From contig CAWDPQ010000017.1 in the NCBI GenBank assembly GCA_963804245.1, forward strand, positions 157,545 through 221,544: DNA of 64,000 bases, in the 5' to 3' direction. The notes under the pieces are model-generated. The model did not search any database. It worked only from the letters and a program-made list of their open reading frames with translations, and was not told the origin of the DNA. Below, piece after piece: positions 1 through 64,000 of the stretch (position 1 is the stretch's first letter; each line of letters opens with the position of its first letter). Made by a program: the position numbers and the translations under genes. The DNA comes from an uncultured Acidobacteriota bacterium (lineage in GTDB: Bacteria > Acidobacteriota > Vicinamibacteria > Vicinamibacterales > 2-12-FULL-66-21).

Positions 1-684
1 GCCGGTGATCTCACGGATTTCGGTCTGCCCGATGAAGCGCGCGCGCTCGCTCGAGAGCTGACCGCACTGAAGATCCCTGCGGTTGCCGTCCTCGGCAACC
101 ACGACTACGAATCGAATCAGCAGGACGAAGTCAAACGCATCCTGCTCGACGCCGGCGTCGTCACGCTCGACGGTGACACGACCGAGGTTCATGGCATCGG
201 GTTCGCGGGTGTCAAGGGTTTTGCCGGCGGGTTCGGCCGCGGCGCCCTCGGGCCGTGGGGGGAAGAGATCATCAAACGATTCGTTCATGAATGTCTGGAA
301 GAGGCACTGAAGCTCGAGACCGCGCTGGCGAGGCTGCGTACGGAGCAGGTCATCGCCGTGCTCCATTACGCGCCCATCCAGGCAACCGTCGAGGGTGAGC
401 CGCGCGAGATCTTTCCGTTTCTCGGCTGCAGCCGTCTCGAAGAACCGCTCACGCGATTCCCGGTCACCGCCGTTTTCCACGGCCACGCGCACCATGGCCA
501 GCCGGAGGGGCGCACGCGGACCAACGTGCCGGTATTCAACGTTTCCGTGACGCTGATGCGCGAGCTCTGGCCCAACCGGCCATTCCGGATCGTCGAGGTG
601 AATCTGGCCGGCGGAACCGAAACGGCGCAGCGGCGCAGCGTCTCCGATCAACGCACGCTCGAAAACAGTCTCCAAGGGAGTTGA
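1..684 (+). CDS. Metallophosphoesterase (5'-partial, runs off window start)
   Basis: Frame 1 from base 1 reads AGDLTDFG...VLGNHDYE...VFHGHAHHG (calcineurin-like motifs); same frame as ORF 358..684. Confidence 0.85.
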   Translation, partial: AGDLTDFGLPDEARALARELTALKIPAVAVLGNHDYESNQQDEVKRILLDAGVVTLDGDTTEVHGIGFAGVKGFAGGFGRGALGPWGEEIIKRFVHECLEEALKLETALARLRTEQVIAVLHYAPIQATVEGEPREIFPFLGCSRLEEPLTRFPVTAVFHGHAHHGQPEGRTRTNVPVFNVSVTLMRELWPNRPFRIVEVNLAGGTETAQRRSVSDQRTLENSLQGS

Positions 685-1679
685 TATTGACGACTATCGT
701 TGTGGTCACACTGGCCGCAATCATCCTGCAGCAGCCGGCGGCGGCTCCTTCCGTGGCCGTAGCAAAAGCGCTCGCCACCCAAGTCATGCTCGATCGCGCC
801 GGCTTTTCGCCCGGCCCGATCGACGGCCGCGTCGGCAAGAACACCAAACTTGCGCTCGACGCATTTCAGCAGAGCGGCGCCAAGGAAACGGTTTCTCCGG
901 AGGACGCGGTGACCGCGTACACCATTACTCCGGAAGATGCGCAGGGTCCCTTCGTCCCTGCCATTCCCGAAGACATGGTCGAGAAATCGAAATTGCCGGC
1001 GCTCGGCTATACGTCGATCGTGGAATTGCTCGCCGAGCGATTTCACGCCACGCCGGCGCTGATCGAGCAGCTGAACACTGGGATTGCCTTCGAGGCTGGG
1101 GCAACGATCCGCGTGCCGAATGTCGAACCGCTGGCGATGCCGACTGACACGTCGACGCAGCCGTCCGCCGAAGCACCGCGACCGCAGCAGGGACGCGCCG
1201 AGAAGCCGGCGGCCACGGGCACTTCGGGTCGTGGCGGCACCACGGGCAACGCCATCGCGGCGCGACCCGACGTCGTGGTGACGGTCAGGCAGTCGACATC
1301 CGACCTGACGGTCGCCGACGCATCCGGCCGCGTCCTGATGTATGCGCCGGTTACTACCGGAAGTGAGAACGATCCGCTCCCGATGGGCGAGTGGAAGGTC
1401 AAGGGCGTGCAGTTCAATCCGAAGTTTCACTACAATCCCGAGCTCTTCTGGGATGCCGATCCCGCGCACTCCAAGGCGGTGCTCGCCGCCGGGCCGAACA
1501 ACCCGGTGGGGCTGGTCTGGATCGATCTCAGCAAACCGCACTACGGAATCCACGGCACGCCGGAGCCGTCCACCGTCGGCCGCACGGAGTCACACGGGTG
1601 CATCCGCCTGACGAACTGGGACGCGGTGAAGCTGGCAGGTTTCGTCAAGCCGGGTACGAAGGTGGTGTTCACAGAGTGA
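681..1679 (+). CDS. L,D-transpeptidase (YkuD/ErfK) with N-terminal peptidoglycan-binding region
   Basis: Signal peptide; QVMLDRAGFSPGPIDG PG-binding motif; catalytic YGIHGT...SHGCIRL. Confidence 0.9.
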   Translation: MILTTIVVVTLAAIILQQPAAAPSVAVAKALATQVMLDRAGFSPGPIDGRVGKNTKLALDAFQQSGAKETVSPEDAVTAYTITPEDAQGPFVPAIPEDMVEKSKLPALGYTSIVELLAERFHATPALIEQLNTGIAFEAGATIRVPNVEPLAMPTDTSTQPSAEAPRPQQGRAEKPAATGTSGRGGTTGNAIAARPDVVVTVRQSTSDLTVADASGRVLMYAPVTTGSENDPLPMGEWKVKGVQFNPKFHYNPELFWDADPAHSKAVLAAGPNNPVGLVWIDLSKPHYGIHGTPEPSTVGRTESHGCIRLTNWDAVKLAGFVKPGTKVVFTE

Positions 1680-2425
1680 CGGTGAACACGCGCACCGTTC
1701 GTCTGTTTGCGTCGGGTGTCGGCCTGGGCTTCATCACCGGGGCCTTCGTCGTCTGCGCGATCGTCTGGCAGTACGGCAATTTCGTGGGCTCCCGCGCCGC
1801 GAACCGCGCACATCCCCCCGGCACCCCGCCGGCGATCGAGCGGTTCGTGGACGGTATCGATGACGCGGGCGACGGGGTCGTCGACGGCGTGCCCGCGCCA
1901 ATAGGGCCAATAGGCACGACGGGAGAGCCCTCGCCGGTGGCCCTTCCGCCACCCCCCGCCGAGCCCGTCGTCGGGGCGGTACCCTCCGACGAGCTCGAGG
2001 ATCGCGACCTGGAGATGCCTGTCAGGGGTATCCAGCCGGATCAGCTGACGCGGACCTTTTCAGACCGGCGCGGTGGCGGGCGAACCCACGAGGCCATCGA
2101 CATCCTCGCCCCGATGAATACGCCCGTGGTGGCCGTTCAGGACGGAACCATCGCCCGGCTGTTCTTGAGCAAGGCCGGTGGCATCACGGTCTACCAGTTC
2201 GACCCCGAGGGGCGCTACTGCTTCTACTACGCCCACCTCGATCACTATGCCGAGGGCCTGCGAGAGGGCCAGACCGTGAAAAAAGGCCAGGTGCTGGGCT
2301 ACGTTGGAGTTTCTGGCAATGCCCCTAAACAGACGCCCCACCTGCACTTCGCGATATTCCGGCTCACCGAGGACAAGCATTGGTGGGAGGGGACGCCGAT
2401 CGACCCCTACGACATCCTGAAATAA
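1676..2425 (+). CDS. M23 family metallopeptidase
   Basis: GTG overlaps upstream TGA; N-terminal TM; HEAIDI and YAHL...HLHF motifs. Confidence 0.88.
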   Translation: MTVNTRTVRLFASGVGLGFITGAFVVCAIVWQYGNFVGSRAANRAHPPGTPPAIERFVDGIDDAGDGVVDGVPAPIGPIGTTGEPSPVALPPPPAEPVVGAVPSDELEDRDLEMPVRGIQPDQLTRTFSDRRGGGRTHEAIDILAPMNTPVVAVQDGTIARLFLSKAGGITVYQFDPEGRYCFYYAHLDHYAEGLREGQTVKKGQVLGYVGVSGNAPKQTPHLHFAIFRLTEDKHWWEGTPIDPYDILK

Positions 2426-2430
2426 GATTC

Positions 2431-2459
2431 CAACCTTCCCGTGCGGCCTCTCCGTCCAA
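2431..2459 (+). promoter_or_regulatory. Candidate ECF-sigma promoter
   Basis: CAACC-N17-CGTCCAA directly upstream of the ECF sigma gene; resembles ECF -35 AAC / -10 CGT elements. Confidence 0.45.
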
Positions 2460-2478
2460 GGTGGTGTAGGAGAGGAGC

Positions 2479-3165
2479 TTGCACGCCGCTATCGTCACCA
2501 GACCGCCGTTTCTGGCGCGGACGGCGAGCGGGGCGACGAGAAAGCCCCGCGAGCCGACGGATCCGGCGGGTACCGGGGCTTTCCGCCGTCGCGCCGATGG
2601 AGTAGCTTCGCTGCGGTCCGACATCCAAGAGCGTGCAGAGCCGCGCCGCGACGCGGATGCGGCGGACTCCGTGGCTCGGGCCGCGGCCGGTGACGTTCGC
2701 GCGTTCGAGGTCCTCTATCACGCGCACCTGTCCCGCGTACACAGTCTCGTGCGCCGGATGACGGGCGGTCGTGACACGGACGAACTCACGCAGGACGTCT
2801 TCGTTCGAGTCTGGCAGAAGCTGAGTAGCTTTCGCGGCGATTCGGCGTTCACCACGTGGCTCCATCGCCTCACGGTCAACGTCGTCATCGAACGATTCCG
2901 CACCGAGGCAACCAGGCGCCAGCGCATGCGCGATGGCGAGGATATTTTCGAAACGCTCCCCGCCCCCGCTCGATCCGGCGATCTCTCGATGGACTTCGAG
3001 ACGGCGATGACGAAACTGCCAGACGGCGCCCGCGAGATTTTCGTCCTGCACGACGTCGAGGGGTACAAGCATCGCGAGATCGCCACGCTGCTCGAGATTT
3101 CGGCGGGCACGTCGAAGGCCCAACTGCACCGGGCGAGAATGATGTTGCGGAAGCACTTGCGGTGA
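2479..3165 (+). CDS. ECF RNA polymerase sigma-70 factor
   Basis: DELTQDVFVRVW...FTTWLHRL region 2; LPDGAREIFVLHDVEGYKHREIA...GTSKAQLHRAR region 4; start codon uncertain. Confidence 0.92.
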   Translation: MHAAIVTRPPFLARTASGATRKPREPTDPAGTGAFRRRADGVASLRSDIQERAEPRRDADAADSVARAAAGDVRAFEVLYHAHLSRVHSLVRRMTGGRDTDELTQDVFVRVWQKLSSFRGDSAFTTWLHRLTVNVVIERFRTEATRRQRMRDGEDIFETLPAPARSGDLSMDFETAMTKLPDGAREIFVLHDVEGYKHREIATLLEISAGTSKAQLHRARMMLRKHLR

Positions 3166-3169
3166 ACAC

Positions 3170-3883
3170 ATGGAAAGCATGAACCACGAGCGCTGGACGG
3201 ATCGGTTGTCCGACTATGCAGACGATGAGCTGCGAGTGGAGGAACGCGAGGCGGTCGATCGCCACCTGGCCGAGTGCGACGAGTGCCGTCAGGTGCTGGC
3301 CGAGATCCGCGCGGTCTCGTCGCGCGCGGCGTCGTTGAGCGACGCTCCGCCGGCGCGGGATCTCTGGCCCGGTGTGGCGGCGGAGATCGGGGCGAACGAG
3401 CGGCACGCATCCAACGTCGTGCCGATCCGGCCGACGCGACGCTTCTCGTTCACGGTTCCGCAGCTCGTGGCCGCCGGGCTCGCGCTGATGCTGCTCTCCG
3501 GTGGCATGGTGTGGATGGCGCGCCTCGGAGGCGACAGGACGGATTTCCCCAGCATCGGTGGCGCAGACTTGACCATGGCCCCGCCGGCGAATTCACCGGC
3601 TACCCCAGTGCCGGTGCCGGCGTCGTTTGCCGAAGCGCACTACGACGAAGCCATCGCCGATCTCCAGCAAACACTCGAAACAGGCCGCACGAATCTCGAC
3701 CCGGAAACCATCAGCGTGCTCGAGCGCAATCTGGCGGCGATCGACCGCGCCATCGAGCAGTGCCGCGAGGCGCTCAGTGCCGATCCGGCCAATGCGTATC
3801 TGACCGATCATCTCGTGTCGGCAAAGAAGAGAAAGCTGGCGCTGCTGCGACGGGCAACCGCGATGGCCGAGGGCTCGAGCTAA
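3170..3883 (+). CDS. zf-HC2 anti-sigma factor
   Basis: HLAECDEC (HxxxCxxC), one TM helix, directly downstream of the sigma gene. Confidence 0.88.
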   Translation: MESMNHERWTDRLSDYADDELRVEEREAVDRHLAECDECRQVLAEIRAVSSRAASLSDAPPARDLWPGVAAEIGANERHASNVVPIRPTRRFSFTVPQLVAAGLALMLLSGGMVWMARLGGDRTDFPSIGGADLTMAPPANSPATPVPVPASFAEAHYDEAIADLQQTLETGRTNLDPETISVLERNLAAIDRAIEQCREALSADPANAYLTDHLVSAKKRKLALLRRATAMAEGSS

Positions 3884-3901
3884 CGGGAGAAGAACACTGC
3901 C

Positions 3902-4798
3902 TTGATTTCCTTGACCGCCATTCTCGTCGCCACGCTCGTCGCTCAACCGCAAGAGCGCCGTGACACACGGCCGCCACAGACGGACCAGACTGTCGCGGTC
4001 ACCCGCGGCACCCGGCTGCTCATCGACAACTTCGCCGGCGAAGTGAACGTGCGCGCCTGGGATCGCGACTCGCTACGCGTGCAAGCGCGTCACGCCTCGC
4101 GCGCGAAGGTGAACCTCAAAACGGTTCCCACCGGGCTGCGAGTCTCGTCGAGCGCGGAACACGGACCACCCGGATCGATCGATTACGAGATCAACGCGCC
4201 CGCATGGATGTCGATCAAGGTCGACGGCCAGTTCAACTTCGTCACCATCGAAGGGACACAAGCGGAGGTGTCGGTCGAAAACGTCCGCGGCGATATCGTG
4301 GTCAAAGGCGGAAACGGCGTGACCGCAAAGTCGGTCGAGGGCGACATCACGGTCGAAGGCGCCAAGGGCAAGACGACCGTGAGCTCGATCAATCAGGGCA
4401 TCAGCGTCAGCGGAAGTAGCGGCGAGATCTATGCGGAGACGGTAAACGGACCGATCGCCCTATCGCGAATCGAGGCGGCTTCGCTCGAGGCAGGTACGAT
4501 CAACGGCAACATCACCTACGAGGGCGCAGCGGTCAACGGCGGGCGTTACCGTCTCACTTCCCACAACGGCAGCATTACCGTCGCGGTACCCGAGTCATCC
4601 AACGCGACCTTCGCCGTCCGCACCTACCACGGCGGCTTCAACAGCAGCCTGCCGGTCAAGGGCGATCGCGATCCACGGGAAGCCCAGAAGGGGCGTCGCG
4701 TTCTGTTCACGCTCGGGAACGGCAGCGCCGAATTCGAGCTCGAGTCGTTTTCCGGCGGCATCCAACTGCGTAAGCCGGGGACTACGAAAGACAAGTAG
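3902..4798 (+). CDS. DUF4097 beta-strand repeat protein (exported)
   Basis: Signal peptide; repeated S/T-x-x-G-x-I units (SVEGDI, SINQGI, TVNGPI, TINGNI, SHNGSI, SFSGGI). Confidence 0.85.
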   Translation: MISLTAILVATLVAQPQERRDTRPPQTDQTVAVTRGTRLLIDNFAGEVNVRAWDRDSLRVQARHASRAKVNLKTVPTGLRVSSSAEHGPPGSIDYEINAPAWMSIKVDGQFNFVTIEGTQAEVSVENVRGDIVVKGGNGVTAKSVEGDITVEGAKGKTTVSSINQGISVSGSSGEIYAETVNGPIALSRIEAASLEAGTINGNITYEGAAVNGGRYRLTSHNGSITVAVPESSNATFAVRTYHGGFNSSLPVKGDRDPREAQKGRRVLFTLGNGSAEFELESFSGGIQLRKPGTTKDK

Positions 4799-4848
4799 CT
4801 TCCAGCTCCCAGCTCCCAGCCGCCAGCTTCCAGCTACCGAGCCCCGAG
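4797..4848. repeat. Degenerate heptamer tandem repeat
   Basis: agcttcc agctccc agctccc agccgcc agcttcc agctacc gagcccc, right after the stop codon. Confidence 0.8.
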
Positions 4849-4981
4849 AGCGACCCGGATGTTCTGCTTCGGGATTGCGCCTGTCCGCTGGCGAACACCC
4901 CCTCCGCGGCCAGTGCACGAATTCCCTCGTCAATCCGTCAAAACCTTCGTGGCACAGCTGTTGACTTCAGGGTAGCCGGAC

Positions 4982-6131
4982 ATGGATTCCGCCTGTGCGG
5001 TTCAGCCTCGCATCCTGATCGCCGACGATCAGCCGGACCTCATCGATGCCCTCAAGCTCCTGCTCAAAGCGGAGGGCATCCATATGCGAGGCCGTAACCT
5101 CCCCGGACGCGGCCCTTGCCGCGCTCCGTGCCGAGGCGTTCGATCTGCTCTTGATGGATCTGAACTATACGGGCGACACCACGTCGGGGCGTGAGGGCAT
5201 CGATCTGCTGTCCCGCATCCAAGCGCTCGACAGCACGCTGCCGGTGATTGTCATGACCGGATGGGGCTCGGTGGATCTCGCCGTCGAGGCCATGCGCCGT
5301 GGCGTGCGCGACTTCGTGCAGAAGCCGTGGGACAACAGCCAGCTTGTTGCCACGCTGCGCAGCGAGATCGAGCAGGGCCGCGAACGACGTCAGCGCCTGC
5401 AGCACGAACGGCGCGAGATGGAAGAGGCGCGCCGCATCCAGCGGCAGCTGCTGCCCACCTCCCTGCCGCAGCTCGAAGGATGGGAGCTCGCCTTTTCGTG
5501 GCAGCCGGCGTCAGGGGTTGGCGGTGACTGCTTCGACGCCATCATGCTCACCCCCACGCGAATCGCGCTGTCGATTGCCGACGTCGTCGGCAAGGGAATT
5601 CCAGCGGCGCTGCTGATGTCGAACCTGCAGGCGGCAGTGCGCGCGTTTGCGACAGCCACTACCGAACCGCGCGAACTGTGTCACCAGGTGAACAGGATCC
5701 TTTGCGGCCACATCGCCGAAGGACGTTTCATCAGCTTCTGCTACTGCATCATCGACACCGAAATCGGCACGCTCTCGTACTGCAATGCCGGCCACTATCC
5801 CCCGATCGTCGTCCATGCCGACGGCAGCGTCGATCGACTCACGGCAGGCGGCGCAGTGCTCGGCGTATTTCCCGATTCGTCCTACGAGCAAGGCAGCACG
5901 ACCCTGGCCGCTGGCGCCCGGCTCGTGCTCTACACGGACGGCATCACCGAAGCTCAGACGAAGATTCCCGAGACCGACGAGGAATTCGGCGAAGAACGGC
6001 TCGTGGATCTCAGCGTGACCCACCGGGATTGCGGCGCTCCGGTGCTGGAGGACAGGCTGAGGGCCGCCGTCACCTCGTTTACCGGTGGTCGATTCCAGGA
6101 CGACGCCACACTTATTGTCGTTAGCCGCTAG
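4982..6131 (+). CDS. Receiver domain + SpoIIE/PP2C phosphatase (RsbU-like), one frameshift near 5082
   Basis: RILIADDQ (ORF 4982) joins FDLLLMDLN...VQKPW and VGGDCFD...ADVVGKG...LYTDG...DDATL (ORF 5046). Confidence 0.88.
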
Positions 6132-6167
6132 TCGCCAGTCGTGCGAGTCGGCCGCGTTCGTCGTCTA

Positions 6168-6216
6168 TCCGTCACTGCCAACAGGCATTTCGTCACACAA
6201 ATGCGCACTTCGTACC
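6168..6216 (+). promoter_or_regulatory. Candidate LytTR-type direct repeats
   Basis: tccgtcac (6168), ttcgtcac (6189), ttcgtacc (6209): 20-21 bp period, upstream of the lytS/lytT-like pair. Confidence 0.35.
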
Positions 6217-6319
6217 GCCACAGCGTCAGTTGGGCCCACCGTTCGCAGCCGGAAATGACCACTGGCGGGCTCAGACGAGCGACTCTGATCTTGACGAAGC
6301 ACAGCAGGCCACTTGATAG

Positions 6320-7460
6320 TTGGCCTTGATGGAGAAAGCCTGGACACCGCCGGTGCGTTGGATAGTCCTGGTGGCGGCTGTCCTGAGCCTGTTCTCGACC
6401 GCTCAGGCCTACAGACTGTCCACGCTGAACCTGCGCGGTCCGTACGACATCGAGGTCGGATCGCTCCTGTTGCTGAACATCGCGTATTGGTTCGTCCCAG
6501 CGGCGTTCTCACTTCCCATCTTCTATCTCGCCCGCCGCTATCGCCTGGACACTGGACGATGGCCCGGCTCCCTGGCTATTCACATCGCCGCCGCCCTCTT
6601 CTTTTCAGTGGTGCACCTGTTCTGCATGCTCGGCGTCCGCTCTGCTGCTGTGGACCGATGCAGGCAAACCGCCGACGATCTCCTGGACCTCCTTTGCGCA
6701 GCGGCAGTATCTGATGCAGCTTGACTGGCTGCTGATGACGTACTCGGCGATCATCGGATTGAGCTATGCGCTCGACTACCGACGCGAGTCGCAGGCGCGG
6801 GCGATCAAAGAGGCCACGCTCGAAACGCGCCTGGTGGAAGCGCAGCTGAAGACGCTGCAGGCAGAGCTCCACCCGCACTTCCTGTTCAACACGCTGCACG
6901 CCATCTCGACGCTGGTGCACACCAGCCCGGACGCGGCCGACCGGATGATCAGCCGCTTGAGCGATCTGCTGCGTCTGACCTTCGATGGAACCGGCGCGCC
7001 GGCCGTGTCGCTTCAGGAGGAGCTCGAGTTCCTCCAGAAATACCTCGAGATCGAACAGATTCGATTTCAGGATCGTCTATCGGTGCTGTATGACGTCGAT
7101 TCCGAGACGCTCGACGCAGAGGTGCCGCGTTTGATCCTGCAGCCGCTCGTCGAGAACGCGATCAAGCACGGTGTCTCGCCTCGCAGCGGCCGCGGCCTCA
7201 TTCAGATCTCCTCGCGCCTCCGCGACAATGCGTTGTGGATTGAAGTTCGCGACAACGGCGTCGGTCTGGACGGCAAGGGGCGGTCGCGGCTGCGCTCGGG
7301 CGTCGGCCTGTCGAACACGCGCGCCCGGCTCGAATGCCTTTACGGAACGGCGCATCGCCTGGAATTCTCCGAGGGCAGCGAAGGTCTCGCCGTTCAGATG
7401 CAGATTCCGCTCACCCGCCTGCCGCCCGGCGCCGGGGACGCGGCGGTGCGGGTCGCATGA
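6320..7460 (+). CDS. LytS/YehU-type sensor histidine kinase, one frameshift near 6640
   Basis: Multi-TM N-terminus; LQAELHPHFLFNTLHAIS, LQPLVENAIKHG, DNGVG, GVGLSN. Confidence 0.9.
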
Positions 7461-8245
7461 CGCAAACGCGGACGTCCGGTCGAACGCGCGTTCTCATTGC
7501 CGACGACGAACCGCTGGCGCGCGAGCGGCTGAGGATGCTGCTGTCGAAAGAGGACTGGGTCGAGATCGCCGGCGAGTGCGACAACGGTCACGACGCAGTG
7601 GCGGCGATTCAGAAGCTCAAACCGGATCTCGTCTTCCTCGATGTCCAGATGCCGGGCAGCACCGGGTTCGACGTCATTGACAGCGTCGGGGCGGGCCGCA
7701 TGCCGGCGGTCGTCTTCGTGACGGCCTACGATCGCTATGCGCTGCGCGCGTTTGACGTGCACGCGCTCGACTACCTGCTCAAGCCGTTCGACCGCGAGCG
7801 GTTCCAACAAGCGCTGGGGCGCGCGCGACAGCATCTGGACAGGAAAAACGCCGGCGAGCTCGAACGCCGCCTGCTCGAACTGGTCCAGGATCTGCGATCC
7901 ACGCCACAGCGGCCCGAGCGCTTCGTCATCAAGAGCGGCGGGCGCGTGTTCTTCGTCCGTACGGACGAAATCGATTGGGTGGAAGCGGCCGGCAACTACG
8001 TCAAGCTTCACGTCGGCAACGAAGCCCACCTCCTGCGCGAAACCATGAACGCGCTGGAAGCGCAACTCGATCCCGATGTGTTCTTCCGCATCCACCGATG
8101 CCACATCGTGAACATCGAGCGCGTGAAGGAGCTGCAGCCCTGGTTCAACGGGGAATACGTCGTGTTCCTCCGCAGCGGCGCCCGCCTGACGCTCAGCCGC
8201 GGCTACCGGGAAAAGCTCCAGGATCGGATTGGCCGGTCGCTCTGA
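7457..8245 (+). CDS. LytTR family response regulator
   Basis: ATG overlaps kinase TGA; ADDEPLAR, FLDVQMP, YLLKP; LytTR FFRIHRCHIVN. Confidence 0.93.
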   Translation: MTQTRTSGRTRVLIADDEPLARERLRMLLSKEDWVEIAGECDNGHDAVAAIQKLKPDLVFLDVQMPGSTGFDVIDSVGAGRMPAVVFVTAYDRYALRAFDVHALDYLLKPFDRERFQQALGRARQHLDRKNAGELERRLLELVQDLRSTPQRPERFVIKSGGRVFFVRTDEIDWVEAAGNYVKLHVGNEAHLLRETMNALEAQLDPDVFFRIHRCHIVNIERVKELQPWFNGEYVVFLRSGARLTLSRGYREKLQDRIGRSL

Positions 8246-8252
8246 TCGCATT

Positions 8253-8308
8253 CCCCAGCTCCCCAGTTCCCCAGTTCCCCAGCTCCCCAGTTCCCCAGCT
8301 CCCCAGTT
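8253..8308. repeat. (CCCCAGYT)x7 octamer tandem repeat
   Basis: Seven consecutive units, each CCCCAGCT or CCCCAGTT, between convergent genes. Confidence 0.95.
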
Positions 8309-8314
8309 TCTGAT

Positions 8315-10298
8315 TCACCTTGTCCACCCGAACGACAGGACTGTGCGTCCGTCGCGAAGGCCATGCGCGACATCTGCACGCAGCACTCCGGCTCCGGGCA
8401 GCGCCACACGAATTCCGGCGCCTGCGTCCACGTGAGCGCGTCGATCGCCGAACGTCGGCACCGCGAACGCGCGTGCGGTGTCGACGAACACCGCCGGCGC
8501 CAGGCGCAGCGTTCGCAGGACGGGACGAGCCCAGTACCGACCACTCGACCCCGGCATGGACAAGTCGGCGGCCGAACACGCCGCGGACCACGCCGTCGTG
8601 AAGGAGCGGGTGGGCACGCAAAAGCACCTCACGCCCCTGCCCGGTGCCCGCGCCCGGCAGCAGCGCCAATGGCGTCTCCGAAGTGGTGGTCGTCAGACCA
8701 CCACGCGTGGACCATACCGATCCCACTCGCGAGTGTGACGAGCGCCAGTCTGACGTGACGCCGAAAGTAGACGCGCGAAGACCCCCAACAAGAATCGACC
8801 CGTCGACCATCGCCCGGCCGAGACCGCCCGCGAAGGTGCGTTCGACGCCGGCGACGAGCGACGCCGTCGTGTCCTGGTCCCACCGGTCAACGGCTGCGCC
8901 CGCCTTGATCCGGGTGACGCCGCTGGTCCAGTCGGACGCGGTGAGCATCACGCCGCGTCGGCGCTCCTTGATCTCGGATCCCGCCGCGCCGTAAGTCTGG
9001 TTCTCCACTAACGCTTCCAGCGACCAGATGCCGCCGAACGGCGACGGAGCCTCGACGCCGAGCGCCAGCCGCGGACGTCTTTCCCACCATCGCCACGCCG
9101 CCGTCCACAGCTCGCCGCCCCCGGTTGGACTCGCCATGGCGACGCTCAACTCGCGATCCGTCGCGGCGCGAATGCCGGCAGCAGACAGCGATACGAGATC
9201 CGAAGGAAACAACGGTCGCTCGAGCACGGACGCCATCACCTTGGCGCGGTCGTCCTCGCGAGGTTCGTAGGTGACCCGCGACCCGAGGAGCGAGGGCAAC
9301 GCTTCCAGCCGCCGCCGCGCACGCGCCAGTGCGAAACCGGTCAGCAGCGTGTCCGGTTGGAGGTGGAGCGCCCTGGCAGCCACGGCGTACCGTGTCCGTT
9401 CGAGACCGCGGATATCCGCGAGATCGACAACCGGAACGCCAATCCGGTTCCACGCATTCAACGCTTCGATGTCGCGCCCGAGAAGGAAGAGGGCTGAAGC
9501 CAGGATTCGAGCTGAATGTCTATCGGTGGGATCCCGCTCGAGGGCCCGACCCGCATCTCGCGCCGCCTCGCTCCAGTCGGAGCGCAGCGCCTTCACCCCG
9601 GCCAGCTCCCGCCACGGCGCTGGATCCCGCGGACACTCGGTAGTGGCGATTTCGAGGATGCGCTGGGCGCCGGCGAGATCCGAGACCGCCGTGCGGATGC
9701 CCTCCTCCACCAGCCCGGTGCAGACCGGATTTCCGCGACGGGCATCCGCATCGGCCGACGGTGCGTTCGTTGACGAATCCGCCACGGCACCGGATGTCAC
9801 TGCGGTTCTCGGTTCGGCGACGAGCGTCCAGAACCGCGACGCCGACCACGCCCGTGTGAAGGCCTCCGCCTCCAGGACGCGAAAGGGCGAGCGAGCCGGA
9901 TCGTGCACGATGACCCGATTCCCTCGCCAACCGACGATCACGACGTAGTGAAAGCGGCCCGGCCGATCCTCGATGAGCGCGATCACCGGCCGGCGTTTCG
10001 CCAGCAGGTCCTGCACGCGCGACGCGTCTCCTTCGATCGCGACCGCTGCATACCCGCGCCCTTCGAGCGCTCGGATCAGCTCGCGGCCGCGAATGCCCTT
10101 GGCATCGGCATCAACGAGATCGGCAAACGTCTCCGCGTAGACGGCACTCGTCCCCCAATACCGCATCACCATGGCGATTGCCGCGCCGCCACACAGCGCT
10201 TCGCTCTGCGGGAGGAACGGGACGTCGAGAAGAGGTCCGGGTGAAGAGTCGGATTGGGCCCGAGCCGGGGAAGGGGCGGCCGCCGCGGCCAATGCCAC
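8315..10298 (-). CDS. C39-like cysteine peptidase-TPR-POTRA-outer-membrane beta-barrel protein, one frameshift near 8540
   Basis: QSEALCGGAAIAM / HYVVIVGW / HDPA triad; TPR-like helices; POTRA-like IRGLERTR...RRLEALP...VLERP; barrel end VDAGAGIRV...LRADVAHGL...SFGWTR in ORF 8315..8632. Confidence 0.75.
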
Positions 10299-10350
10299 CG
10301 CGGCCGTCAGGACAACGCGAAGAAAGCGGGCGATGTGGTCGACGTCAGCC

Positions 10351-10740
10351 TCAATCCGCGATCACAACGATGAGGATGACGATCAGCAGCACGATGATAA
10401 TCGTCGTCGTTGAGATGACGATCGTTGATGCCCCACCGGCGAGATCGTTCTCGGCCTGCCTCGCCTGGGACGCCAGGTCACGCAGGTCGTCGCCCTGAAG
10501 GGTCGATACCGCGGCAGCCGCCTTCTCGACCGACAGTCCGGCCCGCGCTGCAATTGTGCGAACTTCGGTACGGTGCAGAAGTGTGAGAATCGCGTCACGG
10601 TCCGCCTGATCCCGGCTGACCCGCTCCGCCACCGCCTTCGCCAGATCTGTTTTTCCGATGACGTGCGTCTGCGCCTGAGCGGCAGGCGCGACGAGCAGCA
10701 GTGCAAGGGTTACCGCTAGCAAACGCCGAACGATTCTCAT
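10351..10740 (-). CDS. Secreted PA2779-like protein with a double-Gly motif and hydrophobic C-terminal peptide
   Basis: Signal peptide (AQA), helical middle, DLAGG followed by ASTIVISTTTIIIVLLIVILIVVIAD; adjacent to the C39 gene. Confidence 0.7.
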   Translation of the reverse strand: MRIVRRLLAVTLALLLVAPAAQAQTHVIGKTDLAKAVAERVSRDQADRDAILTLLHRTEVRTIAARAGLSVEKAAAAVSTLQGDDLRDLASQARQAENDLAGGASTIVISTTTIIIVLLIVILIVVIAD

Positions 10741-10848
10741 CTGAAGCCTCCTCGAACAGTCCGAGTCAGGGACACCAGATTGGTACGGCCAAGCATCTTC
10801 CGTACCCGTACCTGAAGCTGAACCGCCGGATCCGGAACGACCAGGAGT

Positions 10849-13282
10849 TTACTCGTCGCGCAGGACGACCATGGGGTCGACGCGAGTCGCGCGGCTGGCG
10901 GGGACGTAACACGCGAGTCCCGCAACCACGGCGATAAAGGCCATCACCGCAGCGATGGTACCGGGATCTGTGGGCCTGACGTTGAAAAGCTGCGCTTGGA
11001 GAAAGCGCGTCAGCACCAGCGACGCGGCGAGCCCGATCACGAGTCCGGCCACCGTCAGCCGCGCACCCTGGCCGAGCACCATTCCCAGCACGGTCTGACG
11101 CGTTGCGCCGAGTGCCATGTGGATGCCGATCTCCTTGCGGCGTTCGCTGACGGTGTATGACAGGATTCCGTACGTGCCGATTGCGGCCAGCAGCAGTGCC
11201 AGGCCGGCAAACAGCCCGAGCAGCTGCGCGAGGAATCGCGGTCGCGCGACCGACTCGGAGAACACGTCTTCCATCGTGCGCAGCCGCACGATGGGCAGCG
11301 TCGGATCCATCGTTCCGACAATCTGCCTGGATGTTCGTTGCCAGCGATTCGACGGGCAGCGCCGATCTGATGACGATGTTCATGTTCGAGGGCGCGAAGT
11401 TGGTGAGCCGCCCTTGTTCGGCCATGAAGTACAACTCGGTCCCGGTCTTGCTGCCCACTCCACCCTGTTTCACGTCACGGACGACGCCGACGATCGTCAA
11501 CCAGGGATTCTTGGGGTTGAACCCGACGCGCAATCGCTTGCCGATCGGACTGCGGTCTTTGTAGAACGTCTTTGCCAGCGTCTCGTTCACCATCACGACC
11601 GGCGTGCCCGTAGTATCGGACAGCATGAAGTCCCGTCCTTCGATGACTGGAATTCCCATCGTCGTCAGGTATTCCTGCGTGACCGTCTGATAGTAGTCGA
11701 CGTTCTCGAACGGAGGTTGCCCTTGCGTCGTGTAGTCCTCGAAGTCCGTATCGTTCGCGTTCACGAGCCGCATCGGCGGAAGGCCTGTCATTCCAGCGGC
11801 ACCCTGCACGCCAGGAATCTGACGAAGCTGATCGATCAGCCGCCTGGAGAAGTCGACGCGTGACTGCGGTGCCTGGTACGAGGCTTGAGGCAGGACGACG
11901 CCAAACGTGACGAGCCGGCTTCGGTTGAAGCCGGCATCGACCTTCATCAGATTCCAGAAGCTGCGCAGGAGCAGGCCGGCGCCGACCACGAGCACCACCG
12001 CCAGGGCGACTTCACCCATGACGAGGCCGCTCCGCAGCCGCGCGCGGGCGGCATTGGCCGTCGAGCGCTGCCCCGACTCCTTGAGGGAGGCAGTGACGGT
12101 GCGCTCGCGCAGATGCAGCAGAGGGGCCATCCCGAACAACGCCCCGGTGACGAGCGAAATGACGACCGTGAACAGCAGCACGACGGGATCGAGAACGATG
12201 TTCGTGGCGCGGGGAAGACTCTCGGGGTTGGCGGCGAGCATCGCCCTCAGGCCGGCAAAGCCCAGAGCCACGCCGAGAACCCCGCCGATGAGGGCGAGGA
12301 GTATGCCCTCGGTCAAGAATTGCCGGAGGAGTCTGAAGCGTCCGGCGCCAAGGGCCGCGCGAATCGCGAACTCCTTCTGTCGCGACTCGGCGCGCGCCAG
12401 CAGCAGGTTGGCCAGGTTCGCGCAGGCAATCAGGAGCACGAAACCCACTGCCCCTTGCAGCACCCAGAGCGCGGTCGCGATGCCGCCGACGAGATCCTCC
12501 TGAAGGCCGTCGAGGCGCAGACGATGATTTTTCGGGTCGGGTGTGTGGACTTTCGCATTGAGCTCGTTCCACTGAACGAGCATGCGCTCCACGTCTGCTC
12601 CGGCCTGAACCATGCTCACGTCGTCCCGCAGGCGACCAACGAGGTAGAGGAAATGGCCGCCGCGGTTTCCGGGATTCGCGGGATCCAACGTCAGCGGCAG
12701 CCACACTTGCACTTTCGCGTCGTGGATGTCGTAGCCGGCGGGCATGATGCCCACGATGCGCGTCGGAGCGCCGTCGATGCGGACAACGCGGCCCATCACT
12801 GATTCGTCCGAGGCAAATGCCGTTTGCCAGATCTCCTGGGACAGGATGGCGACGTCCTCTGCTCCGGGCAGCGTGTCTTCTCTCGTGAATTGACGCCCGC
12901 GGATGGGAGCCACGCCGAGGACCGGCATGAGCTCTGAGGTCACGATGGCGGAGTTCACGCGGCGCGGCTGGTCCGTGGTGCCGAGGTTCACCGCACCGGC
13001 GCGATACGCGCCGACTTCAGCGAACGACTTGTTGCGCTCGCGGAACTCCACGAACTCCGGTGCGGAAACCCAGAACTGGTCGAACCCGAGCGTGGGAAAC
13101 TGCGAGGTGATGAACACGAGCCGATCGGGCTGCTGGTACGGGAGCGGCTTCAACAGCACGCCGTTCACGACGCTGAAGATGGCGCTGTTCACGCCGATGC
13201 CGAGCGCCAGCGTCAGCACGGTGACGACAGCATAGCCGGGGCTCTTGCGCAGGTTGCGAAGGGCGTAACGTAAGTCGTGCAT
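10849..13282 (-). CDS. ADOP-type duplicated MacB/FtsX ABC permease, one frameshift near 11320
   Basis: MHDLRYALRNLRKSPG...LALGIG; LLIACANLANLLLAR...EFAIRAALGA; C-terminus RRKEIGIHMALGA...PASRATRVDPMVVLRDE. Confidence 0.92.
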
Positions 13283-13286
13283 CAGA

Positions 13287-13347
13287 GTCAGTCGTCAGTC
13301 GTTGTCGTTAGTCGTTAGTCGCTGTAGGCCCGCCCTTGAGGGCGGGC
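13287..13347. repeat. Heptamer run (GTCGTYA-like) followed by a GTAG-type REP hairpin
   Basis: gtcgtca gtcgttg tcgtta gtcgtta gtcgctg, then GTAG-GCCCGCCC-TTGA-GGGCGGGC. Confidence 0.7.
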
Positions 13348-13416
13348 GGGTCGATTCGGAGGCTATCCTAATGCAGCTCACGCTTGGACGGTCGAAGGCC
13401 CTTCAAAGGTTGGGAC

Positions 13417-14112
13417 TCACAAACGGCGCACGCGAGGTTCCGGTGAGCCTTCCCATCGATATTCATAGTGTCCGCCGGCCCTCACGTTTCGGACGAGGCT
13501 CGGGCGGAAACAGGCCAGACACTCCCCCGAGGCGTGACGCACGCTGCGGTAGACGATGCCGTTCGATCCCGAGTCGAGGAGCTGCCGACCCAGTTCCTGC
13601 GATGAGCGGTAGTCGGCCGGATCGTAAAGAGCATTCCAGAACGCGGCGCGTCGGCCGGCTGGGGACGGGCCGCGAACGTCGTGAAAGCGGGCGCTGAAGT
13701 CGGCGAGGTAAACGCGCATCTGCACCCGCGTCTCGAAGCCGCCGACCTCACGAAGCTCCTGAGTCCGACGATAGGTCGACTCAGCCAAAGCCGTTTCAAT
13801 CGTTCGTGCGGCGTACCAGGCACCTCGGTCTTCGCCTGTGAATCGCCCACCGCCTGGGGACGGGTGGCAGTACGCCGCCATGATGACGGAGTCCATCGGT
13901 CGTCCGACCACCCACTCGTCGCGCGGTACGGCGCTCAGGATGCCCAGCTCACCGGTGATGCGATCGTTGGTCCACCCCTCGAGCTCGATGATCGCGTCGA
14001 CGTCGGCAGAACTGGCCACGCGATCGAAGAGACCGGCGGTCGGGTAGCGGCTGGCGATCAAGCGCGGCGCCGCGCGCCAGCGGATGAAGGCTTGGGGAAC
14101 CGCGACGTCCAT
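13417..14112 (-). CDS. RES-domain toxin
   Basis: RLIASRYP...ALAESTY...GIVYRSVRH (R-E-S residues); downstream of an Xre-like gene. Confidence 0.88.
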   Translation of the reverse strand: MDVAVPQAFIRWRAAPRLIASRYPTAGLFDRVASSADVDAIIELEGWTNDRITGELGILSAVPRDEWVVGRPMDSVIMAAYCHPSPGGGRFTGEDRGAWYAARTIETALAESTYRRTQELREVGGFETRVQMRVYLADFSARFHDVRGPSPAGRRAAFWNALYDPADYRSSQELGRQLLDSGSNGIVYRSVRHASGECLACFRPSLVRNVRAGGHYEYRWEGSPEPRVRRL

Positions 14113-14127
14113 GCCGGATCGACGTGC

Positions 14128-14550
14128 TCAGCCGCGGCGCGCGTCCAACAGGCGCCGCACACGGTACAGCCCGTCGATGCCGCCGTCGATCATGAGATCG
14201 AGCGCCCGTCGACCGCCGAAGAGTGGATGGCTGTTCGGCATGCGCACCCAGGCGTCCGCGAATGCCGGCTCGGGATAGAGAACGTGCAGGTTCTTGTAGA
14301 TGCCGAGGATCAGCGAGAGGCGCGTCAGCGTGTCGAACGCGAGCGCGCCGTGGTCGCCGGCCTTGTATTTGTGGTACGTGGATGCCGCGGGCCAGCCAAG
14401 CAAGCCGCGCTGCTCCGCCACGGACAGCCCCCAGGCGGCGGCGATGTTGAAGAACGCGCGCAGCGCCGGTCCCGACAGTCGCTTGCGCGTCTGCGGATCC
14501 GGCTTGACCGTGGGCACGGCCACGGATGCGCTGCGGGCCCGTGTCTCCAT
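14128..14550 (-). CDS. Xre/MbcA/ParS-type antitoxin
   Basis: ALRAFFNIAAAWGLS...LLG HTH; WVRMPNSHPLFGGRRALDLM...VRRLLDA C-terminal toxin-binding domain. Confidence 0.9.
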   Translation of the reverse strand: METRARSASVAVPTVKPDPQTRKRLSGPALRAFFNIAAAWGLSVAEQRGLLGWPAASTYHKYKAGDHGALAFDTLTRLSLILGIYKNLHVLYPEPAFADAWVRMPNSHPLFGGRRALDLMIDGGIDGLYRVRRLLDARRG

Positions 14551-14585
14551 ATGTGGAGATTATATATCAGATGTGGAGTATGGAC

Positions 14586-14663
14586 TCCCGAGCCCCGGCC
14601 CGAGCACCCCCGAGCTCTCGCTCGGAGCCTGCCGAGCCCCCGAGCCTCCGAGCCGAGCACGAG
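14586..14663. repeat. Degenerate CCGAGC repeat tract
   Basis: Multiple ccgagc/cgagc units in the divergent intergenic region. Confidence 0.6.
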
Positions 14664-14693
14664 TGGCACATCTCTGGCTAAGATAAAGAGGTG

Positions 14694-15011
14694 ATGCGGC
14701 TCCCTAAGCTCATCCTGCTCCTGACCCTGGCGGCGCTGCTTTGGCCCTCACGCGCCGAATCGCCGGTGCAGGCCCTGGTCAACAGCACGCCAGCTGACAT
14801 CAGGATCGAACATCAACTCATCCAGGTCGCGGAGTCGCCGACGCCGCGGCGACGCCCCCCGACCGTGGCAGTAAGTCGAGTCGCGTCCGTGAGAAAGCCC
14901 GCCCAGCGTTCGCGGCAGGAGACGCAGGAGACGCTCGTCGTGAGAGCCGGTCGGCTCCTGATGGGTGACGGCCGGTATCGACCCGAGCCATTCCCGCGCC
15001 CGGGCCAGTAA
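14694..15011 (+). CDS. Small exported hypothetical protein
   Basis: GAGG RBS, signal peptide, co-oriented with the following phosphatase gene. Confidence 0.6.
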   Translation: MRLPKLILLLTLAALLWPSRAESPVQALVNSTPADIRIEHQLIQVAESPTPRRRPPTVAVSRVASVRKPAQRSRQETQETLVVRAGRLLMGDGRYRPEPFPRPGQ

Positions 15012-15023
15012 GATAGGCGCCGG

Positions 15024-16989
15024 ATGTCACTGCGCACCCGGCTGATTATTGCGTTCCTCCTTCTCTCGGTCGTGCCGCTGACGGCGGTCACGCTCTTTTC
15101 CTACATTTCCTCTGTGAACGCGGTGGAAAACGCTGCACAGCGTGCAGCGAGTGACGACGCGGCAGATATCAGCCGGCGGATGGACGTCATCACCGCCGAT
15201 GTCGGCCGGCGCATGGATTCGATTTTCGATGCCGGCGAAAACCAGCTGCACGGCGTGCCCACCGCCGGCGACATGCACGATCGCGTCGCTCCGGCGCTCG
15301 GCGATGCGGCGGCGCTCGTCGAACGATTCGAGTTTCAGCCGATGGAGGATCCCGATCCGGACGTCGATCCCGATGTTCCCGGACCAGAAGCCGCGGAGCC
15401 AAAAGCGCCGACGGTCCCCAAACCGCCGGCGCCACCCAAGCCACCGACTCCCCCGGCGATCGTCGTAGACGTGCCGCGCATCATGGAACAAGCGCAGCGG
15501 GCGGCCAAGGCGCAATCCGCCGCCTCGCCGGAGGCTGCACCACTCATCGACTACGGATTCAAGGTAGGTCGCTCGGCCGCCGAAGCGGGCATGAAAGCCG
15601 CGGCGGAGGCGCTGGGAGCGTCGAGAATCGACGCCGCCGCCGCGCACGAAATGCAGATGCAGGTGGAAGGACGTCGCGTCGAAATCGCCGTGAAGAAGCA
15701 TGGCAAACTGCTCGGCAAGGCGAACGCCACGCTGAACCTCGACCGAACGCTCGGCACGGTCCTGCAGCTTGCCCGTCGCGACCAGGGCGAGATCCCTTTC
15801 GCGATCGATCGCCGCGGCGGGCTCTACACGCCCGAGGCGTCGCAAAAGCCGCTGCTCCAGTCGATTGCGATCGATCGTCAGGCGAAGCTCGCCGCGAGCG
15901 GCCGTCCGCGGCGCGTCGGTGAATGGCTCATCGTGGCGCGCGAAGCGGGCAGCGGACTGACCTTTGGGATCGCGCGGCCGATGGGCGCCCCGCTGCGTGA
16001 GATTCGCCGCGCATCCGTGCGCACCCTCTCGCTCGGCCTCCTCGTCATCGGTCTCGCCCTTGTCGGCATCGTCCCGGTCTCGCATCGGATGACGCGACAT
16101 CTCACATCGCTCACCCATGGTGTGAAACAGCTGGCCGGCGGCGATTTTCGCGCGCGCGTTCAGGTGCAACTCGACCGATGAATTCGGCACGCTGGCCGCG
16201 GCGTTCAACCAGATGGCCGAGGACCTCGAACGGAACCAGGCTCTGGTCGTCGAAAAGGAACGCTTGCATCGCGAAATGGAACTGTCGCGGCAGATTCAGA
16301 CGGAGATGCTGCCGAGAACGGGCCTGCGCCTGGGTGCGGCGGAGATCAATGGCATCTCCATTCCGGCGCGCGAAGTCGGCGGCGACTTCTTCAACTATTT
16401 CGTGCTGCCGGACGGACGTCTGGCGCTGCTCGTCGGCGATGTGTCGGGCAAGGGCGTCAGCGCCGCGTTGCTGATGGCCAACGTCCAGGCCACGCTGCGG
16501 GCACGGCTCCCGCTCGAGACCAACCTCGCCTCGCTCGCGGCCGGACTCGATCGCGAAATCGATAAGACCACGCCGCGCGGCGTATTCTTCACGCTGTTCA
16601 TCGGCATTCTCGAATCGGACGGGCGCACGCTACGTTACGTCAACGCCGGCCACAACCCACAGTTCGTGGTACGGGCCAATGGCGGCTGCATCGCGCTGTC
16701 GTCGACGGGACTGCCGATCGCGCTCTTCCCGGATCATGGCTATACCGAAGCGGCGGTCGACATCCTTCCCGGGGACCTGCTGTTCTTCTACACCGATGGT
16801 CTGGTCGAGGCCGAGAACGACGCGGGCGACATGTTTGGCGCCGAACGTCTGCAGGCGATTCTGGCGGCGGATCGGTCGTCCGGAATCGAGTTCGTGCTGC
16901 AGCATGTCGAGCAGACCGTCCGCGATTTTCGCGGTCAGCACGAACCGATGGACGATGCGACGATGATGGCGCTGCGGCTCGAGAGCTGA
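15024..16989 (+). CDS. Membrane sensor-HAMP-SpoIIE/PP2C phosphatase, one frameshift near 16168
   Basis: Two TMs; HAMP (LTHGVKQLAGGDF...DEFGTLAAAFNQMA); VGGDFF...GDVSGKG...NAGH...YTDG...DDAT. Confidence 0.88.
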
Positions 16990-17272
16990 CGCTGAAATTT
17001 CCGGGAAACGCTCAACCTCCGCTCCTCACGTGCAGGTCCGATCGCCGGACCGCCATGAATTTCCTTCAACCTCGCGTGTAGTTTCTGCCGCCGCGTCTGA
17101 ACTGCACAATCTGACGCACTGCGCAAAACGCTCTGATTCCACACGAATCCGCGCTCAGCGTGATCTCGATCTTGTAACCGCGCTCCCGATGCTGTGCGCG
17201 CGTCGACGCGCGCACCGCCACGTCGTGCGGAAATTTCAGTGAATTTCCGCGATTTGCTTTACCCAACAAAAA

Positions 17273-17288
17273 CGGCAACAGCCATGCA
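17273..17288 (+). promoter_or_regulatory. Candidate sigma-54 promoter
   Basis: CGGCAACAGCCATGCA: GG-N10-GC spacing, 45 nt before the BACON gene start. Confidence 0.45.
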
Positions 17289-17332
17289 AGGGCGCGACGC
17301 ATCCCCAGCGACATCGGCAAGTGTGCCTAACT

Positions 17333-20300
17333 ATGTCGCGACTCTCATCGATTCGAACTGGTCTCGCGGTTCTGGCAGTCGTTACCTTCGCCACTGCTGC
17401 CGCCGCTCAGACCCCCGCCGTCATGGACCCCCGAGTTGTTGAATTCGATCCCTCGCCTGACCACAGCGCCACGCTCGCAGGACAAGCGGTCGTCACTCGG
17501 TACGACCTCGAGTTCTATCTCGTGGGCGGCGCGCAGGCGGTGCGGGTCACGAACCTCGGGAAACCATCGCCACAAGGCGACGGCAAGATACGAGTGGACT
17601 TCACAAGTCTTCTCAATCCCTGGCCAGCTGCGGGGACGACATACGAAGCCAAGGTCGCCGCGGTTGGACCGAATGGCACCGGGCGCAGTACTAACTCCAA
17701 TACATTCGCATTCACGTCACCGTGCAGTTCGTCGATCTCGCCGGGGAGCGTGTCGGTCGGCGGCGGCGCATCGAACGGCACCGTCACGGTGACTGCCGTC
17801 GGTGGCTGCGCTTGGACGGCGACGAGCGGCGCTGCGTGGCTCAGCATCACCGGCGGCGGAGGCGGCACCGGCAATGGCGTCGTGTCGTACGCGGTGGCAG
17901 CCAACACAACGACGGCGCAGCGACAGGGAAATCTGAGCATCGCCGGTCAGACCTTCACGGTGACGCAGGCCGCGGGGTGCACGTACTCGATCACGCCGAC
18001 GGCGACCAACGTGGCGGCAGGGGCCAGCACGGGCAATGTCGCAGTGAGCACCGGCGCCTCGTGCCAGTGGTCGGCGTCAAGCTCCGCAGCCTGGATCTCA
18101 ATCACCGGCGGCGCGTCTGGATCGGGTCCGGGGACCGTGAGCTACTCGCTGGCGGCCAATACCGGCACGACGTCGCGCACCGGCTCGGCGACTATTGCCG
18201 GACAGACGTTTTCGGTCACCCAGGAGGGCGTCCCCTGCAGCTACACGCTCAATCCCGTGAGTACAACGCTGGGCCCGGCGGCGGGTTCCGGCACGGTGGG
18301 CGTCACGGCACAGACCGGATGCTCGTGGACCGCGGCGAGCGGCGCCGCGTGGATCACGGTGACGTCAGGTGCCAGCGGTTCCGCCAGCGGCCAGGTGGGA
18401 TTCAGTGTCACCGCGAATCCGACGACCTCGTCGCGCAGCGGCGCCATCACCATCGGCGGACGTCCTTTCAACGTGACGCAGACCGGCCAGTCCTGCACGT
18501 ACTCGATCTCGCCCGTCAACACATCGGTCTCCGCCAGCGCAGCGACCGGCAACTTCAATGTCACAGCGCTCACCGGGTGTGCCTGGACGGCAACGTCCTC
18601 GGGGTCGTGGATCACGATCACATCGGGCGCGACAGGATCGGGCAACGGTCCCGTCGGCTATAGCATCGCGGCCAATCCCAACGTCGCCAGCCGCACGGGC
18701 AGCATCAGCGTCGGCGGACAGACGTACACCGTCAACCAGGCAGGAGTTGTTTGCACCGCGACGCTGAATCCGCTGAGTGCGTCGGTGGGTGCCGGAGGTT
18801 CGACCGGTAACACCGTCGGTGTCGCGATTCCTGCCGCCTGTCAGTGGACGGCGACGAGCAACGCGCAGTGGCTCAGCGTGACAAACGGCGCGTCCGGCAC
18901 AGGCAATGGTTCCGTCTTCTATAACGTCGCCACGAATACTTCCACGTCATCGCGTTCGGCGAGCTTGAGCATCGCCGGCCAGACGTTCAATGTCTCGCAG
19001 TCGGGCCTCACGTGCACATACACCGTGACGCCAACGGCCGCTCCGGCTCCCAACACCGCGGGCACGGGCAGCGTGTCGGTAGTGGCGGCGACCGGCTGTA
19101 ACTGGCAGGCATCGAGCCCGGTCGCGTGGCTGACGGTCACCAGCGGCGCCAGCGGCTCCGCCAATGGCAGCGTCAATTACTCGTTCGTCGCCAATCCAAC
19201 GACGCAGTCGCGACAGGGCGTTCTGACGGTCGCCGGGCAACCGGTCACCATCACGCAGGCGGCGGGCTGCGGCTACAGCATCACGCCCGCCAGCGCCTCG
19301 GTTACGGCGGCGGCCGGCAGCGGCACGATCGACGTCACGGCTGGCGGCACGTGCGCCTGGAGCGCGACCAGCCCGGTACAGTGGATTACATTCACCGCAC
19401 CTGCGTCGGGAAGCGGCAACGGCAGCGTCGGCTACAACGTCGCGGCCAACAGCAACAGCAGCTCGCGTTCGGCGACGATCACCGTCGCTGGACAGCCGTT
19501 CGTCGTCACGCAGGCTGGAGCGGCCTGCGACGCGACGCTGAACCCGGCCAGTCAGAACTTCACCGTCGCCGGCGGAAATGGCGGGACTGCGGTGACGGTG
19601 CCTGCCGGTTGCACATGGTCTGCTGTCCCAAGCGCGGCCTGGATCACGATCCTCACGGGCGCGACAGGCTCGGGCAACGGAAACGTGACCTACAGCGTGA
19701 GCGCCAACCCGAACGGAACGACCCGTAACGGAACCATCGCCATCGGCGGAAAACTCCTGAACGTGACACAGGATGCGGCGGCCTGCACGTCGACCGTGTC
19801 ATCGACGTCGGAGTCGTTCGAAAGTACGGGAGGCACCCGAAGCGTCTCGGTCACGACCCCGGCGGGCTGCTCGTGGACGGCGGCCAGCAACTCGCAGTGG
19901 ATCACAGTGACCTCCGGCGCCGGACCCAATACCTCTGGCAACGGCGCGGTGACCTTCCAGGTGGCCGCCAACGCCACGACCACGGCGCGCACGGGTTCGC
20001 TGACGATCGCGGGCAAGACCGTCAACGTCAACCAGGCGGGCACCTGCGATGTGACGCTGGCGCCGACCGGGGTCTCGGCAGGCGCTGCCGCATCGACCGG
20101 ATTGGTCGGCGTCGCGACCGGTGCGACGTGTACCTGGTCGGCGACGTCTTCAGCGGCCTGGCTCACCGTGACCAGTGGCGGCAGTGGCACGGGCAACGGG
20201 ACAATCGGCTACGCGATGACGGCGAACACGGGAGCGGCCAGGACGGCCAGCCTGACGATCGGCGGCCGGCAATTCTCGGTGCAACAGGCGGCGCCGGGAT

Positions 20301-21866
20301 GCAGCGTGTCGTTGTCACCAACGTCTATCGCCTTGACGCCGGGGATTGCCTTCAAAGGGATCACGGTCACCGCAGGCGCCGGTTGCACGTGGACGACGAC
20401 CAACACCGCGTCGTGGATCACGGTGACATCGGGCCTGAGTGGAACGGGCAATGGGTCGGTTTTCATGAACATCGCGGCGAACAATACGAATGCTGAACGC
20501 ACGGCAATCCTGACCATCGGCGGCCAGCAGGCCACCGTGACACAGGCAGGTCAGGGGTGCGCCATCACGCTGTCGCCGGTGTCGGTGACAGTGCCCGCGA
20601 GCGGATCGAGTGGTGCGATCACCGTGGCCGGATCCATCGCCTGCTCGTGGACCGCCACCAGCGGCGTACCGTGGATCACTGTGACCGCCGGTGGATCGGG
20701 TACTGGGAATGGGACCATCCAGTACACCGTTGCGGCGAACACGTCTTCGGCGCTGCGTTCGGGCGTCATCAGTATCGCCGGACGCACCTTCACGGTCACC
20801 CAGGAGGCCGCCGCGGCGACCGCAGGCTCTGTGCAACGCCACGCTCTCGAGCAACGGCATGGCGATTCCTTCGTCGGCGCTCAACATCAGCGTCGGCGTG
20901 AGCGTCACTGACGGCTGTGCGTGGGCAGCGACCTCCACCGCGCCGTGGATCTCCGTCGCGGCTCCGGCGGGAGGCCAGGGACAGGGACCTGGCAACGTCG
21001 GGTTTGCCATCGCCCAGAACACAGGGACCTCGACTCGCGTCGGCTCGGCCAACGTCGCGGGCAATACTTTCCAGGTGACCCAGGCGGGTGCGTGTCAGTA
21101 TTCGGTGACGCCGACGACGGTGTCGCTCGGCAGCGCGGCAGGCGCGGCCGGCGTCTCCGTCACGGCGGGTGTTGGCTGCGAATGGACGGCTCAGAGCTCG
21201 GTGCCGTGGATCACGTTGAACAGTTCCAGCGGCACGGGCGGCGGCACAGTGGGCCTGAACGTCTCAGCCAACACCACTTCTTCCGCGCGATCGGCGACGT
21301 TGACGATCGCCGGCGCTACGGTGACCGTCAACCAGCAGGCCGGAGCGGCGTGCACAGTCACCGTCAGCCCGCGCAGTCTGAGTCCGCATTTCAAGGGGTC
21401 GGATGAATCGCTCGCGATTACGACGTCGGCTGGATGTGCCTGGAGCGCAACGACCAGTGTGCAGTGGCTGACGTTCCCGAGGGGCAATTCAGGAACCGGC
21501 GGCGGTACGCTGACGGTTCACGTCCCGGCCAATACGACCGGCGAGGCGCGAGTCGGCATGATCGTCGTCGGCGGCGCCAGCGTGACCGTGACGCAGCGCT
21601 CGGGCAAGGCGCCGAAACCGCCCGTAGGCGTGGTGGTGCAGGAGACCGCAGAAGGAGAAACAGTAGGGAGACCTAGTGGCTCGAGCCGCAGGCTCCCTCG
21701 ACCGCTTCGAGTAACGCGCGGAACTCGATCGGTTTTCTCAGGCAGGGCGCGCGGAGACGTTGAACCATCTCGGTGTGCTCGGCGACCGCGGTCACGCAGA
21801 CCACGGGAACGTCAGCAAGGGATGGTTCACGTAGCTGTTCGGCTCGAAACTCCCAGCCGTCCATGA
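17333..21866 (+). CDS. Large exported protein with 15 Cys-paired BACON-like repeats, frameshift near 20830; true stop may be near 21666
   Basis: Signal peptide, FnIII-like N-domain, then repeats C-x-Y-S-x-x-P...C-x-W-x-A...W-I-T...G-x-G-x-G-x-V...A-N...R...V-T-Q (12 in ORF 17321, 3 in ORF 20691). Confidence 0.85.
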
Positions 21867-22035
21867 TCGGCATCATGAGGTCGAGGAGCACGAGGCAAGG
21901 GCGCCGGTGCCGCATCTGCTCCAACGCCTCTCGGCCGTTGGCCGCGGTCATCGTCTCGAAGCCGTGATTTGTGAGCAGGACGTTCATGAGCTCACGAACG
22001 TCCATGTCGTCCTCGACAATCAGCACGCAAGGCAT
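21673..22035 (-). CDS. Single-domain response regulator
   Basis: VLIVEDD...[11 protein letters not shown]...LRKP. Confidence 0.88.
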   Translation of the reverse strand: MPCVLIVEDDMDVRELMNVLLTNHGFETMTAANGREALEQMRHRRPCLVLLDLMMPIMDGWEFRAEQLREPSLADVPVVCVTAVAEHTEMVQRLRAPCLRKPIEFRALLEAVEGACGSSH

Positions 22036-22432
22036 GAGCGGCGAACCGGCGGGCAGTATATACCCGTAGCAACGCACTTTTCCGCCACCCGGGCCGCCGA
22101 CCCAGGTTACCCTCACCAGCACCTTCGAACTCGACGGCGCCACTCAGCCTGGCGCCGTCGACCACTCCCGAGAAGTCGCCGACCAGCTCAACAAGTACGT
22201 CCCATTTCTCTGAGCGTTCTGGCAGGATGCATGCTCACCGCTGACCGTCTGGCCCGCCGGGGCTTCTTCCGATCGCCAGACGATCACGGCGTCCCCCAAT
22301 CTGAACGTCGGGAGCCCCGCGGGTCGACTCGACCGACCGTCGTGTAAGAAAGGCGTCTCCATGTCAGGCCCTCAACTCGATTTTGCGCAAGCGACGCTGT
22401 AGCTGGAGCAGGATGGCGACGATATATGGCCC

Positions 22433-22615
22433 ATGGCAAACGACGATGAAACGCTGGCACGACTCAGAGCGCTCGCCGACCGGCTCGAGCGCTTGAGGCA
22501 GCAGGCTCGAGAGGTGCACAACGTCGCGGCCGACCAGGTCAGGTCGGCCCATCTCAGCACTCGACAGCGAAAAGTGCCGAACGGGACGGAGCGTCGCGTC
22601 GGCAAGCGGTCCTGA
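22433..22615 (+). CDS. Small coiled-coil hypothetical protein (60 aa)
   Basis: Amphipathic helix and C-terminal ERRVGKR; no family recognised. Confidence 0.45.
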   Translation: MANDDETLARLRALADRLERLRQQAREVHNVAADQVRSAHLSTRQRKVPNGTERRVGKRS

Positions 22616-22785
22616 ACAGCTCGGCCGTCGATTGACCTCCGCGGATCCGCAGCCTCCTCCCACAACCGCGTTTCCGCGCCACAGTTCCAGCCGCACCGCG
22701 TAAGCCATCCGAGCTCCGGATTCAAACTCCGGGCAGACCGCGGCGCTTGCAAATCAGTACCGCGCATGATGGTGTTGGTGCTGCG

Positions 22786-24336
22786 ATGCGACACTCCCGA
22801 CGGAACCTGCTCGTGGCCTCCCTGCTGTTGGCGATTGTTGCCGTCGTGTTCCTGTCACTCGGCATTCGGGCGGCCCCGCACGTGCGGAATCAGGTTGTCG
22901 CATCGGTGAACGAACGATTTCAGGCGGGACTTTCGCTCGACGCGTTCCAGGTGAGCGTGTTCCCTCGTCCGGAAGTCAGGGGGGCGGGACTCGCCGTCAG
23001 CTGGCACAACCGCAGCGACGTGCCGCCGCTGATTCGTATCGGCAGTTTCGGCGCCTCCGCCGGGGTGTTCGGCCTGATTGGAACGCCCGTACGGCTGCGG
23101 ACCGTGCAGTTGGATCGCCTCGAGATTCACATCCCGCCCGGAGGAATCAAGGGCGCGCGCGCATCCGAGCCGGCGCCCGACCGCGAGCGCGAACACTCAC
23201 CTGTTCGGCTGACGATCGACGAGATCGTCGCGAGCGCTGCGCAGCTGCAGATTGCGTCGAAGGATCCCGCGAAACTGCCGCGCGTGTTCGACATTCACGA
23301 TCTGCATATTTTCGAGTACGGACAGAAGGACGGCGCCAGCTTCCGCGCCTCACTGACCAACCCGACGCCCCAGGGTCACATCGCCACGACCGGTGTCTTC
23401 GGTCCGTGGAATTCGGAGGAACCCAGGACGACACCGGTACGCGGGAAATACACCTTCACCAACGCCGACATGAACACCATCAAGGGACTCGACGGGACTC
23501 TCTCCTCTCACGGCGAGTACACCGGCGTGCTCGAACGGATTGCGGTCACCGGCGAAACGGATACGCCCGACTTCTCGATTGATATCGCTGGCCAACCGGT
23601 GCCACTCAAGACGACATTCAAGGCCATCGTCGACGGCACAAATGGAAACACCTACCTCGAAGAGGTGGATGCACGGCTGATCGACTCCCACATCCTGGCG
23701 AAGGGCTCCGTCGTACGCACCAAGGATGTCAAAGGCCGGCATGTCGCGCTCGACATCGTCATCGATCAGGCGCGCATCGAAGATCTGCTCAAGCTGGCCA
23801 TCAAAGGCGCGAAGGCTCCTCTGACGGGCGCGGTGAAGGTCAAGACCACGTTCAACCTGCCCGCGGGAGAATTGGATGTGATTCAGCGTCTTCGCCTCGC
23901 CGGCGAGTTCGCGCTCGACAAGGCACGCTTCACCAACTTCAACGTGCAGAAGCGCATCAACCTGCTGAGTAAAAAAGGACGGACCGACGACTCACCGGAC
24001 GAGGCGGAAAGCGTCGTGTCGGCGCTGCGCGGGCGATTCGAACTGAAGAACGCGACGTTGTCGTTTCCCAGTCTGACTTTCGCCGTGCCCGGTGCGATCG
24101 TGCAGCTCGCGGGGACCTGTAATCTGGCCAACGAAGGCCTCGATTTCACCGGCCAGCTCCTCCTCGATGCCAGTTTGAGCGAAACGACGTCGGGTATGAA
24201 GGCCGTGCTGGCGACGATTGCGCAGCCGCTCTTTCAGCGGAAGGGTGGCGGCTCGCGCATCCCGATCAAGATCGGCGGTACGTGGACGAAACCCAGCTTC
24301 GGGCTCGATGTGAAACGCGTGTTCGGCCGCGGGTAA
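22786..24336 (+). CDS. AsmA-like (TamB/AsmA superfamily) protein
   Basis: N-terminal TM anchor, long beta-rich body, AsmA-like C-terminus (GAIVQLAGT...LDFTG...IPIKIGGTWTKP). Confidence 0.75.
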   Translation: MRHSRRNLLVASLLLAIVAVVFLSLGIRAAPHVRNQVVASVNERFQAGLSLDAFQVSVFPRPEVRGAGLAVSWHNRSDVPPLIRIGSFGASAGVFGLIGTPVRLRTVQLDRLEIHIPPGGIKGARASEPAPDREREHSPVRLTIDEIVASAAQLQIASKDPAKLPRVFDIHDLHIFEYGQKDGASFRASLTNPTPQGHIATTGVFGPWNSEEPRTTPVRGKYTFTNADMNTIKGLDGTLSSHGEYTGVLERIAVTGETDTPDFSIDIAGQPVPLKTTFKAIVDGTNGNTYLEEVDARLIDSHILAKGSVVRTKDVKGRHVALDIVIDQARIEDLLKLAIKGAKAPLTGAVKVKTTFNLPAGELDVIQRLRLAGEFALDKARFTNFNVQKRINLLSKKGRTDDSPDEAESVVSALRGRFELKNATLSFPSLTFAVPGAIVQLAGTCNLANEGLDFTGQLLLDASLSETTSGMKAVLATIAQPLFQRKGGGSRIPIKIGGTWTKPSFGLDVKRVFGRG

Positions 24337-24434
24337 CGCTAGTTACTCGGGCCGGGTGCCCGGCAGCGCTGACAGGTCCGCGGAGATATAATTCGGGCTC
24401 CCCGTGAAGATTCGCCCCAGACGAAGGAGGATCC

Positions 24435-25358
24435 GTGCGCCATACGGCGCGCTTCGTGGTCGCGGTCCTGGTCATCGTCGCGTTTCCACGGCCGGCAACG
24501 GCACAGACCGTCGTCGATCTGCCCGGCCGGGAAACGCGAGAGGTGATCAGGGATAGCCCTGTCTACATCACTGCAGATTCGTCGCTCGTGCCGCTGACCA
24601 CATTGAGCGAGGGCACGCGCGTTTCCGTTCGCCGGCGCTCGGCTGAGTGGACGCTGATCGAATTCACCGATCCGCGCTGGGGCGTGCGGACTGCCTACAT
24701 TCGAACCGACGCGTTGTCGCCATCCGGTACGGTGGTCAATACGCCCGCGGCTGACGACACCGCAGGCCTCACGGCGAGACCTCCGTCGCGTCGCCCCGCC
24801 CCCGACCCGCACGATCCATACATCAAGTTCAGCGTGGACGAGGCGATCCAGTTCGGCAAGAAGGAGGCAGACGTACAGGTCTACTGGCTCCAGGCGACCG
24901 AGCGCTGGAGCTATCCCCCACGGGTGGCGGCATACACGACGCCCTTTCTGAGGGTCGCGCTGGCGGCCAGCGACGCGAAGAAGAAATCGCAACCTTTCGG
25001 CACGGCCGACGTGACGCGGAACATGACCGAGGCGGCCGTGCACATCATCGGGCTCGATCAGGACGTGAAGGGCGGCGCGATTGCCAATGTCGATAGGATC
25101 TTCGTCATGCCGAAAGGCGTCAAAGACCCGACCCGCGCCGTGCTGCCGGTGCACACCGAACAGCTTTCCGAAGAGTACAAGCACACCATCGGCTTCACGG
25201 CCGGCGAACGCGGCGTGATTGCCGTGTTTCCGCTCTCCATTCTTCGCGAGGGCAACGAAGTACACGTGATCTTCGACAGGAAAATCCTCGATGCAAGAGG
25301 CGGAGCGTCCTATTGCGCCGATTGCGCGGTGCCCATCAAGTTGAAGGGCGTTCGCTGA
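24435..25358 (+). CDS. Exported SH3b-domain protein
   Basis: Signal peptide; VYITADSS...LSEGTRVSV...WTLIEF...AYIRTDAL. Confidence 0.65.
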   Translation: MRHTARFVVAVLVIVAFPRPATAQTVVDLPGRETREVIRDSPVYITADSSLVPLTTLSEGTRVSVRRRSAEWTLIEFTDPRWGVRTAYIRTDALSPSGTVVNTPAADDTAGLTARPPSRRPAPDPHDPYIKFSVDEAIQFGKKEADVQVYWLQATERWSYPPRVAAYTTPFLRVALAASDAKKKSQPFGTADVTRNMTEAAVHIIGLDQDVKGGAIANVDRIFVMPKGVKDPTRAVLPVHTEQLSEEYKHTIGFTAGERGVIAVFPLSILREGNEVHVIFDRKILDARGGASYCADCAVPIKLKGVR

Positions 25359-25362
25359 CGCC

Positions 25363-26208
25363 GTGACGAAGACCGCGGTTCTCGTCCGCTCTTTACTGGC
25401 GAGCGGGATCGCGCTTGTCGCCACTCCCCTCCCAGCGGCGGGCGCCGAACCCGATCTCTCGATCCTGCTGCGCCGCGCCGGTGAGTACGTGCGCAGCTAC
25501 CATGAGACCCTGACGACGATCGTCGCTGACGAGATGTACGTGCAGCGCGCGACCCGGCTGAACGAGGATGAGCAAGAGCGAACGCTGAAATCGGAGTTCG
25601 CACTCGTCCGCGGCGCGCCGGGAGAGGATCTCTGGCTCGCCATCCGCGACGTCGTCGAAGTGGACGGCAAGCGGATCGCGGAGCAATCGCGGCTGCACGC
25701 GCTGCTCACAGGCGCCCGCGGCAGCCTTCGCGCCGCGGCCCTGGCGATAGCGACCGAACAAGCGAAGTACAACCTCGGTGACATCTTTCGTACGATCAAC
25801 ATCCCTACCCTGCCGCTGGAATTTTTGCTGCCCGATCGCCGGTCACGATTTCGCTTCACACGAACGGGAACGGTGGCGCTATCGGGAAGCAGCGCGGGCG
25901 CGGTGAGCTACGAGGAACGCTCGCGTCCCACGATTATCAGGACGCCGAATGGTCGCGATGTGGTTTCGAAAGGGATGGTGTGGATCGACGAGACGACGGG
26001 ACAGGTGCTGAAGACGGAGCTGAATACAGTCGGCCCGAGAGGGCTCCGTGCGGTCATCACCGTGTCCTACGGGTTCGAGCCGAGGCTCGGATTTCTCGTG
26101 CCGGTTACCATGCGCGAATCGTACAGTGCGGGCGCGACTCAGATCAGCGCCGTCGCGACGTACAGCAATTTCCGCCGGTTCGAGACGGAGTCGCGCATTG
26201 TGAAGTAG
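25363..26208 (+). CDS. Exported beta-rich hypothetical protein
   Basis: Signal peptide; GMVWIDETTGQVLKTE...LVPVTMRESY...ATYSNFRRF pattern (LolA/RseB-like fold suspected). Confidence 0.7.
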   Translation: MTKTAVLVRSLLASGIALVATPLPAAGAEPDLSILLRRAGEYVRSYHETLTTIVADEMYVQRATRLNEDEQERTLKSEFALVRGAPGEDLWLAIRDVVEVDGKRIAEQSRLHALLTGARGSLRAAALAIATEQAKYNLGDIFRTINIPTLPLEFLLPDRRSRFRFTRTGTVALSGSSAGAVSYEERSRPTIIRTPNGRDVVSKGMVWIDETTGQVLKTELNTVGPRGLRAVITVSYGFEPRLGFLVPVTMRESYSAGATQISAVATYSNFRRFETESRIVK

Positions 26209-26453
26209 GGTTCAGCCAGTCGACGTTCGAGCCGCGCGAACGACGCGACCTAGTCCCGCGTTGATCGGAGAGCTGCGGTCAAACTATCATGGGCGTCGAC
26301 GTTTTCCACGGGTCAAGCATGGTCATGGTCGGACACTACCAATCCATCGGCTGTGGGCGCGTTCGTTGAAGCCAGGGCCCCTCCGAGCTACACTTCGGCT
26401 CACATCAAGGTCGACCCATCGGTCAACATGGCCAGCACGCCGTTGGTGAGAGA

Positions 26454-28970
26454 GTGACGAGTTCCAGGCGGCTCCAGACCGGCTCCGAACTCGGCGCCTA
26501 TCGCCTGGAAACTCTTCTCGGCGCAGGCGGCATGGGCGAGGTGTACCGGGCAAAGGATGTTCGACTCGGCCGATCGGTGGCGATCAAGGTCCTGCTCCCG
26601 GAAATTTCTGTCGATCTCGAAGCCCGACGGCGTTTCGAACGCGAAGCCCGCGCCATCGCGAATCTGAACCATCCCAACATCTGTACGCTGCATGACATCG
26701 GATCCGAAGATGGCGTTGATTACATCGTGATGGAGTACCTCGAGGGCGACACGCTCGCCGCAGTCCTGGCGACGCGTCGCCTGCCAATGGACCGTGTTCT
26801 TGGTCACGGGATCGCGATCGCCAGCGCACTCGCCGCCGCCCACCAGCAGAGCATCGTGCATCGCGACCTGAAGCCAGGGAACATCATTCTGACCAAGTCC
26901 GGTATCAAGGTCCTCGATTTTGGCTTGGCCAAGTTCCCCGACGGCAGCGCGGTCGTCCTGAACGACGAGACGTTGGCAGCTCAGCCGATGGTACTGGTAC
27001 GCCTGCCTACATGGCGCCCGAGCAGCGAGCCGGTAAGGAATGCGACGCGCGAACGGACATCTACGCTTTCGGCCTTCTCCTCGCAGAAATGGCGACTGGC
27101 CGGAGGCGCATGTCCGCGTACGAGCCGTTGCCTTCCGACCTGCCGCCGCAGTTTGCCTTCGTCGTCGAACGCTGCCTCGCACACGACCCTGATGATCGGT
27201 GGCAATCGTGCACCGATGTCCGTCTCGCGCTCGAGTGCGTAGCCATCGCCGGGGCTCAGCTTCAGCATTCCGCCACTCGCCCACCGAGTTGCCGCTCATA
27301 CGGTTCAGCGTTGATCTGGGCCGCAATGCCGTGCCCGGTTTACGAACGACCGTCGCGTTCTCGCCTGACGCAAGGAGAGTGGTGTTTCTTGCGCGCGGCG
27401 CTGACGGCAAGCAGCGCGCTGGCGACACGGCTCATGGCAGAAGCGCAGACGACACTACTAAAGGGCACGGAGAACGCGCAGGATCCGTTCTTCTCGCCGG
27501 ATGGCAAGTGGCTGGGGTTCTTCGCCGACTACAGACTCAAGCGGGTCTCCGTGGAGGGCGGTGCACCCGTGACCGTGTGTGAGGCGCGAACTTCCGCGGC
27601 GCCAGTTGGACCGACAACGACACGATCGTGCTCGCGCCGCACATGTTCGGTGGCCTCGTGCGCGTCCCGCCGCCGGGGGTGTCCCTGAGCCATTCACATC
27701 GCTCGCGGAGACGTGAGATAGCGCATGCCTGGCCGCAGGTCGTTGCCGCGGGGCAAGCGGTGCTCTTCACGGGCGGCGCTGCCGATGCGCCGAACGTGCA
27801 GGCGAGGTCTCTCGTCAACCCGGCGAGACGAAGGTCGTCACGGCGGCCGGCTACTGCGGCCGCTATGTTCCCTGCGGACACGTCATCTATGTCCACAAGA
27901 ACACGCTATTCGCCGTGCCTTTCGACATCGACAGCCTCGAAACCCGCGGTGTGCCCGTGCCCATCGTGGACGATATGGCGGATGACGTCACCGATCGGAC
28001 AGCGCATTTCGACTTCGCGAACGACGGAACACTCGTCTACTTGAGCCGCGATGCCGTCAGACCTCCAGCCGCACGATCGCTTTGATGGATTCGTCGGGTC
28101 AAATCGTCAAGCTGCTCGAAACGCCTGGACGGTATTCGTATCTCTTTCCCTCACCGGATGGAAGGAAGCTCGCGTTCATCTCCGGCCAGGACGTCTGGGT
28201 ACTCGACATGAAGCGAGGGCGGCCATCACGCGTGTCGTTCAACACGATTGACAATCAGTGGCCGGTATGGGGGCCCGACAGCGCGCATCTCGTGTTCAGC
28301 GCACAGAACAGGAAGGGCACCGGACGATCGCTGTGGTGGATTCGGGCGGATGGCTCCGAAGAGCCGCAGCTTCTCTTCGAAGGCGACGACGAACTGCATC
28401 CGTCGTCAGTATCGCCAGATGGCACGTACGTGGCCGTCCATCGCCGCAGCCCCGAAACCCTCTACGACATCTGGATGCTGCCCCTCGACTGCACCGATCC
28501 GGAGCGGCCGAAGGCAGGGGCCCTCGAGGAGTATCTGCGCACTCCGGTGAACGAATGGGGCGCAGTGTTCTCGCCGAACGGGCGGTGGGTAGCCTACTGC
28601 TCGGACGAGTCAGGCACGGGCGAGATTTACGTGCGGCCATTTCGCGGGCGCGGTGGGCGGTGGCTCGTCTCGAGCGGCGGCATCGCCGGCACGACTGCCC
28701 ACTGGCCCAGCGGCGGTCGAGCGCTGTACTACCTCAGTACGGATCGACACATCATGGAGGTGACATACACGGAAGAGGGCAACTCATTTGTCGCTGACGA
28801 ACCGCGCGCTGGTCGGAAGCGACCCTGCCGTTCGCGGCGTTCAATGTCAGCCCAGATACCACGCGGGCGATCATCGCGGCCCCTGCCGAACCTCTGGACG
28901 CCCGCCAAACCCTGCACGTGACTTTTCTCCTGAATCTGTTCGACGAGCTTCGCCGACGTGCGCCTGCCCT
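26454..28970 (+). pseudogene. Hanks Ser/Thr kinase-TolB/PD40 propeller fusion, multiply frameshifted
   Basis: LGAGGMGEVY, HRDLKPGN, DFGLAK, YMAPEQ, then SPDG repeats across at least six frame changes; TM segment appears missing. Confidence 0.85.
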
Positions 28971-29034
28971 GTTCAGTGACAGCAACGACCAGTTCCAGGC
29001 GCGTGGCAATGAGCTGAAGACAGCTGGCGATCCT

Positions 29035-29578
29035 TCAGGTCTGCGCCGGTTGCTGCGCCGTTCCAGCGAATCGTGCCTCTCTCTCGCGGGTCAGGTGCGG
29101 CACGATGCCGAGTTGCCGCTCGATCAACATCAGCTGTCCGCGGTGATGCATCTCGTGCTCTTTGATCGAGAGGAGCATTTCGAATCGGCTTTTCGCCGGC
29201 TGGCCGCCTGGCATCGAGACCCTCTCAGCCAATACCCCCTCGCTCAGGCCCTCGAGAAACGATGCGAACGCCTCGGCCGACCGCTGGAGCAGGTCGATGA
29301 TCTCCGCCTTCGTGCGTGGCACGTGCTCCTCGGCGCTTGTCCTTCCCGAATCGTCCTGAAAAATCGTAGCCTTCAAGCGATGCCACACGCTGGCTGTGCA
29401 ATTCCTGCTGCCACGCGGGTAATCAGGCGATGTGGACAGCAGTTGCGAAACCGTGCGCGTGTTGGGCGCGGCTCTGTAGGTGTATTTGTCTTCCGGAATA
29501 TCCTGCGGCAATGGCGATTGTGTTTTTTCGCACGGTGCGAAACGCATGGGCGAGATGCTTGCCTCCGTAATACGTCAT
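29035..29578 (-). pseudogene. DinB/DUF664 family protein, frameshifted
   Basis: AAGGAGGAG RBS; MTYYGGKHLAHAFRTVRKNT joins DIPEDKY...KEHEMHHRGQL...GIVP. Confidence 0.75.
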
Positions 29579-29799
29579 CGCTCCTCCTTACGCCGCGAAG
29601 GCGTCACGAAACAACAAGACGTGACTATACCAGCATGCCGGCGTGTCAGCGTGCGCCGCCACGCGCTCTCTCAAGGCGTTGCATAGGCGTTTTTCGAACA
29701 AAATGGGAAGACGGCACCAATGAACACGAGACACACCGGTCCGCTGATCCGTAGCCGATGAGTAGACGATCCCAGCGCATCTTCGACATCGGAGCTGCA

Positions 29800-30811
29800 A
29801 TGAACGAGTCGCCATCTCGATTCAGCCGACGAGTGAGTGCCATGCTACTCGTCGCACTTGGCGTTCCACTCCATTCGCAACAACCCGCTGATTGGAAGGA
29901 CCCGTCTTCCCACGTCACACGATTCGTCACCGTGAGCCAGAACGTGCGGCTGGAGGTGCTCGATTGGGGCGGTTCTGGAAGGCCCCTCGTCCTGCTCGCC
30001 GGCGGCGGTGACACGGCGCACGTATTCGACGAATTCGCGTCGAAGCTGACCGCTGATTTCCACGTCTACGGGATCACGCGGCGCGGCTTTGGCGAATCTG
30101 GCTTTGCCCCGCCTGCCTCTGGAGCCGATGGTTACGGTGACGACGTGCTCGCGGTCCTTGACGCGCTCAAACTCGAAAGGCCGGTGTTAGTCGGACACTC
30201 GATCGGGGGACAGGAGTTGAGTTCGGTCGCGAGCAGACACCCGAGCCGCGTCGCAGCACTCGTCTACCTCGATGCCGGGTATCCCTACGCGTTCGACAAT
30301 GGCAAGGGACCAGCGATGAAGGAGTTCGAAGATTTTCGTGGCCCCCAACCTCCACCACCAACGGCAACCGATCTGGTCAGCTTTCCTGCGTTGCGGCAGT
30401 ACCTACGTGCGAGTCCTTGGCTTCTCCTTCCCGGAGGCGGAGCTCCGTCAGAAGAGGCCCGTCAATCCAGACGGACACGTCGGAAGGCCGCGCAACTTTC
30501 CTGGTTATTCGAGTCTTCTGGCAGGCATGAAGAAGTACGTCGATATTCCGGTGCCGGCACTCGTGTTCTTCGGCATTCCTCACGGTCTGGGACGTTGGGT
30601 CGACAGCAGCACGGATCCGAAGGTGCGTGAGCGGGCCAGGGCCTATACCGCGGCCTTGACGCCTTTAGTAGAGCGGCAGGCACAGTCAATTGAAGATGGC
30701 ATCCCAACCGCCCGTGTCGTGAAGCTCTCTGGCGCACATCACTACGTCTATTTGTCAAACGAGGCGGACGTGCTCCGTGAGATGCGCGTGTTTCTCGGCC
30801 GTCTGCGGTAA
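29800..30811 (+). CDS. Alpha/beta hydrolase, one frameshift near 30400
   Basis: GGAG RBS; LDWGGSG, GHSIGG nucleophile elbow, GAHHYVY. Confidence 0.85.
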
Positions 30812-30906
30812 CCCCCTTTTCAACTGATGCGAGAATCAAGGGCGTGGAGATACTCGAAGACCCGCCGCTGACCTCTGGGCTTGATCCGATCCCGTGGACG
30901 GTTTAA

Positions 30907-31296
30907 TTACGTTGCTCGTCGAGTCGGCGTTCGGAAAACGTACACGAGAAAGCCACCAATCGCCATCCCCCCGCCGGCGTCAAGGCGCATCAACAACGGC
31001 CCTGCACTCGCGAACTTGTTTAGGACCGCTTGCGCGCGGGCAACGCCAAACCACGGCGTCGTCAGTCCCGCGATGATCACGATGAGGCCGAGCACGCGGA
31101 GCGTCCGCGGTGCCCGCGATGCTGGCGCGGCGAGCACGAACAGCAGCCCAATTGCGATTCTCAGGGCGGCGATCGCGTAAAGTCCGGCCGGCGTAATCAC
31201 CGAGCGCTCCAGTGAGAGGCGCAGATCGGGTGCCGCAAAGCTGATCGCACTCCAGAGGATGACAAATGCGCCAATAACGAGCCCGAGCCGTCGCAT
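30907..31296 (-). CDS. Small multi-TM hypothetical protein
   Basis: Internal ATG of ORF 30907..31539; four hydrophobic segments. Confidence 0.6.
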   Translation of the reverse strand: MRRLGLVIGAFVILWSAISFAAPDLRLSLERSVITPAGLYAIAALRIAIGLLFVLAAPASRAPRTLRVLGLIVIIAGLTTPWFGVARAQAVLNKFASAGPLLMRLDAGGGMAIGGFLVYVFRTPTRRAT

Positions 31297-31359
31297 GGCG
31301 AATCGTTTCAGCGTCCTGGCGCGCGGTGCGTGTGATCCGGTGGACGGTTCGTTCACGCG

Positions 31360-31566
31360 GGCTTGGGTCATCGCTCGTCGCTCGAAGGCGGCCGGACTGA
31401 TCTGGCCGAGGGTCGAGTGCCGGCGCCGTTGGTTATAGAACACTTCGATGTAGTCGAACAACTCCATCTTGGCCTCGCCGCAGCTGTCGAACCGATCCCG
31501 GAGCTCGCTCTTCACCAGGCGGACCCGGCGCAGCTTCACGGACGACTACAAGACGGTGTCGTGCGG
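31360..31566. mobile_element. IS3-family transposase remnant
   Basis: Minus strand VKSEL...ELFDYIEVFYNQRRRHSTLGQISPAAFE (OrfB C-terminus); plus strand PRRSFTDDYK (OrfA-like N-terminus). Confidence 0.8.
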
Positions 31567-31691
31567 AACGCGGAACAAGATTGACCACGCCGAGAGGGCT
31601 GCCGCACGACGCCACCGGAATGATTGACGCCGCCGCCGCGACAGAGACAATCGGGGACGGGCGGCCGTGTCAGGAATCCCATCGAAGATTT

Positions 31692-31750
31692 TGGTGCCGG
31701 GGGCGGGGATCGAACCCACACGGCCTTCCGGCCACGGGATTTAAGTCCGA
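31692..31750 (-). repeat. Displaced 3' half of tRNA-Leu (att-site direct repeat)
   Basis: 31693-31742 is identical to 35021-35070 (50 bp); ends in CCA on the minus strand. Confidence 0.92.
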
Positions 31751-32019
31751 AACTGCTTTTTAGAACACGCCTGAATTCGCAGATTCCCTAACGATTTCAC
31801 CGCCCTGGTTCGCCCCGGTCCGCCCAAGTCCGCCGTGGATGGTTAGCGCTACGGTTCTCGATCGGCACGTCAATCGAGAGCGGTGGCAACTCTCCCGAGC
31901 AATCCGGCAGTACCCGCCGGTGCAGTGCGTATTGAGAGGCGAGTGTGTATTGGGAGGCGCAGGAGTAGCGCAGATCTACATACTCGTAGCGCGGTTGACA
32001 CGGCTCGATAGCCGGTCGG

Positions 32020-32181
32020 CTAGGGCGTTCTTCGTGGGAACCCGAATTGCCCGGCTAGCGTTTCGAGGTATCGATCCGCTTGTCCGGCGATCTGTGTGCA
32101 AGCAAACACGATGAAGGCAACGAACGCGACGAGTGCAGATGCGAGGCCGATGGCGAGCGACTGAGCATCCATTGCGAACAT
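32020..32181 (-). CDS. Small single-TM protein (53 aa)
   Basis: GGAGGA RBS then MFAMDAQSLAIGLASALVAFVAFIVF. Confidence 0.55.
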   Translation of the reverse strand: MFAMDAQSLAIGLASALVAFVAFIVFACTQIAGQADRYLETLAGQFGFPRRTP

Positions 32182-32823
32182 TGGGTCCTCCAAACGGAGT
32201 CCTTCTCGTTGCACGAGCCGTACCACTGAACGTTTTTGTGATCGCGTGGATGTCGCAAGTCTATAGGGTGCTCATGACGGTGACATGACGAGAGTAGTGG
32301 GGGCAAGAATCAAAGGGAGGGAGACCTGCCGACGCGCTGACCGCGAGCAATCGGCTAGACCCTCGAGTCGCACGATGGCCCTGGCCGCGACGCGCCTCCG
32401 GCTGCGAGCCGCCGAGCTCGCCCTGGCGTCGATGACCCGCAAAACGCAACTGAAACACGAACGGAGAAAATGTGCTGAAAGAAATCGTCGGAAAAGGGCA
32501 AGTGGTGCCCGCAGGCGTTGCGATGCCGCAATGTTTGAAATTGAATTCGGAACCGTTCACCGGTCACGTCCCCCACAACGCGCGAAGAGTCGATCCGATC
32601 GAGTACGTCAAGGCGAACGAACCAAGACGTGAACCTCCGGCGCCACGCGAACTCACCACAGTGGACATCCTGCACGTTTCCGCTGGAAGCCGGCTCAATT
32701 CGCAGTGGCCAAGCCGGTCGGATTCCCGGCTCGTTCGGGCTGGCGTGGTACCGATGACTTTTGGCTCGAGCCGATCGTGGACTCGTGGGCCGTCAAGATC
32801 CGGGATCTCGGGATCGGTGGCCG

Positions 32824-33138
32824 ATGACCTCCGCGACAGCAGACACGTTCATCCGCGGCACAGTGGCATCCTGGGACCTCTCGCGCCACCGCGGGCTACT
32901 TGTTGCCGATGCCGGCGGCCTCGAGATACCGGTCGAAGGCGACTGCTTCGACGGTTTCAGCGTGACCGCGCATCCTGGATTGCCCTGTGAGTTTCGAACA
33001 GTGAGACCATTGCCGGCCGTCGTGCGATCCACGTCAGGCCAGTTACAAGCTAGGGAGCCCACGCCGGGATATCGCCGGCGTCCTGGACAGGGGAAGCGGC
33101 GTTCCGCGGGCCATCACGCGGGCGCCGCGGCTCTGTAA
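32824..33138 (+). CDS. Cold-shock/OB-fold-like small protein
   Basis: IRGTVASWDLSRHRGLLVADAGGLEIPV loosely resembles CSD strands 1-3. Confidence 0.35.
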   Translation: MTSATADTFIRGTVASWDLSRHRGLLVADAGGLEIPVEGDCFDGFSVTAHPGLPCEFRTVRPLPAVVRSTSGQLQAREPTPGYRRRPGQGKRRSAGHHAGAAAL

Positions 33139-33449
33139 GCGCGACGCCGAGCTGTGGCTAGAACCGCGGTGTATCCGCGGGCCGATCCTGAGAGATCGAC
33201 CGGCCCACTCTCTTCGGGTGATATCGTTCTCTGAAAACCAAATACTGAAGACCAAGAGCGCCAGCGGATCAGGACGGTGCGATTCGTTGGCGCTCTATCG
33301 CTGCCGCCTCCGGTATCCCGTGCCCGAGCCTACGTAACCAGAGGCGTCGGGCCACACGCGGGTCGCTTCTGAGGCCAGCCGGTGCGTGTGAATGGCGGCA
33401 TTTGGTTTGCTTTGGCGCAGCCCATCCTGTGAGTTCCGACACCCTCGAA

Positions 33450-33674
33450 GTGATTCCGTTTCGGCTTCCGGCTGAATGTCCGTACTGCGGTACGGTGAGA
33501 TCCCGGAAGCCACTATTCGTCGCCGCTCCGTCCTGCAGACGTGGTGCTGCCGAACCTGCGGCCCGCGAATGGCCGATCACAGAACAGCAGACATTCGAGC
33601 GGCGCGTCGGCCCTGCGGATCGGCGACGCACCACTCGCGCAAAGCGCCGCGGCCCGCAAACCCTTTCACTCTGA
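33450..33674 (+). pseudogene. Small Zn-ribbon protein, frameshifted
   Basis: CPYC and WCCRTCG lie in different frames; Arg-rich ERRVGPADRRRTTR tail. Confidence 0.5.
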
Positions 33675-33701
33675 ATCTGGGCTTTAGTAGGAGGACGGCG
33701 T

Positions 33702-33893
33702 ATGGAGCACAAGCTAACCATCTGGTCGGAGGGCGACTGGCGCTGCGAGTTGCATCCGGCGCCGAGAGGAGAGGTCCGTTTAAAACTCTTTCGCGGCGAC
33801 GAGATGATCGTGGTTGAGGCAACGTCGGTCGGGCAGTTAGCGTTTACACGCGCCGATATGCTGCGCAAGACGTTCTGCGTCGGAAGGCAATGA
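33702..33893 (+). CDS. Small hypothetical protein (63 aa)
   Basis: AGGAGG RBS at correct spacing; intact ORF. Confidence 0.6.
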   Translation: MEHKLTIWSEGDWRCELHPAPRGEVRLKLFRGDEMIVVEATSVGQLAFTRADMLRKTFCVGRQ

Positions 33894-33950
33894 ATTAAAC
33901 CATCCAATACGTATCCTCTAAGTGTGATGCTTGCTGTGAATCCGCCTGCC

Positions 33951-34089
33951 CTGCGGCCAATGCGTCCGCATTCCTGAGCCTTTCGACGACTCCGATTGGC
34001 TGTACGCAGCTGAAGTTCGACGGCTTCCGTGCGCTCGCGCACGTCATCGGCCATCACTGCCAGCTCGTCTCCCGCAACGGCCACGCGCA
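33951..34089 (+). pseudogene. N-terminal fragment of an ATP-dependent DNA ligase (LigC/LigD-like)
   Basis: RIPEPFDDSDWLY, then after a 1-nt shift ELKFDGFRALAHV...LVSRNG (motif I KxDGxR). Confidence 0.8.
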
Positions 34090-34133
34090 GCGCTGTCTAT
34101 CTCCAACCCTTCGCCATCAGTGCTGCCTTCCAC

Positions 34134-34634
34134 CTATTTCCCGGCTGTGACTCGATGATAAACCATCGTCTCTTGTAACGTCTGGCCGTCCTTCGATTTC
34201 GACGTGACGACGTCGGTGAGGGTGTTTCCATCTGCCGAGAGGGTTGCGCGCCCGTCGAACGAGGATCCGTCGGTGCTACCCTCGCCGTGTCGAAGCAATG
34301 CGCCGTCCTTGTCCCGGGTTAAGCCTTCCTGCACGAGGACCTGACCTTTGGAATCCTTCAGGGGCTGCAGGCTCCCGTCTAGCGGTCCGCTCCACGAGAA
34401 CGACATCGACTGCCCCTTCGCCTCGACTATATCGATCCGCCACGAAGTCAATTCCGGCGTATCTTTCAGAATCGTGAGCGTAATCGCCTTTGGAGCCGGA
34501 CCGGAACCCAAGCTGCTCTTCGCAAGATCGAGTTTCCACGTGCCCACCATTGATGTTTGCGTTGCGTTCGTTTGCGTGGATGCGTTGAACGAACCAAGTC
34601 CCAAGAGAGCGACTACGAGAGCACACATGGTCAT
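34134..34634 (-). CDS. Exported lipocalin-like beta-barrel protein
   Basis: Signal peptide; MVGTWKLDLAKS N-terminal GxW motif; ends VYHRV. Confidence 0.6.
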   Translation of the reverse strand: MTMCALVVALLGLGSFNASTQTNATQTSMVGTWKLDLAKSSLGSGPAPKAITLTILKDTPELTSWRIDIVEAKGQSMSFSWSGPLDGSLQPLKDSKGQVLVQEGLTRDKDGALLRHGEGSTDGSSFDGRATLSADGNTLTDVVTSKSKDGQTLQETMVYHRVTAGK

Positions 34635-34719
34635 GGGAATTCCTTTCGGCGCGCGCTGACACGTCGAGCGGCGCGAGATGGGACTGATTGCGGTTAGCCC
34701 ACATCGACCACTTGCACAC

Positions 34720-34901
34720 GGACTATTCGCACTGGGCACTTCAGCAGTTTCCGCCTTCCAGGATTCTTGCGTGTCGAGCACTTCGTCAGACGACTTGCAA
34801 ACCTGTGAACGCATCAACTCGCCGACCATCAGTCGCAACTCGAAGCCGAACTCGTGCGACCAGAGCTGGCAGCGCGCCTCGCGGTAACGCTGGCCAGGCA
34901 T
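34720..34901 (-). pseudogene. Small hypothetical ORF, read through into the downstream gene
   Basis: CQLWSHEFGFELRLMVGELMRSQVCKSSDEVLDTQESWK looks like a separate small protein. Confidence 0.35.
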
Positions 34902-35022
34902 CGCCGAGTTCGACGGGATGACCGGACCAGAAGGGACGCAAACAGACGGACATCGCCTACGAGTCTATTGCAGCGCCAGGTGCGTAGCTCTGCTGCGGAC
35001 CGGTCGGAAGCCGTTTGGGGGG

Positions 35023-35106
35023 TGCCGGGGGCGGGGATCGAACCCACACGGCCTTCCGGCCACGGGATTTTAAGTCCCGAGCGTCTGCCAGTTCCGCCAC
35101 CCCGGC
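35023..35106 (-). tRNA. tRNA-Leu(TAA)
   Basis: Acceptor GCCGGGG/CCCCGGC, D-loop TGGCAGAC, anticodon arm CGGGA-CTTAAAA-TCCCG, long variable arm, GGTTCGATCC; genomic 3' end reads ACCC, not ACCA. Confidence 0.96.
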
Positions 35107-35129
35107 TCCTGCACATTCTACGCGGTTCT

Positions 35130-35892
35130 CCACGTATTACTCTCACTGCCGTGGGATTGCTTGCCCCACATCTCAGTTCACAGAATCACGCGGCGCTACT
35201 GCGGGAGGCGCCCCACAAGAGCAAGCGCGATGTCGAGCGCATGGTGGCATGCTTGCGTCCGCAGCCGCCCGTACCGGCTATGGTTCGCAGGCTGCCGTCA
35301 CCACGGCCAACAGCGATGCCTGACGTTGAAGCATGGCGAAATCTCCCGATGGTGGTGCAATGCCACCACCAAGGCACCTGCGCCGTCGGCTATCGCGCGG
35401 GCGGTTGTAGCACCTCTGGCACCGCATCGCTGCAAGGTGCAGCTGACAATTGGACAAGACACTCATGACAAGTTGCGGCGGGTGCAGGATCTACTGCGGC
35501 ACAGTATTCCGACTGGGGATCCGGCAGCGATCCTCGATCGTGCGCTGACGCTCCTGCTGGCCGAACTCGAGCGGACCAAGTGTGCGGCGACGGAACGTCC
35601 ACGTCGTGTGCCGGATGTGAGGAAGCGGTCGCGTCACGTTCCTGCAACCGTCAAGCGGGCTGTGTGGTCGCGAGACAAGGGCCAGTGCGCCTTCGTCGGA
35701 AGCAACGGCCGCTGCCCGGAACGCGGCTTCCTGGAATTCCAGCACGTCCAACCCCACGCGGCTGGTGGCGACACCACGGGGGCGAACATCGAATTGCGCT
35801 GTCGTGCCCACAATAACTATGAGAAAGACCAATTCTTCGGTGTGCTGCCGTCAATTGTGAGAGAGCGTGGACCGGCGTATGCCGTCGGGTAA
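35130..35892 (+). pseudogene. HNH endonuclease-domain protein, 5'-truncated and frameshifted
   Basis: RHVPATVKRAVWSRDKGQCAF...C...LEFQHVQPHAAGG...NIELRCRAHN; upstream part in another frame (LLAPHL...HKSKRDVE). Confidence 0.8.
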
Positions 35893-36068
35893 CTCGGTCC
35901 GGACCGAGTCGAGGAGTACAGCACCGCCCGCCGGCGATTTCGATGTGTGAACGGTTCCGGTCTGCAGCAAGCCCCTCGCCCGTGCGATAACTAGCGTGGA
36001 AGCATTTCGTCGCCCGGATGGCGCCGGACCGGGCTGCTCCAACAGCGCTTCAAAACCATGAGCGTCAC

Positions 36069-36561
36069 ATGAACGACAAACGAAACAGGCCTCGACTATT
36101 CGCCGCGGCGTTCCTGACCGCAGGAACGATCCTCGCGCCTGAGCCCGCCTCCGCCTGCGACTGCATGCGGGGCAAACCTCTGTCCGCCGACGTCCGCAGC
36201 GAAGTGCCGGTCATCTTCGCCGGAACGGTCGTCGAGATTACCGAGCGCAACGAGCACAGCACGACCACCTACGATGGCGGGGCGAAGACGAGCGTGCGGC
36301 CCCTGGACCGGCGCGTGGTCTTTCGGGTTTCGGAAGGATGGCGCGGCGTGATGCGGGAGAAGTTCGACGTCGGCGCCGAGGTCAGCGACTGCATGTTCCC
36401 GTTCGAGATCGGACGCCGCTATGTGGTCTTCGCGCACAAGGATGCGCGCGGCCGCGCGTGGACGAGCATCTGCACGCGCACGATTCAGGACCGACAAGGC
36501 AGAGGACATCGTTCGGACACTGGGGACGCCATCGTTCAAACCGCACGCGGCAAACCCCTGA
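36069..36561 (+). CDS. Exported TIMP/NTR-like protein (N-terminal CxC), probable frameshift near 36490
   Basis: ASA-CDC after the signal peptide; IFAGTV, SDCMFPFEIGRRYVVFA, SICTRT; alternative-frame tail TDKAEDIVRTLG ends at 36561. Confidence 0.65.
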
Positions 36562-36594
36562 AGAACCCCTCGTGGAGAACCTCATGTGGCCCCC

Positions 36595-37737
36595 CTACCT
36601 CCGCCTGAGCGAAACGGCCTGACCATGACAGATGGCGGCCCGCATGGGACGCGCCGCCGGCTGGACATTGACCATCGCCGCCGCGGCGTCCGGCGACGCC
36701 ACCAGGTGAAGGGGCGACACCTGAAACTGCAGAATCTGCGGCTGCGCGCCGCCGAATGGCAGCATGGGCAGGCCCATGCGGACGAGCGGCGCTGAATTGA
36801 TCCCGCGTGTGCCCGCAATTCCGTCGGCGCTCACGACTGCGCCGGCCAGCGTCGCAGCGGGGTCGGGCAACAACTTGCTCATTCGTTTCCTGGCCGTGAC
36901 GGCTTCCTCGGTCTGCAGGACTTCGACGCGAACGATGGACGCCCGCGTGATCCGCAACTCCGCCCCTTCCACGTCGAGTCGCAGAGACACATCGTCCACA
37001 CCGGCCAGACGACCGCGGTGTCGCCAGCCGTTCATCCGCACGACGCGAACCATCTCGCCGACAGGGAGCGCGGAGATCGCCGACCACGCCTGCACCGAGT
37101 AGGACTCGACAATGCGGGCGGGCTCGTTCTCCGCGGGGTCCAAGCCTCCGGCGCGCCCCGACGACCGGACGACTGGCATCTGGTTCTCGGCGAGATAGAT
37201 CAGCCTCCCCTGGCGCGCCACCAGAGCCGCTTCTCCGCCGGCCACTCCGCCAATCGCGGCCCCTCCACGCAGCAAGGCACCAGGCGGCGGCCAGGCCTCT
37301 CCGCCAATGACTCCGCCAATCAGTGCGGCGGCACCCAGTCCGAGCAGCGCGCCGGCCGTAGCCCGCTTGGCCACGGCTCCGACTTCGGAACCTGGAAGAT
37401 CGACGAGGTCGACACGGAGCACATCGCCGCGGGCGATTTGCTCCTCGATGCCGTTGACCATCACGCGCACCGTGTGGCCGTCGGCGCCCCTCAATTGACC
37501 GACGTAAGCCGAACTATCCAGGGTGAGCACGTCGATGACCGCCCCGGCCGGCAACCGCATGACCTGGTCCCAGCGACCGCGAGCGGCGGCGGTCGTATCC
37601 ACCGGCATCACCGGCGGACGGGCCACTGGATAGGGACGATAACCTCGCCCGTAGCCATAAGGGGACAGCAGTTGCGCGCAGCCAGAAGTCGCGGCGCCGG
37701 CGAAGAGCAACCCGAGGAAGAAAGCACGTTTCTTCAT
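36595..37737 (-). CDS. Lipoprotein with two Sm-like domains and a glycine-zipper segment
   Basis: GGAG RBS; lipobox TSGC; two similar beta domains around GALLGLGAAALIGG...GAAIGGVAGG; last ~95 aa may be a separate ORF. Confidence 0.55.
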   Translation of the reverse strand: MKKRAFFLGLLFAGAATSGCAQLLSPYGYGRGYRPYPVARPPVMPVDTTAAARGRWDQVMRLPAGAVIDVLTLDSSAYVGQLRGADGHTVRVMVNGIEEQIARGDVLRVDLVDLPGSEVGAVAKRATAGALLGLGAAALIGGVIGGEAWPPPGALLRGGAAIGGVAGGEAALVARQGRLIYLAENQMPVVRSSGRAGGLDPAENEPARIVESYSVQAWSAISALPVGEMVRVVRMNGWRHRGRLAGVDDVSLRLDVEGAELRITRASIVRVEVLQTEEAVTARKRMSKLLPDPAATLAGAVVSADGIAGTRGINSAPLVRMGLPMLPFGGAQPQILQFQVSPLHLVASPDAAAAMVNVQPAARPMRAAICHGQAVSLRRR

Positions 37738-37864
37738 GGCAAATCTCCGATGCCGACGGTAGCAAGACCGGAAAGCCGGCGTCGTGACACTCGCCTGAAT
37801 AAGCGTGAATAACGGTGAAAGAGGCTCAGGGTCAGCCTCCAGCTGCCAGCTCTCTTTAATCAAT

Positions 37865-38047
37865 GCGCTTGGGGCCCTCCGCCTCCGCGCGCCGACAATC
37901 CATGCGCGCTACGGCGAGACCTCGCCTACGCTGGTCGCCCCCCTGGCCGGCGACCAGCGTAGGCGGGCACCCCCAAGCGCTCTCGCTCGGCGACTGCGCG
38001 CCTCGTCCTTCGACAAGCTCAGGACGACCCTGAGCTAGCGTCGAAGG
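37865..38047. repeat. Compound REP/MITE-like palindromic element
   Basis: 10-bp outer inverted repeat (37865-74/37971-80), perfect 17-bp stem (37923-39/37949-65), and CCTTCGAC-A-AGCTCAGG...CCTGAGCT...GTCGAAGG hairpin (38007-47). Confidence 0.85.
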
Positions 38048-38068
38048 GTCGCTCGGGCCGCAGGCGCT

Positions 38069-38138
38069 CCCCAGCTCCCCAGTTCCCAACTCCCCCGTTC
38101 CCCGCTCCCCTGCTCCCCAGTTCCCCAGTTCCCCAGTT
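38069..38138. repeat. (CCCCAGYT)-like octamer tandem repeat, 9 units (some degenerate)
   Basis: Same unit as 8253-8308. Confidence 0.9.
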
Positions 38139-38225
38139 GGTGTCCGTTCATCCCACTTGCCTTGGCGCGCGCTGCTCGCGTGGGGTAATCTCGAAACTCA
38201 TGGAATTCCGGCGCAAGGAGCTCGA

Positions 38226-39623
38226 ATGATGCGGTCACGGATGTTGGCGGCCTGGACGGTTGCGGCCGTGCTCGGGGCAGTACACGGGATCGGCGCCCAG
38301 CAGCCGGCGATGAAGCTGCAGGTCCCGGTCGAGTACTACAAGCTCCCGAACGGCCTGAAGGTTGTGCTCTCGCGCGATACCACCACGCCGACCACCTGCG
38401 TGGCCCTCTACTACAACATCGGGTTCCGAAACGAGCCGCGGAATCGTACCGGGTTCGCTCACTTGTTCGAGCACATGATGTTCCAGGGTTCGGGCAACCT
38501 CGGCAAAATGGAGTTCATCCGCCTGGTCGAATCAAACGGCGGGCTCCTCAACGGTTCCACGCGCTTCGACTTCACCAACTACTTCCAGGTCGTGCCATCA
38601 CACGTGCTCGAGCCCGTACTCTGGGCCGAGGCCGACCGCATGCGCGGTTTGAACATCGACGCCGACAATCTGAAGAACCAGCAGGAGGTCGTGAAGAACG
38701 AGGTCAAGGTCAACGTCCTCAATCAGCCCTACGGCAGCTTCCCGTGGATCGACCTGCCGATGGCGGCGAACGAGAACTGGTACAACTCTCACAACTTCTA
38801 CGGCGATCTCAAAGACCTCGACGCGGCGACGCTCGACGAAGTGCGCTCGTTCTTCAAGACGTTCTACTCGCCGAACAACGCCGTACTCGTGGTGACCGGC
38901 GACTTCGCGGCCGATCAGACCAAAGCGTGGATCCAGAAGTATTTCGCCAACATACCGCAGGCGAAATTACCGGCGGCGCCGGATTTGCGCGAGCCGAGAC
39001 AGCAGAAGGAAAAGCGCGCCGAGCGCACGGATCCGCTCGCCAACCGACCGGCGCTGGGCATCGGCTACCACCTCCCCGATCGACACACACCCGAGTGGTA
39101 CGCGTTCGGCCTCATCGATCAGGCGATCGGACAGGGCGCCGACTCACTGCTCTACGACCAGTTGGTGCGCAAGCAGGGGCTCACCGGCAACGTCAACGCC
39201 GGGATCAACTGGGGCCTCGGCAACATGTTCGATTACAGCGGACCGATGCTGTGGATTGCGCAGGTCTTCCATGACACCTCGACGCCATCCGACAAGCTCC
39301 TCGCGGCGTTCGACAGCGTGATCGAGACGGTGCGCAAGGAAGGGCTCGATCAGGCGACGCTCGACCGCGCCCGCGTGAAGATGCGCTCGGACCTGTATGC
39401 GAACCTCGAACAGTTCGCCGGCTTCGGCCGCGCCAACCTCCTCGCCTCCTTTGCGCTGTTCGACGACGACCCGTCGCGGATCAACCGGCTCGAGGAAGAA
39501 TTCGGCAAGGTGACGCCGGACGTCGTGCGCAAGACGGCGCAGGAATACCTGCGCTCCAGCAACAGAACGGTTTATGCGATCAAACCGGGGAAGAAGGATG
39601 CCGGCAACGGAGAGCGGCCATGA
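38226..39623 (+). CDS. M16 (pitrilysin-family) zinc peptidase, catalytic subunit
   Basis: TGFAHLFEHMMFQGS (HxxEH); LNGSTRFDFTNY; signal peptide. Confidence 0.93.
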   Translation: MMRSRMLAAWTVAAVLGAVHGIGAQQPAMKLQVPVEYYKLPNGLKVVLSRDTTTPTTCVALYYNIGFRNEPRNRTGFAHLFEHMMFQGSGNLGKMEFIRLVESNGGLLNGSTRFDFTNYFQVVPSHVLEPVLWAEADRMRGLNIDADNLKNQQEVVKNEVKVNVLNQPYGSFPWIDLPMAANENWYNSHNFYGDLKDLDAATLDEVRSFFKTFYSPNNAVLVVTGDFAADQTKAWIQKYFANIPQAKLPAAPDLREPRQQKEKRAERTDPLANRPALGIGYHLPDRHTPEWYAFGLIDQAIGQGADSLLYDQLVRKQGLTGNVNAGINWGLGNMFDYSGPMLWIAQVFHDTSTPSDKLLAAFDSVIETVRKEGLDQATLDRARVKMRSDLYANLEQFAGFGRANLLASFALFDDDPSRINRLEEEFGKVTPDVVRKTAQEYLRSSNRTVYAIKPGKKDAGNGERP

Positions 39624-41014
39624 CTCGCTCGGTGCTCAAAATCCTCACGGTCGGCGCGGCGCTGACCCTCGCCGCAGCGTCCGCACCGACGTTCGCGCAG
39701 CAGAAAGAGAAGCCGCCGGCGGCGGGCCCGGCGAAGGATTTCACGATCCCGACGCCGCGAAAACTGACGCTGCCGAACGGCATGCCGGTGACCATGGTGT
39801 CCTTCGGCCAGGTACCGAAGGTCACGATCCGAGTCGTCGTCAGCGCCGCAAACGTTCACGAACAGAAAGAGGAAGTCTGGCTCGCCGATCTGACCGGCAG
39901 CATGATGCGCGAGGGGACGACCACGCTCACGGCTGACGCCGTGGCGCGCGAGTTCGCGGCCATGGGCGGCGAGCTCGCCATCAATGTCGGACCGGACACC
40001 ACGTCAGTCAGCGCCGATGTGATCTCGGAGCGTGCAGCCGACGCGGTCCGCCTGCTCGCGGACGTCGTGCAACGTCCGCGTCTGCCCGATACGGAGCTCG
40101 CCCGTGTCAAGGGCAACCTGCTGCGAAACCTCGCCATCCAGCGCAGCACGCCGCAGTCCATCGCCCAGGAGCAGTTCGCCGAGCTCGTCTACGGCGAGCA
40201 TCCGTACGGCCGGCTGTTCCCCACCGAGGCGATGCTCAAGGGCTACACGATCGACCAGGTCAAGGCGTTCCACAAGAACAACTACAGCGCCGGTCGGGCG
40301 CGGCTCTACGTGGCCGGTATTTTCGATGCGGCAGCGGTTGAAGCAGCGGTGCACAAGGCGTTCGAAGGATGGGACCGTGGCGCCCAAGCCAACGCGGCCA
40401 AGGTTCCCGCTGCCGGCGATCGTCGGTTTGCGCTCCTCGATCGCGCGGATGCACCACAGTCGACGGTCCTGCTCGGCCTGCGCGTGCCCAGCCCCTCGCA
40501 CAAGGACTGGATCGCGCTGCAGGTGACCGATTCCCTGCTCGGTGGCTCGTTCGCCTCGCGAATCACGTCGAACATCAGGGAGCAGAAGGGCTACACCTAC
40601 TCGCCTTTCAGTAATGTCGAAGCGCATCCGGGGCTGGCGAGCTGGGTCGAAACGGCTGATGTCACGACCAAGGTGACCGGCGAATCGCTCAAGGAAATCT
40701 TCTTCGAGATCGAGCGCCTGCGGAAGGAAGCGCCCCCCGCCGACGAGCTGCGCGGCATCCAGAACAACCTGGCGGGCATTTTCGTGGTGCAGAACGCCTC
40801 GCGCAGCGGCGTCATCGGCCGGCTGGCATTCGTCGACCTGCACGGCCTCGGCGACGACTACCTCACGGGCTATGTGAAGCGCGTCATGTCGGTGACCCCG
40901 GAAGACGTCCGGCGCGTCGCCAGCGAGTACTTGACCCCCGAGAAGATGACCCTGGTGGTCGTGGGGGACGTGAAGACCGTCAAGGAACAACTGACGCCCT
41001 GGTCGACGCGGTAA
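39620..41014 (+). CDS. M16 peptidase partner subunit (non-catalytic)
   Basis: No HxxEH; FASRITSNIREQKGYTYS motif; overlaps the upstream stop codon. Confidence 0.9.
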   Translation: MTRSVLKILTVGAALTLAAASAPTFAQQKEKPPAAGPAKDFTIPTPRKLTLPNGMPVTMVSFGQVPKVTIRVVVSAANVHEQKEEVWLADLTGSMMREGTTTLTADAVAREFAAMGGELAINVGPDTTSVSADVISERAADAVRLLADVVQRPRLPDTELARVKGNLLRNLAIQRSTPQSIAQEQFAELVYGEHPYGRLFPTEAMLKGYTIDQVKAFHKNNYSAGRARLYVAGIFDAAAVEAAVHKAFEGWDRGAQANAAKVPAAGDRRFALLDRADAPQSTVLLGLRVPSPSHKDWIALQVTDSLLGGSFASRITSNIREQKGYTYSPFSNVEAHPGLASWVETADVTTKVTGESLKEIFFEIERLRKEAPPADELRGIQNNLAGIFVVQNASRSGVIGRLAFVDLHGLGDDYLTGYVKRVMSVTPEDVRRVASEYLTPEKMTLVVVGDVKTVKEQLTPWSTR

Positions 41015-41074
41015 CGGGTCCCTTGTTCCCGCCTCGCTGGTGGGATAATCTGCGACCCGTCCCTTCGACCCACG

Positions 41075-41650
41075 ATGCTCTGTACGTATTGCGGTGCTGA
41101 TACACCGCCGGCGCTGGACCGGTGCGTCGTCTGTCAGACGCCGTATCCCCCGGGGTTCGCCGAGGGGGCGACAATCGCCGCCAGCGACGCCGATGCCGAC
41201 CACACCCGCCTGGCCCAACCCGGTGAGACCGTTGCTCCTGCCTCTGGCGCGTCCATTCCAAACGTCGGGGGCGTCCCGGTCCTGCAGACCGGGCAGACGT
41301 TCGCCAACCGCTACACGATCATCCGACTGCTCGGCGCCTGGCGCTGGCGCGTCAGATCGTGTCCGGCCTCGGCGCCGCGCACAAGGCCGGCGTAGTGCAC
41401 CGCGATCTCAAGCCGGCCAACATCATGGTCGACGCCGACGATCAGGCGTTGCTGATGGACTTCGGCATCGCCCGCTCGACGAGCGGCGATCAGGCACTGC
41501 TGGCGGACGTGCGATCGCGCATACCAGGACCAGCATGTCGCTCCACACGATGCCAGGAGCGATCATGGGCACGCTCGTGCATGGCGCCGGAGCAGGCGCG
41601 CGGGGAACCGGTCGATCAGCGGACCGATATCTACGCGTGCTATCCTCGCG
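41075..41650 (+). pseudogene. Zn-ribbon Ser/Thr kinase remnant with internal deletion
   Basis: CTYC...CVVC; RYTIIRLLGA jumps to GLGAAHKAGVVHRDLKPANIM...DFGIAR...MAPEQARGEPVDQRTDIY, then ends. Confidence 0.8.
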
Positions 41651-41674
41651 CGCTCTTCTTTCTGGAGCGTCTCG

Positions 41675-43633
41675 ATGCGCTATTGCGCGATCCTTCTGAC
41701 CACTCTTACGTGCCTGGCTTCCCTCTCCGCTCAGACCCCTCCACCCGCCGGCAAAGCCGCGAAAGTGGAAGTCAGTCCTGCTCGTGCGGAGGCAGAAGTC
41801 GGACAGACCCTCAAGTTTTCCGCCGCCGCCAGCGACGCGTCGGGCGCGCGGCTCGACGCAAAGCCGTCCACCTGGGTGGCCGCCCCCTTCGATTCGGCCG
41901 TCGCCGATGAGACTGGAACCGTCACCTTCTATCACCCCGGCGAGATCCGCGTGGGGGCAATCATCGATGGCAAACCGGGGTTCGCGATCGTCACCGTGAA
42001 GCCGGTTGCCGCCGCTCGTGTCGCCGTGGGCGACGTTTCCACACCAATCGTCGTTGGCGGCGGTCTGACACTTGAAGCAACCGCGACCGCCCGCGATGGA
42101 ACTCCGCTCGAGAGTGCGACCCTGACCTGGACCTCCGAATCACCGGCGGTTGCCACGGTCGATGCGAGCGGATTCGTGACCGGCGTGGCACCCGGAAAAG
42201 CAACCATCCGAGCGCAGTCCGGGCCGGCTTCCGGCACCACTTCGGTACAGATTGCTCGCAGCAACGTCACCGCCATCGCCGTCGAGCCGCGCACGACGGA
42301 GGCCCGGACCGGCGACGTCGTACGGTTCAGCGCGAAGATTTCCGTCGATTCAGGCGCACCACCGGCCGTCAGATGGTCGGTCACCGGCGCAGGCGCCACT
42401 ATCGATGCCGACGGCGGATTCGTTGCCGAGCGACCCGGCTCGCACGTCGTGACCGCATCGGTCGGTGAACGTTCGTCCATCGCCACCGTGACGGTCCGTC
42501 CACGCGACGTCGCCCGCCCGCTGGAAGTCGTCGGTCGAACCCCGCTCGAAGAGTTCCAGACCATGGAGCAATGGATCGTCGGCAAATACGCCTATGTGAC
42601 CTCGATCATCGCCGGCCGTCTCTGGGTATTCGATATCTCGAATCCCGCCGCGCCGGTGAAGGTCGACTCGGTGACCTTCGATGCGCGCGTGCTGAACGAC
42701 ATCAGCACGACGGCCGATGGCAAGGTCGCGGTCGTCACCCGCGAGGGCGCCTCGAATCGCAAGAACGGGATCGTCTTTCTCGACACGTCCGACCCCGCAC
42801 ACCCGAAGATCCTGTCGGAGTACAACGAAACGGTCTCGGGTGGGGTCCACAGCGCGTACATCGACGGCCACCACGTGTACCTGACCGATGACGCGACGGG
42901 ATCGCTGCGCGTGATCGATTTCGAGGATGTCAGGAAGCCCAAGGAAGTCGGCCGCTGGCAGGTTGAGAACCCTCTCGCGCGGACCGTGACAACGGCCGAC
43001 GGGCAGACCACCGGCGGACGCTATCTTCACGACGTTCAGGTGGTCGATGGTCTCTTGTATGCCGGCTACTGGCGCGATGGTCTGATCATCCTCGACGTGG
43101 GCAAGGGAATCCGCGGCGGCTCACCGGCCAATCCGAAGCTGGTCAGCCAGCTTCGATTCAACTACCACGAGTTGTATGGACCGGGATGGCTGGCGGGAGC
43201 GCACGCCGTGTTCAGGTACAAGCAATACGTCTTCGTCGGCGACGAGGTTTTCCCCGCCACGTTCGACATCACGTCACGCGATGTGTTCCAGGTCAAAGGC
43301 ATGGTTCACGTGGTGGACGTGTCGGACATCACGCGGCCGCGGCAGGTCGCGACCTATGAAGTGCCCGAAGGTGGCGCGCACAATATGTGGGTCATCGACG
43401 ACATCATGTATATGGGCTACTACAATGCCGGGGCGCGCGTCGTCGACGTTTCCGGTGAATTGCGCGGCGATCTCTACAGGCAGGGTCGCGAGATCGCGCG
43501 ACTCTGGACCGGAGACCCGAAAGGTTATCGCCCGAATGCGCCGTTCTGCTGGGGCGCGCAGCCGCACAATGGGCTCATCTACTTCAACGACATCAACAGC
43601 GGGGTCTGGGTCACGAGGCTGGCGCCGAAGTGA
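41675..43633 (+). CDS. Exported Ig-like (Big_2) + LVIVD-repeat protein
   Basis: WTSESPAVATVDASGFVTGVAPG Big_2 motif; LWVFDISNP, IVFLDTSDP, LIILDV, VHVVDVSD repeats. Confidence 0.85.
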   Translation: MRYCAILLTTLTCLASLSAQTPPPAGKAAKVEVSPARAEAEVGQTLKFSAAASDASGARLDAKPSTWVAAPFDSAVADETGTVTFYHPGEIRVGAIIDGKPGFAIVTVKPVAAARVAVGDVSTPIVVGGGLTLEATATARDGTPLESATLTWTSESPAVATVDASGFVTGVAPGKATIRAQSGPASGTTSVQIARSNVTAIAVEPRTTEARTGDVVRFSAKISVDSGAPPAVRWSVTGAGATIDADGGFVAERPGSHVVTASVGERSSIATVTVRPRDVARPLEVVGRTPLEEFQTMEQWIVGKYAYVTSIIAGRLWVFDISNPAAPVKVDSVTFDARVLNDISTTADGKVAVVTREGASNRKNGIVFLDTSDPAHPKILSEYNETVSGGVHSAYIDGHHVYLTDDATGSLRVIDFEDVRKPKEVGRWQVENPLARTVTTADGQTTGGRYLHDVQVVDGLLYAGYWRDGLIILDVGKGIRGGSPANPKLVSQLRFNYHELYGPGWLAGAHAVFRYKQYVFVGDEVFPATFDITSRDVFQVKGMVHVVDVSDITRPRQVATYEVPEGGAHNMWVIDDIMYMGYYNAGARVVDVSGELRGDLYRQGREIARLWTGDPKGYRPNAPFCWGAQPHNGLIYFNDINSGVWVTRLAPK

Positions 43634-43695
43634 CACGCGAACACCGTTGGGCTGAGACCAGCTTCGCTAACCAGCATGATTCGAAGCTGCAGGGA

Positions 43696-44847
43696 TTATT
43701 TGCCGTGAGCCTCCATCTTCCAGAAGTCAATACCGCCGGCTTGCGGCGCGACTTCCACTGACGCAGAGATCCGACCGCTGGCCAGATCGATCATGACGAC
43801 GGTACCAGGCTCGGCTGCCATCCCTTCGACCGACACGAAGGCAAAGCGCTGGTCGGGCGAGACGACAACGCCGTGCGCGGCTTTGCGGGGCAACGCCACT
43901 CGCGCGGTCTCGGTCCCCGCACGCGTGTCGAAGATCGACACGGACTGATCGCGGCGGTTCGTGGCAATCAGCTTCCCGTCGGTGGTGACCGCCAGATTGT
44001 AAATGCCGGGACGTGCCGGGATCCGGCGCACGACCTCCCAGCGTGCCACATCGACCTGAACGAGCTCACTCGAGCCGTTGCACGCGACGAAGACGGACGA
44101 GCCGTCGGATGAAGGTTGAGCCCAAGTCGGTGAACATGCGGCAGCTTTCGACGCGACGGGCTCCGCCCCATGTCCTGTGTGGCCACTGGCGTCTGATGTC
44201 GGCATGCGTGGCGGCGGACCCGTACCGCTCCGCTCCTTTCCAGCAGTCGCGATCAGATGTCGTGAGACGCGGAGGCGGAGCGTGTCGATCTCGACGAGCG
44301 CATCGTCCATCATGCACGCGGAATAGTGCCGCGCGCCCGTTGCATCCAGCCTCGAGCCATGCGGCATCACGCAGGTGGGGATCCGCTTGATCTCCGCCAT
44401 GGTCGACGTTTCGACCACGGAAACCGACGACGGTTCGCGATCGCCGTGCAGGTTGAAGTTGACGACATAGGCGAAGTCGCCGCCCGGTGAGATCTGCAGC
44501 GTGGCGGGGAACGAACCGAGCGTCACACGTCCGGCAACCTGGTTGTCGGCAGTCGAGTACTTCCACAGAGCGCCGTAGGGTTGGCCGTGCGCGAGGGAAA
44601 CGTAGAACCAGCGAGCATCCGGCGACACCGCCAGACCATGCGGGCCGTCGATGCTCGTCGGCATGATGCCGGTCGGAAAGTCACGCTCGACGCGGCCGCC
44701 GCCGGCCCACAATCGGATCAGGGCAAGGCGGTCGGCTGCCTCGGAGGCGACATAGAGGAGATAGTCCTGATCGGCCGGCCTCGCGGCCGGGGCCGCCGGC
44801 AAGGTGAGTGCGGACAGGACCAACGCCGCCAGGCAGCGTCTGTTCAC
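43696..44847 (-). CDS. YncE/YVTN beta-propeller protein
   Basis: PHGLAVSPD, YVVNFNL, AHGVVVSPD blades; signal peptide. Confidence 0.8.
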   Translation of the reverse strand: MNRRCLAALVLSALTLPAAPAARPADQDYLLYVASEAADRLALIRLWAGGGRVERDFPTGIMPTSIDGPHGLAVSPDARWFYVSLAHGQPYGALWKYSTADNQVAGRVTLGSFPATLQISPGGDFAYVVNFNLHGDREPSSVSVVETSTMAEIKRIPTCVMPHGSRLDATGARHYSACMMDDALVEIDTLRLRVSRHLIATAGKERSGTGPPPRMPTSDASGHTGHGAEPVASKAAACSPTWAQPSSDGSSVFVACNGSSELVQVDVARWEVVRRIPARPGIYNLAVTTDGKLIATNRRDQSVSIFDTRAGTETARVALPRKAAHGVVVSPDQRFAFVSVEGMAAEPGTVVMIDLASGRISASVEVAPQAGGIDFWKMEAHGK

Positions 44848-44888
44848 ACTCAGCAGCTTACCGGATCGGCCCGTGCGCCGACCGTTTG

Positions 44889-45311
44889 TCAGCGGTTCAA
44901 TCGCAGCTGGTCGACAACCTGCTTGACACCTTCTGTTTCCCGCGCCAGGGCCAGCGCCCTCTGCCGTTGCGACTCCGACTTCACGACTCCGCTGACGGTA
45001 ACCGTGGTACCGACCGTGTCCACGTCGATATCCAGCGCCTTGACGGTGTCGTCGAGCGCCATCTTGGCCTTGATTTTCGCGGTGAGGGCTCCCTCATTCA
45101 GTGCGCGCCGGGCCTGATTGGCGGCAACGGCGGTCTTCTCGGCAACCTGGGCACCGACCTCACGGGCCTTCTCGGCGTTGGCGCCCGTTGTCCCCACGCT
45201 GCCGGGTGCGTTGGTATTGCGAACCCCTCCGCCCCAGTATCCGAGCAAGAATGCTCCGCCGCCTACCAGCACGACGACGAGAATCACCAGTCTCAGTAAT
45301 GCACGGATCAT
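44889..45311 (-). CDS. BON-domain protein
   Basis: LTAKIKAKMALDD...IDVDT...VTVSGVV...ETEGVKQVVDQL; N-terminal TM. Confidence 0.9.
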   Translation of the reverse strand: MIRALLRLVILVVVLVGGGAFLLGYWGGGVRNTNAPGSVGTTGANAEKAREVGAQVAEKTAVAANQARRALNEGALTAKIKAKMALDDTVKALDIDVDTVGTTVTVSGVVKSESQRQRALALARETEGVKQVVDQLRLNR

Positions 45312-45383
45312 TTCGCTACCCCCGTTCTAGGAAATACGGAGCAGAAGCCGTGCCGTTCGAAGAATCGCGTTCGGCGCGTAAGG

Positions 45384-47000
45384 ATGAGGTCGCCCGCCAT
45401 GGCCGGGGTTCGGCGCAGCTATTGCACCGCGAGCCGAGGCGAGCGCAAATTGAAGGTCTTGCTTGTCGTTATCGACGCGGCTACGCCCCATGTCATCTGC
45501 CCGGCGATTCGCACTGGACGCCTGCGCGTCTTTCAGCGTTTAGCGGAGGCGGGTAACCTCCACCAGGCATCAGTCAGCATCTTTCCTTCAATCACGCCGG
45601 CCGCGACCACGTCGATTATCACCGGCTGCTATCCGTCCGAGCACGGCATCGCCGGCGCATCGTGGTTCGACCAGACGCGGCAAGAGGTCGCCTACTACGG
45701 CGACGACTTCTGGGTCATTGCGCGGGAAGGCTTCGCGGAGTTCATTCGCGACTTCCTGCTGCGGCTGAATGGCGATCGTTTGCGCGCGCCGACTTTGTTC
45801 GAGATGGTCGAGCGCCATGGACGGCGCGCCGCCTGCCTGAACTATCTCGTGTTTCGCGGCAACGTACCGCACAGGGTACGTATCCCTGGACTGATCGCGG
45901 CGCTACCCGGCGTCCCGCTGTCGGAAACCGTTGAAGGGCCGTCGATACTGTGTCTCGGCGACTTCGTGGAATCGCCAACGATCCATCGACGAAAACTGGG
46001 CGGCAAGGGCGGTGCCATGCACCGCTTCGGCATGGACGATGCTTCGACCGGTGAGCTCCTGCGTGACTTGTGTGCGGCGGGTCCACTACCCGACTTCACG
46101 GTGGCCTATTTCGCCGACAATGACTATCGCAGTCATGAAGTCGGACCCTATGCGGCGCTCGATGTCGTCGCGCGCATCGACGCGATGCTCGGCGAGGCCT
46201 TCGACGCGGCGGGTGGTCTCGAGCGCGTGCTCGCCGAAACTTGCGTGATTGTCACGTCCGACCACGGTCACTGCGACGTCTTGCCGGCCCCGGCCGAAGC
46301 AGTGATCCGGCTCGATCGAATCCTGGCGAACTATCGTCAGGCCAAGCTCGGCGCCGCCTGGGGTTCGCGCGATGAGATCATGATCTGTCCGAACATGCGC
46401 GCGGCTCAAGTCTACATACGGAAGCCTACCCCTGAATTCGTCGAGCGGATTGCGACCGACGCCCTCGCAGATTCGCGGGTCGATCAAGTCATCTGCCGGA
46501 CGTCGATCGCAACGGGGCATGGGGCAGGTTATCGCGTGCGCACCGCGGGTGGGCGGCTCGAATTCACTCATGGCGGCGCGGGAAATGGCCATGTCGAGGA
46601 TGCCTTCGGGGGCGCGTGGCGATGGACCGGCAATCCAGGAGCCCTCGGCCTGCAGCAGGATGGCCTCATGGTCGAATTCGAGGAGTATCCGAATGCCTTC
46701 GAACGGATTGCTGGTGCCCTCGACCTCGAACAAAGCGGCGAATTGTGGATCACGGCCCGGCCAGGCTGCGAGTTCGAGGTACCCGGTGGGAAGGCCCACG
46801 TCGGCGGTGCGTCGCACGGGGCGCTGCATGAACTGGACTCGTTGAGCCCGCTTATCGTCGCCGGCGGTCCCGATACCCTGAAGCTCCCGCGCAACGTTCG
46901 GTCAGTCGACGTCGCTCCGCTCTGCATGCAGCTGCTCGGACTCCCGATGCGTTATCGGCCTGGCGATCCGCGACCGGGCCCGCTGCGCGACCCCGTCTGA
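45384..47000 (+). CDS. Alkaline phosphatase superfamily (nucleotide pyrophosphatase/phosphodiesterase-like)
   Basis: VVIDA, FPSITPAA, DYRSH, TSDHGH, GSHG-like ASHG; start may be ~45450. Confidence 0.85.
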   Translation: MRSPAMAGVRRSYCTASRGERKLKVLLVVIDAATPHVICPAIRTGRLRVFQRLAEAGNLHQASVSIFPSITPAATTSIITGCYPSEHGIAGASWFDQTRQEVAYYGDDFWVIAREGFAEFIRDFLLRLNGDRLRAPTLFEMVERHGRRAACLNYLVFRGNVPHRVRIPGLIAALPGVPLSETVEGPSILCLGDFVESPTIHRRKLGGKGGAMHRFGMDDASTGELLRDLCAAGPLPDFTVAYFADNDYRSHEVGPYAALDVVARIDAMLGEAFDAAGGLERVLAETCVIVTSDHGHCDVLPAPAEAVIRLDRILANYRQAKLGAAWGSRDEIMICPNMRAAQVYIRKPTPEFVERIATDALADSRVDQVICRTSIATGHGAGYRVRTAGGRLEFTHGGAGNGHVEDAFGGAWRWTGNPGALGLQQDGLMVEFEEYPNAFERIAGALDLEQSGELWITARPGCEFEVPGGKAHVGGASHGALHELDSLSPLIVAGGPDTLKLPRNVRSVDVAPLCMQLLGLPMRYRPGDPRPGPLRDPV

Positions 47001-47015
47001 CAAGTACAATGAGGT

Positions 47016-47594
47016 GTGTCGAGCGCGAACCCTATCACCGAATTTCTCAATGCGATCGAACGGGCGGCTGCTCGTCAGGTGGACACCGCACCCGTTGCGC
47101 TGGCGACGGCTGACGCCGAGGGCCGCCCCTCGGTCCGGATGGTATTGCTGCGCGGCGCAGACGAGCGCGGCTTCGTCTTCCACACGAACTACAACAGCCG
47201 GAAGGCCGGAGAGCTGGCGGCCAATCCGCACGCTGCCCTTTGCTTCCACTGGCCCACGCTCGAGGAACAGATTCGGGTTGAGGGTCGAATCGAGCGTTTG
47301 CCCTCGTCCGAGTCCGACGCCTATTTCGTCACACGCCCGCGGGGGAGCCAGCTTGGCGCCTGGGCTTCAGAGCAGAGCATGGTCCTTCCCTCTCGCGAGA
47401 CACTCGAAGAGCAATACCGGGCCATCGAACGCCGATTCGAAGGCTCGCCGGTACCCCGACCGCCGTTCTGGGGAGGTTTCCGCCTGGTGCCGGAGCGCAT
47501 CGAATTCTGGTTCGGACGTCCCGATCGTCTTCACGATCGTTTGAGCTACACGCGTGAAGCGGGCGGCTGGCGGATCGAACGGTTGTATCCCTGA
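47016..47594 (+). CDS. pdxH: Pyridoxamine 5'-phosphate oxidase
   Basis: [54 protein letters not shown]. Confidence 0.95.
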
Positions 47595-47622
47595 CGGATC
47601 GTCCAACTCCCAAACCTGAGTG

Positions 47623-48699
47623 ATGCACTTCGAAGCACCATACATTCAATGGGCGAAGACGCGCCCCGATGCGCGGTACGACCTTGCGCTGAGCAACATC
47701 CTCACCTGCACGTTGGACGATCTCCCCGGAGCTCACGACGCGCTCGAGTTGGCGGGGCGGAACGATCAGGGCTACGAGCCACTGCTCGAGGCCATCGCCA
47801 AACGCTACGGTGTCGAACCTGCGCAAGTGACCGCGGCCGCCGGCACGTCCGGGGCAAACTTCCTCGTTTTCGCGGCGCTGCTCGAGCCCGGCGACGAAGT
47901 ACTGGTTGAACGGCCGGGATACGATGCGTTGACCGCCGCGGCGCAGACCTTCGCCGCACGATTGACGCGCTTCGATCGCTCGTTCGACGACGGCTACATG
48001 CTCGATCCAGATCGCGTGGAATCGGCCATCACCCCACGCACGAAACTCATCGTCATCACCAGCCCGCACAACCCTACCGGCGCCGTCGCTGATGGCGCTT
48101 CGCTGCGCGCAGTTGGTCGGATGGCGGAACAGGTCGGGGCCCACGTCCTGGTCGACGAGGTCTATCTGGACATGGTCGACACGTCCAGGCCGCCCAGTGC
48201 CACGGTGGACGACAACTTCATCACGACGAGTAGTCTGACCAAATCGTACGGGCTGGCAGGTTTGCGATGTGGATGGGCCTTGTCGTCGGAGGCGACCGCG
48301 CAACGTCTGCGCCGGGTGCGGGACATCGTGGACGGCGGAGGATCGATTCTGACGGAGCGGCTCGGCGTCCTTGCTTTCCAGCACCTCGATCGATTGATCG
48401 AGCGGGCGCAGGCACTGCTCGGCATGAACGGAGAGCTCGTCCGCAACGCGCTCAGCAACCAGCACGCGCTCGAATGGGTCGACCCTGCGGCCGGCACCGT
48501 CGTGTTCCCTCGCATTGCCGGCGTCGCCGACGCCAGCCGCTTTGTCGAGCGCCTGCTCGCGGAACGCCAAACGGCCGTCGTTCCGGGACGATTGTTCGAA
48601 TCCCCCTCCCACTTCCGCCTCGGCTTCGGCGGTACTACCGAAAGCGTCAGGAACGGCCTCGACGCTCTGACGGCAGCCTTGAACGACCGCGCCTTTTGA
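47623..48699 (+). CDS. PLP-dependent aminotransferase class I/II
   Basis: SPHNPTG, VDEVY, SSLTKSYGLAGLRCGW. Confidence 0.92.
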   Translation: MHFEAPYIQWAKTRPDARYDLALSNILTCTLDDLPGAHDALELAGRNDQGYEPLLEAIAKRYGVEPAQVTAAAGTSGANFLVFAALLEPGDEVLVERPGYDALTAAAQTFAARLTRFDRSFDDGYMLDPDRVESAITPRTKLIVITSPHNPTGAVADGASLRAVGRMAEQVGAHVLVDEVYLDMVDTSRPPSATVDDNFITTSSLTKSYGLAGLRCGWALSSEATAQRLRRVRDIVDGGGSILTERLGVLAFQHLDRLIERAQALLGMNGELVRNALSNQHALEWVDPAAGTVVFPRIAGVADASRFVERLLAERQTAVVPGRLFESPSHFRLGFGGTTESVRNGLDALTAALNDRAF

Positions 48700-48731
48700 G
48701 CCTCATCGGTTCCGCTTTGCGCATTCCTAGT

Positions 48732-48755
48732 CTTCCGCCTGAAGGCGGAAGCCAC
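48732..48755. repeat. REP hairpin between convergent genes (possible bidirectional terminator)
   Basis: CTTCCGCC-TGAA-GGCGGAAG-CCAC. Confidence 0.7.
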
Positions 48756-48769
48756 GGCAGAAGCGTGAA

Positions 48770-50398
48770 CTACTGTTTCGCTGGAATCGTTGCGAGAAAC
48801 CGCGGTGGCTTGCGATGTTTCGTGGCTTGCTCGTACGCGAAAGCCAAAGCGATCAATCGTGCTTCGCTCCAGGCGGGGCCGATGAACGAGATCCCTACCG
48901 GCAAGCCGTACACGTCGCCCGCGGGCACCGTTACATTGGGATAACCGGCCACCGCCGCGGGAGTCGAGCTCGCTCCGAGGACATGATCGCCGTTCACGAG
49001 ATCGGTCGGCCACGCGGGGCTGCCGGTCGGCGCGACAATGGCGTCCAGCTTGTGACGAGAGATCACGGCGTCGATGCCCAGCGTCCGCGCGCGACTGCGA
49101 CAAGTCGTCAGCGCCCGGCGATAGGCCGGTGACGTCAGCGCTCCTTTCTTCTGCGCCATCACCATGATCTCCTGACCGAAGTACGGCATTTCTCGTGCCT
49201 TCTCCCGCTCGTTGAACGCAATCACCGATTCGAGCGAACGGTGAGGTGCCGTGGCAGGCAGACCTCCAAGATATTTGTTCAGGTCTTCCTTGAATTCGTA
49301 AAGGAGCACCTCGAACTCGCAATCATCGAGCTGGGCGGCAGTTGGAATGTCGGCGGGATCGATCACGGTGGCACCGAGCGTCTTCATTTCCAGGATCGCG
49401 GCTTCGATCAACTTGTCAGTGGCGGGACTGTAGCCAAAGTACCGTTTGCGGGCGACGCCGATGCGTGCCCCTTTGAGCGCACTGGGATCGAGAGCGGCGC
49501 TCAGACGATTCAATGGTTTGGCCGCGCCCGCGCTGTGTGTGGCGCTGTCGTCCGGATCGCGCCCGGCCATGCCTTCCAGCAGTGCCGCCGCATCTGCGAC
49601 CGTCCTGGCCATCGGCCCCGCGGTGTCCTGCGTGTGTGAAATCGGAATGATGCCCGATCGGCTGACGCGCCCCACCGTCGGCTTGATGCCGACGAGGCCC
49701 GACACCGCCGATGGACAAACGATCGAGCCGTCGGTCTCGGTGCCAACGCCAGCGGCCGCGAGGTTCGCCGCAACAGCTGTTCCTGTTCCCGAGCTCGAGC
49801 CGCACGGATTGCGGTCGAGGGCGTAAGCATTCTTCACCTGCCCGCCGCGACCGCTCCAGCCGCTGCTGGATTTCGTCGATCGGAAGTTGGCCCACTCACT
49901 GAGGCTGGTCTTGGCGATGATGACGGCACCTGCGGCGCGCAGACGTTCGACCGCAAACGCATCGCGCTGTGCAATCGAACCCTCGAGCGCCAGCGATCCT
50001 GCGGTCGTCGTCATCCGGTCCGCCGTGTCGATGTTGTCCTTGACGACGATCGGGATCCCGTGGAGCGGCCCGCGCACGCCTTTGGCTTTCCGCTCGACGT
50101 CGAGGGCGTCGGCTATCGCCAGCGCGTCGGGATTGGTCTCGCTGATCGAACGCAGCTGCGGACCGCCGCGATCGATCCGCTCGATGCGCTGCAGATACAA
50201 CTGCGTCAACTGACGCGATGAGTACCGGCCCTTCGTCATCCCGTCCTGTAGTTGCGCGATTGTCAGTTCGTTCAACTCGAACGATTCGTTTTGAATCGCC
50301 GCCGAAGCGGTTGTGTGTGTCGGAAGCCTCCACAAAGGAGCCGTAAACGTCAGGCAGATGCCGCAGCCAGCAAGAAGGAGAGCATGTATCCGGCGCAT
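48770..50398 (-). CDS. Amidase signature family enzyme
   Basis: GIPIVVKDNI, NPCGSSSGTG, GTETDGSIVCPS. Confidence 0.93.
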   Translation of the reverse strand: MRRIHALLLAGCGICLTFTAPLWRLPTHTTASAAIQNESFELNELTIAQLQDGMTKGRYSSRQLTQLYLQRIERIDRGGPQLRSISETNPDALAIADALDVERKAKGVRGPLHGIPIVVKDNIDTADRMTTTAGSLALEGSIAQRDAFAVERLRAAGAVIIAKTSLSEWANFRSTKSSSGWSGRGGQVKNAYALDRNPCGSSSGTGTAVAANLAAAGVGTETDGSIVCPSAVSGLVGIKPTVGRVSRSGIIPISHTQDTAGPMARTVADAAALLEGMAGRDPDDSATHSAGAAKPLNRLSAALDPSALKGARIGVARKRYFGYSPATDKLIEAAILEMKTLGATVIDPADIPTAAQLDDCEFEVLLYEFKEDLNKYLGGLPATAPHRSLESVIAFNEREKAREMPYFGQEIMVMAQKKGALTSPAYRRALTTCRSRARTLGIDAVISRHKLDAIVAPTGSPAWPTDLVNGDHVLGASSTPAAVAGYPNVTVPAGDVYGLPVGISFIGPAWSEARLIALAFAYEQATKHRKPPRFLATIPAKQ

Positions 50399-50414
50399 GC
50401 CGGAAGGCTAACAG

Positions 50415-50534
50415 AACTGGGGAACTGGGGAACTGGGGAACTGGGGAACGGGGCTGGGGAACTGGGGAACTGGGGCTGGGGAACTGAGGCAGCCTCAGCC
50501 GGCTGGACGCTGAAAGCTGGCGGCTGGAAGCTGG
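50415..50534. repeat. (AACTGGGG)n octamer run followed by heptamer units
   Basis: Reverse complement of the 8253/38069 unit (about 10 units), followed by agctggcggctggaagctgg, related to the reverse complement of the 4797 tract. Confidence 0.9.
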
Positions 50535-50535
50535 T

Positions 50536-51208
50536 TTACGCCGACAGGCGGTCGACGATGGCGCGCCAGGTGCGGGCGGCGGGCGTCGAGTCGGACTCGA
50601 GCGCTGCGCCGCAGAGCAGCGACTGGCTGTCGGCAGACGGATACGACCAGACAGGCTGCACGGGCAGTTGCAGACCGATGCCAGCCACTTCAACCTCGAA
50701 CGTGGATGGCAGTGAGCCGCCGCTGGCGATCTCCAGACGGAGGCCGCCGTAGCAGACATCGACCACGGCTGCCGGTTTGCCGGCGGCCACGACCCTGAAT
50801 CCGCCGAGCACACGCTTGCGCGGCCACCGCCGCTGACGTCGCACGTTGGTCAACGTCCGCGCGACCGTGCGGAGAAACTCGGTGGGCATGACGGGCTTGC
50901 GGACGAACACCGCATTGTGCCGGCTGGCTTCGAGCTCAATCAAGGGTTCGTCATACCCGCTGATGATGACGATCTCCGTGTCGGGATGTTCCGCCCTGAC
51001 CTGCATCACCAGATGAAGGCCGTTGAACCCGCGCAGGCGAACATCGGTCACCAGCAGGTCGAATGGTTCGAGTCCCAGCAGCCGTTTGGCGCTGTCGAAG
51101 GTCGACGCACCGGTCACGTGGTAGCCCGCTTCGCGGAGCAATTCCACGAAGCCCTCGAGGGCGTGCTCGTCGTCGTCCAGTACCGAGGATGCGATAGGGT
51201 AGCTTCAT
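50536..51208 (-). CDS. Receiver domain + PilZ-like domain protein, frameshift near 51183
   Basis: MKLPYRIL / VLDDDEHAL...LLVTDVRL...FVRKP; RRQRRWPR...VVDVCYGG (RxxxR, DxSxxG-like). Confidence 0.8.
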
Positions 51209-51357
51209 CGACCCGCTCAGGGGACTGCGCGCAAAGTGCGCCTGTAGGGCTGGCTGGCAAGCCCGGTGCCGCACTAAACTACGCTCCTTTCCCCGCATTT
51301 CACGCGGTTGCGCGCTCCGCTCGCTGCGAATTCGTAAGCGAACGGAAAGAGCTGAAA

Positions 51358-51720
51358 TCAGTGCACGACGGGTTGTGATGGGCGGGCGGCGGCGATCACC
51401 TGCGAGATTAATCGGTCCAGACGGGCCTGTTCGATCCGAAACGGTCCGGCCACCGCGGCCCCACTGGGGATCTCGATCGCAATCACCACACCTCCCGAAG
51501 CGGGCTCGACTATCCAGCTGAAACCACGCAGGGCCACGTAACGGTTCCCGGCGTGCGGATTGTTGGCCCGATCAATGGCCAGCAGGATCGCCTTGAGCAC
51601 GCCCTCGACGTCCGCCTCAGTCCATCCTCCCGGTTCGTTGCCTGTATGCACGATGTGCTCGGTTACGGCGTAGTCCCGTTCTCGCAGCACTATCTCGACA
51701 TCGAAGGTCGTTTCGCGCAT
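51358..51720 (-). CDS. Conserved-looking hypothetical protein
   Basis: Intact 120-aa ORF co-oriented in the operon; no family recognised. Confidence 0.7.
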   Translation of the reverse strand: MRETTFDVEIVLRERDYAVTEHIVHTGNEPGGWTEADVEGVLKAILLAIDRANNPHAGNRYVALRGFSWIVEPASGGVVIAIEIPSGAAVAGPFRIEQARLDRLISQVIAAARPSQPVVH

Positions 51721-51721
51721 G

Positions 51722-52495
51722 TTATCGGTCGGTCCACCTCGGCGGCCGCTTCTCCAGAAATGATGCGATCCCTTCGACCGCATCGCTGGTGCGCATGAGG
51801 CGGTCTAAGTATAGCCGCTCGAGCTCAGGCAGCGTCCGACGAACATGCGTCACGAGCGCCAAACGTGCCGCGGCTGCCGCGTGTTTCAACGACGCAGCAG
51901 ACTTCGGCGCGAGGTGCTTCGCGAACCAACTGTCAACCACAGTATCGAGCGACGAGGCCGGTGCCATTAGGTCAATCAATCCAAGGGCCCGCCACTCGCT
52001 GGCCGATCGACTCTCACCAGTGATGATCGTGCGCAGCGCCTGCGCCCCGCCGACCTTGACTGGAAGCAAGGCGGCACCGGCCGGAGGAAAAACACCGAGG
52101 GCAATCTCCGGCAGGCCAAGCATCGCGTCGTCAGCGGCAAAAATGAAGTCGCACGCCAGCGCCAGCTCGAAACCACCGCCAAGACAGCGGCCCCGCACGA
52201 CGGCAGCGGTTACGGCGGGGGCGTCGAGCAGATCCTCGATGAGCCGGTTCATCGCCGGAAGGACAGCGCCGATCTGATCGGGGGCGTGTTCGGGCACGCT
52301 TGCACCGTAGCTGAAGTCCTCTCCCACGCCTTCGAGGGTGATCAGTTTCAGGTGTGGGTTGGCCGCTACGGCATCGAGGCCGGAAGACAGTGCGGCGATG
52401 GTGTCCGCAGTAATGATGTTGCCCTTCGGATGCCACAGACGGAAGGCCGCCCGGGTGTGGTCGTCGTTGAATGAAATGGCGACCGGGGCGCTCAT
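51722..52495 (-). CDS. Crotonase-family enzyme, cyclohexa-1,5-diene-carbonyl-CoA hydratase (Dch)-like
   Basis: HPKGNII, FSYGASVPEH, CLGGGFELALACD, LPEIALGVFPP, LERLYLDRLM...DAVEG..FLEKR. Confidence 0.8.
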   Translation of the reverse strand: MSAPVAISFNDDHTRAAFRLWHPKGNIITADTIAALSSGLDAVAANPHLKLITLEGVGEDFSYGASVPEHAPDQIGAVLPAMNRLIEDLLDAPAVTAAVVRGRCLGGGFELALACDFIFAADDAMLGLPEIALGVFPPAGAALLPVKVGGAQALRTIITGESRSASEWRALGLIDLMAPASSLDTVVDSWFAKHLAPKSAASLKHAAAAARLALVTHVRRTLPELERLYLDRLMRTSDAVEGIASFLEKRPPRWTDR

Positions 52496-52499
52496 GCGC

Positions 52500-54704
52500 T
52501 CAGCGACTGTGCGCCGTTGCGGTCAATTCGTCCGCAAGTGCATCCGGATCGAAGACGGGCTGCCGGCACGTGAAGTCTCGGCAGACATAAGCTGCGGCAC
52601 CGGGCCCGGCCGTCATCGAGCCAATAAACGGAAGACGCTCGGCGAGTGCGGCCTGCTTGTCACCAGGTTCCACCGGCACCTGAATGGCGAACGGCAGGTA
52701 GTGTTTGGACACAGCAGAATGGAGCGCCAGGGTAGTTTGGACCCGGCGCGGTCCGACGATCACGATCTGGCTCAGACCGGCATGCCACGCCGATAGTGCG
52801 CTCAGCATCATCGGAGCGGCTCGACCGGCGGCGCCAATCTTCGGCCCGAGACGCGCGAGCGTGCGCTCGACTTTTTCCTGCGCGCCCTCAGCACCGGTCA
52901 GGTGCGCCAACGTCAAGAGATTGAGCACCGACACCGAGCTCGCTGCCGGTTCCGCGCCATCGTAGTCCTCTTTCAGACGCAGGAGCACGGTCGGATCGTT
53001 GCCCGTGGTGCTGAACCAGCCACCATCCTGCTCGTCCCAGAACTGCGTATCCTGACTTGTCTGTAGCGTCGTTGCCCACTCGAGCCACTGCGGATCGCCG
53101 CTCGCTTGAAACAGCTCGAGAAGCCCGAAGATCAGATACGCGTAGTCTTCGGCATATCCGTCGATCGCCGCCTCACCGTCCCGGTAGCGGCGCAACAGCC
53201 GAGCGTCGTCCGGGCGCCACAGCGTCGAGCGAATGAATCCCGCCGCGCGTTCAGCGGCCGCCAGATAGCGTGGGGCGGTCTCTCGATCCGAAAGCGTGCG
53301 TGCGGCGCGGGCGAATGCCGCAATCATCAGACCGTTCCAGGCGGTCAAGACCTTGTCGTCCAGGTGTGGCCGCGGTCGCCGCTCCCGCGCCTCGAACAAC
53401 GTGATTCTCGCCGTGCGCAGGATAGCCATCACTTCTTCGGCGGTCTTATTACTTCGGATCGCCACCTCTTCGATCGTCTGCGCCGTGTACAGCAGATTCC
53501 TGCCGGTGAACTCCCCCTGCGGATCGTGTGGAGCATTGCCGTCGGGCTCAATCCCCCACCGGCGCTTGACGATGGCTGCGTCCTCGCCGATGAGCGTCTG
53601 GATTTCGGCATCGCTCCAGATGTAGAACGCACCTTCGCTTTTGTGCGCCGTATTGGAACCCGCCTGCTCTGGCGGAATACTGTCGGCATCCTCTGCCGAA
53701 AAAAACGCGCCGTGCGGTCCGGTCATGTCGCGCAGCACGTATTCGAGGGTGTCCTCCGCGACGCCCGCGTAAAACGAATCGCCGGTCGCCTGCGCTGCCT
53801 CGAGATAGGCAAGAACGAGCTGCGCCTGGTCGTAGAGCATCTTTTCGAAGTGAGGGACCCGCCACTCGGCATCGACCGAATACCTGTGAAATCCACCGCC
53901 GATATGGTCGCGCATGCCGCCCAGGGCCATCGCGCGCAGAGTTTCCGCCGCCATCAACAAAGGTGCTTGCGCCCCGCGGCCTTCCGCCGTACGACGTGCG
54001 TGTTCGCGGAGGAGGAACAACAGCTCTGAAGGACGCGGAAATTTCGGCGCGTCGCCAAAGCCGCCGCGTCTGGTATCGAACGTCATCTGGTATTGCTCGA
54101 CCGCAACGTCGAGTGCGTCCACGGCGGCGACACCGGTCTCCCGCTGCCGTTTGCCGTCGCTCGTCACGAGCCGCAGTCGGTCGAACAGCTCAACCGCCGC
54201 CTGATCGACGCGGCCCCTGTCCTCCTTCCACACTCGCGCCAGCTCGTTCAGCAGATCGACGAATCCCGGGCGGCCCCATCGAGACGACGGCGGAAAATAG
54301 GTGCCGCCGTAGAAGGGTTTGAGCTCCGGAGTGAGGAACACCGACATCGGCCAGCCGCCGGATCCCGTGGTGGCCTGTACGAACGCCATATAGACGCGGT
54401 CGACATCCGGTCGTTCTTCGCGATCGACTTTGATGGAGATGAAGCTCTGGTTGAGCACGTCCGCGATCGACGCGTTCTCGAAGGACTCGTGCTCCATGAC
54501 GTGGCACCAGTGACAGGTCGAGTATCCGATCGAGAGGAAGATGGGCTTGTTTTCCTCGCGCGCACGCGCGAACGCCTCCTCTCCCCAGGGGTACCAATCC
54601 ACGGGATTGGCTTTGTGCTGCAGCAGATACGGGCTACGTTCGCCCGACAGGCGGTTCACGATCGATCCTGCGAGAGCGTCTTCATCCGAACGATCGTACA
54701 CCAC
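52500..54704 (-). CDS. DUF255/YyaL (SSP411-like) thioredoxin + glycosidase-like protein
   Basis: [62 protein letters not shown]. Confidence 0.95.
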
Positions 54705-54742
54705 ATGTAGAGGATAGAATTCTGCGAGCGAAGCGCGCCGCC

Positions 54743-55501
54743 GTGGATCTCGCAGTCGAAACCCGGAGCCTGAGACGAGAGTTTGCCGGCGTGCCCGCCG
54801 TTGACGGGATTGATCTGTCCGTGCCCGCCGGCAGCTTCTACGGGTTCCTCGGGCCCAACGGGGCCGGCAAATCGACGACGATCAAGTGCCTGACGGGCTT
54901 GCTGCGGCCGTCGTCCGGGAGTGTACGAATTCTCGGGCTGGACCCGCTTGCCGAGCCGGTCGCCGTCAAACGACGGATCGGCGTGATGCCGGAGGATCTC
55001 GCGCTCTTCGACCGTCTCACCGCCGAGGAAACGCTGTCGTTCGTGGCTCAGGTCCACGGCCTGGACGACGCGACGGCGGCCTCCCGCTCGAACGATCTGC
55101 TCGCGCTCATGGACCTGAAGCCGGCGTCCAATACGCTCGTCACCGACTTCTCGCACGGCATGCGCAAGAAACTCTCACTGGCTGCTGCTCTTCTTCCCGC
55201 GCCCCGACTGCTCTTTCTGGACGAGCCATTCGAAGGCATCGACGCCGTGGCCTCACGGCAGATCAAAGAGCTGCTGCAGTCGTTCGTCGGCCGCGGCGGG
55301 ACGATCTTCCTCACGTCTCACATCCTGGAGATTGTCGAACGCCTGTCGACGCATATCGGCGTGATCGCCCGCGGCCGGCTCGTCGCGCAAGGTCCGATCG
55401 ACGAGCTGCGCAGAAGCGCCGAGGGTGGCCGGACGCTCGAAGAGCTCTTCATCGCGCTCGTCGGCGGCGAGAGACCGCAGGCCGCGCTGGACTGGATCTG
55501 A
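54743..55501 (+). CDS. ABC transporter ATP-binding protein
   Basis: [26 protein letters not shown]. Confidence 0.95.
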
Positions 55502-55517
55502 TGCGGGTTCCAAGCGA

Positions 55518-57215
55518 ATGACGCCGACCGTCAGGATCCTGAAGGCATTTGCCTGGATGCGGTGGCGAGTGCTGATGAACTCGCTCGAGCGTAGTGGTTC
55601 GCGCGATCTCCTGGAGCGGTTCTCGCTCGCCATCGAGCAGCTGGGACCGATCATGGCCGCAATCCTGCTGATACCGTCCGCCGTGCTGCTGGCGGGTGCC
55701 GCCGCATACAGCGGGTGGTCACTGGCGCAGGGTTCGACGCGGCCGCTGCCGTTCGAGGTCATACGCTTCCTGTTGTTTGCCACCTGCGGCCTCACCGTTG
55801 TCGGACCGCTGTTCCTGCCGGCAGCCGATCGCACGCACGCCGTGCGCCTGCTGCTGTTACCGATCTCGGGGCCGATCCTCTACTTCGCGCAAACCGTCAC
55901 AGCTATCAGCGATCCCTGGATTCTGCTCGTCGTGCCGATCATTGCCGCGGTGCCACTCGGCCTAGCGGTCGGCGGCGCGCCAGGCACGGCGATGCTGGCC
56001 GCTGTGGGAGGTTTGCTGCTGCTGGTGATTCTCCTGGGGATTTCCTCCATCGTCACCAGCCTGATTCAGCTCATGGCGCGGAACCGCCGGCGCGGTGAGT
56101 TGCTGACGCTGCTCTTCATCCTCATCATTCCAGTCGTCGGTATGTTGCCCGCCCTGCTCGAGGACAACTCGCCGCCTACCCGGATCGAGGGCGGCGAGGC
56201 GGAAGAGCCGGGCACACCAGCGTGGCTCACCGCTCTGGAGAAACGGGTGCTGCCAGTCGTGCCATCGGAAATGTACGTCCGGGCGACGCGCGCGTCGGTA
56301 GATGGTCGTAAGTCGGACACGGTGGCTCCACTTTTGGGGTTGGCCGTTGCCGCCGGCCTCATCCACGCGACGGCGTTCGTCGTTTTCCGTCGGTTTCTCG
56401 ATTCGCCGGGCACCACGGGATCGCAACAAAGAGGCTCGAAAGGAAGGTCGCGAACCTGGAGGCTGCCGGGAGCCTCGCCGGCAACATCGGCCGTGACGAT
56501 CGCCCACATTCTCCTGACGCTTCGTACGCCGAGAGGGCGATCGACGGTGCTATCTCCGCTGATGGTGTTCGCGGTCTTGGCGGCGATGATGTGGAGAGGT
56601 TCGACGGCCGACTTCGACATCGTCCCACTCGAGAGCGGTGTCGGGCTGGCGATCTTCGGTTCCTTCATCAGCCTGCTGACCGTCCTGCCCCTGGCGATGA
56701 ATCAGTTCGCGATCGATGGTCCGGGATTGACCCTGGAGTTTCTCTCGCCGCTCGACGACAGGGATCTGCTTCGAGGAAAGGCTGTTGGCAATGCCTTCAT
56801 CGGGGCCATTCCGATGCTCATCTGCATTGCCGTCGCGGCGGTGCTCTTTCCGGGCGGTTCGCTGTCAGCATGGTTGTCGATACCCATCGGTATTGCCGCG
56901 TCGTATGCCCTGATTGCTCCTGTCGCGGCCGCGCTGTCAGCCGTGTTTCCCCGAACCGTCGATCTCAACAGCATCGGACGCGGCAGCAACGCGCACGGCG
57001 CAGCAACATTGCTGGGACTGCTGGCGAGCATGGCTTCGGGAGCAGCATCCCTCGGCGTCAACCTGGCCATCATGCGGTCGGTCGCCGCGCCTCAGCTCGC
57101 GCTGACATTGATGCTCATGTGGTTGGCGGGGTGCATTGTGGTAGCGCGATTACTCTTCGTGCCCGTTCGCGCGCTATTCGCGCGGCGGCGAGAGAACCTT
57201 GTCCTCATCCGCTGA
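55518..57215 (+). CDS. ABC-2 type exporter permease (duplicated TM architecture)
   Basis: About 12 TM segments; follows the ATPase; NQFAIDG...LLRGK motif. Confidence 0.8.
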   Translation: MTPTVRILKAFAWMRWRVLMNSLERSGSRDLLERFSLAIEQLGPIMAAILLIPSAVLLAGAAAYSGWSLAQGSTRPLPFEVIRFLLFATCGLTVVGPLFLPAADRTHAVRLLLLPISGPILYFAQTVTAISDPWILLVVPIIAAVPLGLAVGGAPGTAMLAAVGGLLLLVILLGISSIVTSLIQLMARNRRRGELLTLLFILIIPVVGMLPALLEDNSPPTRIEGGEAEEPGTPAWLTALEKRVLPVVPSEMYVRATRASVDGRKSDTVAPLLGLAVAAGLIHATAFVVFRRFLDSPGTTGSQQRGSKGRSRTWRLPGASPATSAVTIAHILLTLRTPRGRSTVLSPLMVFAVLAAMMWRGSTADFDIVPLESGVGLAIFGSFISLLTVLPLAMNQFAIDGPGLTLEFLSPLDDRDLLRGKAVGNAFIGAIPMLICIAVAAVLFPGGSLSAWLSIPIGIAASYALIAPVAAALSAVFPRTVDLNSIGRGSNAHGAATLLGLLASMASGAASLGVNLAIMRSVAAPQLALTLMLMWLAGCIVVARLLFVPVRALFARRRENLVLIR

Positions 57216-57413
57216 CTCTCAGCCGAAACCCCGCATCTGCCACATCGCGATTCCAACTTAATAGCGGAGCTGAACGTAGCTCGACCGTTCCACTGCTCAG
57301 CCGTTTGAAACTGTGTGTTGTTGGCTACCCACCGAGACCCTTGGAAGGTATATCGCCGCTTACACTGGATGCTCGAGTTATCTCGTTTTCCCTTGGTTTT
57401 TGGCCTTTTCCGA

Positions 57414-57429
57414 TGGCATATCGGTTGCT
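57414..57429 (+). promoter_or_regulatory. Sigma-54 (-24/-12) promoter 1
   Basis: TGGCATATCGGTTGCT matches TGGCA-N6-TTGCW with exact spacing. Confidence 0.7.
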
Positions 57430-57474
57430 GTCTTGGATGGCGTCGGTCGCTCGGCGGCCGGCAGCCGCTCCGGT

Positions 57475-57569
57475 GTTCAGCTGGAGCAACCGCCTCACCA
57501 TCATTAGCCTGCCAAAAGGCTGCAGGGAGTGTCTTCGGACCTCCCTGCCTTGTCATGTACGGGTCGTTC
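57475..57569 (+). ncRNA. Candidate structured RNA, copy 1
   Basis: GCC-AAAA-GGC and GCAGGGAG-T-GTC(TTCG)GAC-CTCCCTGC hairpins; flanks GCTGGAGCA, TTAG and ATGTACGG shared with copy 2. Confidence 0.6.
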
Positions 57570-57644
57570 GTTTGGAGCGCGTTCGGTTCGCGCTTCGCGT
57601 TCGTTTCATCAAAGTAGAGCAAGGACGAGTGCAGCACACCCCAT

Positions 57645-57660
57645 TGGCACTCGCGTTGCT
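57645..57660 (+). promoter_or_regulatory. Sigma-54 (-24/-12) promoter 2
   Basis: TGGCACTCGCGTTGCT, near-perfect consensus. Confidence 0.75.
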
Positions 57661-57687
57661 CTAATGACCGTGACACTTCGCTTCGGC

Positions 57688-57780
57688 GTTCCGCTGGAGC
57701 ACAAGCCCCGTCCTTAGACCTTGCCTACGGCGCAGGGAGAGTCGAACGACCTCCCTGTCCCGCCATGTACGGTCACGTTC
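57688..57780 (+). ncRNA. Candidate structured RNA, copy 2
   Basis: GCC-TAC-GGC and GCAGGGAG-A-GTC(GAAC)GAC-CTCCCTGT hairpins; same flanks, 210 nt after copy 1. Confidence 0.6.
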
Positions 57781-57828
57781 ATGCTTCCCGATAGCGCGTG
57801 ATATTTCTATCAGCGATGAGACATCTCG

Positions 57829-59361
57829 ATGCCCCGTAGCCGCTCACTCTGGATCGACACCGACTACTCCGATCGCTTCGGACCGTTGATGACCGATGGC
57901 GTGGCGGATGTGTGCGTCATTGGCGCCGGAGTGGCGGGGCTCACCACCGCGTATCTTCTCGCGAGAGAAGGCCACTCCGTCGTGGTTCTGGACGACGGGA
58001 GTCCAGGATGTGGACAGACGGGCGTGACCACGGCACACCTCTCGTATCAGATCGACGCCGGCTACAAAGAGATTCTCCGATTGCACGGACGCGAGGGCGC
58101 GAGGCTGGCCTACAACAGTCACCGTGCGGCCATCGATCGTATCGAGGCCATCGTTCAGCTCGAAGACATCCAGTGCGACTTCGAACGCGTCAGCGGATAC
58201 CTGTTCCCTGCCGAGGGTCATGGGCCAGCGGAGATCGACGCAGAGCTCGACTCGGCCAAAGCAGCCAGCGTCCTCGTTCAGCGGCTGAGCACTGCTCCCG
58301 TCCGAGGTTTTTACAGCGGACCGTGTCTTCACTACCCGCGACAGGCGCAGTTTCACCCCCTCAAATACCTGAACGGTCTGGTCAACGCCCTGGAACGACT
58401 CGGTAGTCGACTCCACACCGGCACGCGGGTGGAATCGGTGACTGGTGGCGACACGGCTGTGGTTTCAACTGCGGGTGGACGGTCGATCACCGCGAAGTCC
58501 GCCGTTGTCGCTACGAACGTCCCCTTCAACGATCGGCTGGCCATCCATACGAAGCAAGCGCCCTATCACACCTACGTCGTTGCTGCGCGTGTACCGCCGG
58601 ACACCATCACCCACGCGCTGTACTGGGATACCGCGGACCCGTATCACTACGCTCGGCTGCATCGTGTGACCAGCGCGCACATCGGCGGCGACAACGACGA
58701 GCCCGTTGATCTCCTGATCGTCGGCGGAGAGGATCACAAAGCCGGTCAGGCTCAGGACGCCGAACGGCGGTTCGGCAGCCTCGAGGCTTGGATGCGGGAG
58801 CGCTTTGCGGCCGCGGGCGACGTCGAGTTCCGGTGGTCGGGGCAGGTGATGGAAACGCAGGATGGTCTGGCATTCATCGGACGCAATCCGATGGACGCCG
58901 ACAACGTATATGTGGTGACCGGCGACTCGGGTATGGGACTGACGCACGGTACCATCGCCGGGATCCTGATCACCGACCTCATCGGCGGGCGACAGAATCC
59001 ATGGATGGATCTCTATGATCCATCGCGAATTCGCACTGGTGCCGCCGCCGAGTTCGTGAAGGAAAACCTGAACGTGGCCCTGCAATACACCTCGTGGCTG
59101 ACGGGCGGTGAAGTGAGCAGCGTCGAGGAAATTGCGCCGAACAGCGGTGCGGTGATCCGCGAGGGGTTGCTGAAGGTTGCCGTCTTCCGGGACGAATCAG
59201 GCGAGCTTCATCGTCGATCGGCTGTGTGCACCCATCTCGGTTGCATCGTCGCCTGGAATCCTGCCGCATCGACCTGGGACTGTCCATGCCACGGATCCCG
59301 CTTCGACAAGCTCGGAACAGTCATCAACGGCCCGGCCTCGACAGACCTGAAGCCGGTCTGA
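57829..59361 (+). CDS. FAD-dependent oxidoreductase with C-terminal Rieske [2Fe-2S] domain (YhfW-like)
   Basis: VIGAGVAGLT; CTHLGC...WDCPCHGSRF. Confidence 0.93.
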   Translation: MPRSRSLWIDTDYSDRFGPLMTDGVADVCVIGAGVAGLTTAYLLAREGHSVVVLDDGSPGCGQTGVTTAHLSYQIDAGYKEILRLHGREGARLAYNSHRAAIDRIEAIVQLEDIQCDFERVSGYLFPAEGHGPAEIDAELDSAKAASVLVQRLSTAPVRGFYSGPCLHYPRQAQFHPLKYLNGLVNALERLGSRLHTGTRVESVTGGDTAVVSTAGGRSITAKSAVVATNVPFNDRLAIHTKQAPYHTYVVAARVPPDTITHALYWDTADPYHYARLHRVTSAHIGGDNDEPVDLLIVGGEDHKAGQAQDAERRFGSLEAWMRERFAAAGDVEFRWSGQVMETQDGLAFIGRNPMDADNVYVVTGDSGMGLTHGTIAGILITDLIGGRQNPWMDLYDPSRIRTGAAAEFVKENLNVALQYTSWLTGGEVSSVEEIAPNSGAVIREGLLKVAVFRDESGELHRRSAVCTHLGCIVAWNPAASTWDCPCHGSRFDKLGTVINGPASTDLKPV

Positions 59362-59383
59362 ACTTGGCGCGATCGGTCGGTTC

Positions 59384-60178
59384 CTAGCGTGGCATCGTCT
59401 TGGCCGGCGGCAGCTGTCGCAGGCGCGCCTTGACTCGCTGGAATTCCGGACTGTTCCGGCGACCGCCGGTGCGCGACGCTTTCCGCAGCCGCGCGGCACG
59501 CTCGGCGGGAGCGGGGTGACTCGAGAGGAAGACGTCGACGGAGCTCGGGTCGCGTCCCTGCTGACGTTGCAGGATCTCCATGAACTCGAGCAGGCCATGG
59601 GCGTCCCAACCGGCCCGTCGCACGATCTCGGCTCCGACGCGATCCGCTTCGCGTTCGTCGTCGCGACTGAACTTCAGCATGTAGCCGCCTGCCAGCACCT
59701 GCGCGCCAGCCTGCGCCGCCCGGGCGCTCCGATCGTTGCCCAGGACGGCGCCGAGCAGGCCCAACAAACCATCCGCGACGAGGCGCTTGGTCAGCTGATC
59801 CGCGGCGTGCCGTCGCGAAATGTGCGCCACTTCGTGCGCGAGGACGCCGGCGAGCTGCGCCTCGTTGGTCGCGGCCTGAAGGGCGCCCCGGTTGATCCAT
59901 ATCGGACCGCCGGGCAGCGCGAAGGCGTTGATCTCTTTGTAGTTCGCAATCGAGAAGCTATACGGATAGCGGGAACCGCCGGCACGGGACGCGATGCGAC
60001 GTCCGATCGATGTCACGTACGAAACCACCCTACGATCGGACACTACGGGCAAGTCTTTTCGCACCCGCTGCTGCGCCTGGCGACCGATCGCGATCTCCTC
60101 CTGAACCGAGATCAGAGCGTATCCGGCGAGGGGCACCGTCAGGAGAGCCAGCCAGAGGACCGGCGCGGCGCGCCTCAT
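59384..60178 (-). CDS. M48 family metallopeptidase
   Basis: INAFALPGG, LAHEVAH, FSRDDEREAD, LSSHP. Confidence 0.92.
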   Translation of the reverse strand: MRRAAPVLWLALLTVPLAGYALISVQEEIAIGRQAQQRVRKDLPVVSDRRVVSYVTSIGRRIASRAGGSRYPYSFSIANYKEINAFALPGGPIWINRGALQAATNEAQLAGVLAHEVAHISRRHAADQLTKRLVADGLLGLLGAVLGNDRSARAAQAGAQVLAGGYMLKFSRDDEREADRVGAEIVRRAGWDAHGLLEFMEILQRQQGRDPSSVDVFLSSHPAPAERAARLRKASRTGGRRNSPEFQRVKARLRQLPPAKTMPR

Positions 60179-61113
60179 ACGCGGGGCGCAGGGGCGGCGG
60201 GGATCTCCTCCGGTCTACGCCGCCGCAGCCGCGCGTTGGCGGCAGTCACCTCGACCCCGTACAGCAGAACCACAGCGGAAATGTAGACCCAGAACAGGAA
60301 CACCACAACGGCGGCGATCGATCCGTGCACGCTGAAGCGGGACATGTCGCGCACGTAGAAGGAAAAGCCCGCGAGCGCCCCGCGCCACAGAAGTCCGGTG
60401 ATGACCGCTCCCACCCAGACATCGCGGAATCGGACCTGGGCGTTGGGCACGAAATAGAACACCAGCCCGACGACGAGGATGAAGATGAGGGTTGTTGCCC
60501 ACTTCAAGGCGATGCTCTGCAACTCCTGGAGGATCGGAATGCGAGTGACGACTTCGGCAAACCACCGCGCTTCGACGACATTGACCGCACTGACCAGGAA
60601 AAGCCCGACGACCAGCAGCACGCTGGCGAGAAGCAGCATGACGAATGAAATCAGCTTGTGTTTGAAGAAGCTTGGCTGCTTCTCGACGCCCCAGGCGTGA
60701 TTGACGGCCGACGTGATCGCCCCGAAAACGCCCATCGCCGCCCACGTCATCAGCACGCTGCCCGCAACCCCCAGGCGAAGACCCGCCTGCTGCAAGGCGG
60801 TCAGTTGCTCGTCCACGAATCCGAATTTCTGGGGAAAGTATTTGAGCACGAAGTTCAATACCGCCTGCCGGTCCGCTTCGGTGCTCGTGATGCTGGCGAT
60901 AATGGAGAACGCGAGGAGGAAAAACGGGAACAGGGAGAGCAGCGCGTAATAGGCGATCGACGACGCAAACGTGAGGTCGTCGCTGCTGTAGAAGCTCATG
61001 AGCCCGCGCCAAATCGCGAGCCAGGTGAGGCGAATCTCGGCGCGACTTCTGGCGAGTATGCGACGATAAAAAGAAAAACGCGTCGGGTGCGGGCTCTTTA
61101 CCGGCGCACTCAC
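60175..61113 (-). CDS. YihY/BrkB family membrane protein
   Basis: ASSIAYYALLSLFPF, VNHAWGV, YFVPN, LFWVYISAVVLLYG. Confidence 0.92.
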   Translation of the reverse strand: MSAPVKSPHPTRFSFYRRILARSRAEIRLTWLAIWRGLMSFYSSDDLTFASSIAYYALLSLFPFFLLAFSIIASITSTEADRQAVLNFVLKYFPQKFGFVDEQLTALQQAGLRLGVAGSVLMTWAAMGVFGAITSAVNHAWGVEKQPSFFKHKLISFVMLLLASVLLVVGLFLVSAVNVVEARWFAEVVTRIPILQELQSIALKWATTLIFILVVGLVFYFVPNAQVRFRDVWVGAVITGLLWRGALAGFSFYVRDMSRFSVHGSIAAVVVFLFWVYISAVVLLYGVEVTAANARLRRRRPEEIPAAPAPRV

Positions 61114-61319
61114 GCGTTCATTCTATCGCCAGCACTCTCAATCCACGCGCGCCGCAGCTCATCGCTGAACCATGCCGGTATCGTCCCGGTCAGCGCGACG
61201 CCGGCGAGGTGAAAGGCGGCCCGTCGCAGCGACGGCGTACGGAGAACATAGTACACCGCGCCCGCTGCCGCGAGGGCGAGGACCACATTCGCCGTTTTGC
61301 GAGCTTGAGCTTCCGTCAT
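61110..61319 (-). CDS. Small membrane protein (69 aa)
   Basis: One TM; stop overlaps the yihY-like start. Confidence 0.65.
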   Translation of the reverse strand: MTEAQARKTANVVLALAAAGAVYYVLRTPSLRRAAFHLAGVALTGTIPAWFSDELRRAWIESAGDRMNA

Positions 61320-61327
61320 CAGTCTGC

Positions 61328-61440
61328 CACGTGCGTACGTGCTGACGTGACTGCTACGGGCTATGTGCCGAACGGGCTATGTGCCGACGTGCTACGTGCA
61401 CCGAAGTCGCACGTAGCACGTCAGCCACGTCGCACGTGCT
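61328..61440. repeat. GCACGT-rich tract with 16-nt tandem repeat and 14-bp hairpin
   Basis: ACGGGCTATGTGCCGA x2 (61356-87); GACGTGCTACGTGC / GCACGTAGCACGTC (61386-99/61409-22). Confidence 0.75.
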
Positions 61441-61443
61441 TGC

Positions 61444-61830
61444 CTATCCCCGATTCGTTCCTGCCGGGGTGTAACCGCCGGTCGTTCCCGTCGCCGAGGT
61501 GCTGCCGAAGCCGCCCGACGAGGAACCGGTGGAACTGCCGAATCCCGTATCGCTCGACGTACCCGGAGCGCCCGTTCCGCGCGCGCGGTCGTACGCTTCA
61601 CGTCCGCGTTCGACGATCTGGCTCACCTTCTCGGTCGCCTGCTGATAGGTGTCATTGGCCGTCGTCTTGAGGCGACCGGCCTGCTCACCGAGCTGATTGC
61701 GCAGCTCATTTCCTGGTTTCGGTGCGAACAACATTCCGAGGCCGGCGCCGAGCACCGTTCCCGCGAGCAAGCCCATCAGAAACGAGCCACCGCCGTCTTC
61801 ACGTTCGTACCGATCGTATTCGTACGCCAT
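61444..61830 (-). CDS. YtxH-domain protein
   Basis: AGGAGG RBS; FLMGLLAGTVLGAGLGMLFAPKPGNELR. Confidence 0.9.
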   Translation of the reverse strand: MAYEYDRYEREDGGGSFLMGLLAGTVLGAGLGMLFAPKPGNELRNQLGEQAGRLKTTANDTYQQATEKVSQIVERGREAYDRARGTGAPGTSSDTGFGSSTGSSSGGFGSTSATGTTGGYTPAGTNRG

Positions 61831-61877
61831 GCAACCTCCTGTTAACCTTCATCTCTACCCAATAACGCGTCGGGCGA

Positions 61878-62312
61878 CTACAGCCTCCCTGCCGCGGTGG
61901 CAGGAGGCTTCGGGCTGGATTCGTTGTTCAGCAGCGACATGATCACCGCCCGGATGCCCCGGACCACGCCTGTCGCCTGATAAACCTTCTCCCGCACGGT
62001 CGTTTTGACTTTCTCCGCCGTATCGTCGACGCGTCCCATCGTGTCGCTGATGGCATGGTCGACGCGCTCGGTCTGCTGGCTGACGCGCGCCGTCACCGAC
62101 TTCACGTCGGCCAGGATGTCATCGACCTTCGCTCGCAGCGGCTCGATCTGCTGCACCTCGATGTCCCGGATCAGCGTCATCACTTTTCGGTACGCCAGGA
62201 AGGCCCCGATCGCGACACCGATCAGCACCAGCGCCTCGAGCACACTCACAGCCGCCATGATGCCGAGCATCACGTTCGTCGTATCCAGCGTCGACGCGAG
62301 ATTCCCCTCCAT
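61878..62312 (-). CDS. DUF948-like TM + coiled-coil protein
   Basis: N-terminal TM then heptad coil; YtxH neighbourhood. Confidence 0.65.
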   Translation of the reverse strand: MEGNLASTLDTTNVMLGIMAAVSVLEALVLIGVAIGAFLAYRKVMTLIRDIEVQQIEPLRAKVDDILADVKSVTARVSQQTERVDHAISDTMGRVDDTAEKVKTTVREKVYQATGVVRGIRAVIMSLLNNESSPKPPATAAGRL

Positions 62313-62322
62313 GTTTCTCCCC

Positions 62323-62571
62323 CTAAGCAGACCAGCGGCCCTGATTTGCGCCGGTCACCTCATTGAGCGACCGCCAACCCTCGTTCGCGGCGGTGCGCGC
62401 CTTTTCGACGGTCCCGCGCAACCGCGAAATCTCCCCGATAAAGTCGTCGAGCCGCGGCTCGATCTGAGCGCGGACCCGGCGGCCGCCCTCCGTCATGTAC
62501 AACCAACCCCAGACGCCGCCGATGACGGCACCGAGGAATGTTGCCGTGAGTACTCGCGATCGCTCGTCCAC
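62323..62571 (-). CDS. YtxH-like small protein
   Basis: FLGAVIGGVWGWLYMTEGGRRVR. Confidence 0.65.
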   Translation of the reverse strand: MDERSRVLTATFLGAVIGGVWGWLYMTEGGRRVRAQIEPRLDDFIGEISRLRGTVEKARTAANEGWRSLNEVTGANQGRWSA

Positions 62572-62653
62572 ATCCGCCTCCTCTGTACGCCGCGTTACAG
62601 ATCTTGAATCACATCAATCAAACGCCATGCCAGCCCAGCGGCGCGATTTCCGG

Positions 62654-64000
62654 CTACGAACCGCTCGTTGAACGGAGCGCTGACGTCGGTACGAACATCG
62701 CTAGACCAATTCCGTTCCATCTCTCGCCTGCTGGACTGTCCTTCGCTTCCGACCCCAACGGCATCACACCCAGATAGTTCGGATCGAGCCGGAACTTTCC
62801 GCCTATGTAATCTCGAGCCAGCTCTGCCCGGTGCCTGCTGACGAGGTAGCGCTCGTCACTCGTGCCACCTTGCGCGTAGCCTTCGACGACGAGCGGGCTG
62901 GTGCGCGGGTAACGGAGGAACTCGGACATCGCCGAATCGAGCCGCACCCGGCCCCCTTCGGTGAGCACTTCCTTCCCGCTCGCATCAGTCGCAAACAGGA
63001 CATCCGCCGACAGCCAGATCTTGAGTACCCGGCGGTCGCCGGTCTGCAGCGCTCCACGACGATAGTCCGTAGGGCTTACATCGTCGAGGTCAAAATAACC
63101 CCGGCGGTTGAAGAACCCACGAAAGAAGAAATTCCGCTTGAGCGCCTCGGTGCTGTCGGCGAGGTCGGACATGGCGTCGCGAGCGGTGATGAGCGTTTGC
63201 TGCAGGCTGGCGGTGAGCCCCTTGGCCGGCCCTCGTTCCCCGCGAAAGTCCGCGACCGCTTCCTTGGCCTGCTCGCTCGCCTCACGCACGTTCGTTACCG
63301 TGGCTTGCGCATCGGTCATCATCGTCTTGACACTGGTGTAGAGCGAGTCGTCGTTGACCAGCTTGCCGATCGTTCCGCGGCCTTGACGGACGCCGTTCAC
63401 AATGGCCGTCAAGTTGCCCGTAACCTGCTCCGTGGATGCCAGGATCACGCGGAGGTCCGCGCCCACATCGTTCATCAGGACCTGCGCGTCCTTGGCGACC
63501 GAGGCCACCGCCGCCAGCGCGTCGTCCACTTCCCTCTTCACGTCGACGAGCATGGTATTGACGGTATCGATCGTATCGCTCATTTTCTGCATCAGATCAG
63601 CGATATCGAACGGCTCACGCGATTTAATCGTGCCCTCGTCGGCGACCTGCGGCGACTGCTCGGTGCCGGCCTCGATTTGCACGAACTTGTTGCCGACCAG
63701 ACCGTCGTTCTGAATCGTGGCGACCGAGTCGAGGCGGATGAGCGGGTGCAGGTCCTTCCGGACGCGCATGCGGACGCGGAAGCGCGCTCCCGGCCGCGCA
63801 GGGATCTGCAGGTTCTCTACCTCCCCAGCGTCCATGCCGGCAACCCGTACCTTCGCCCCGAGGTCGAGCGCTGCAACCTCTGAGAATTCGGCGTACACGT
63901 AAAACGTTTCGGCAAACAACATACGCCGATCGCCGATCAGGAACAGGCCTGCGGCGAAGAGCAGGAGTCCGCCGAGGATGAACGCGCCGACGAGAGCTGG
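62654..64000 (-). CDS. MCE/MlaD-family protein with C-terminal OmpA-like domain (5'-partial)
   Basis: Frame is open to the window end (ALVGAFILGG TM); GAKVRVAGMDAGEV, NDGLVGNKFVQI; C-terminus SADVLF...LVVEGYA...SRHRAELARDY. Confidence 0.85.
   Translation of the reverse strand, partial: PALVGAFILGGLLLFAAGLFLIGDRRMLFAETFYVYAEFSEVAALDLGAKVRVAGMDAGEVENLQIPARPGARFRVRMRVRKDLHPLIRLDSVATIQNDGLVGNKFVQIEAGTEQSPQVADEGTIKSREPFDIADLMQKMSDTIDTVNTMLVDVKREVDDALAAVASVAKDAQVLMNDVGADLRVILASTEQVTGNLTAIVNGVRQGRGTIGKLVNDDSLYTSVKTMMTDAQATVTNVREASEQAKEAVADFRGERGPAKGLTASLQQTLITARDAMSDLADSTEALKRNFFFRGFFNRRGYFDLDDVSPTDYRRGALQTGDRRVLKIWLSADVLFATDASGKEVLTEGGRVRLDSAMSEFLRYPRTSPLVVEGYAQGGTSDERYLVSRHRAELARDYIGGKFRLDPNYLGVMPLGSEAKDSPAGERWNGIGLAMFVPTSALRSTSGS

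What the first reader, a model, noticed from the sequence alone, without database searches (positions are those of the whole stretch)
8315..10298. C39 peptidase fused to TPR, POTRA and an Omp85-like barrel: a type Vd-like autotransporter with a protease passenger
Seen: a C39-type Q..C/H/D triad, then TPR-like helices, one POTRA-like segment and a barrel ending in a Trp-containing terminal strand (needs one frameshift repair near 8540). Known: type Vd (PlpD) proteins are passenger-POTRA-Omp85 barrel fusions with a patatin passenger; stand-alone C39-TPR proteins (PA2778-like) lack a barrel. Inferred: an outer-membrane-anchored processing protease, an architecture I do not recognise as characterised.
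Basis: partly seen in the sequence, partly recalled or inferred. Interest (0 to 1): 0.7.

Follow-up and report, generated by a model that had tools for sequence, protein, structure and literature searches.

The report
Cysteine protease fused to Omp85 barrel
A soil acidobacterium really does encode a Gly-Gly-type cysteine protease joined to an outer-membrane Omp85 barrel, always beside a small membrane-tailed protein with an invariant Gly-Gly that is its likely target; I found no description or test of this combination in the papers I could search.

Summary
On the minus strand, about 8315-10361, lies one gene for a C39 cysteine peptidase, three TPR repeats, one POTRA and an Omp85-type barrel. 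It is broken in this assembly by one extra base at 8537/8538. Contigs of three independent soil runs lack that base, so it is an assembly error or strain-private mutation.

An AlphaFold model of a 94%-identical intact homologue is confident (pLDDT 89). Its best solved-structure matches are TamA and BamA (E 4e-14). The catalytic Gln/Cys/His/Asp residues and the Omp85 loop-6/strand-13 motifs are invariant in 115 homologues. The fusion is the rule: more than 1000 full-length relatives and 161 species genomes, mainly Vicinamibacterales.

The "type Vd autotransporter with protease passenger" reading is probably wrong. The gene always follows a PA2779-family gene, in 81 of 85 loci. That small protein has a signal peptide, a helical domain, an invariant Gly-Gly and a hydrophobic C-terminal tail. 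Two proteobacterial PA2778 peptidases I inspected are short lipoproteins without a barrel. PlpD, the type Vd prototype, has since been shown to keep its enzyme domain in the periplasm.

Best reading: a periplasm-facing, outer-membrane-tethered peptidase that clips its dedicated partner at Gly-Gly. It is a new variant of known kinds, and untested.

The parts
10351..10740 (-). Gene for the PA2779-family / DUF6627 small protein (129 aa), the proposed substrate. It has a Sec signal peptide (aa 1-24), a helical periplasmic domain, an invariant Gly-Gly (aa 102-103) and a C-terminal hydrophobic tail (aa 104-129).
   Evidence: NCBIfam NF033919 scores 41.7 bits against a cut-off of 40, and Pfam DUF6627 scores 26.5 against 27. 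A homologue lies directly upstream of the peptidase in 81/85 loci. It is the only ORF of this genome with a GG plus hydrophobic C-tail and the only NF033919 match. The AF2 model has helices 30-55, 58-66, 71-78 and 84-101, coil at 102-111 and a helix at 112-128.
10432..10437 (-). Gly102-Gly103 codons of the small protein, the proposed C39 cleavage site (LAGG|AS).
   Evidence: G102 and G103 are 66/66 invariant and L100 is 91% conserved in the locus-derived alignment. G103 stays invariant when distant members are included. The motif is also present in the Azoarcus and Eleftheria PA2779 proteins.
8315..10361 (-). The whole gene for the C39 peptidase-TPR-POTRA-Omp85 fusion, about 661-680 aa. The start codon is uncertain: GTG at 10298, ATC at 10334 or ATT at 10355. 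Relatives use a TTG where the window has TCG at 10359-10361. The stop is at 8315-8317.
   Evidence: ORFs come, and the start comparison. There are 1127 homologues among the 8000 scored candidates, and all but one (a 444-aa fragment) of the best 120 are 606-690 aa. The gene is single copy in this genome.
9804..10229 (-). C39 cysteine peptidase domain (aa 24-165, numbered from GTG 10298). Catalytic codons: Gln31, Cys36 (10191-10193), His117 (9948-9950) and Asp133 (9900-9902).
   Evidence: Pfam PF03412 at 9.5e-13, PF13529 at 2.3e-11 and PF12385 at 5.3e-07. The family profile matches the ComA and PCAT1 peptidase domains in PDB. The four residues are 115/115 invariant.
9729..9803 (-). Low-confidence, variable linker between C39 and TPR (aa 166-190).
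   Evidence: pLDDT is 47-72 across the 10-residue blocks covering aa 161-190, with aa 168-175 below 50. This stretch varies in length and sequence in the alignment.
9447..9728 (-). Three TPR repeats (six helices, aa 191-284) with an invariant Cys pair (C193 and C222).
   Evidence: Model helices are at 191-204, 208-221, 226-238, 242-255, 260-272 and 276-284. The profile matches consensus TPR proteins at E 1e-15 to 1e-8. The Cys pair is 115/115 invariant.
9219..9431 (-). Single POTRA domain (aa 290-360, beta-alpha-alpha-beta-beta).
   Evidence: DSSP of the model gives E290-297, H304-311, H321-332, E337-346 and E351-360. Foldseek alignments to TamA and BamA span 420-540 columns, more than the barrel alone. 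Sequence signals are weak: PF07244 at E 0.26 and B. thetaiotaomicron BamA 9hiv at E 0.3.
8318..9152 (-). Omp85-type beta-barrel (aa 383-661), ending ...VLSFGWTR. It contains the frame change.
   Evidence: DSSP assigns 15 strands between aa 383 and 660. Foldseek gives TamA and BamA at E 4e-14 to 1e-10, probability 1.00. NCBIfam Omp85_fam matches the C-terminus at E 0.001-0.0025.
8568..8684 (-). Long loop (aa 539-577) corresponding to Omp85 loop L6. It holds the most conserved block of the family, GAGTGQGR..LLRAHPLL.DG.(I/V)R.GVFG.
   Evidence: R561, A562 and H563 are 115/115 invariant. F605-x-D607-x-[A/G] on the second strand after the loop is 115/115 invariant. This pattern is the Omp85 hallmark described in PMC9355242.
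8537..8538 (-). Site of the single extra base (GG on the minus strand) that shifts the reading frame by +1 in this assembly.
   Evidence: See the frame comparison, the homologue alignment, the tblastn break at aa 587/588, and 'left out 1' at 8537 in contigs of runs X1, X5 and X6.

Best explanation
The locus is a two-gene envelope module. It is a barrel-anchored form of the catalogued but unstudied PA2779/PA2778 pair.

**Gene 1 (10351-10740, minus strand).** It makes a small pre-protein that Sec exports. After signal-peptide removal, its roughly 78-residue helical domain sits in the periplasm. A C-terminal hydrophobic tail holds it to a membrane. An invariant Gly-Gly lies in a short non-helical stretch between an amphipathic helix and the tail.

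**Gene 2 (about 8315-10361, minus strand).** It makes a Sec-exported protein whose C-terminal Omp85-type barrel inserts in the outer membrane. Its POTRA, three TPR repeats and catalytically intact C39 cysteine peptidase hang into the periplasm.

**Proposed action.** The C39 domain recognises the helix-Gly-Gly element of the partner, as double-glycine peptidases recognise leader peptides, and cuts after Gly-Gly. This separates the helical domain from its membrane tail. The TPR and POTRA probably dock the substrate.

**Shown here.**
- The domain architecture, at fold level.
- Conservation of the catalytic residues.
- Conservation of the Omp85 hallmark motifs.
- The obligate gene pairing and the invariant Gly-Gly.
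- Transcription in soil.
- That the frameshift is private to this assembly.

**Inferred.**
- The topology, with the enzyme on the periplasmic side.
- The substrate identity and the cleavage site.
- What the released product does.
For: - **Architecture.** Pfam C39 is above threshold. The AF2 model of the 94%-identical P0001 has pLDDT 89.3 and pTM 0.78, with C39, linker, six TPR helices, a POTRA and a barrel. Foldseek top hits are TamA and BamA at E 4e-14.
- **Active enzyme and real Omp85.** Q31/C36/H117/D133, the L6-like R561 and the F605-x-D607 motif are each 115/115 invariant.
- **Fusion is the norm.** There are 1127 homologues, and all but one fragment of the top 120 are 606-690 aa. 161 species genomes encode it. 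The barrel piece finds 607 clusters at 50% identity.
- **Dedicated partner.** The neighbour passes the PA2779_fam cut-off and is present in 81/85 loci. Gly-Gly is 66/66 invariant, with a sequence-conserved tail VISTTTIII. There is only one such protein in the 5.8 Mb genome. Other neighbours (FtsX, LytTR, kinase) are kept in only 20-27 of 85 loci.
- **Periplasmic side.**
  - The substrate has a Sec signal and a C-terminal anchor, so its Gly-Gly is periplasmic.
  - The two canonical PA2778 peptidases I inspected have lipoboxes (LSLAAC|Q and LGLTGC|A) and no barrel.
  - The TPR region carries an invariant Cys pair.
  - PlpD's N-terminal domain is experimentally periplasmic (PMC11116518).
- **Expression.** Rhizosphere metatranscriptome contigs 95-99% alike cover the gene and span the junction with the small gene, at 10179-10380 and 10259-10409.
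- **Frameshift not biological.** Three independent runs lack the base at 8537. A second indel against the same runs lies at 10768.
Against: - No experiment exists for any member of the PA2778/PA2779 families.
- Cleavage at Gly-Gly is inferred only from family chemistry and conservation.
- The Gly-Gly lies about 8 residues from the predicted membrane helix. If that tail sits in the inner membrane, an outer-membrane-tethered enzyme must reach across the periplasm. Only a roughly 25-residue flexible linker (aa 166-190) helps.
- The hydrophobic pattern before Gly-Gly (L-4, V-8, A-11, L-15) only partly matches the canonical double-glycine leader pattern (-4, -7, -12, -15).
- One distant member (L086) has Ala-Gly instead of Gly-Gly.
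- The strong conservation of the L6 and strand-13 motifs suggests the barrel does more than anchor.
- I had no model coordinates. I could not check where the C39 site lies relative to the barrel, or the strand count (15 by DSSP).
- The lipoprotein argument rests on two examples.
- The start codon in this window is unresolved.
Confidence: 0.6

Rival explanations
1. Protease-gated export route. The C39 domain clips the partner at Gly-Gly. The TPR and POTRA then feed the freed helical domain, or the hydrophobic C-terminal peptide, through or along the fused Omp85 barrel to the cell surface or medium. This would be like a TpsB transporter with a built-in maturation protease, an outer-membrane counterpart of peptidase-containing ABC exporters.
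For: - The barrel keeps the functional Omp85 hallmarks (L6 Arg and F-x-D on strand 13, 115/115), more than a passive anchor would need.
- A POTRA domain, the substrate-binding unit of Omp85 transporters, is retained.
- The model has a helix (aa 368-381) between POTRA and barrel, which recalls the plug helix of TpsB proteins.
- The tail sequence VISTTTIII is conserved as sequence and is rich in beta-branched residues. It could pair with a barrel seam.
Against: - The proteobacterial PA2778 peptidases I inspected work without any barrel, so export through a fused barrel cannot be the core function of the pair.
- The closest folds are BamA and TamA, whose barrels are closed to the outside, rather than FhaC (PMC4104836).
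- A folded helical bundle is a poor Omp85 passenger.
- There is no evidence on where the product ends up.
Confidence: 0.15
2. One reading: a type Vd-like autotransporter whose C39-TPR 'passenger' is moved through its own barrel and displayed or released on the cell surface, to process extracellular substrates.
For: - The domain order matches the PlpD/FplA layout: N-terminal enzyme, one POTRA, Omp85 barrel.
- A flexible linker follows the enzyme domain.
Against: - PlpD's enzyme domain has been shown to be periplasmic and not secreted, and FplA was not found on the surface (PMC11116518). The model system no longer supports the mechanism.
- The conserved neighbour and likely substrate exposes its Gly-Gly in the periplasm.
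- The barrel-less relatives I inspected are lipoproteins.
- TPR-POTRA units are periplasmic in every studied Omp85 protein.
- A folded roughly 280-residue C39-TPR unit would have to cross a BamA/TamA-like closed barrel without an energy source.
Confidence: 0.07
3. General envelope quality-control protease. A BepA-like arrangement (protease + TPR working at an Omp85 machine) hard-wired into one chain, which trims or degrades stalled outer-membrane or periplasmic proteins. The small neighbour would be a regulator or inhibitor rather than the substrate.
For: - The protease + TPR + Omp85 combination parallels BepA docking on BAM. This is my own knowledge; NCBIfam BepA gave only a weak TPR hit on the distant L086 protein.
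- The barrel resembles BamA and TamA.
Against: - C39 peptidases are narrow-specificity enzymes that cut after Gly-Gly.
- The pairing with a single Gly-Gly protein is near-obligate (81/85 loci), and that protein is unique in the genome.
- The partner is more conserved than the enzyme: 76-99% against 51-94% identity among the best 120 hits of each.
Confidence: 0.08
4. The gene is a pseudogene in this organism. The frameshift at 8537 is real and truncates the last five barrel strands.
For: - The window sequence as given needs a +1 shift.
- The canonical TTG start of relatives is also absent.
Against: - Three independent runs with 95-99% identical contigs lack the extra base.
- The same assembly shows another indel at 10768 and a split FtsX permease gene. 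Sister long-read bins show the same kind of splits.
- The out-of-frame C-terminus is still intact and 89% identical to P0001, so no decay has accumulated.
Confidence: 0.05

Closest known systems
PA2778 family cysteine peptidase with PA2779 family protein (NCBIfam NF033920 / NF033919; the small protein is Pfam DUF6627). Inspected examples: Azoarcus sp. KH32C pAZKH and an Eleftheria terrae plasmid.
   Same: - The gene order is the same, small protein then peptidase.
- The small protein has a signal peptide, a helical domain, a Gly-Gly and a hydrophobic C-terminal tail.
- The peptidase is C39 followed by TPR.
- The best NCBIfam hit of the window's peptidase family is NF033920.
- Neither form has a published function.
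   Different: - The two inspected canonical peptidases are about 300-320 aa lipoproteins (lipobox Cys) that end after the TPR.
- The window protein has an ordinary signal peptide and adds a POTRA and an Omp85 barrel, about 661-680 aa in all.
- It scores 50 bits against an equivalog cut-off of 150, so it is a related subfamily and not a member.
PlpD / FplA patatin-like Omp85 proteins (formerly 'type Vd secretion')
   Same: - An N-terminal enzyme domain, a single POTRA and an Omp85 barrel lie in one chain.
- By analogy with the revised PlpD topology, the enzyme probably faces the periplasm (PMC11116518).
   Different: - The enzyme is a C39 cysteine peptidase with TPR repeats, not a patatin-like phospholipase.
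- It has a dedicated protein partner next door.
- The barrel is too divergent for Pfam Bac_surface_Ag to detect.
- Dimerisation and lipid roles are unknown here.
BamA / TamA (Omp85 family insertases)
   Same: - They are the best structural matches: 8us2, 9hiv, 4k3c and 4c00 at E 4e-14 to 1e-12.
- They share a POTRA next to the barrel, an L6-like loop with an invariant Arg, and an F-x-D-x-[G/A] motif on the wall strand.
   Different: - This protein has one POTRA, against five in BamA and three in TamA.
- It carries N-terminal enzyme and TPR domains.
- It falls well below the sequence-model cut-offs.
- No role in protein insertion is indicated.
C39 peptidase domains of peptidase-containing ABC transporters (ComA, PCAT1, LahT)
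   Same: - The catalytic fold and the Gln/Cys/His/Asp residues are shared, with His-to-Asp spacing of 16 residues.
- The expected specificity is a cut after Gly-Gly that follows an amphipathic helix.
   Different: - Those domains are cytoplasmic, fused to an inner-membrane ABC exporter, and remove an N-terminal leader.
- Here the domain is exported and fused to an outer-membrane barrel, and the Gly-Gly lies 26 residues from the C-terminus of the partner.
Other enzyme-Omp85 fusions catalogued by Heinz and Lithgow 2014 ('Metallo', WD40-Omp85, patatin-Omp85)
   Same: They set a precedent that the Omp85 scaffold carries non-POTRA N-terminal domains, with topology debated (PMC4104836).
   Different: None of the ten subfamilies in that survey has a C39 peptidase or TPR. 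The paper contains no mention of peptidase, TPR or Acidobacteria.
C-terminal sorting signals cut by dedicated proteases (GlyGly-CTERM/rhombosortase, PEP-CTERM/exosortase)
   Same: There is a short motif containing Gly-Gly, then a hydrophobic helix at the extreme C-terminus. A dedicated protease is encoded nearby. This comparison rests on my own knowledge of these systems.
   Different: - The protease here is a soluble papain-like C39 domain, not an intramembrane enzyme.
- There is one substrate per genome, not many.
- The tail usually ends in Asp, Lys or Asn rather than a basic cluster.

Membership tests
Peptidase family C39 (Pfam PF03412) | Profile match above the curated cut-off | tested here: met
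   PF03412 scores 48.6 bits against 22, and PF13529 scores 44.9 against 24, on the window ORF.
Peptidase family C39 (Pfam PF03412) | Catalytic Cys and His, with the Gln oxyanion residue and the Asp | tested here: met
   Q31, C36, H117 and D133 are invariant in 115/115 homologues and present in the window.
Peptidase family C39 (Pfam PF03412) | Cleavage after a Gly-Gly motif | not testable with these tools
   Support is indirect only: an invariant Gly-Gly in the obligate neighbour.
PA2778 family cysteine peptidase (NCBIfam NF033920, equivalog) | Score at or above the curated cut-off of 150 bits | tested here: not met
   50.2 bits for P0001 (94% identical to the window protein) and 49.9 for P0031. 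The match covers profile positions 3-165 of 255.
PA2778 family cysteine peptidase (NCBIfam NF033920, equivalog) | Encoded next to a PA2779 family protein | tested here: met
   The neighbour at 10351-10740 scores 41.7 bits against a cut-off of 40. A homologue is present in 81/85 related loci.
PA2778 family cysteine peptidase (NCBIfam NF033920, equivalog) | Short (about 250-320 aa) C39 + TPR protein without further domains | tested here: not met
   The window protein is about 661-680 aa with a POTRA and a barrel. The canonical examples are 309-321 aa.
Omp85 superfamily | Transmembrane beta-barrel of the Omp85 fold (16 strands) | tested here: inconclusive
   At fold level the test is met: TamA and BamA at E 4e-14 to 1e-10, probability 1.00. 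DSSP gives 15 strands, and I had no coordinates to count them.
Omp85 superfamily | At least one POTRA domain before the barrel | tested here: met
   The model has beta-alpha-alpha-beta-beta at aa 290-360 with pLDDT above 90. The sequence signal is weak (PF07244 E 0.26).
Omp85 superfamily | Loop L6 with a conserved motif, paired with a motif on the inner barrel wall (PMC9355242) | tested here: met
   A long loop at aa 539-577 has invariant R561-A-H. F605-x-D607-x-[A/G] is invariant on the second strand after it. The classical (V/I)RG(F/Y) itself is only approximately kept, with R572 in 83/115.
Omp85 superfamily | Match to curated sequence models (Pfam PF01103, NCBIfam NF047779) | tested here: not met
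   There is no PF01103 hit even at E<=10. NF047779 scores 17-18 bits against a cut-off of 200.
Type Vd secretion / patatin-like Omp85 (PlpD, FplA) | N-terminal patatin-like lipase domain | tested here: not met
   The N-terminal domain is C39 + TPR, and there is no patatin hit.
Type Vd secretion / patatin-like Omp85 (PlpD, FplA) | One POTRA plus an Omp85 barrel, C-terminal to the enzyme | tested here: met
   See the model and Foldseek results.
Type Vd secretion / patatin-like Omp85 (PlpD, FplA) | Enzyme domain translocated to the cell surface | not testable with these tools
   This has been contradicted for PlpD itself (PMC11116518). Context here points to the periplasm.
Tetratricopeptide repeat | Profile match to TPR and paired-helix repeats | tested here: met
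   The family profile matches consensus TPR proteins at E 1e-15 to 1e-8 over positions 216-295. The model has six helices. Single-sequence Pfam hits are below cut-off.

The most novel reading that the evidence does not exclude
The PA2779-like protein and the C39-TPR-POTRA-Omp85 protein together form an undescribed protease-gated sorting or export pathway of the diderm envelope. The small protein waits on its C-terminal anchor. The cysteine peptidase forms an acyl-enzyme at Gly-Gly. The fused Omp85 unit then either passes the freed domain to or through the outer membrane, or transfers it onto an envelope acceptor. This would be a sortase-like logic built on an Omp85 scaffold. A second possibility is that the outer-membrane-tethered enzyme and a membrane-anchored substrate together report on envelope spacing.
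Probability: 0.15. Interest if true: 0.85.

Novelty: new variant of a known kind. Interest (0 to 1): 0.62.

Why it matters
- **A new Omp85 subfamily.** A cysteine peptidase plus TPR would join the short list of Omp85 proteins that carry an enzyme instead of only POTRA domains. The 2014 survey of ten subfamilies does not list it. After the PlpD revision, it supports the view that the Omp85 scaffold is reused to place enzymes on the periplasmic face of the outer membrane.
- **A concrete hypothesis for two unstudied families.** PA2778 and PA2779/DUF6627 occur from Pseudomonas relatives to soil Acidobacteria. The testable idea is that the small protein is cut at its invariant Gly-Gly by its neighbour.
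- **Abundance.** The family is large in soil metagenomes: more than 1000 clusters at 90% identity for the enzyme and 1804 for the partner. It is transcribed in rhizosphere samples, so it is likely a routine part of envelope biology in Vicinamibacterales, a dominant but poorly cultured soil group.
- **An annotation gap.** Standard domain models see only the C39 part, so roughly 370 residues (POTRA + barrel) of each protein are currently unannotated.

Tried and rejected
1. **Split homologues as separate genes.**
   - The 'short' C39 hits are fragments, or frameshift-split fusions in which tblastn runs on in another frame (L084 and L085).
   - The recurrent ~472-aa barrel hits start at an internal Met of the TPR block (MVDEGVRLAG...) with no signal peptide. 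They are truncated gene calls.
   - An earlier scan note reports a truly split four-gene form in another genome. I could not confirm or refute it.
There is no TGGCAC-N5-TTGCW-like site between 10741 and 10850, and window-wide matches are at chance level.
3. **FtsX/MacB permease, LytTR regulator and histidine kinase as parts of the system.** They are kept in only 20-27 of 85 loci, so I rejected them as core parts.
4. **Sequence-level proof of POTRA and barrel.** Pfam finds neither, and NCBIfam Omp85_fam and TamA hits are far below cut-off. Only structure prediction plus Foldseek and the motif check settled it.
5. **Literature.** I found no paper on the function of PA2778, PA2779 or DUF6627, and none that combines Omp85 with a C39 domain in one protein.
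6. **Plasmid collection searches.** The distant small protein found nothing. The C39 piece found the Azoarcus pair, plus unrelated periplasmic C39 genes in Cupriavidus in a different context.
8. **Model geometry.** Coordinates of the model were not available to me. Strand count, position of helix 368-381 and distance from the active site to the membrane are left open.
Full report
**1. What is in the sequence**

The minus strand carries a 701-codon ORF at 8193..10298. Its last ~110 residues look like out-of-frame translation. A second ORF at 8315..8632, in the +1 frame, ends in a barrel-like terminal strand...GVLRADVAHGLRDGRTVLSFGWTR*.

Aligned with ten full-length homologues, the two frames join at GVEWS|YW. 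The homologues read EWS-YW-xRPV, while the window reads gag tgg tcg [g] tac tgg. So there is one extra base, at 8537/8538. A tblastn of the closest intact homologue against the whole genome breaks at the same point, aa 587/588.

I laid Logan contigs of four independent soil and rhizosphere DNA runs on the site. The three that cover it (X1, X5, X6; 95-99% alike) all leave out one base at 8537. The same runs show a second indel at 10768. The neighbouring FtsX permease gene is also split. Sister long-read bins show the same kind of splits. The frameshift is therefore an assembly error, or at most a strain-private mutation, and intact copies exist.

**2. Domain content**

- **C39 peptidase.** Pfam places a C39 peptidase at aa 24-152: PF03412 at 9.5e-13, and PF13529 and PF12385 also above cut-off. 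In an alignment of 115 homologues at 50-76% identity, Gln31, Cys36, His117 and Asp133 are invariant. The His-Asp spacing of 16 residues is that of ComA-type double-glycine peptidases. The family profile hits the ComA and PCAT1 peptidase domains in PDB.
- **TPR.** Hits are sub-threshold for single sequences. With the family profile they are clear: consensus TPR proteins at E 1e-15 to 1e-8 over positions 216-295.
- **C-terminal half.** Pfam sees nothing in the last ~370 residues. NCBIfam gives only weak end-of-profile matches to Omp85_fam (E 0.001-0.0025) and TamA (E 0.028).

**3. Structure**

I ran an AlphaFold2 model of P0001. It is 94% identical to the window protein and starts at the same position. 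The alignment had 115 sequences. The model has mean pLDDT 89.3 and pTM 0.78. Its elements are:

| Element | Residues |
|---|---|
| C39 domain | 24-165 |
| Low-confidence linker | 166-190 |
| Six TPR helices | 191-284 |
| beta-alpha-alpha-beta-beta POTRA | 290-360 |
| Helix | 368-381 |
| Beta-strands (15 by DSSP) | 383-660 |
| Long loop within the barrel | 539-577 |

Foldseek against PDB returns TamA of P. aeruginosa (8us2, E 4.4e-14), B. thetaiotaomicron BamA (9hiv, 1.6e-13), H. ducreyi BamA (4k3c) and E. coli TamA (4c00). There are 205 hits at E<=1e-3.

The Omp85 hallmark is a loop L6 folded into the barrel, with a conserved motif salt-bridged to a motif on the barrel wall (PMC9355242). It has a clear counterpart here. 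The loop holds the most conserved block of the family, with R561-A-H invariant. The second strand after the loop carries an invariant F605-x-D607-x-[A/G].

Fifteen DSSP strands, with five after the loop, is compatible with the 16-strand layout but does not prove it.

**4. The fusion is the rule**

- The repaired protein finds 1127 homologues among the 8000 scored candidates. All but one of the best 120 are 606-690 aa, the exception being a 444-aa fragment. They are named at most 'C39 family peptidase'.
- 161 GTDB species genomes encode it. They are mostly Vicinamibacterales and other Acidobacteriota, with a few Gemmatimonadota, Krumholzibacteriota and Eisenbacteria.
- The POTRA + barrel piece alone finds 607 clusters at 50% identity.
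- Shorter hits proved to be fragments, frameshift-split fusions, or calls starting at an internal Met.
- A distant system (L086, 26% identity) has more TPRs and an Omp85-like C-terminus in an overlapping ORF, again with a PA2779-family neighbour. Whether that split is real was not decided.
- The genome holds one copy.

**5. The neighbour changes the interpretation**

Directly upstream, at 10351-10740 and overlapping or abutting the peptidase start, lies a 129-aa ORF. It passes the NCBIfam PA2779_fam cut-off (41.7 against 40) and sits just under the Pfam DUF6627 cut-off. It has a Sec signal peptide, a helical middle, and the end ...QARQAENDLAGG|ASTIVISTTTIIIVLLIVILIVVIAD.

- A homologue lies upstream of the peptidase in 81 of 85 loci. 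The four misses lack upstream DNA or are too divergent.
- In 66 aligned sequences Gly102 and Gly103 are invariant, and the tail is conserved as sequence, not only in hydrophobicity.
- The AF2 model of the small protein is moderate (pLDDT 69). It puts the Gly-Gly in a coil between an amphipathic helix (84-101) and the terminal helix (112-128).
- It is the only such protein in the genome.
- The other neighbours (FtsX, LytTR, kinase) are conserved only among close relatives.
- The partner is more conserved than the enzyme.

**6. Comparison with canonical PA2778/PA2779 pairs**

Two annotated proteobacterial pairs, in Azoarcus sp. KH32C and Eleftheria terrae, show the same small protein. Their ends read ...PAGG|NLTTTEWILIVL... 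and ...PAGG|DVLGVAVFVF.... Each is followed by a peptidase of about 310-320 aa that is C39 + TPR and then stops. Both peptidases begin with a lipobox (LSLAAC|Q and LGLTGC|A).

So in these two examples the canonical enzyme is a lipid-tethered periplasmic protein. The Vicinamibacterales form replaces the lipid anchor by POTRA + Omp85. The window protein fails the NF033920 equivalog cut-off (50 against 150 bits). It is a related subfamily, not a member.

**7. Why not type Vd**

Hanson et al. 2024 (PMC11116518) showed that the PlpD patatin domain is periplasmic and not secreted. They argue that a folded domain cannot pass a BamA-like closed barrel.

This fits three observations made here: the partner's Gly-Gly is periplasmic, the barrel-less relatives are lipoproteins, and the TPR carries an invariant Cys pair. 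The enzyme most likely faces the periplasm. The Heinz and Lithgow survey of Omp85 architectures lists WD40, 'Metallo', patatin and other forms, but no C39 or TPR form. I found no paper that describes this fusion or tests the PA2778/PA2779 pair.

**8. Expression**

Rhizosphere metatranscriptome contigs at 95-99% identity cover parts of the gene. Two span the junction between the small gene and the peptidase, at 10179-10380 and 10259-10409. This is consistent with co-transcription. Depth is low, and DNA carry-over cannot be excluded.

**9. Open points**

- **Start codon.** Relatives such as L001 start at a TTG that overlaps the small gene's stop. The window and its near-identical environmental relatives have TCG there. 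That leaves ATT 10355, ATC 10334 or GTG 10298.
- **Reach.** How an outer-membrane-tethered enzyme reaches a Gly-Gly close to the partner's membrane tail is unexplained.
- **Barrel function.** The strong conservation of the Omp85 functional motifs suggests the barrel is more than an anchor. This keeps an export or hand-over role alive as a rival.

**10. Verdict**

The locus is best described as a barrel-anchored variant of the PA2779/PA2778 module: a periplasm-facing Gly-Gly peptidase with a dedicated membrane-tailed substrate. It is a new variant of known kinds, widespread in soil bacteria, expressed, and entirely untested.

Earlier notes of this scan describe the same architecture in other genomes. 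I treated them as leads only. My conclusions rest on the calls cited above.

Noticed in passing
window 8252-8308: A tandem array of about 7 octamers, (TCCCCAGY)n on the + strand and GGGG-rich on the minus strand, lies between the convergent LytTR regulator gene and the peptidase stop. Its summed contig depth in four soil metagenomes is 100-400 times that of the flanks (1000-2600 against about 6). So the same repeat is widespread in many genomes, and it also appears in metatranscriptome contigs.
   Followed up: partly
window 10766-13282 and 10849-11310 (minus strand): The upstream FtsX/MacB-type duplicated permease gene is also split between two frames. A further single-base indel relative to environmental contigs lies at 10768. 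This supports indel errors in this long-read assembly. The same gene is split in the sister bin L001 (498 + 314 aa).
   Followed up: partly
window 10334-10361 (minus strand): The peptidase gene has no ATG/GTG/TTG in front of its signal-peptide-like N-terminus. Relatives use a TTG created by an ATT Ile codon of the overlapping small gene, while the window has ATC, giving TCG. Possible starts are ATT at 10355 (which overlaps the small gene's TGA as ATTGA), ATC at 10334, or GTG at 10298 with a very short signal peptide.
   Followed up: partly
L086:5580-8303: A distant relative of the module (26% identity) has a C39 protein with many more TPRs (523 aa) and an overlapping 248-aa Omp85-like C-terminal ORF. 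Its PA2779-family partner has Ala-Gly instead of Gly-Gly before the tail. I did not decide whether the split is real or an indel.
   Followed up: partly
L088:3833-4531 (Cupriavidus metallidurans CH34 megaplasmid): A 232-aa signal-peptide C39 peptidase sits in a different context, among Gly/Ala/Asn/Thr-rich secreted repeat proteins and a 490-aa putative outer-membrane protein. It may be another periplasmic C39 system (fibre or amyloid-like), unrelated to the PA2779 pair.
   Followed up: no
L087:9150-9815 (Azoarcus sp. KH32C pAZKH): A rhomboid family intramembrane serine protease gene lies about 3.3 kb downstream of the canonical PA2779/PA2778 pair. This is of note because Gly-Gly C-terminal tails are rhombosortase substrates in other systems. 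It may be coincidence.
   Followed up: no
L001:5634-6764 and L002:3434-4524: A RES toxin / Xre-MbcA-ParS antitoxin pair lies upstream of the FtsX permease genes in two relatives' loci. I did not check it in the window.
   Followed up: no
PMC10155442 (Pseudomonas stutzeri DSM4166): A 'PA2779 family protein' gene (PSTAA_2481) is listed among the genes used to screen for strong constitutive promoters. This hints that the small protein is highly expressed in a pseudomonad.
   Followed up: no

What the first reader, a model, noticed from the sequence alone, without database searches (positions are those of the whole stretch)
10351..10740. Sec-exported double-glycine precursor beside the C39 protease: candidate peptide-maturation system
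Seen: signal peptide, ~80-aa helical pro-region, then LAGG followed by a 26-aa very hydrophobic tail (ASTIVISTTTIIIVLLIVILIVVIAD), immediately upstream of and co-oriented with the C39 gene. Known: C39 peptidases cleave after Gly-Gly leaders, and PA2779/PA2778-like gene pairs exist with unknown function. Inferred: cleavage outside the cytoplasm either releases a membrane-active peptide (bacteriocin- or pilin-like) or sheds the helical domain from a C-terminal anchor.
Basis: partly seen in the sequence, partly recalled or inferred. Interest (0 to 1): 0.72.

Follow-up and report, generated by a model that had tools for sequence, protein, structure and literature searches.

The report
Anchored Gly-Gly protein with dedicated protease
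This is a real two-gene unit: a small exported protein held in the inner membrane by a greasy tail, next to a cysteine protease fused to an outer-membrane barrel that probably cuts it at a conserved Gly-Gly. The family is catalogued but has never been tested.

Summary
ORF 10351-10740 (minus strand, 129 aa) encodes a Sec signal peptide, an 80-aa four-helix domain, L-A-G-G (residues 100-103) and a 26-aa aliphatic tail. It is a PA2779-family / DUF6627 protein.

The gene downstream encodes a C39 peptidase with the full Gln/Cys/His/Asp set. Here it is fused to TPR repeats, one POTRA domain and an Omp85-type barrel.

- **Gly-Gly conservation:** 130 of 137 representative clusters have it, 22-26 residues from the C-terminus. 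The second Gly is 96-100% conserved in three distant clades.
- **Linkage:** the two genes co-occur in 30 of 30 assessable relatives and lie side by side. Split versions (DUF6627, C39 and TPR as separate genes) occur in other phyla.
- **Expression:** rhizosphere metatranscriptome contigs cover both genes.

Most likely the peptidase acts in the periplasm and cuts after Gly103. That would free the helical domain from an inner-membrane anchor. Cleavage is inferred, not shown.

The bacteriocin or pilin reading is poorly supported, because the tail behaves as a stop-transfer anchor. The family has names but no published function. The barrel fusion appears undescribed in the searched literature.

The window's frameshift in the protease gene is probably an assembly error.

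The parts
10351..10740 (-). Gene for the 129-aa PA2779-family / DUF6627 precursor (stop codon 10351-10353)
   Evidence: ORF list. NF033919 41.7 bits against cut-off 40. DUF6627 26.5 against 27. 1804 homologues.
10672..10740 (-). Sec signal peptide, residues 1-23 (MRIVRR / hydrophobic core / AQA)
   Evidence: Read from the sequence. Ala23 is at least 90% conserved in 91 sequences. Modelled as a separate helix. Cleavage by signal peptidase I is inferred.
10438..10671 (-). Periplasmic four-helix domain, residues 24-101
   Evidence: AlphaFold2 helices 30-55, 58-66, 71-78 and 83-101, with block pLDDT 89-97. Arg48 is invariant. No structural relative in the PDB.
10432..10437 (-). Gly102-Gly103, the proposed P2-P1 of the cleavage site (preceded by Leu100-Ala101)
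   Evidence: Gly-Gly in 130 of 137 clusters, 22-26 residues from the C-terminus, with Leu at -4 in 111 of 130. Gly103 is 96-100% conserved in three clades.
10354..10431 (-). 26-aa tail: Thr-rich juxtamembrane segment (ASTIVISTTT) plus an aliphatic transmembrane helix ending ...IAD
   Evidence: Modelled loop 102-109 (pLDDT about 63) and helix 110-128. Thr112 is 90% conserved. Distant homologues add a charged stub after the helix.
8315..10355 (-). Gene for the C39 peptidase-TPR-POTRA-Omp85 barrel protein. The reading frame changes near 8537 in this assembly. The probable start is upstream of the GTG at 10298.
   Evidence: Pfam C39 families. Intact homologues are 650-690 aa. AlphaFold2 model of an intact homologue. 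Foldseek top hits are TamA and BamA.
9807..10232 (-). C39 peptidase domain: Gln 10206-10208, Cys 10191-10193, His 9948-9950, Asp 9900-9902
   Evidence: Peptidase_C39 E 9.5e-13. All four residues are invariant in 54 homologues and were mapped onto the window. The nearest solved relatives are double-glycine peptidase domains of PCAT transporters, LahT and ComA.
9447..9719 (-). TPR domain, with two invariant Cys
   Evidence: Helices 199-290 of the model. Weak Pfam TPR hits. Cys198 and Cys228 are invariant. Mapping.
9219..9431 (-). Single POTRA domain, joined to the TPR by about 5 residues
   Evidence: A beta-alpha-alpha-beta-beta unit at 296-366 of the model. Weak POTRA hit. Mapping.
8318..9152 (-). 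Omp85-type beta-barrel with a VRG(V)F loop motif. The last ~70 residues are in another frame in this assembly.
   Evidence: Strands 389-666 of the model. TamA 4c00 at E 4.7e-16 and BamA hits. Frames. Contigs from three metagenomes are one base shorter at 8537.

Best explanation
**What it is.** This is a dedicated substrate-protease pair of the PA2779/PA2778 type.

**Shown from sequence, models and comparison:**
- The small protein has a Sec signal peptide, a conserved 80-aa helical domain, a nearly invariant Gly-Gly, and a single C-terminal transmembrane helix.
- Its partner has its own signal peptide and an intact C39 catalytic set.
- In this lineage the partner is fused to TPR, one POTRA and an Omp85 barrel.
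- The two genes are inherited together.

**Inferred mechanism:**
1. The precursor is exported by Sec and its signal peptide is removed after Ala23. It stays in the inner membrane, N-terminus out, held by the tail.
2. The C39 and TPR parts of the partner hang in the periplasm from the outer-membrane barrel.
3. The TPR captures the helical domain, and the peptidase cuts after Gly103.
4. This frees an 80-residue (8.4 kDa) soluble domain. A 26-residue peptide is left in the membrane as waste.

What the freed domain then does is not known. It may stay in the periplasm or leave through the barrel.
For: **Family membership:**

**Gly-Gly conservation:**
- Present in 130 of 137 clusters at a fixed 22-26 residues from the end, with Leu at -4 and Ala/Val at -3.
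- Gly103 is the most widely conserved position across three clades.
- In the Nitrospirota-type clade, Gly-Gly is present in 109 of 120.

**The peptidase is probably active and of the right kind:**
- Gln/Cys/His/Asp are invariant in 54 homologues.
- The closest solved structures are all double-glycine peptidases.
- C39 enzymes cut at Gly-Gly outside leader contexts too (bioRxiv 10.64898/2026.05.07.723447).

**Linkage:**
- Of 61 relatives, 30 have both genes and 30 have neither. The one exception has its peptidase gene at a contig end (Fisher p 1e-16, not corrected for phylogeny).
- The order small gene then C39 holds in 27 of 29, with 21-149 nt between the HMM matches.
- Split DUF6627/C39/TPR modules occur in Nitrospirota and Thermodesulfobacteriota, in either gene order.
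- A C39 gene lies within 4 kb in 59 of 70 loci from several phyla.

**Anchor reading of the tail:** in other clades the helix is followed by K/R/H/E-rich stubs.

**Periplasmic side for the protease:**
- The TPR joins the POTRA with about 5 residues.
- Barrel-less partners have signal peptides or lipoboxes.

**One protease, one substrate:** this is the only such tail in the genome.

**Expression:** RNA contigs cover both genes and their junction.
Against: - No cleavage has been observed, here or in the literature.
- A conserved Gly-Gly just before a membrane helix could be only a helix break.
- About 5% of clusters lack Gly-Gly (AG, AAG, QD, NT). Other Acidobacteriota often have Ala-Gly.
- The residues before Gly-Gly that are conserved (-4, -11, -14, -18) also form the packing face of the last helix in the model. 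They need not be a protease recognition helix.
- The site sits next to the inner membrane while the protease is tethered to the outer membrane. Reach depends on a flexible 20-residue linker.
- No multimer prediction could be run.
Confidence: 0.52

Rival explanations
1. There is no cleavage. The small protein is a membrane-anchored partner of the peptidase: an adaptor, a tether across the envelope, or an inhibitor or immunity-type pseudo-substrate. The Gly-Gly is a hinge or an active-site plug. The peptidase acts on other targets. One version is a type Vd-like passenger displayed on the surface, with the small protein protecting the producer's periplasm.
For: - Tight 1:1 linkage fits enzyme-regulator pairs as well as enzyme-substrate pairs.
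- PA2778 was once listed as a possible T6SS toxin candidate (bioRxiv 10.1101/733030).
- C39 toxins with immunity proteins exist.
- The helical domain is a conserved fold, as a binding partner would be.
Against: - A hinge does not need two glycines, Leu at -4 and a fixed register.
- Immunity proteins usually diverge fast, whereas this family is well conserved (43% mean column identity among 50%-identity representatives).
- Barrel-less homologues have no route to the surface, yet keep the same partner.
- The TPR-POTRA junction of about 5 residues cannot span the outer membrane.
Confidence: 0.25
2. The tail is a C-terminal sorting signal, and the C39 enzyme works like a sortase. It forms a thioester after Gly103 and passes the helical domain to another acceptor (a lipid, a glycan or an envelope protein) instead of water. 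In the barrel-fused form this could be for display at the outer membrane.
For: - The layout of motif, membrane helix and short charged end is the same as in LPXTG, PEP-CTERM and GlyGly-CTERM signals.
- Papain-like peptidases pass through an acyl-enzyme (established enzymology).
- The enzyme is fused to an outer-membrane module.
Against: - Known sorting enzymes serve many substrates, whereas here there is exactly one.
- No acceptor is evident.
- No match to GlyGly-CTERM or PEP-CTERM models at E<=0.1.
- No rhombosortase above cut-off in the genome.
- No C39 enzyme is known to me to transfer to an acceptor other than water.
Confidence: 0.08
3. The product is the 26-residue hydrophobic peptide, released as a membrane-active bacteriocin-like or pilin-like molecule. 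The helical domain would be a long leader.
For: - In classical double-glycine systems the part after Gly-Gly is the product.
- The Thr-rich segment after Gly-Gly is conserved in this clade (Thr112 90%).
- A PilT-like gene lies upstream in 7 of 15 relatives.
Against: - The peptide would already be buried in the producer's own inner membrane, with no exporter nearby.
- The tail varies by I/L/V interchange, like an anchor.
- Other clades add a cytoplasmic charged stub.
- The 'leader' is a conserved folded domain with a Sec signal, unlike any double-glycine leader.
- There is no globular pilin part.
- The PilT neighbour is absent in this window.
Confidence: 0.05

Closest known systems
PA2779 family protein with PA2778 family cysteine peptidase (NCBIfam NF033919 / NF033920; Pfam DUF6627, PF20332)
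   Same: - The small protein passes NF033919.
- It has a signal peptide, a helical domain, Gly-Gly and a C-terminal membrane helix.
- It lies next to a C39+TPR protein.
- The same module occurs across phyla.
   Different: - The peptidase scores only 54 bits against the 150-bit equivalog cut-off.
- It carries about 370 extra residues, a POTRA plus an Omp85 barrel. These are absent from the barrel-less homologues examined.
- The tail here has a Thr-rich TxxISTTT segment and no charged stub.
- The family has no tested function.
Double-glycine leader peptides and their PCAT / ComA-type C39 peptidase domains
   Same: - The peptidase fold and catalytic residues match, and these are its nearest solved relatives.
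- Gly-Gly is preceded by Leu at -4 on an amphipathic helix.
   Different: - There is no ABC transporter.
- Both proteins are Sec-exported, so any cut happens in the periplasm, not the cytoplasm.
- The part before Gly-Gly is an 80-aa folded domain, not a 15-30 aa leader.
- The part after it is a membrane anchor, not a mature peptide.
FapD / FapF of the Pseudomonas functional amyloid system
   Same: A Sec-exported periplasmic C39 peptidase works with an outer-membrane barrel. Its catalytic Cys is needed for secretion (PMC5557850).
   Different: - FapF is a separate, trimeric 12-stranded barrel, not a fused Omp85.
- The substrates are amyloid subunits.
- The FapD target is still unknown.
- There is no DUF6627 partner.
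Type Vd autotransporters (PlpD) and two-partner secretion (TpsB/FhaC)
   Same: An Omp85-superfamily barrel with an N-terminal POTRA. The order signal peptide, N-terminal enzyme, one POTRA, barrel is as in PlpD.
   Different: - The N-terminal enzyme is C39+TPR, not a patatin lipase.
- The TPR abuts the POTRA with no membrane-spanning linker.
- The partner has no TPS domain.
- The top fold matches are TamA and BamA. No TpsB chain is among the 50 listed.
GlyGly-CTERM signal with rhombosortase
   Same: A Gly-Gly motif is followed by a membrane helix at the extreme C-terminus of an exported protein. A dedicated protease is proposed to remove it.
   Different: - No match to the GlyGly-CTERM model.
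- No rhombosortase above cut-off.
- The proposed enzyme is a soluble papain-like peptidase, not an intramembrane serine protease.
- There is one substrate rather than many.

Membership tests
PA2779 family / DUF6627 | Score above the curated model cut-off | tested here: met
   NF033919 scores 41.7 bits against 40 and 40.9 in the genome scan. Pfam PF20332 scores 26.5 against 27, just under. Near-identical homologues carry a precomputed PF20332 hit.
PA2779 family / DUF6627 | N-terminal signal peptide and a single C-terminal membrane helix, about 125 aa in all | tested here: met
   Sequence and model. The same layout is seen in 91 aligned members.
PA2779 family / DUF6627 | Encoded next to a C39-type peptidase with TPR | tested here: met
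PA2778 family cysteine peptidase (NF033920, equivalog) | Score above the 150-bit cut-off, with a C39+TPR architecture of about 255 aa | tested here: not met
   It scores 54.1 bits. The protein is about 670 aa, with an added POTRA and barrel. It is related, but not an equivalog member.
Double-glycine leader peptide / PCAT substrate | Short N-terminal leader without a Sec signal, ending in Gly-Gly | tested here: not met
   A Sec signal peptide plus an 80-aa folded domain precede the Gly-Gly.
Double-glycine leader peptide / PCAT substrate | Cognate C39 domain fused to an ABC exporter | tested here: not met
   The C39 is fused to TPR, POTRA and an Omp85 barrel. The neighbouring ADOP/FtsX permease is not conserved with the pair.
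Double-glycine leader peptide / PCAT substrate | Cleavage directly after Gly-Gly | not testable with these tools
   This needs co-expression and mass spectrometry.
GlyGly-CTERM / rhombosortase | Match to the GlyGly-CTERM model, and a rhombosortase in the genome | tested here: not met
   No such hit at E<=0.1. The best TIGR03902 match is 45 bits against 84.
Omp85 superfamily (for the partner) | POTRA domain(s) followed by an Omp85-type beta-barrel (16-stranded in known members) with a VRGF/Y-type loop 6 motif | tested here: met
   Model pLDDT 84. TamA and BamA hits at E 5e-16 to 1e-12. VVRGVF in the window sequence. PF01103 is precomputed for a few homologues. DSSP resolves 15 long strands, so the count of 16 is not confirmed.
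Type Vd autotransporter | Passenger translocated to the cell surface through its own barrel | not testable with these tools
   The domain order is compatible. The 5-residue TPR-POTRA junction argues against export of the TPR.
Two-partner secretion | Partner protein with an N-terminal TPS domain; TpsB with two POTRA domains | tested here: not met
   The small protein is all-helical with no TPS hit. Only one POTRA is present.

The most novel reading that the evidence does not exclude
The barrel-fused form is a protease-gated export route of the Omp85 type. The precursor is parked in the inner membrane by its tail, and the periplasmic C39 domain clips it at Gly-Gly. The TPR and POTRA then pass the freed helical domain to the fused barrel for release or surface display. 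The Thr-rich beta-prone segment next to the cut, seen in every barrel-carrying locus examined and in none of the barrel-less ones, may dock on the POTRA. This would be a self-contained two-gene secretion system unlike types I-XI.
Probability: 0.15. Interest if true: 0.85.

Novelty: new variant of a known kind. Interest (0 to 1): 0.55.

Why it matters
The PA2779/PA2778 pair is widespread. The small protein has 746 clusters at 50% identity. It occurs in Acidobacteriota, Nitrospirota, Thermodesulfobacteriota, Aquificota and others, and Pseudomonas gave it its name. In Pseudomonas stutzeri the family's gene was among the candidate strong constitutive promoters screened (PMC10155442). Yet nobody has tested what it does.

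A defined substrate, a defined site (after Gly103) and a defined catalytic Cys make it testable in a week of bench work.

If the cut is confirmed, it would be the first assigned substrate for a periplasmic C39 peptidase; the target of the only studied one, FapD, is still unknown. It would also be a new kind of juxtamembrane shedding in the bacterial envelope.

The fusion of such a protease to an Omp85 barrel, abundant in soil Vicinamibacteria, hints at an undescribed use of the Omp85 scaffold.

Tried and rejected
- **Plasmid search:** tblastn of the small protein against PLSDB plasmids found nothing.
- **Broad locus search:** A narrower alignment, A3, worked.
- **Fold of the small protein:** Foldseek found no relative (best E 3.9).
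- **Cluster look-up for taxonomy:** it gave almost no names.
- **Fused precursor-peptidase proteins:** the long 'fused' hits (P0130, P0132, P0144) are frameshifted or mis-called metagenome ORFs.
- **Sigma-54 promoter:** None lies upstream of 10740, and window-wide matches are at chance level.
- **Sigma-70 and terminator scan:** nothing usable.
- **More substrates in the genome:** none found.
- **A third conserved gene:** in 15 relatives, only a PilT-like gene (7 of 15) and ADOP permeases (6 of 15) recur, so there is no third component.
- **Pseudomonas sequences:** they could not be reached with the collections at hand.
- **Multimer prediction:** not available.

Full report
**1. The observation**

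The ORF is at 10351..10740 on the minus strand (129 aa). It has an ATG start with GGAGG 8 nt upstream.

Reading along the protein:
- Residues 1-23 form a classical Sec signal peptide (MRIVRR, a hydrophobic core, AQA).
- Residues 24-101 are helical.
- Residues 100-103 are L-A-G-G.
- Residues 104-129 are ASTIVISTTTIIIVLLIVILIVVIAD (GRAVY 2.6).

AlphaFold2 with 91 homologues gives mean pLDDT 87. It models the signal helix, four helices (30-55, 58-66, 71-78, 83-101), a low-confidence loop 102-109, and a membrane helix 110-128.

- 1804 homologues at E<=0.001.
- 746 clusters at 50% identity.
- Contigs from rRNA-depleted rhizosphere metatranscriptomes cover it, the next gene and the junction between them.
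- Differences from near-identical metagenome strains are about half synonymous in both genes.

**2. What it is**

The protein passes NCBIfam NF033919, the PA2779 family (41.7 bits against a cut-off of 40). It sits just under the Pfam DUF6627 threshold (26.5 against 27). Foldseek finds no solved relative of the helical domain.

The downstream gene has C39 peptidase hits (E 9.5e-13). It matches the PA2778 family model only weakly (54 bits against 150).

Homologues of this gene are 650-690 aa, and 1267 were found. I modelled an intact one, P0271, which has pLDDT 84. Its parts are:
- a signal peptide;
- the C39 domain (42-175);
- a disordered linker (177-195);
- TPR helices (199-290);
- one POTRA (296-366);
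- a beta-barrel (389-666).

Foldseek ranks TamA (4c00, E 4.7e-16) and BamA first. The window sequence keeps a VRG(V)F loop motif. The catalytic Gln, Cys, His and Asp are invariant in 54 homologues, as are two Cys in the TPR. The nearest solved sequences of the C39 part are the double-glycine peptidase domains of PCAT transporters, LahT and ComA (E about 3e-4).

**3. State of the window copy**

In this assembly the protease gene changes frame near 8537, and its last ~70 residues lie in ORF 8315..8632. Contigs from three independent soil and rhizosphere metagenomes are all one base shorter there. The neighbouring permease gene shows the same kind of one-base excess near 11326-11329. These look like assembly errors, and intact copies exist.

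The start of the protease gene is a separate matter. The signal peptide (ARFLRVVLTAAVALAAAAAPSPARA|QSD) lies upstream of the first canonical start, the GTG at 10298.
- Relatives start at a TTG or GTG that overlaps the stop codon of the small gene (TTGA or GTGA).
- Here that TTG is out of frame by one. The in-frame codon is ATT (10355-10353), which overlaps the TGA by one base.
- Five DNA and RNA contigs spanning the junction show no gaps.

This junction arrangement is therefore real.

**4.

*Gly-Gly conservation.*
- Among 137 full-length representatives of 50%-identity clusters, 130 have Gly-Gly 22-26 residues from the C-terminus.
- Leu is at -4 in 111 of those 130, and Ala or Val at -3.
- I made a joint alignment of three clades: Vicinamibacteria-type, Nitrospirota-type, and other Acidobacteriota. 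The second Gly is 97%, 96% and 100% conserved, among the best-kept positions in the family.
- In the Nitrospirota-type clade the motif is LKVGGDGLG, present in 109 of 120.
- Other Acidobacteriota often have Ala-Gly.

*Synteny.*
- In 61 related genomes the small gene is present in 30 and the fused protease in 31. All 30 small-gene carriers are among the 31.
- The one extra genome has its protease gene at the very end of a contig.
- In 29 of 30 the genes share a contig and a strand. In 27 the order is small gene then protease, with 21-149 nt between the model matches.
- Outside this order the module is split into DUF6627, C39 and TPR genes, in either order. Examples come from Nitrospirota and Thermodesulfobacteriota.
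- In 70 loci from Nitrospirota, Thermodesulfovibrionales, Syntrophales, Thermocrinis, Planctomycetia and Omnitrophota, 59 have a C39 gene within 4 kb. Several of the rest are cut by contig ends.

**5. Which outcome**

The tail behaves as a stop-transfer anchor:
- Its length is fixed.
- It varies by I/L/V interchange.
- In other clades it is followed by a charged stub such as LTGHRVIVK.

The part before Gly-Gly is a conserved folded domain, not a leader.

Both proteins are exported, and barrel-less peptidase partners have signal anchors or lipoboxes. Any cut therefore happens in the periplasm. In the fused form the TPR joins the POTRA through about 5 residues. That is too short to cross the outer membrane, so the TPR, and most simply the C39 domain, is periplasmic.

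This genome has exactly one ORF with such a tail, so the enzyme is dedicated to one substrate.

The best reading is shedding of the 80-residue domain (8.4 kDa, pI 6.1) from its anchor after Gly103. I give it about 0.5, because nothing shows cleavage directly.

**6. Rivals**

- **Uncut partner, regulator or immunity protein of the peptidase, including a type Vd-like surface protease:** about 0.25.
- **Sortase-like transfer using the tail as a sorting signal:** about 0.08. The GlyGly-CTERM model does not match and there is no rhombosortase.
- **The hydrophobic 26-mer as the product:** about 0.05.

**7. What is known**

Full-text searches find no functional study of PA2779, PA2778 or DUF6627. The only mentions are these:
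- a transposon insertion between PA2779 and bswR (PMC3985676);
- PA2778 listed as a possible T6SS toxin candidate (bioRxiv 10.1101/733030);
- the P. stutzeri family member listed among candidate strong constitutive promoters (PMC10155442).

The closest studied analogue is FapD. It is a periplasmic C39 peptidase required for amyloid export through the FapF barrel, and its target is still unknown (PMC5557850). I found no paper describing a C39-Omp85 fusion.

Earlier notes of this scan reached similar readings for sister loci in other genomes. They are leads, not independent evidence.

**8. Verdict**

This is a genuine member of a catalogued but untested family, in its barrel-fused variant. The Gly-Gly cleavage hypothesis is well motivated and directly testable. 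The bacteriocin or pilin reading should be dropped.

Noticed in passing
window 8530-8545: The C39-Omp85 gene changes reading frame here in this assembly. Contigs from three independent metagenomes are one base shorter at 8537, so intact copies exist and the shift is probably an assembly error.
   Followed up: yes
window 10766-13282 (minus), near 11326-11329: The upstream ADOP/MacB-type permease gene is also split between two frames (838-aa ORF, with its true C-terminus in ORF 10849..11310). Three metagenome contigs are one base shorter at 11326 or 11329. This is a second likely indel error within 3 kb.
   Followed up: yes
window 10298-10355: The protease gene has no canonical start that keeps its signal peptide. 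Relatives use a TTG or GTG overlapping the upstream stop (TTGA/GTGA). Here the in-frame codon is ATT, overlapping the TGA by one base. The arrangement is shared by DNA and RNA contigs from several studies. This suggests a possible AUU start or coupled re-initiation.
   Followed up: partly
window 8253-8308: An octamer array (CCCCAGYT)n lies between the convergent protease and LytTR genes. Metagenome and metatranscriptome contig depth there is 50-300 times that of the flanks, so the repeat is common in many soil organisms. It is the subject of another first-stage note.
   Followed up: no
window 13417-14550 (minus): A RES-domain toxin (231 aa, PF08808 E 1e-31) is preceded by an Xre/MbcA/ParS-type antitoxin (140 aa). 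This is a standard RES-Xre toxin-antitoxin pair.
   Followed up: no
window 10780-10815 (minus strand): An inverted repeat, GGTACGG-N11-CCGTACC, lies in the 108-nt spacer between the permease stop and the small gene. It has no T-run. It could be a hairpin that ends the permease transcript or regulates the pair.
   Followed up: no
loci L032, L034-L037 and others (relatives): A PilT-like ATPase gene lies directly upstream of the small gene in 7 of 15 related genomes but not in this window. It is probably lineage synteny.
   Followed up: partly
loci L049 (G113) and L053/L054 (G144): Some other Acidobacteriota carry two tandem DUF6627 genes, or two unlinked copies. For the two G144 copies, a BLAST search with the C39-TPR part found no peptidase in the 13-kb loci.
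   Followed up: no
own genome, contig C8 near 231,500-231,600: A homopolymer run of roughly 80-90 bases reads as poly-Phe in two frames (on the strand scanned). It is likely an assembly artefact.
   Followed up: no
window 5046-8245 (plus): Three regulatory genes lie here: a receiver plus PP2C/SpoIIE-type phosphatase gene, a LytS-like histidine kinase and a LytTR response regulator. They converge on the protease gene and are not conserved with the pair.
   Followed up: no

What the first reader, a model, noticed from the sequence alone, without database searches (positions are those of the whole stretch)
57414..57780. Two tandem structured-RNA units, each behind its own sigma-54 promoter: candidate undescribed sRNA system
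Seen: in a 613-bp gap, two units share GTTC(A/C)GCTGGAGCA, TTAG(A)CC, a GCC/GGC hairpin, GCAGGGAG-N-GTC(loop)GAC-CTCCCTG(C/T) and ATGTACGG, 210 nt apart at the main stem. Within the hairpins, differences fall in loops and the bulge (TTCG vs GAAC, AAAA vs TAC, T vs A) plus one G-C to G-U change, so pairing is preserved; copy 1 has a C(UUCG)G tetraloop, favouring the + strand. Each unit is preceded by an exactly spaced -24/-12 element (57414-29 and 57645-60). Known: sigma-54 promoters need enhancer activators, and tandem sigma-54 sRNA paralogues exist (myxobacterial Pxr), but the sequence does not match that or any riboswitch I can recall. Inferred: paralogous trans-acting sRNAs, or tandem cis-regulators of the FAD-Rieske gene 49 nt downstream.
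Basis: partly seen in the sequence, partly recalled or inferred. Interest (0 to 1): 0.85.

Follow-up and report, generated by a model that had tools for sequence, protein, structure and literature searches.

The report
Sigma-54 small RNA pair, cell-wall regulon
The gap holds two sister copies of a previously uncatalogued small regulatory RNA of soil Acidobacteria (Vicinamibacterales), switched on by a sigma-54 promoter and an upstream enhancer that also precede two cell-wall cross-linking enzyme genes, so it is probably the RNA arm of a cell-wall stress response.

Summary
Window 57414-57780 holds two paralogous structured-RNA units, each behind an exact TGGCAY-N5-TTGCT sigma-54 promoter. These are the only two such sites in the 64 kb (0.06 expected).

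The RNA matches no Rfam family. It is a conserved gene: 96 of 112 genomes of the same Vicinamibacterales family (53 of 55 high-quality ones) carry 1-2 copies. Weaker homologues occur in five other families of the order, and none outside the order among 401 Acidobacteriota genomes sampled.

All 67 units examined have a sigma-54 promoter. Helices P2 and P4 are 98% paired, with compensatory changes in 13 of 19 pairs. Frequent G-U pairs fix the strand.

At least 34 of 67 units face a convergent gene, so this is a stand-alone sRNA, not a leader. Window unit 2 lacks a terminator and probably also reads into the FAD-Rieske gene.

A phased 20-bp palindromic enhancer (GTGTGTNG-N4-CTACMCAC; window 57313-57332) precedes the promoter. 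The same enhancer plus sigma-54 promoter precedes 21 of 27 LdtD-like L,D-transpeptidase genes and 27 of 30 class A PBP genes in the family (controls 0 of 57).

Best reading: the riboregulatory arm of a sigma-54 cell-wall remodelling regulon. Targets, the activator and transcript ends are unproven, because no RNA-seq tool was available.

The parts
57313..57332 (.). Upstream activator sequence (enhancer): the imperfect 20-bp palindrome GTGTGTTGTTGGCTACCCAC, about 100 bp upstream of promoter 1 and about 330 bp upstream of promoter 2.
   Evidence: The motif is 8-11-fold enriched upstream of the sRNA promoters, depending on the 7-mer. Its consensus is GTGTGTNG-N4-CTACMCAC, with helical phasing at about -67, -78, -89, -99 and -110. 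This site is the best-scoring PWM hit in the whole genome. The same motif stands before LdtD-like and aPBP genes.
57383..57412 (.). A/T-rich tract between the enhancer and the -24 element (tcgttttcccttggtttttggccttttccg). It may be a DNA-bending or IHF-like site; this is inferred.
   Evidence: Hexamers such as GAAAAC, GAAATC and TTTTCG are 7-9-fold enriched in the 60 bp before the -24 element of the 67 units. No protein was tested.
57414..57429 (+). Sigma-54 promoter 1 (-24 TGGCAT, -12 TTGCT).
   Evidence: rpoN is present in the genome. A homologous promoter occurs in all 67 units.
57440..57563 (+). sRNA unit 1, the long form; the start is inferred from the promoter. It comprises P1 5' hairpin 57440-57465, P2 57467-57487 (loop GUUCA), C/A-rich G-poor linker 57488-57506, possible P3 57507-57520, P4 57522-57548 (UUCG tetraloop) and tail CUUGUCAUGUACGGG 57549-57563.
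   Evidence: Fold. CM score 108 bits. P2/P4 covariation. P1 folds as a hairpin in 48 of 57 long-form units. P3 is not supported.
57573..57607 (+). Terminator-like hairpin with a T-rich tail after unit 1. It overlaps a short direct repeat, CGCGTTCGGTTC / CGCGTTCGTTTC.
   Evidence: See (9-bp stem and tail; D4). The real 3' end is unknown.
57645..57660 (+). Sigma-54 promoter 2 (TGGCACTCGCGTTGCT, an exact match to the consensus).
57671..57772 (+). sRNA unit 2, the short form without P1; the start is inferred. It comprises P2 57680-57700, linker 57701-57722, possible P3 57723-57731, P4 57732-57758 and tail CCCGCCAUGUACGG 57759-57772. No terminator follows.
   Evidence: See (84 bits; -12 element to core 12 nt). 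The same short second copy occurs in the sister genome G001.
57829..59361 (+). FAD-dependent oxidoreductase (DAO family) with a C-terminal Rieske domain. It is probably transcribed by read-through from promoter 2.
   Evidence: Pfam hits DAO 1e-51 and Rieske 3e-11. There is no sigma-70-like promoter in the gap. The gene is co-oriented 25-709 nt behind 20 of 67 units.

Best explanation
The gap encodes two paralogous copies of a new small RNA, about 100-135 nt long, that is vertically inherited in Vicinamibacterales (Acidobacteriota).

**Transcription.** Each copy is transcribed by sigma-54 RNA polymerase. An enhancer-binding activator is expected to bind the 20-bp palindrome at 57313-57332 and contact the promoters by DNA looping.

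**Regulon.** In this bacterial family the same enhancer-plus-promoter cassette also drives an LdtD/YcbB-like L,D-transpeptidase gene and a class A penicillin-binding protein gene. The RNA is therefore most likely the post-transcriptional arm of a cell-wall (peptidoglycan repair or remodelling) stress regulon.

**Mode of action (inferred).** It probably acts in trans, with Hfq, by base-pairing through its unpaired C/A-rich linker and/or the invariant GUUC loop to G-rich ribosome-binding regions of target mRNAs. P4 serves as the terminator and stability hairpin.

**The two window copies.** Unit 1 is a stand-alone gene. Unit 2 lacks the 5' hairpin and a terminator, and probably also serves as the leader of the FAD-Rieske mRNA.

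**Shown here:** conservation, promoters, enhancer, helices P1/P2/P4, strand, synteny, and the shared enhancer at peptidoglycan genes.

**Inferred:** actual transcription, the identity of the activator, trans base-pairing, the targets, and the inducing signal.
For: **Promoters.** The exact sigma-54 promoter pattern occurs only at these two places in the 64 kb. rpoN is present, as are at least 33 sigma-54 activator genes.

**Distribution.** The covariance model finds 1-2 copies in 96 of 112 family genomes, 53 of 55 high-quality ones. Weaker hits of 40-60 bits occur in five other families of the order. None occur outside the order in a 401-genome phylum sample. All 67 units have a -24/-12 element 11-95 nt upstream.

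**Structure.** P2 and P4 are 98.2% paired. Both sides change in 13 of 19 pairs. No shuffle out of 500 reached these values, and slid controls are 31-59% paired. G-U is common: it is the commonest pair at one P2 position and makes up about half of one P4 position, which fits only the promoter strand. The P1 hairpin has z < -1.5 in 48 of 57 units.

**Stand-alone gene.** Twenty-eight units converge on M48 or BrkB genes and six on a permease gene. Only 20 are followed by the co-oriented FAD-Rieske gene. Homologues in other families end in P4 plus a U-run, which is an intrinsic terminator.

**Enhancer.** The motif is enriched and phased and is the top PWM hit in the genome. Strict enhancer-plus-promoter patterns hit only sRNA loci, aPBP genes and LdtD-like genes in 41 genomes, with 0 hits for the reversed control patterns (identities). 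The cassette is present at 21 of 27 LdtD-like and 27 of 30 aPBP orthologues, against 0 of 57 control windows.

**Synteny and chaperone.** In at least 35 genomes the sRNA and the LdtD-like gene lie in one block of roughly 10-20 kb; an NtrC-type activator gene lies in that block in the own genome and next to BrkB in the loci examined. An Hfq homologue is present; CsrA and ProQ were not found.
Against: - There are no expression data.
- No target was found. There is no outstanding antisense match in the genome and no signal at neighbouring genes' start regions.
- The basal P4 arms (CAGGGAG / CUCCCUG) and P2 are nearly invariant in sequence. That is unusual for a mere terminator or structural helix and could mean protein recognition.
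- Most units in the window's own family have the conserved tail CCUGYCAUGUACGG after P4 rather than a clear U-tract.
- The linker, the proposed seed, is only moderately conserved.
- The candidate activator also occurs next to BrkB in related families where no sRNA was found nearby.
- The alignment used for pair counts was fitted to the model's structure.
Confidence: 0.68

Rival explanations
1. The RNA is a protein-binding (decoy or sponge) RNA rather than a base-pairing regulator. The invariant P2 hairpin (GUUC loop) and the P4 arms would be recognition sites for an RNA-binding protein, as GlmY titrates RapZ or CsrB titrates CsrA. The short tandem repeats often found just downstream might add further sites.
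For: P2 and basal P4 are conserved at sequence level well beyond what pairing needs. No base-pairing target was found. Short tandem-repeat arrays follow 21 of 67 units, against 8% of random windows. GTTC is strand-biased downstream.
Against: No candidate binding protein was identified, and CsrA and ProQ were not found. The repeat units differ between genomes, and only 7 of 67 units have four or more GTTC motifs. An Hfq homologue and a G-poor unpaired linker fit ordinary base-pairing sRNAs.
Confidence: 0.2
2. The units are cis-acting 5' leaders (attenuator or riboswitch) of the FAD-Rieske oxidoreductase gene. The stand-alone copies would be remnants.
For: The FAD-Rieske start codon lies 25-83 nt behind many units. 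Window unit 2 has no terminator, and no sigma-70-like promoter precedes the ORF. P4 could act as an attenuator.
Against: Only 20 of 67 units have this gene downstream. At least 34 face a convergent gene yet keep promoter, enhancer and structure. Distant homologues end in a terminator. There is no ligand-pocket-like conserved junction and no Rfam riboswitch hit.
Confidence: 0.08
3. It is a chance similarity, a REP-like repeat, or a small protein-coding gene.
For: The high-GC sequence gives open frames across the gap.
Against: There are 1-2 copies per genome. The locus is syntenic and vertically inherited. Compensatory pair changes are seen. The AUG in the tail is absent in several homologues, and the sequence after it is not conserved.
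Confidence: 0.02

Closest known systems
GlmY (and GlmZ) sRNAs with the QseE/QseF (GlrK/GlrR) two-component system of Enterobacteriaceae
   Same: These are sRNA genes with sigma-54 promoters, activated by an NtrC-type response regulator bound at conserved upstream sites, with an IHF-type element in between (PMC3045617). They form a paralogous sRNA pair. The same activator also drives a cell-envelope gene, rpoE, and the circuit serves envelope homeostasis (PMC6075780, PMC4152352).
   Different: There is no sequence or structure similarity (no Rfam hit). GlmY works as a protein decoy for RapZ and controls glmS; here the mode of action and the targets are unknown. The co-regulated genes here are peptidoglycan cross-linking enzymes. 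The activator gene is several kb away, not adjacent, and no kinase gene stands next to it.
Qrr1-5 sRNAs with LuxO (Vibrio)
   Same: There are several paralogous Hfq-type sRNAs of about 100 nt, each with its own sigma-54 promoter, driven by one NtrC-type response regulator with a very small regulon (own knowledge).
   Different: The sequence is unrelated. Qrr sRNAs serve quorum sensing. They are spread over loci rather than arranged in tandem, and they share an invariant seed, which is not evident here.
Pxr sRNA of Myxococcus and other myxobacteria
   Same: Pxr has three stem-loops, and paralogues arose by duplication in some lineages (PMC5568312, PMC5684412). Sigma-54-type control of Pxr is from my own knowledge and was not verified in those texts (one search found the term in none).
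   Different: The sequence is unrelated. Pxr gates fruiting-body development. It has no known link to peptidoglycan genes.
E. coli envelope-stress programme LdtD + PBP1B (+PBP6a), and envelope-stress sRNAs (MicA, RybB, MicL, CpxQ)
   Same: An L,D-transpeptidase and a class A PBP are co-deployed as a 'PG repair machine' under envelope stress (PMC6428754). Envelope stress regulons typically include an sRNA arm (own knowledge).
   Different: In E. coli control is by Cpx and sigma-E, not sigma-54. The sRNAs are unrelated. That this system responds to stress is inferred, not shown.

Membership tests
Any Rfam 15 family (including Acido-1, Acido-Lenti-1, Pxr, Qrr, GlmY_tke1/GlmZ_SraJ, 6S) | Covariance-model score at or above the family's gathering threshold. 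| tested here: not met
   Only a tRNA elsewhere in the window passes the gathering threshold. At E <= 10 on 57200-57850 there are only two chance-level hits, HCV_X3 at 14.8 bits and Mu-gpT-DE at 14.1 bits.
Sigma-54 / enhancer-binding-protein dependent sRNA genes (a kind, not a homology family) | A -24 GG / -12 GC promoter with exact spacing directly upstream of the RNA, conserved in homologues, and rpoN in the genome. | tested here: met
   See (67 of 67 units).
Sigma-54 / enhancer-binding-protein dependent sRNA genes | An upstream activator site for a bEBP, and a cognate bEBP. | tested here: inconclusive
   A conserved, phased palindrome is present. The cognate activator is not identified. A syntenic NtrC-type response regulator is a candidate only.
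Sigma-54 / enhancer-binding-protein dependent sRNA genes | A discrete non-coding transcript whose level depends on rpoN and the activator. | not testable with these tools
Stand-alone trans-acting sRNA | No co-oriented downstream gene, and its own terminator. | tested here: met
   At least 34 of 67 units face convergent genes. P4 plus a U-run is seen in other families and in some members of the window's family. Window unit 1 has a terminator-like site; unit 2 has none.
Structured RNA (evolutionarily conserved secondary structure) | Compensatory base-pair changes above controls. | tested here: met
   P2 and P4 are supported. P1 is supported by per-sequence folding. P3 and the P4 extension are not supported.
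REP-like / dispersed repeat | Many copies per genome without promoters. | tested here: not met
   There are two copies in the own genome and 1-2 in relatives, all with promoters.

The most novel reading that the evidence does not exclude
Vicinamibacterales have a previously unknown sigma-54 / NtrC-type cell-wall stress response. Its fixed outputs are an L,D-transpeptidase, a class A PBP and this sRNA. It would be an independent invention of the E. coli LdtD-PBP1B 'repair machine' logic and of the QseF-GlmY logic. In this reading the RNA's invariant P2 loop and Shine-Dalgarno-like / anti-Shine-Dalgarno-like P4 arms (CAGGGAG / CUCCCUG) are functional recognition elements for a protein or the ribosome, not just a terminator. 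The D-amino-acid-oxidase-like FAD-Rieske enzyme, read through from the RNA, would then belong to the same peptidoglycan programme.
Probability: 0.3. Interest if true: 0.78.

Novelty: new member of a known kind. Interest (0 to 1): 0.66.

Why it matters
Vicinamibacterales are among the most abundant soil bacteria and are mostly uncultured. Almost nothing is known about their gene regulation, and I found no described sRNA for them.

This locus gives a complete circuit predicted from sequence alone: an enhancer, a sigma-54 promoter, a structured sRNA, and two co-regulated peptidoglycan cross-linking enzymes. The circuit is conserved across a whole family.

If confirmed, it would be the first defined envelope or cell-wall stress regulon in Acidobacteriota. 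It would also be a further independent case of bacteria pairing a sigma-54 activator with a small RNA. It provides a covariance model and a testable regulon for metatranscriptome work.

Tried and rejected
- **Rfam.** Scans at gathering and at E <= 10 gave nothing.
- **Target search by antisense BLAST.** Searching the reverse complement of both units against the genome gave a best hit of 16 nt at E = 0.14, mostly to the GC-rich P1. Nothing was convincing.
- **Duplex energies against start regions.** The linker was tested against 12 neighbouring genes, including the candidate activator, Mla genes, M48, BrkB and FAD-Rieske. None fell in the lowest 2% of random windows, and the method is crude.
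- **P3 and the P4 extension.** P3 in two registers and the GGC/GYC extension of P4 were no better than shuffled or slid controls.
- **Small ORF from the tail AUG.** This was rejected. The AUG is missing in several homologues and the peptide is not conserved.
- **Strict enhancer-plus-promoter patterns.** These were too strict for many genomes, hitting only 6 and 3 of 41. A PWM scan of orthologue loci replaced them.
- **A PWM hit at C15:53893.** It lies inside an outer-membrane-protein ORF and was dismissed as chance.
- **Cognate activator.** It could not be proven. The syntenic NtrC-type regulator also occurs where no sRNA was found nearby.
- **Literature.** I found no paper on this RNA.

Full report
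**1. Observation.**
The 613-bp gap between the stop of a membrane-protein ORF (57215) and the ATG of a FAD/Rieske oxidoreductase (57829) contains two similar units. A pairwise alignment and the repeat finder recover the shared blocks. One is CGCTYCGGYGTTCMGCTGGAGCA, with a spacing of 213 nt. The other is GCAGGGAG-N-GTC-loop-GAC-CTCCCTG...CATGTACGG, with a spacing of 210 nt.

The pattern TGGCAYNNNNNTTGCT occurs exactly twice in the 64-kb window, at 57414 and 57645. Each site lies just upstream of a unit. Shuffles give 0.06 matches on average, and none of 100 gave two.

Both units fold better than shuffles on the + strand, with z = -3.2 and -3.6.

**2. Not a known RNA, not a repeat.**
Rfam 15 gives nothing for this region at gathering thresholds. 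At E <= 10 it gives only two chance-level hits. The window's own genome has only these two copies.

**3. A conserved gene family.**
A pattern search in 60 relatives found true homologues only in the window's own family. Related contigs name the organisms as Vicinamibacterales / Acidobacteriota MAGs.

A covariance model of P2 and P4 (R1) gave these results:

| Sample searched | Genomes with a hit | Note |
|---|---|---|
| Window's family | 96 of 112 (53 of 55 high-quality; 25 of 29 genera) | 1-2 copies each |
| Order | weaker hits, 40-60 bits | five other families |
| Phylum (rebuilt model R2) | 5 of 401 | all inside the order |

Two copies per genome occur in about a dozen genomes. They are in tandem in G000, G001, G029, G084, G114, G118 and G127, on opposite strands in G005 and G095, and at separate loci in G007 and G065.

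**4. Promoters.**
All 67 units examined have a -24/-12 element with GG and GC fixed and at most 2 mismatches to TGGCACN5TTGCT. This includes the distant ones in other families.

There are two architectures. In the long form the -12 element lies 26-95 nt (mostly 30-46) before the conserved core, which leaves room for a 5' hairpin, P1. In the short form the distance is 11-14 nt and P1 is absent. Window unit 1 is long and unit 2 is short. The sister genome G001 has the same long-plus-short tandem.

rpoN is present.

**5. Structure and strand.**
On a 68-sequence model-guided alignment, P2 and P4 are 98.2% paired. Thirteen of 19 pairs show changes on both sides. No shuffle out of 500 reaches any measure, and slid controls are 31-59% paired.

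G-U pairs are frequent. G-U is the commonest pair at one P2 position and makes up 29 of 68 at the base of P4. On the other strand these would be A-C mismatches, so the RNA is on the promoter strand.

P1 varies in sequence but folds as a hairpin in 48 of 57 long units (mean z = -2.6). It shows obvious compensations, such as GUCGGG/CCCGGC versus GUCCGG/CCGGGC.

The small P3 hairpin and a GGC/GYC extension of P4 are not supported.

Sequence conservation is highest in P2 with its GUUC loop, in GCAACC, in CCUGCC and in the P4 arms CAGGGAG/CUCCCUG. The linker is G-poor and only moderately conserved.

**6. Stand-alone gene, with read-through in some genomes.**
The locus is syntenic. A DUF255 thioredoxin gene, an ABC ATPase gene and a permease gene lie upstream. 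A BepA-like M48 protease gene and a YihY/BrkB gene lie downstream on the opposite strand.

The downstream context of the 67 units is as follows:

| Downstream context | Units |
|---|---|
| Convergent M48 or BrkB gene | 28 |
| Convergent permease gene | 6 |
| Co-oriented FAD-Rieske gene, 25-709 nt away | 20 |
| Co-oriented BrkB gene | 1 |
| No recognised neighbour within the locus held | 12 |

Homologues in other families, and a few in the window's family, have P4 followed by a U-run, which is an intrinsic terminator. Most members of the window's family instead have the conserved tail CCUGYCAUGUACGG.

In the window a terminator-like hairpin follows unit 1 (57573-57607). None follows unit 2. No sigma-70-like promoter lies in the gap. 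Unit 2 therefore probably also serves as the leader of the FAD-Rieske mRNA.

**7. Enhancer.**
Heptamers such as CTACACA, TACCCAC and GTTACCC are 8-11-fold enriched upstream of the promoters. They form the right half of a 20-bp imperfect palindrome, GTGTGTNG-N4-CTACMCAC.

The right half-site starts at about -67, -78, -89, -99 and -110 from the -24 element. This is helical phasing, as expected for a sigma-54 activator site.

The 60 bp before the -24 element are enriched in A/T tracts.

The window copy (57313-57332) is the best PWM hit in the whole genome. It is the only strict match combined with a sigma-54 promoter.

**8. The same enhancer drives peptidoglycan genes.**
A strict enhancer-plus-promoter pattern hit 7 places in 41 genomes, with 0 hits for the reversed control. 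Four are sRNA loci and three lie before orthologous class A PBP genes (Transgly plus Transpeptidase) in three genera.

The opposite enhancer orientation hit 3 places, again with 0 in the control. One is an sRNA locus. Two lie before orthologous LdtD/YcbB-like L,D-transpeptidase genes (Scaffold, PG_binding_1 and YkuD domains). One of these is in the window's own genome at C17:231144-231267, 16 kb from the sRNA.

A PWM built only from sRNA loci was then used to scan orthologue loci:

| Windows scanned | Enhancer (score >= 10) with sigma-54 promoter |
|---|---|
| LdtD-like orthologues | 21 of 27 |
| Class A PBP orthologues | 27 of 30 |
| Control windows inside the same genes | enhancer 0 of 57; promoter 1 of 57 |

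The enhancer-to-promoter spacing is again phased, at about 57, 78, 89, 100 and 110 nt.

The LdtD-like gene lies on the same contig, roughly 10-20 kb from the sRNA, in at least 35 genomes.

In the own genome an NtrC-type response regulator gene (REC, AAA+ and HTH_8 domains) lies between the sRNA and the LdtD-like gene. It heads an operon with MlaE, MlaF and MlaD. It is 91-95% identical in several other genera and lies next to BrkB in the related loci examined. It is the obvious candidate activator. However, it also occurs in related families where no sRNA was found nearby, so this remains unproven.

**9. Mechanism.**
An Hfq homologue is present, and CsrA and ProQ were not detected.

My best reading is a trans-acting, Hfq-assisted sRNA that forms the post-transcriptional arm of a sigma-54 cell-wall remodelling regulon. 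In E. coli, LdtD and PBP1B act together as a repair machine under envelope stress (PMC6428754). The sigma-54 regulator QseF/GlrR drives the sRNA GlmY and also rpoE (PMC3045617, PMC6075780). These are functional analogies, not homology.

No target could be predicted. The near-invariant P2 and P4 sequences keep a protein-binding mode open.

**10. Context from earlier notes of this scan.**
Earlier notes list several other sigma-54-driven sRNA genes at different loci in Vicinamibacterales. None shares sequence words with this one. I also saw one such candidate in this genome at C18:17155. These are unchecked leads. They suggest the lineage uses sigma-54 sRNAs widely, which slightly lowers the surprise of finding one more. 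They do not bear on the new link to peptidoglycan genes.

**11. Verdict.**
This is a real, new sRNA family of a known kind. It is core to a soil-bacterial family and present here as a tandem pair. Its regulon is defined by sequence.

My confidence by claim:

| Claim | Confidence |
|---|---|
| It is a sigma-54-driven structured sRNA gene | about 0.9 |
| It shares an activator with the LdtD-like and aPBP genes | about 0.75 |
| It acts by base-pairing | about 0.5 |

Transcription itself, the transcript ends, the activator and the targets still need experiments.

Noticed in passing
own genome G000 C17:231144-231267 (outside the window; locus L114:13645-13768): An LdtD/YcbB-like L,D-transpeptidase gene is preceded by the same palindromic enhancer (TGGGTAACCAAATTCACAC) and a sigma-54 promoter (GGGCACTCCTATTGCT). 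The promoter ends only 15 nt before the ATG, so the mRNA would be nearly leaderless. The arrangement is conserved in 21 of 27 orthologues.
   Followed up: yes
L155-L184 (for example G001:C49:64201-65419): Class A PBP orthologues in 27 of 30 family genomes carry the same enhancer plus a sigma-54 promoter ending 12-53 nt before the start codon. The window's own genome (91% complete) lacks a close orthologue.
   Followed up: yes
own genome G000 C17:223134-224537, minus strand (L114:5634-7037): An NtrC-type response-regulator sigma-54 activator has no adjacent kinase gene and heads an operon with MlaE, MlaF and MlaD. It is 91-95% identical across genera. It lies between the sRNA and the LdtD-like gene and is the candidate activator of the regulon.
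   Followed up: partly
120 nt downstream of the sRNA in L047, L051, L052, L054, L055, L058, L061, L093, L097 and others; window 57578-57607: Short tandem-repeat arrays (period 6-10 nt, 3-11 copies, with a unit that differs between genomes) follow 21 of 67 sRNA units, against 8% of random windows. Strong arrays occur in 15% against 0.7%. This is unexplained.
   Followed up: partly
own genome G000 C18:17155 (+): Another orphan sigma-54 promoter (TGGCATCCGGATTGCT) is followed by a 5' hairpin, a C-rich CACCUCACCCCAAC linker and a CGGGAGGC...GCCUCCCG hairpin. This is a second, different sigma-54 sRNA candidate with a similar layout.
   Followed up: no
own genome G000 C14:~44459 (-): An enhancer-like site (AGGTGTATCCAGCTACACAC, PWM score 16.3) lies about 100 nt upstream of a sigma-54-like promoter (GGGCAGAGGAATTGCT), before a single-domain CheY-like response regulator gene. 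It may be a further regulon member.
   Followed up: no
own genome G000 C15:53754-53800: A sigma-54 promoter (TGGCACGTGTGGTGCT) lies 28 nt before the ATG of a beta-barrel outer-membrane-protein-like gene. The gene sits directly after one of four clustered sigma-54 activator genes.
   Followed up: no
window 52500-57215 and 59384-61113: The neighbourhood has an envelope theme. It includes a DUF255 thioredoxin-like protein, an ABC ATPase with a 596-aa membrane protein that has no family hit, a BepA-like M48 protease and a YihY/BrkB membrane protein.
   Followed up: partly
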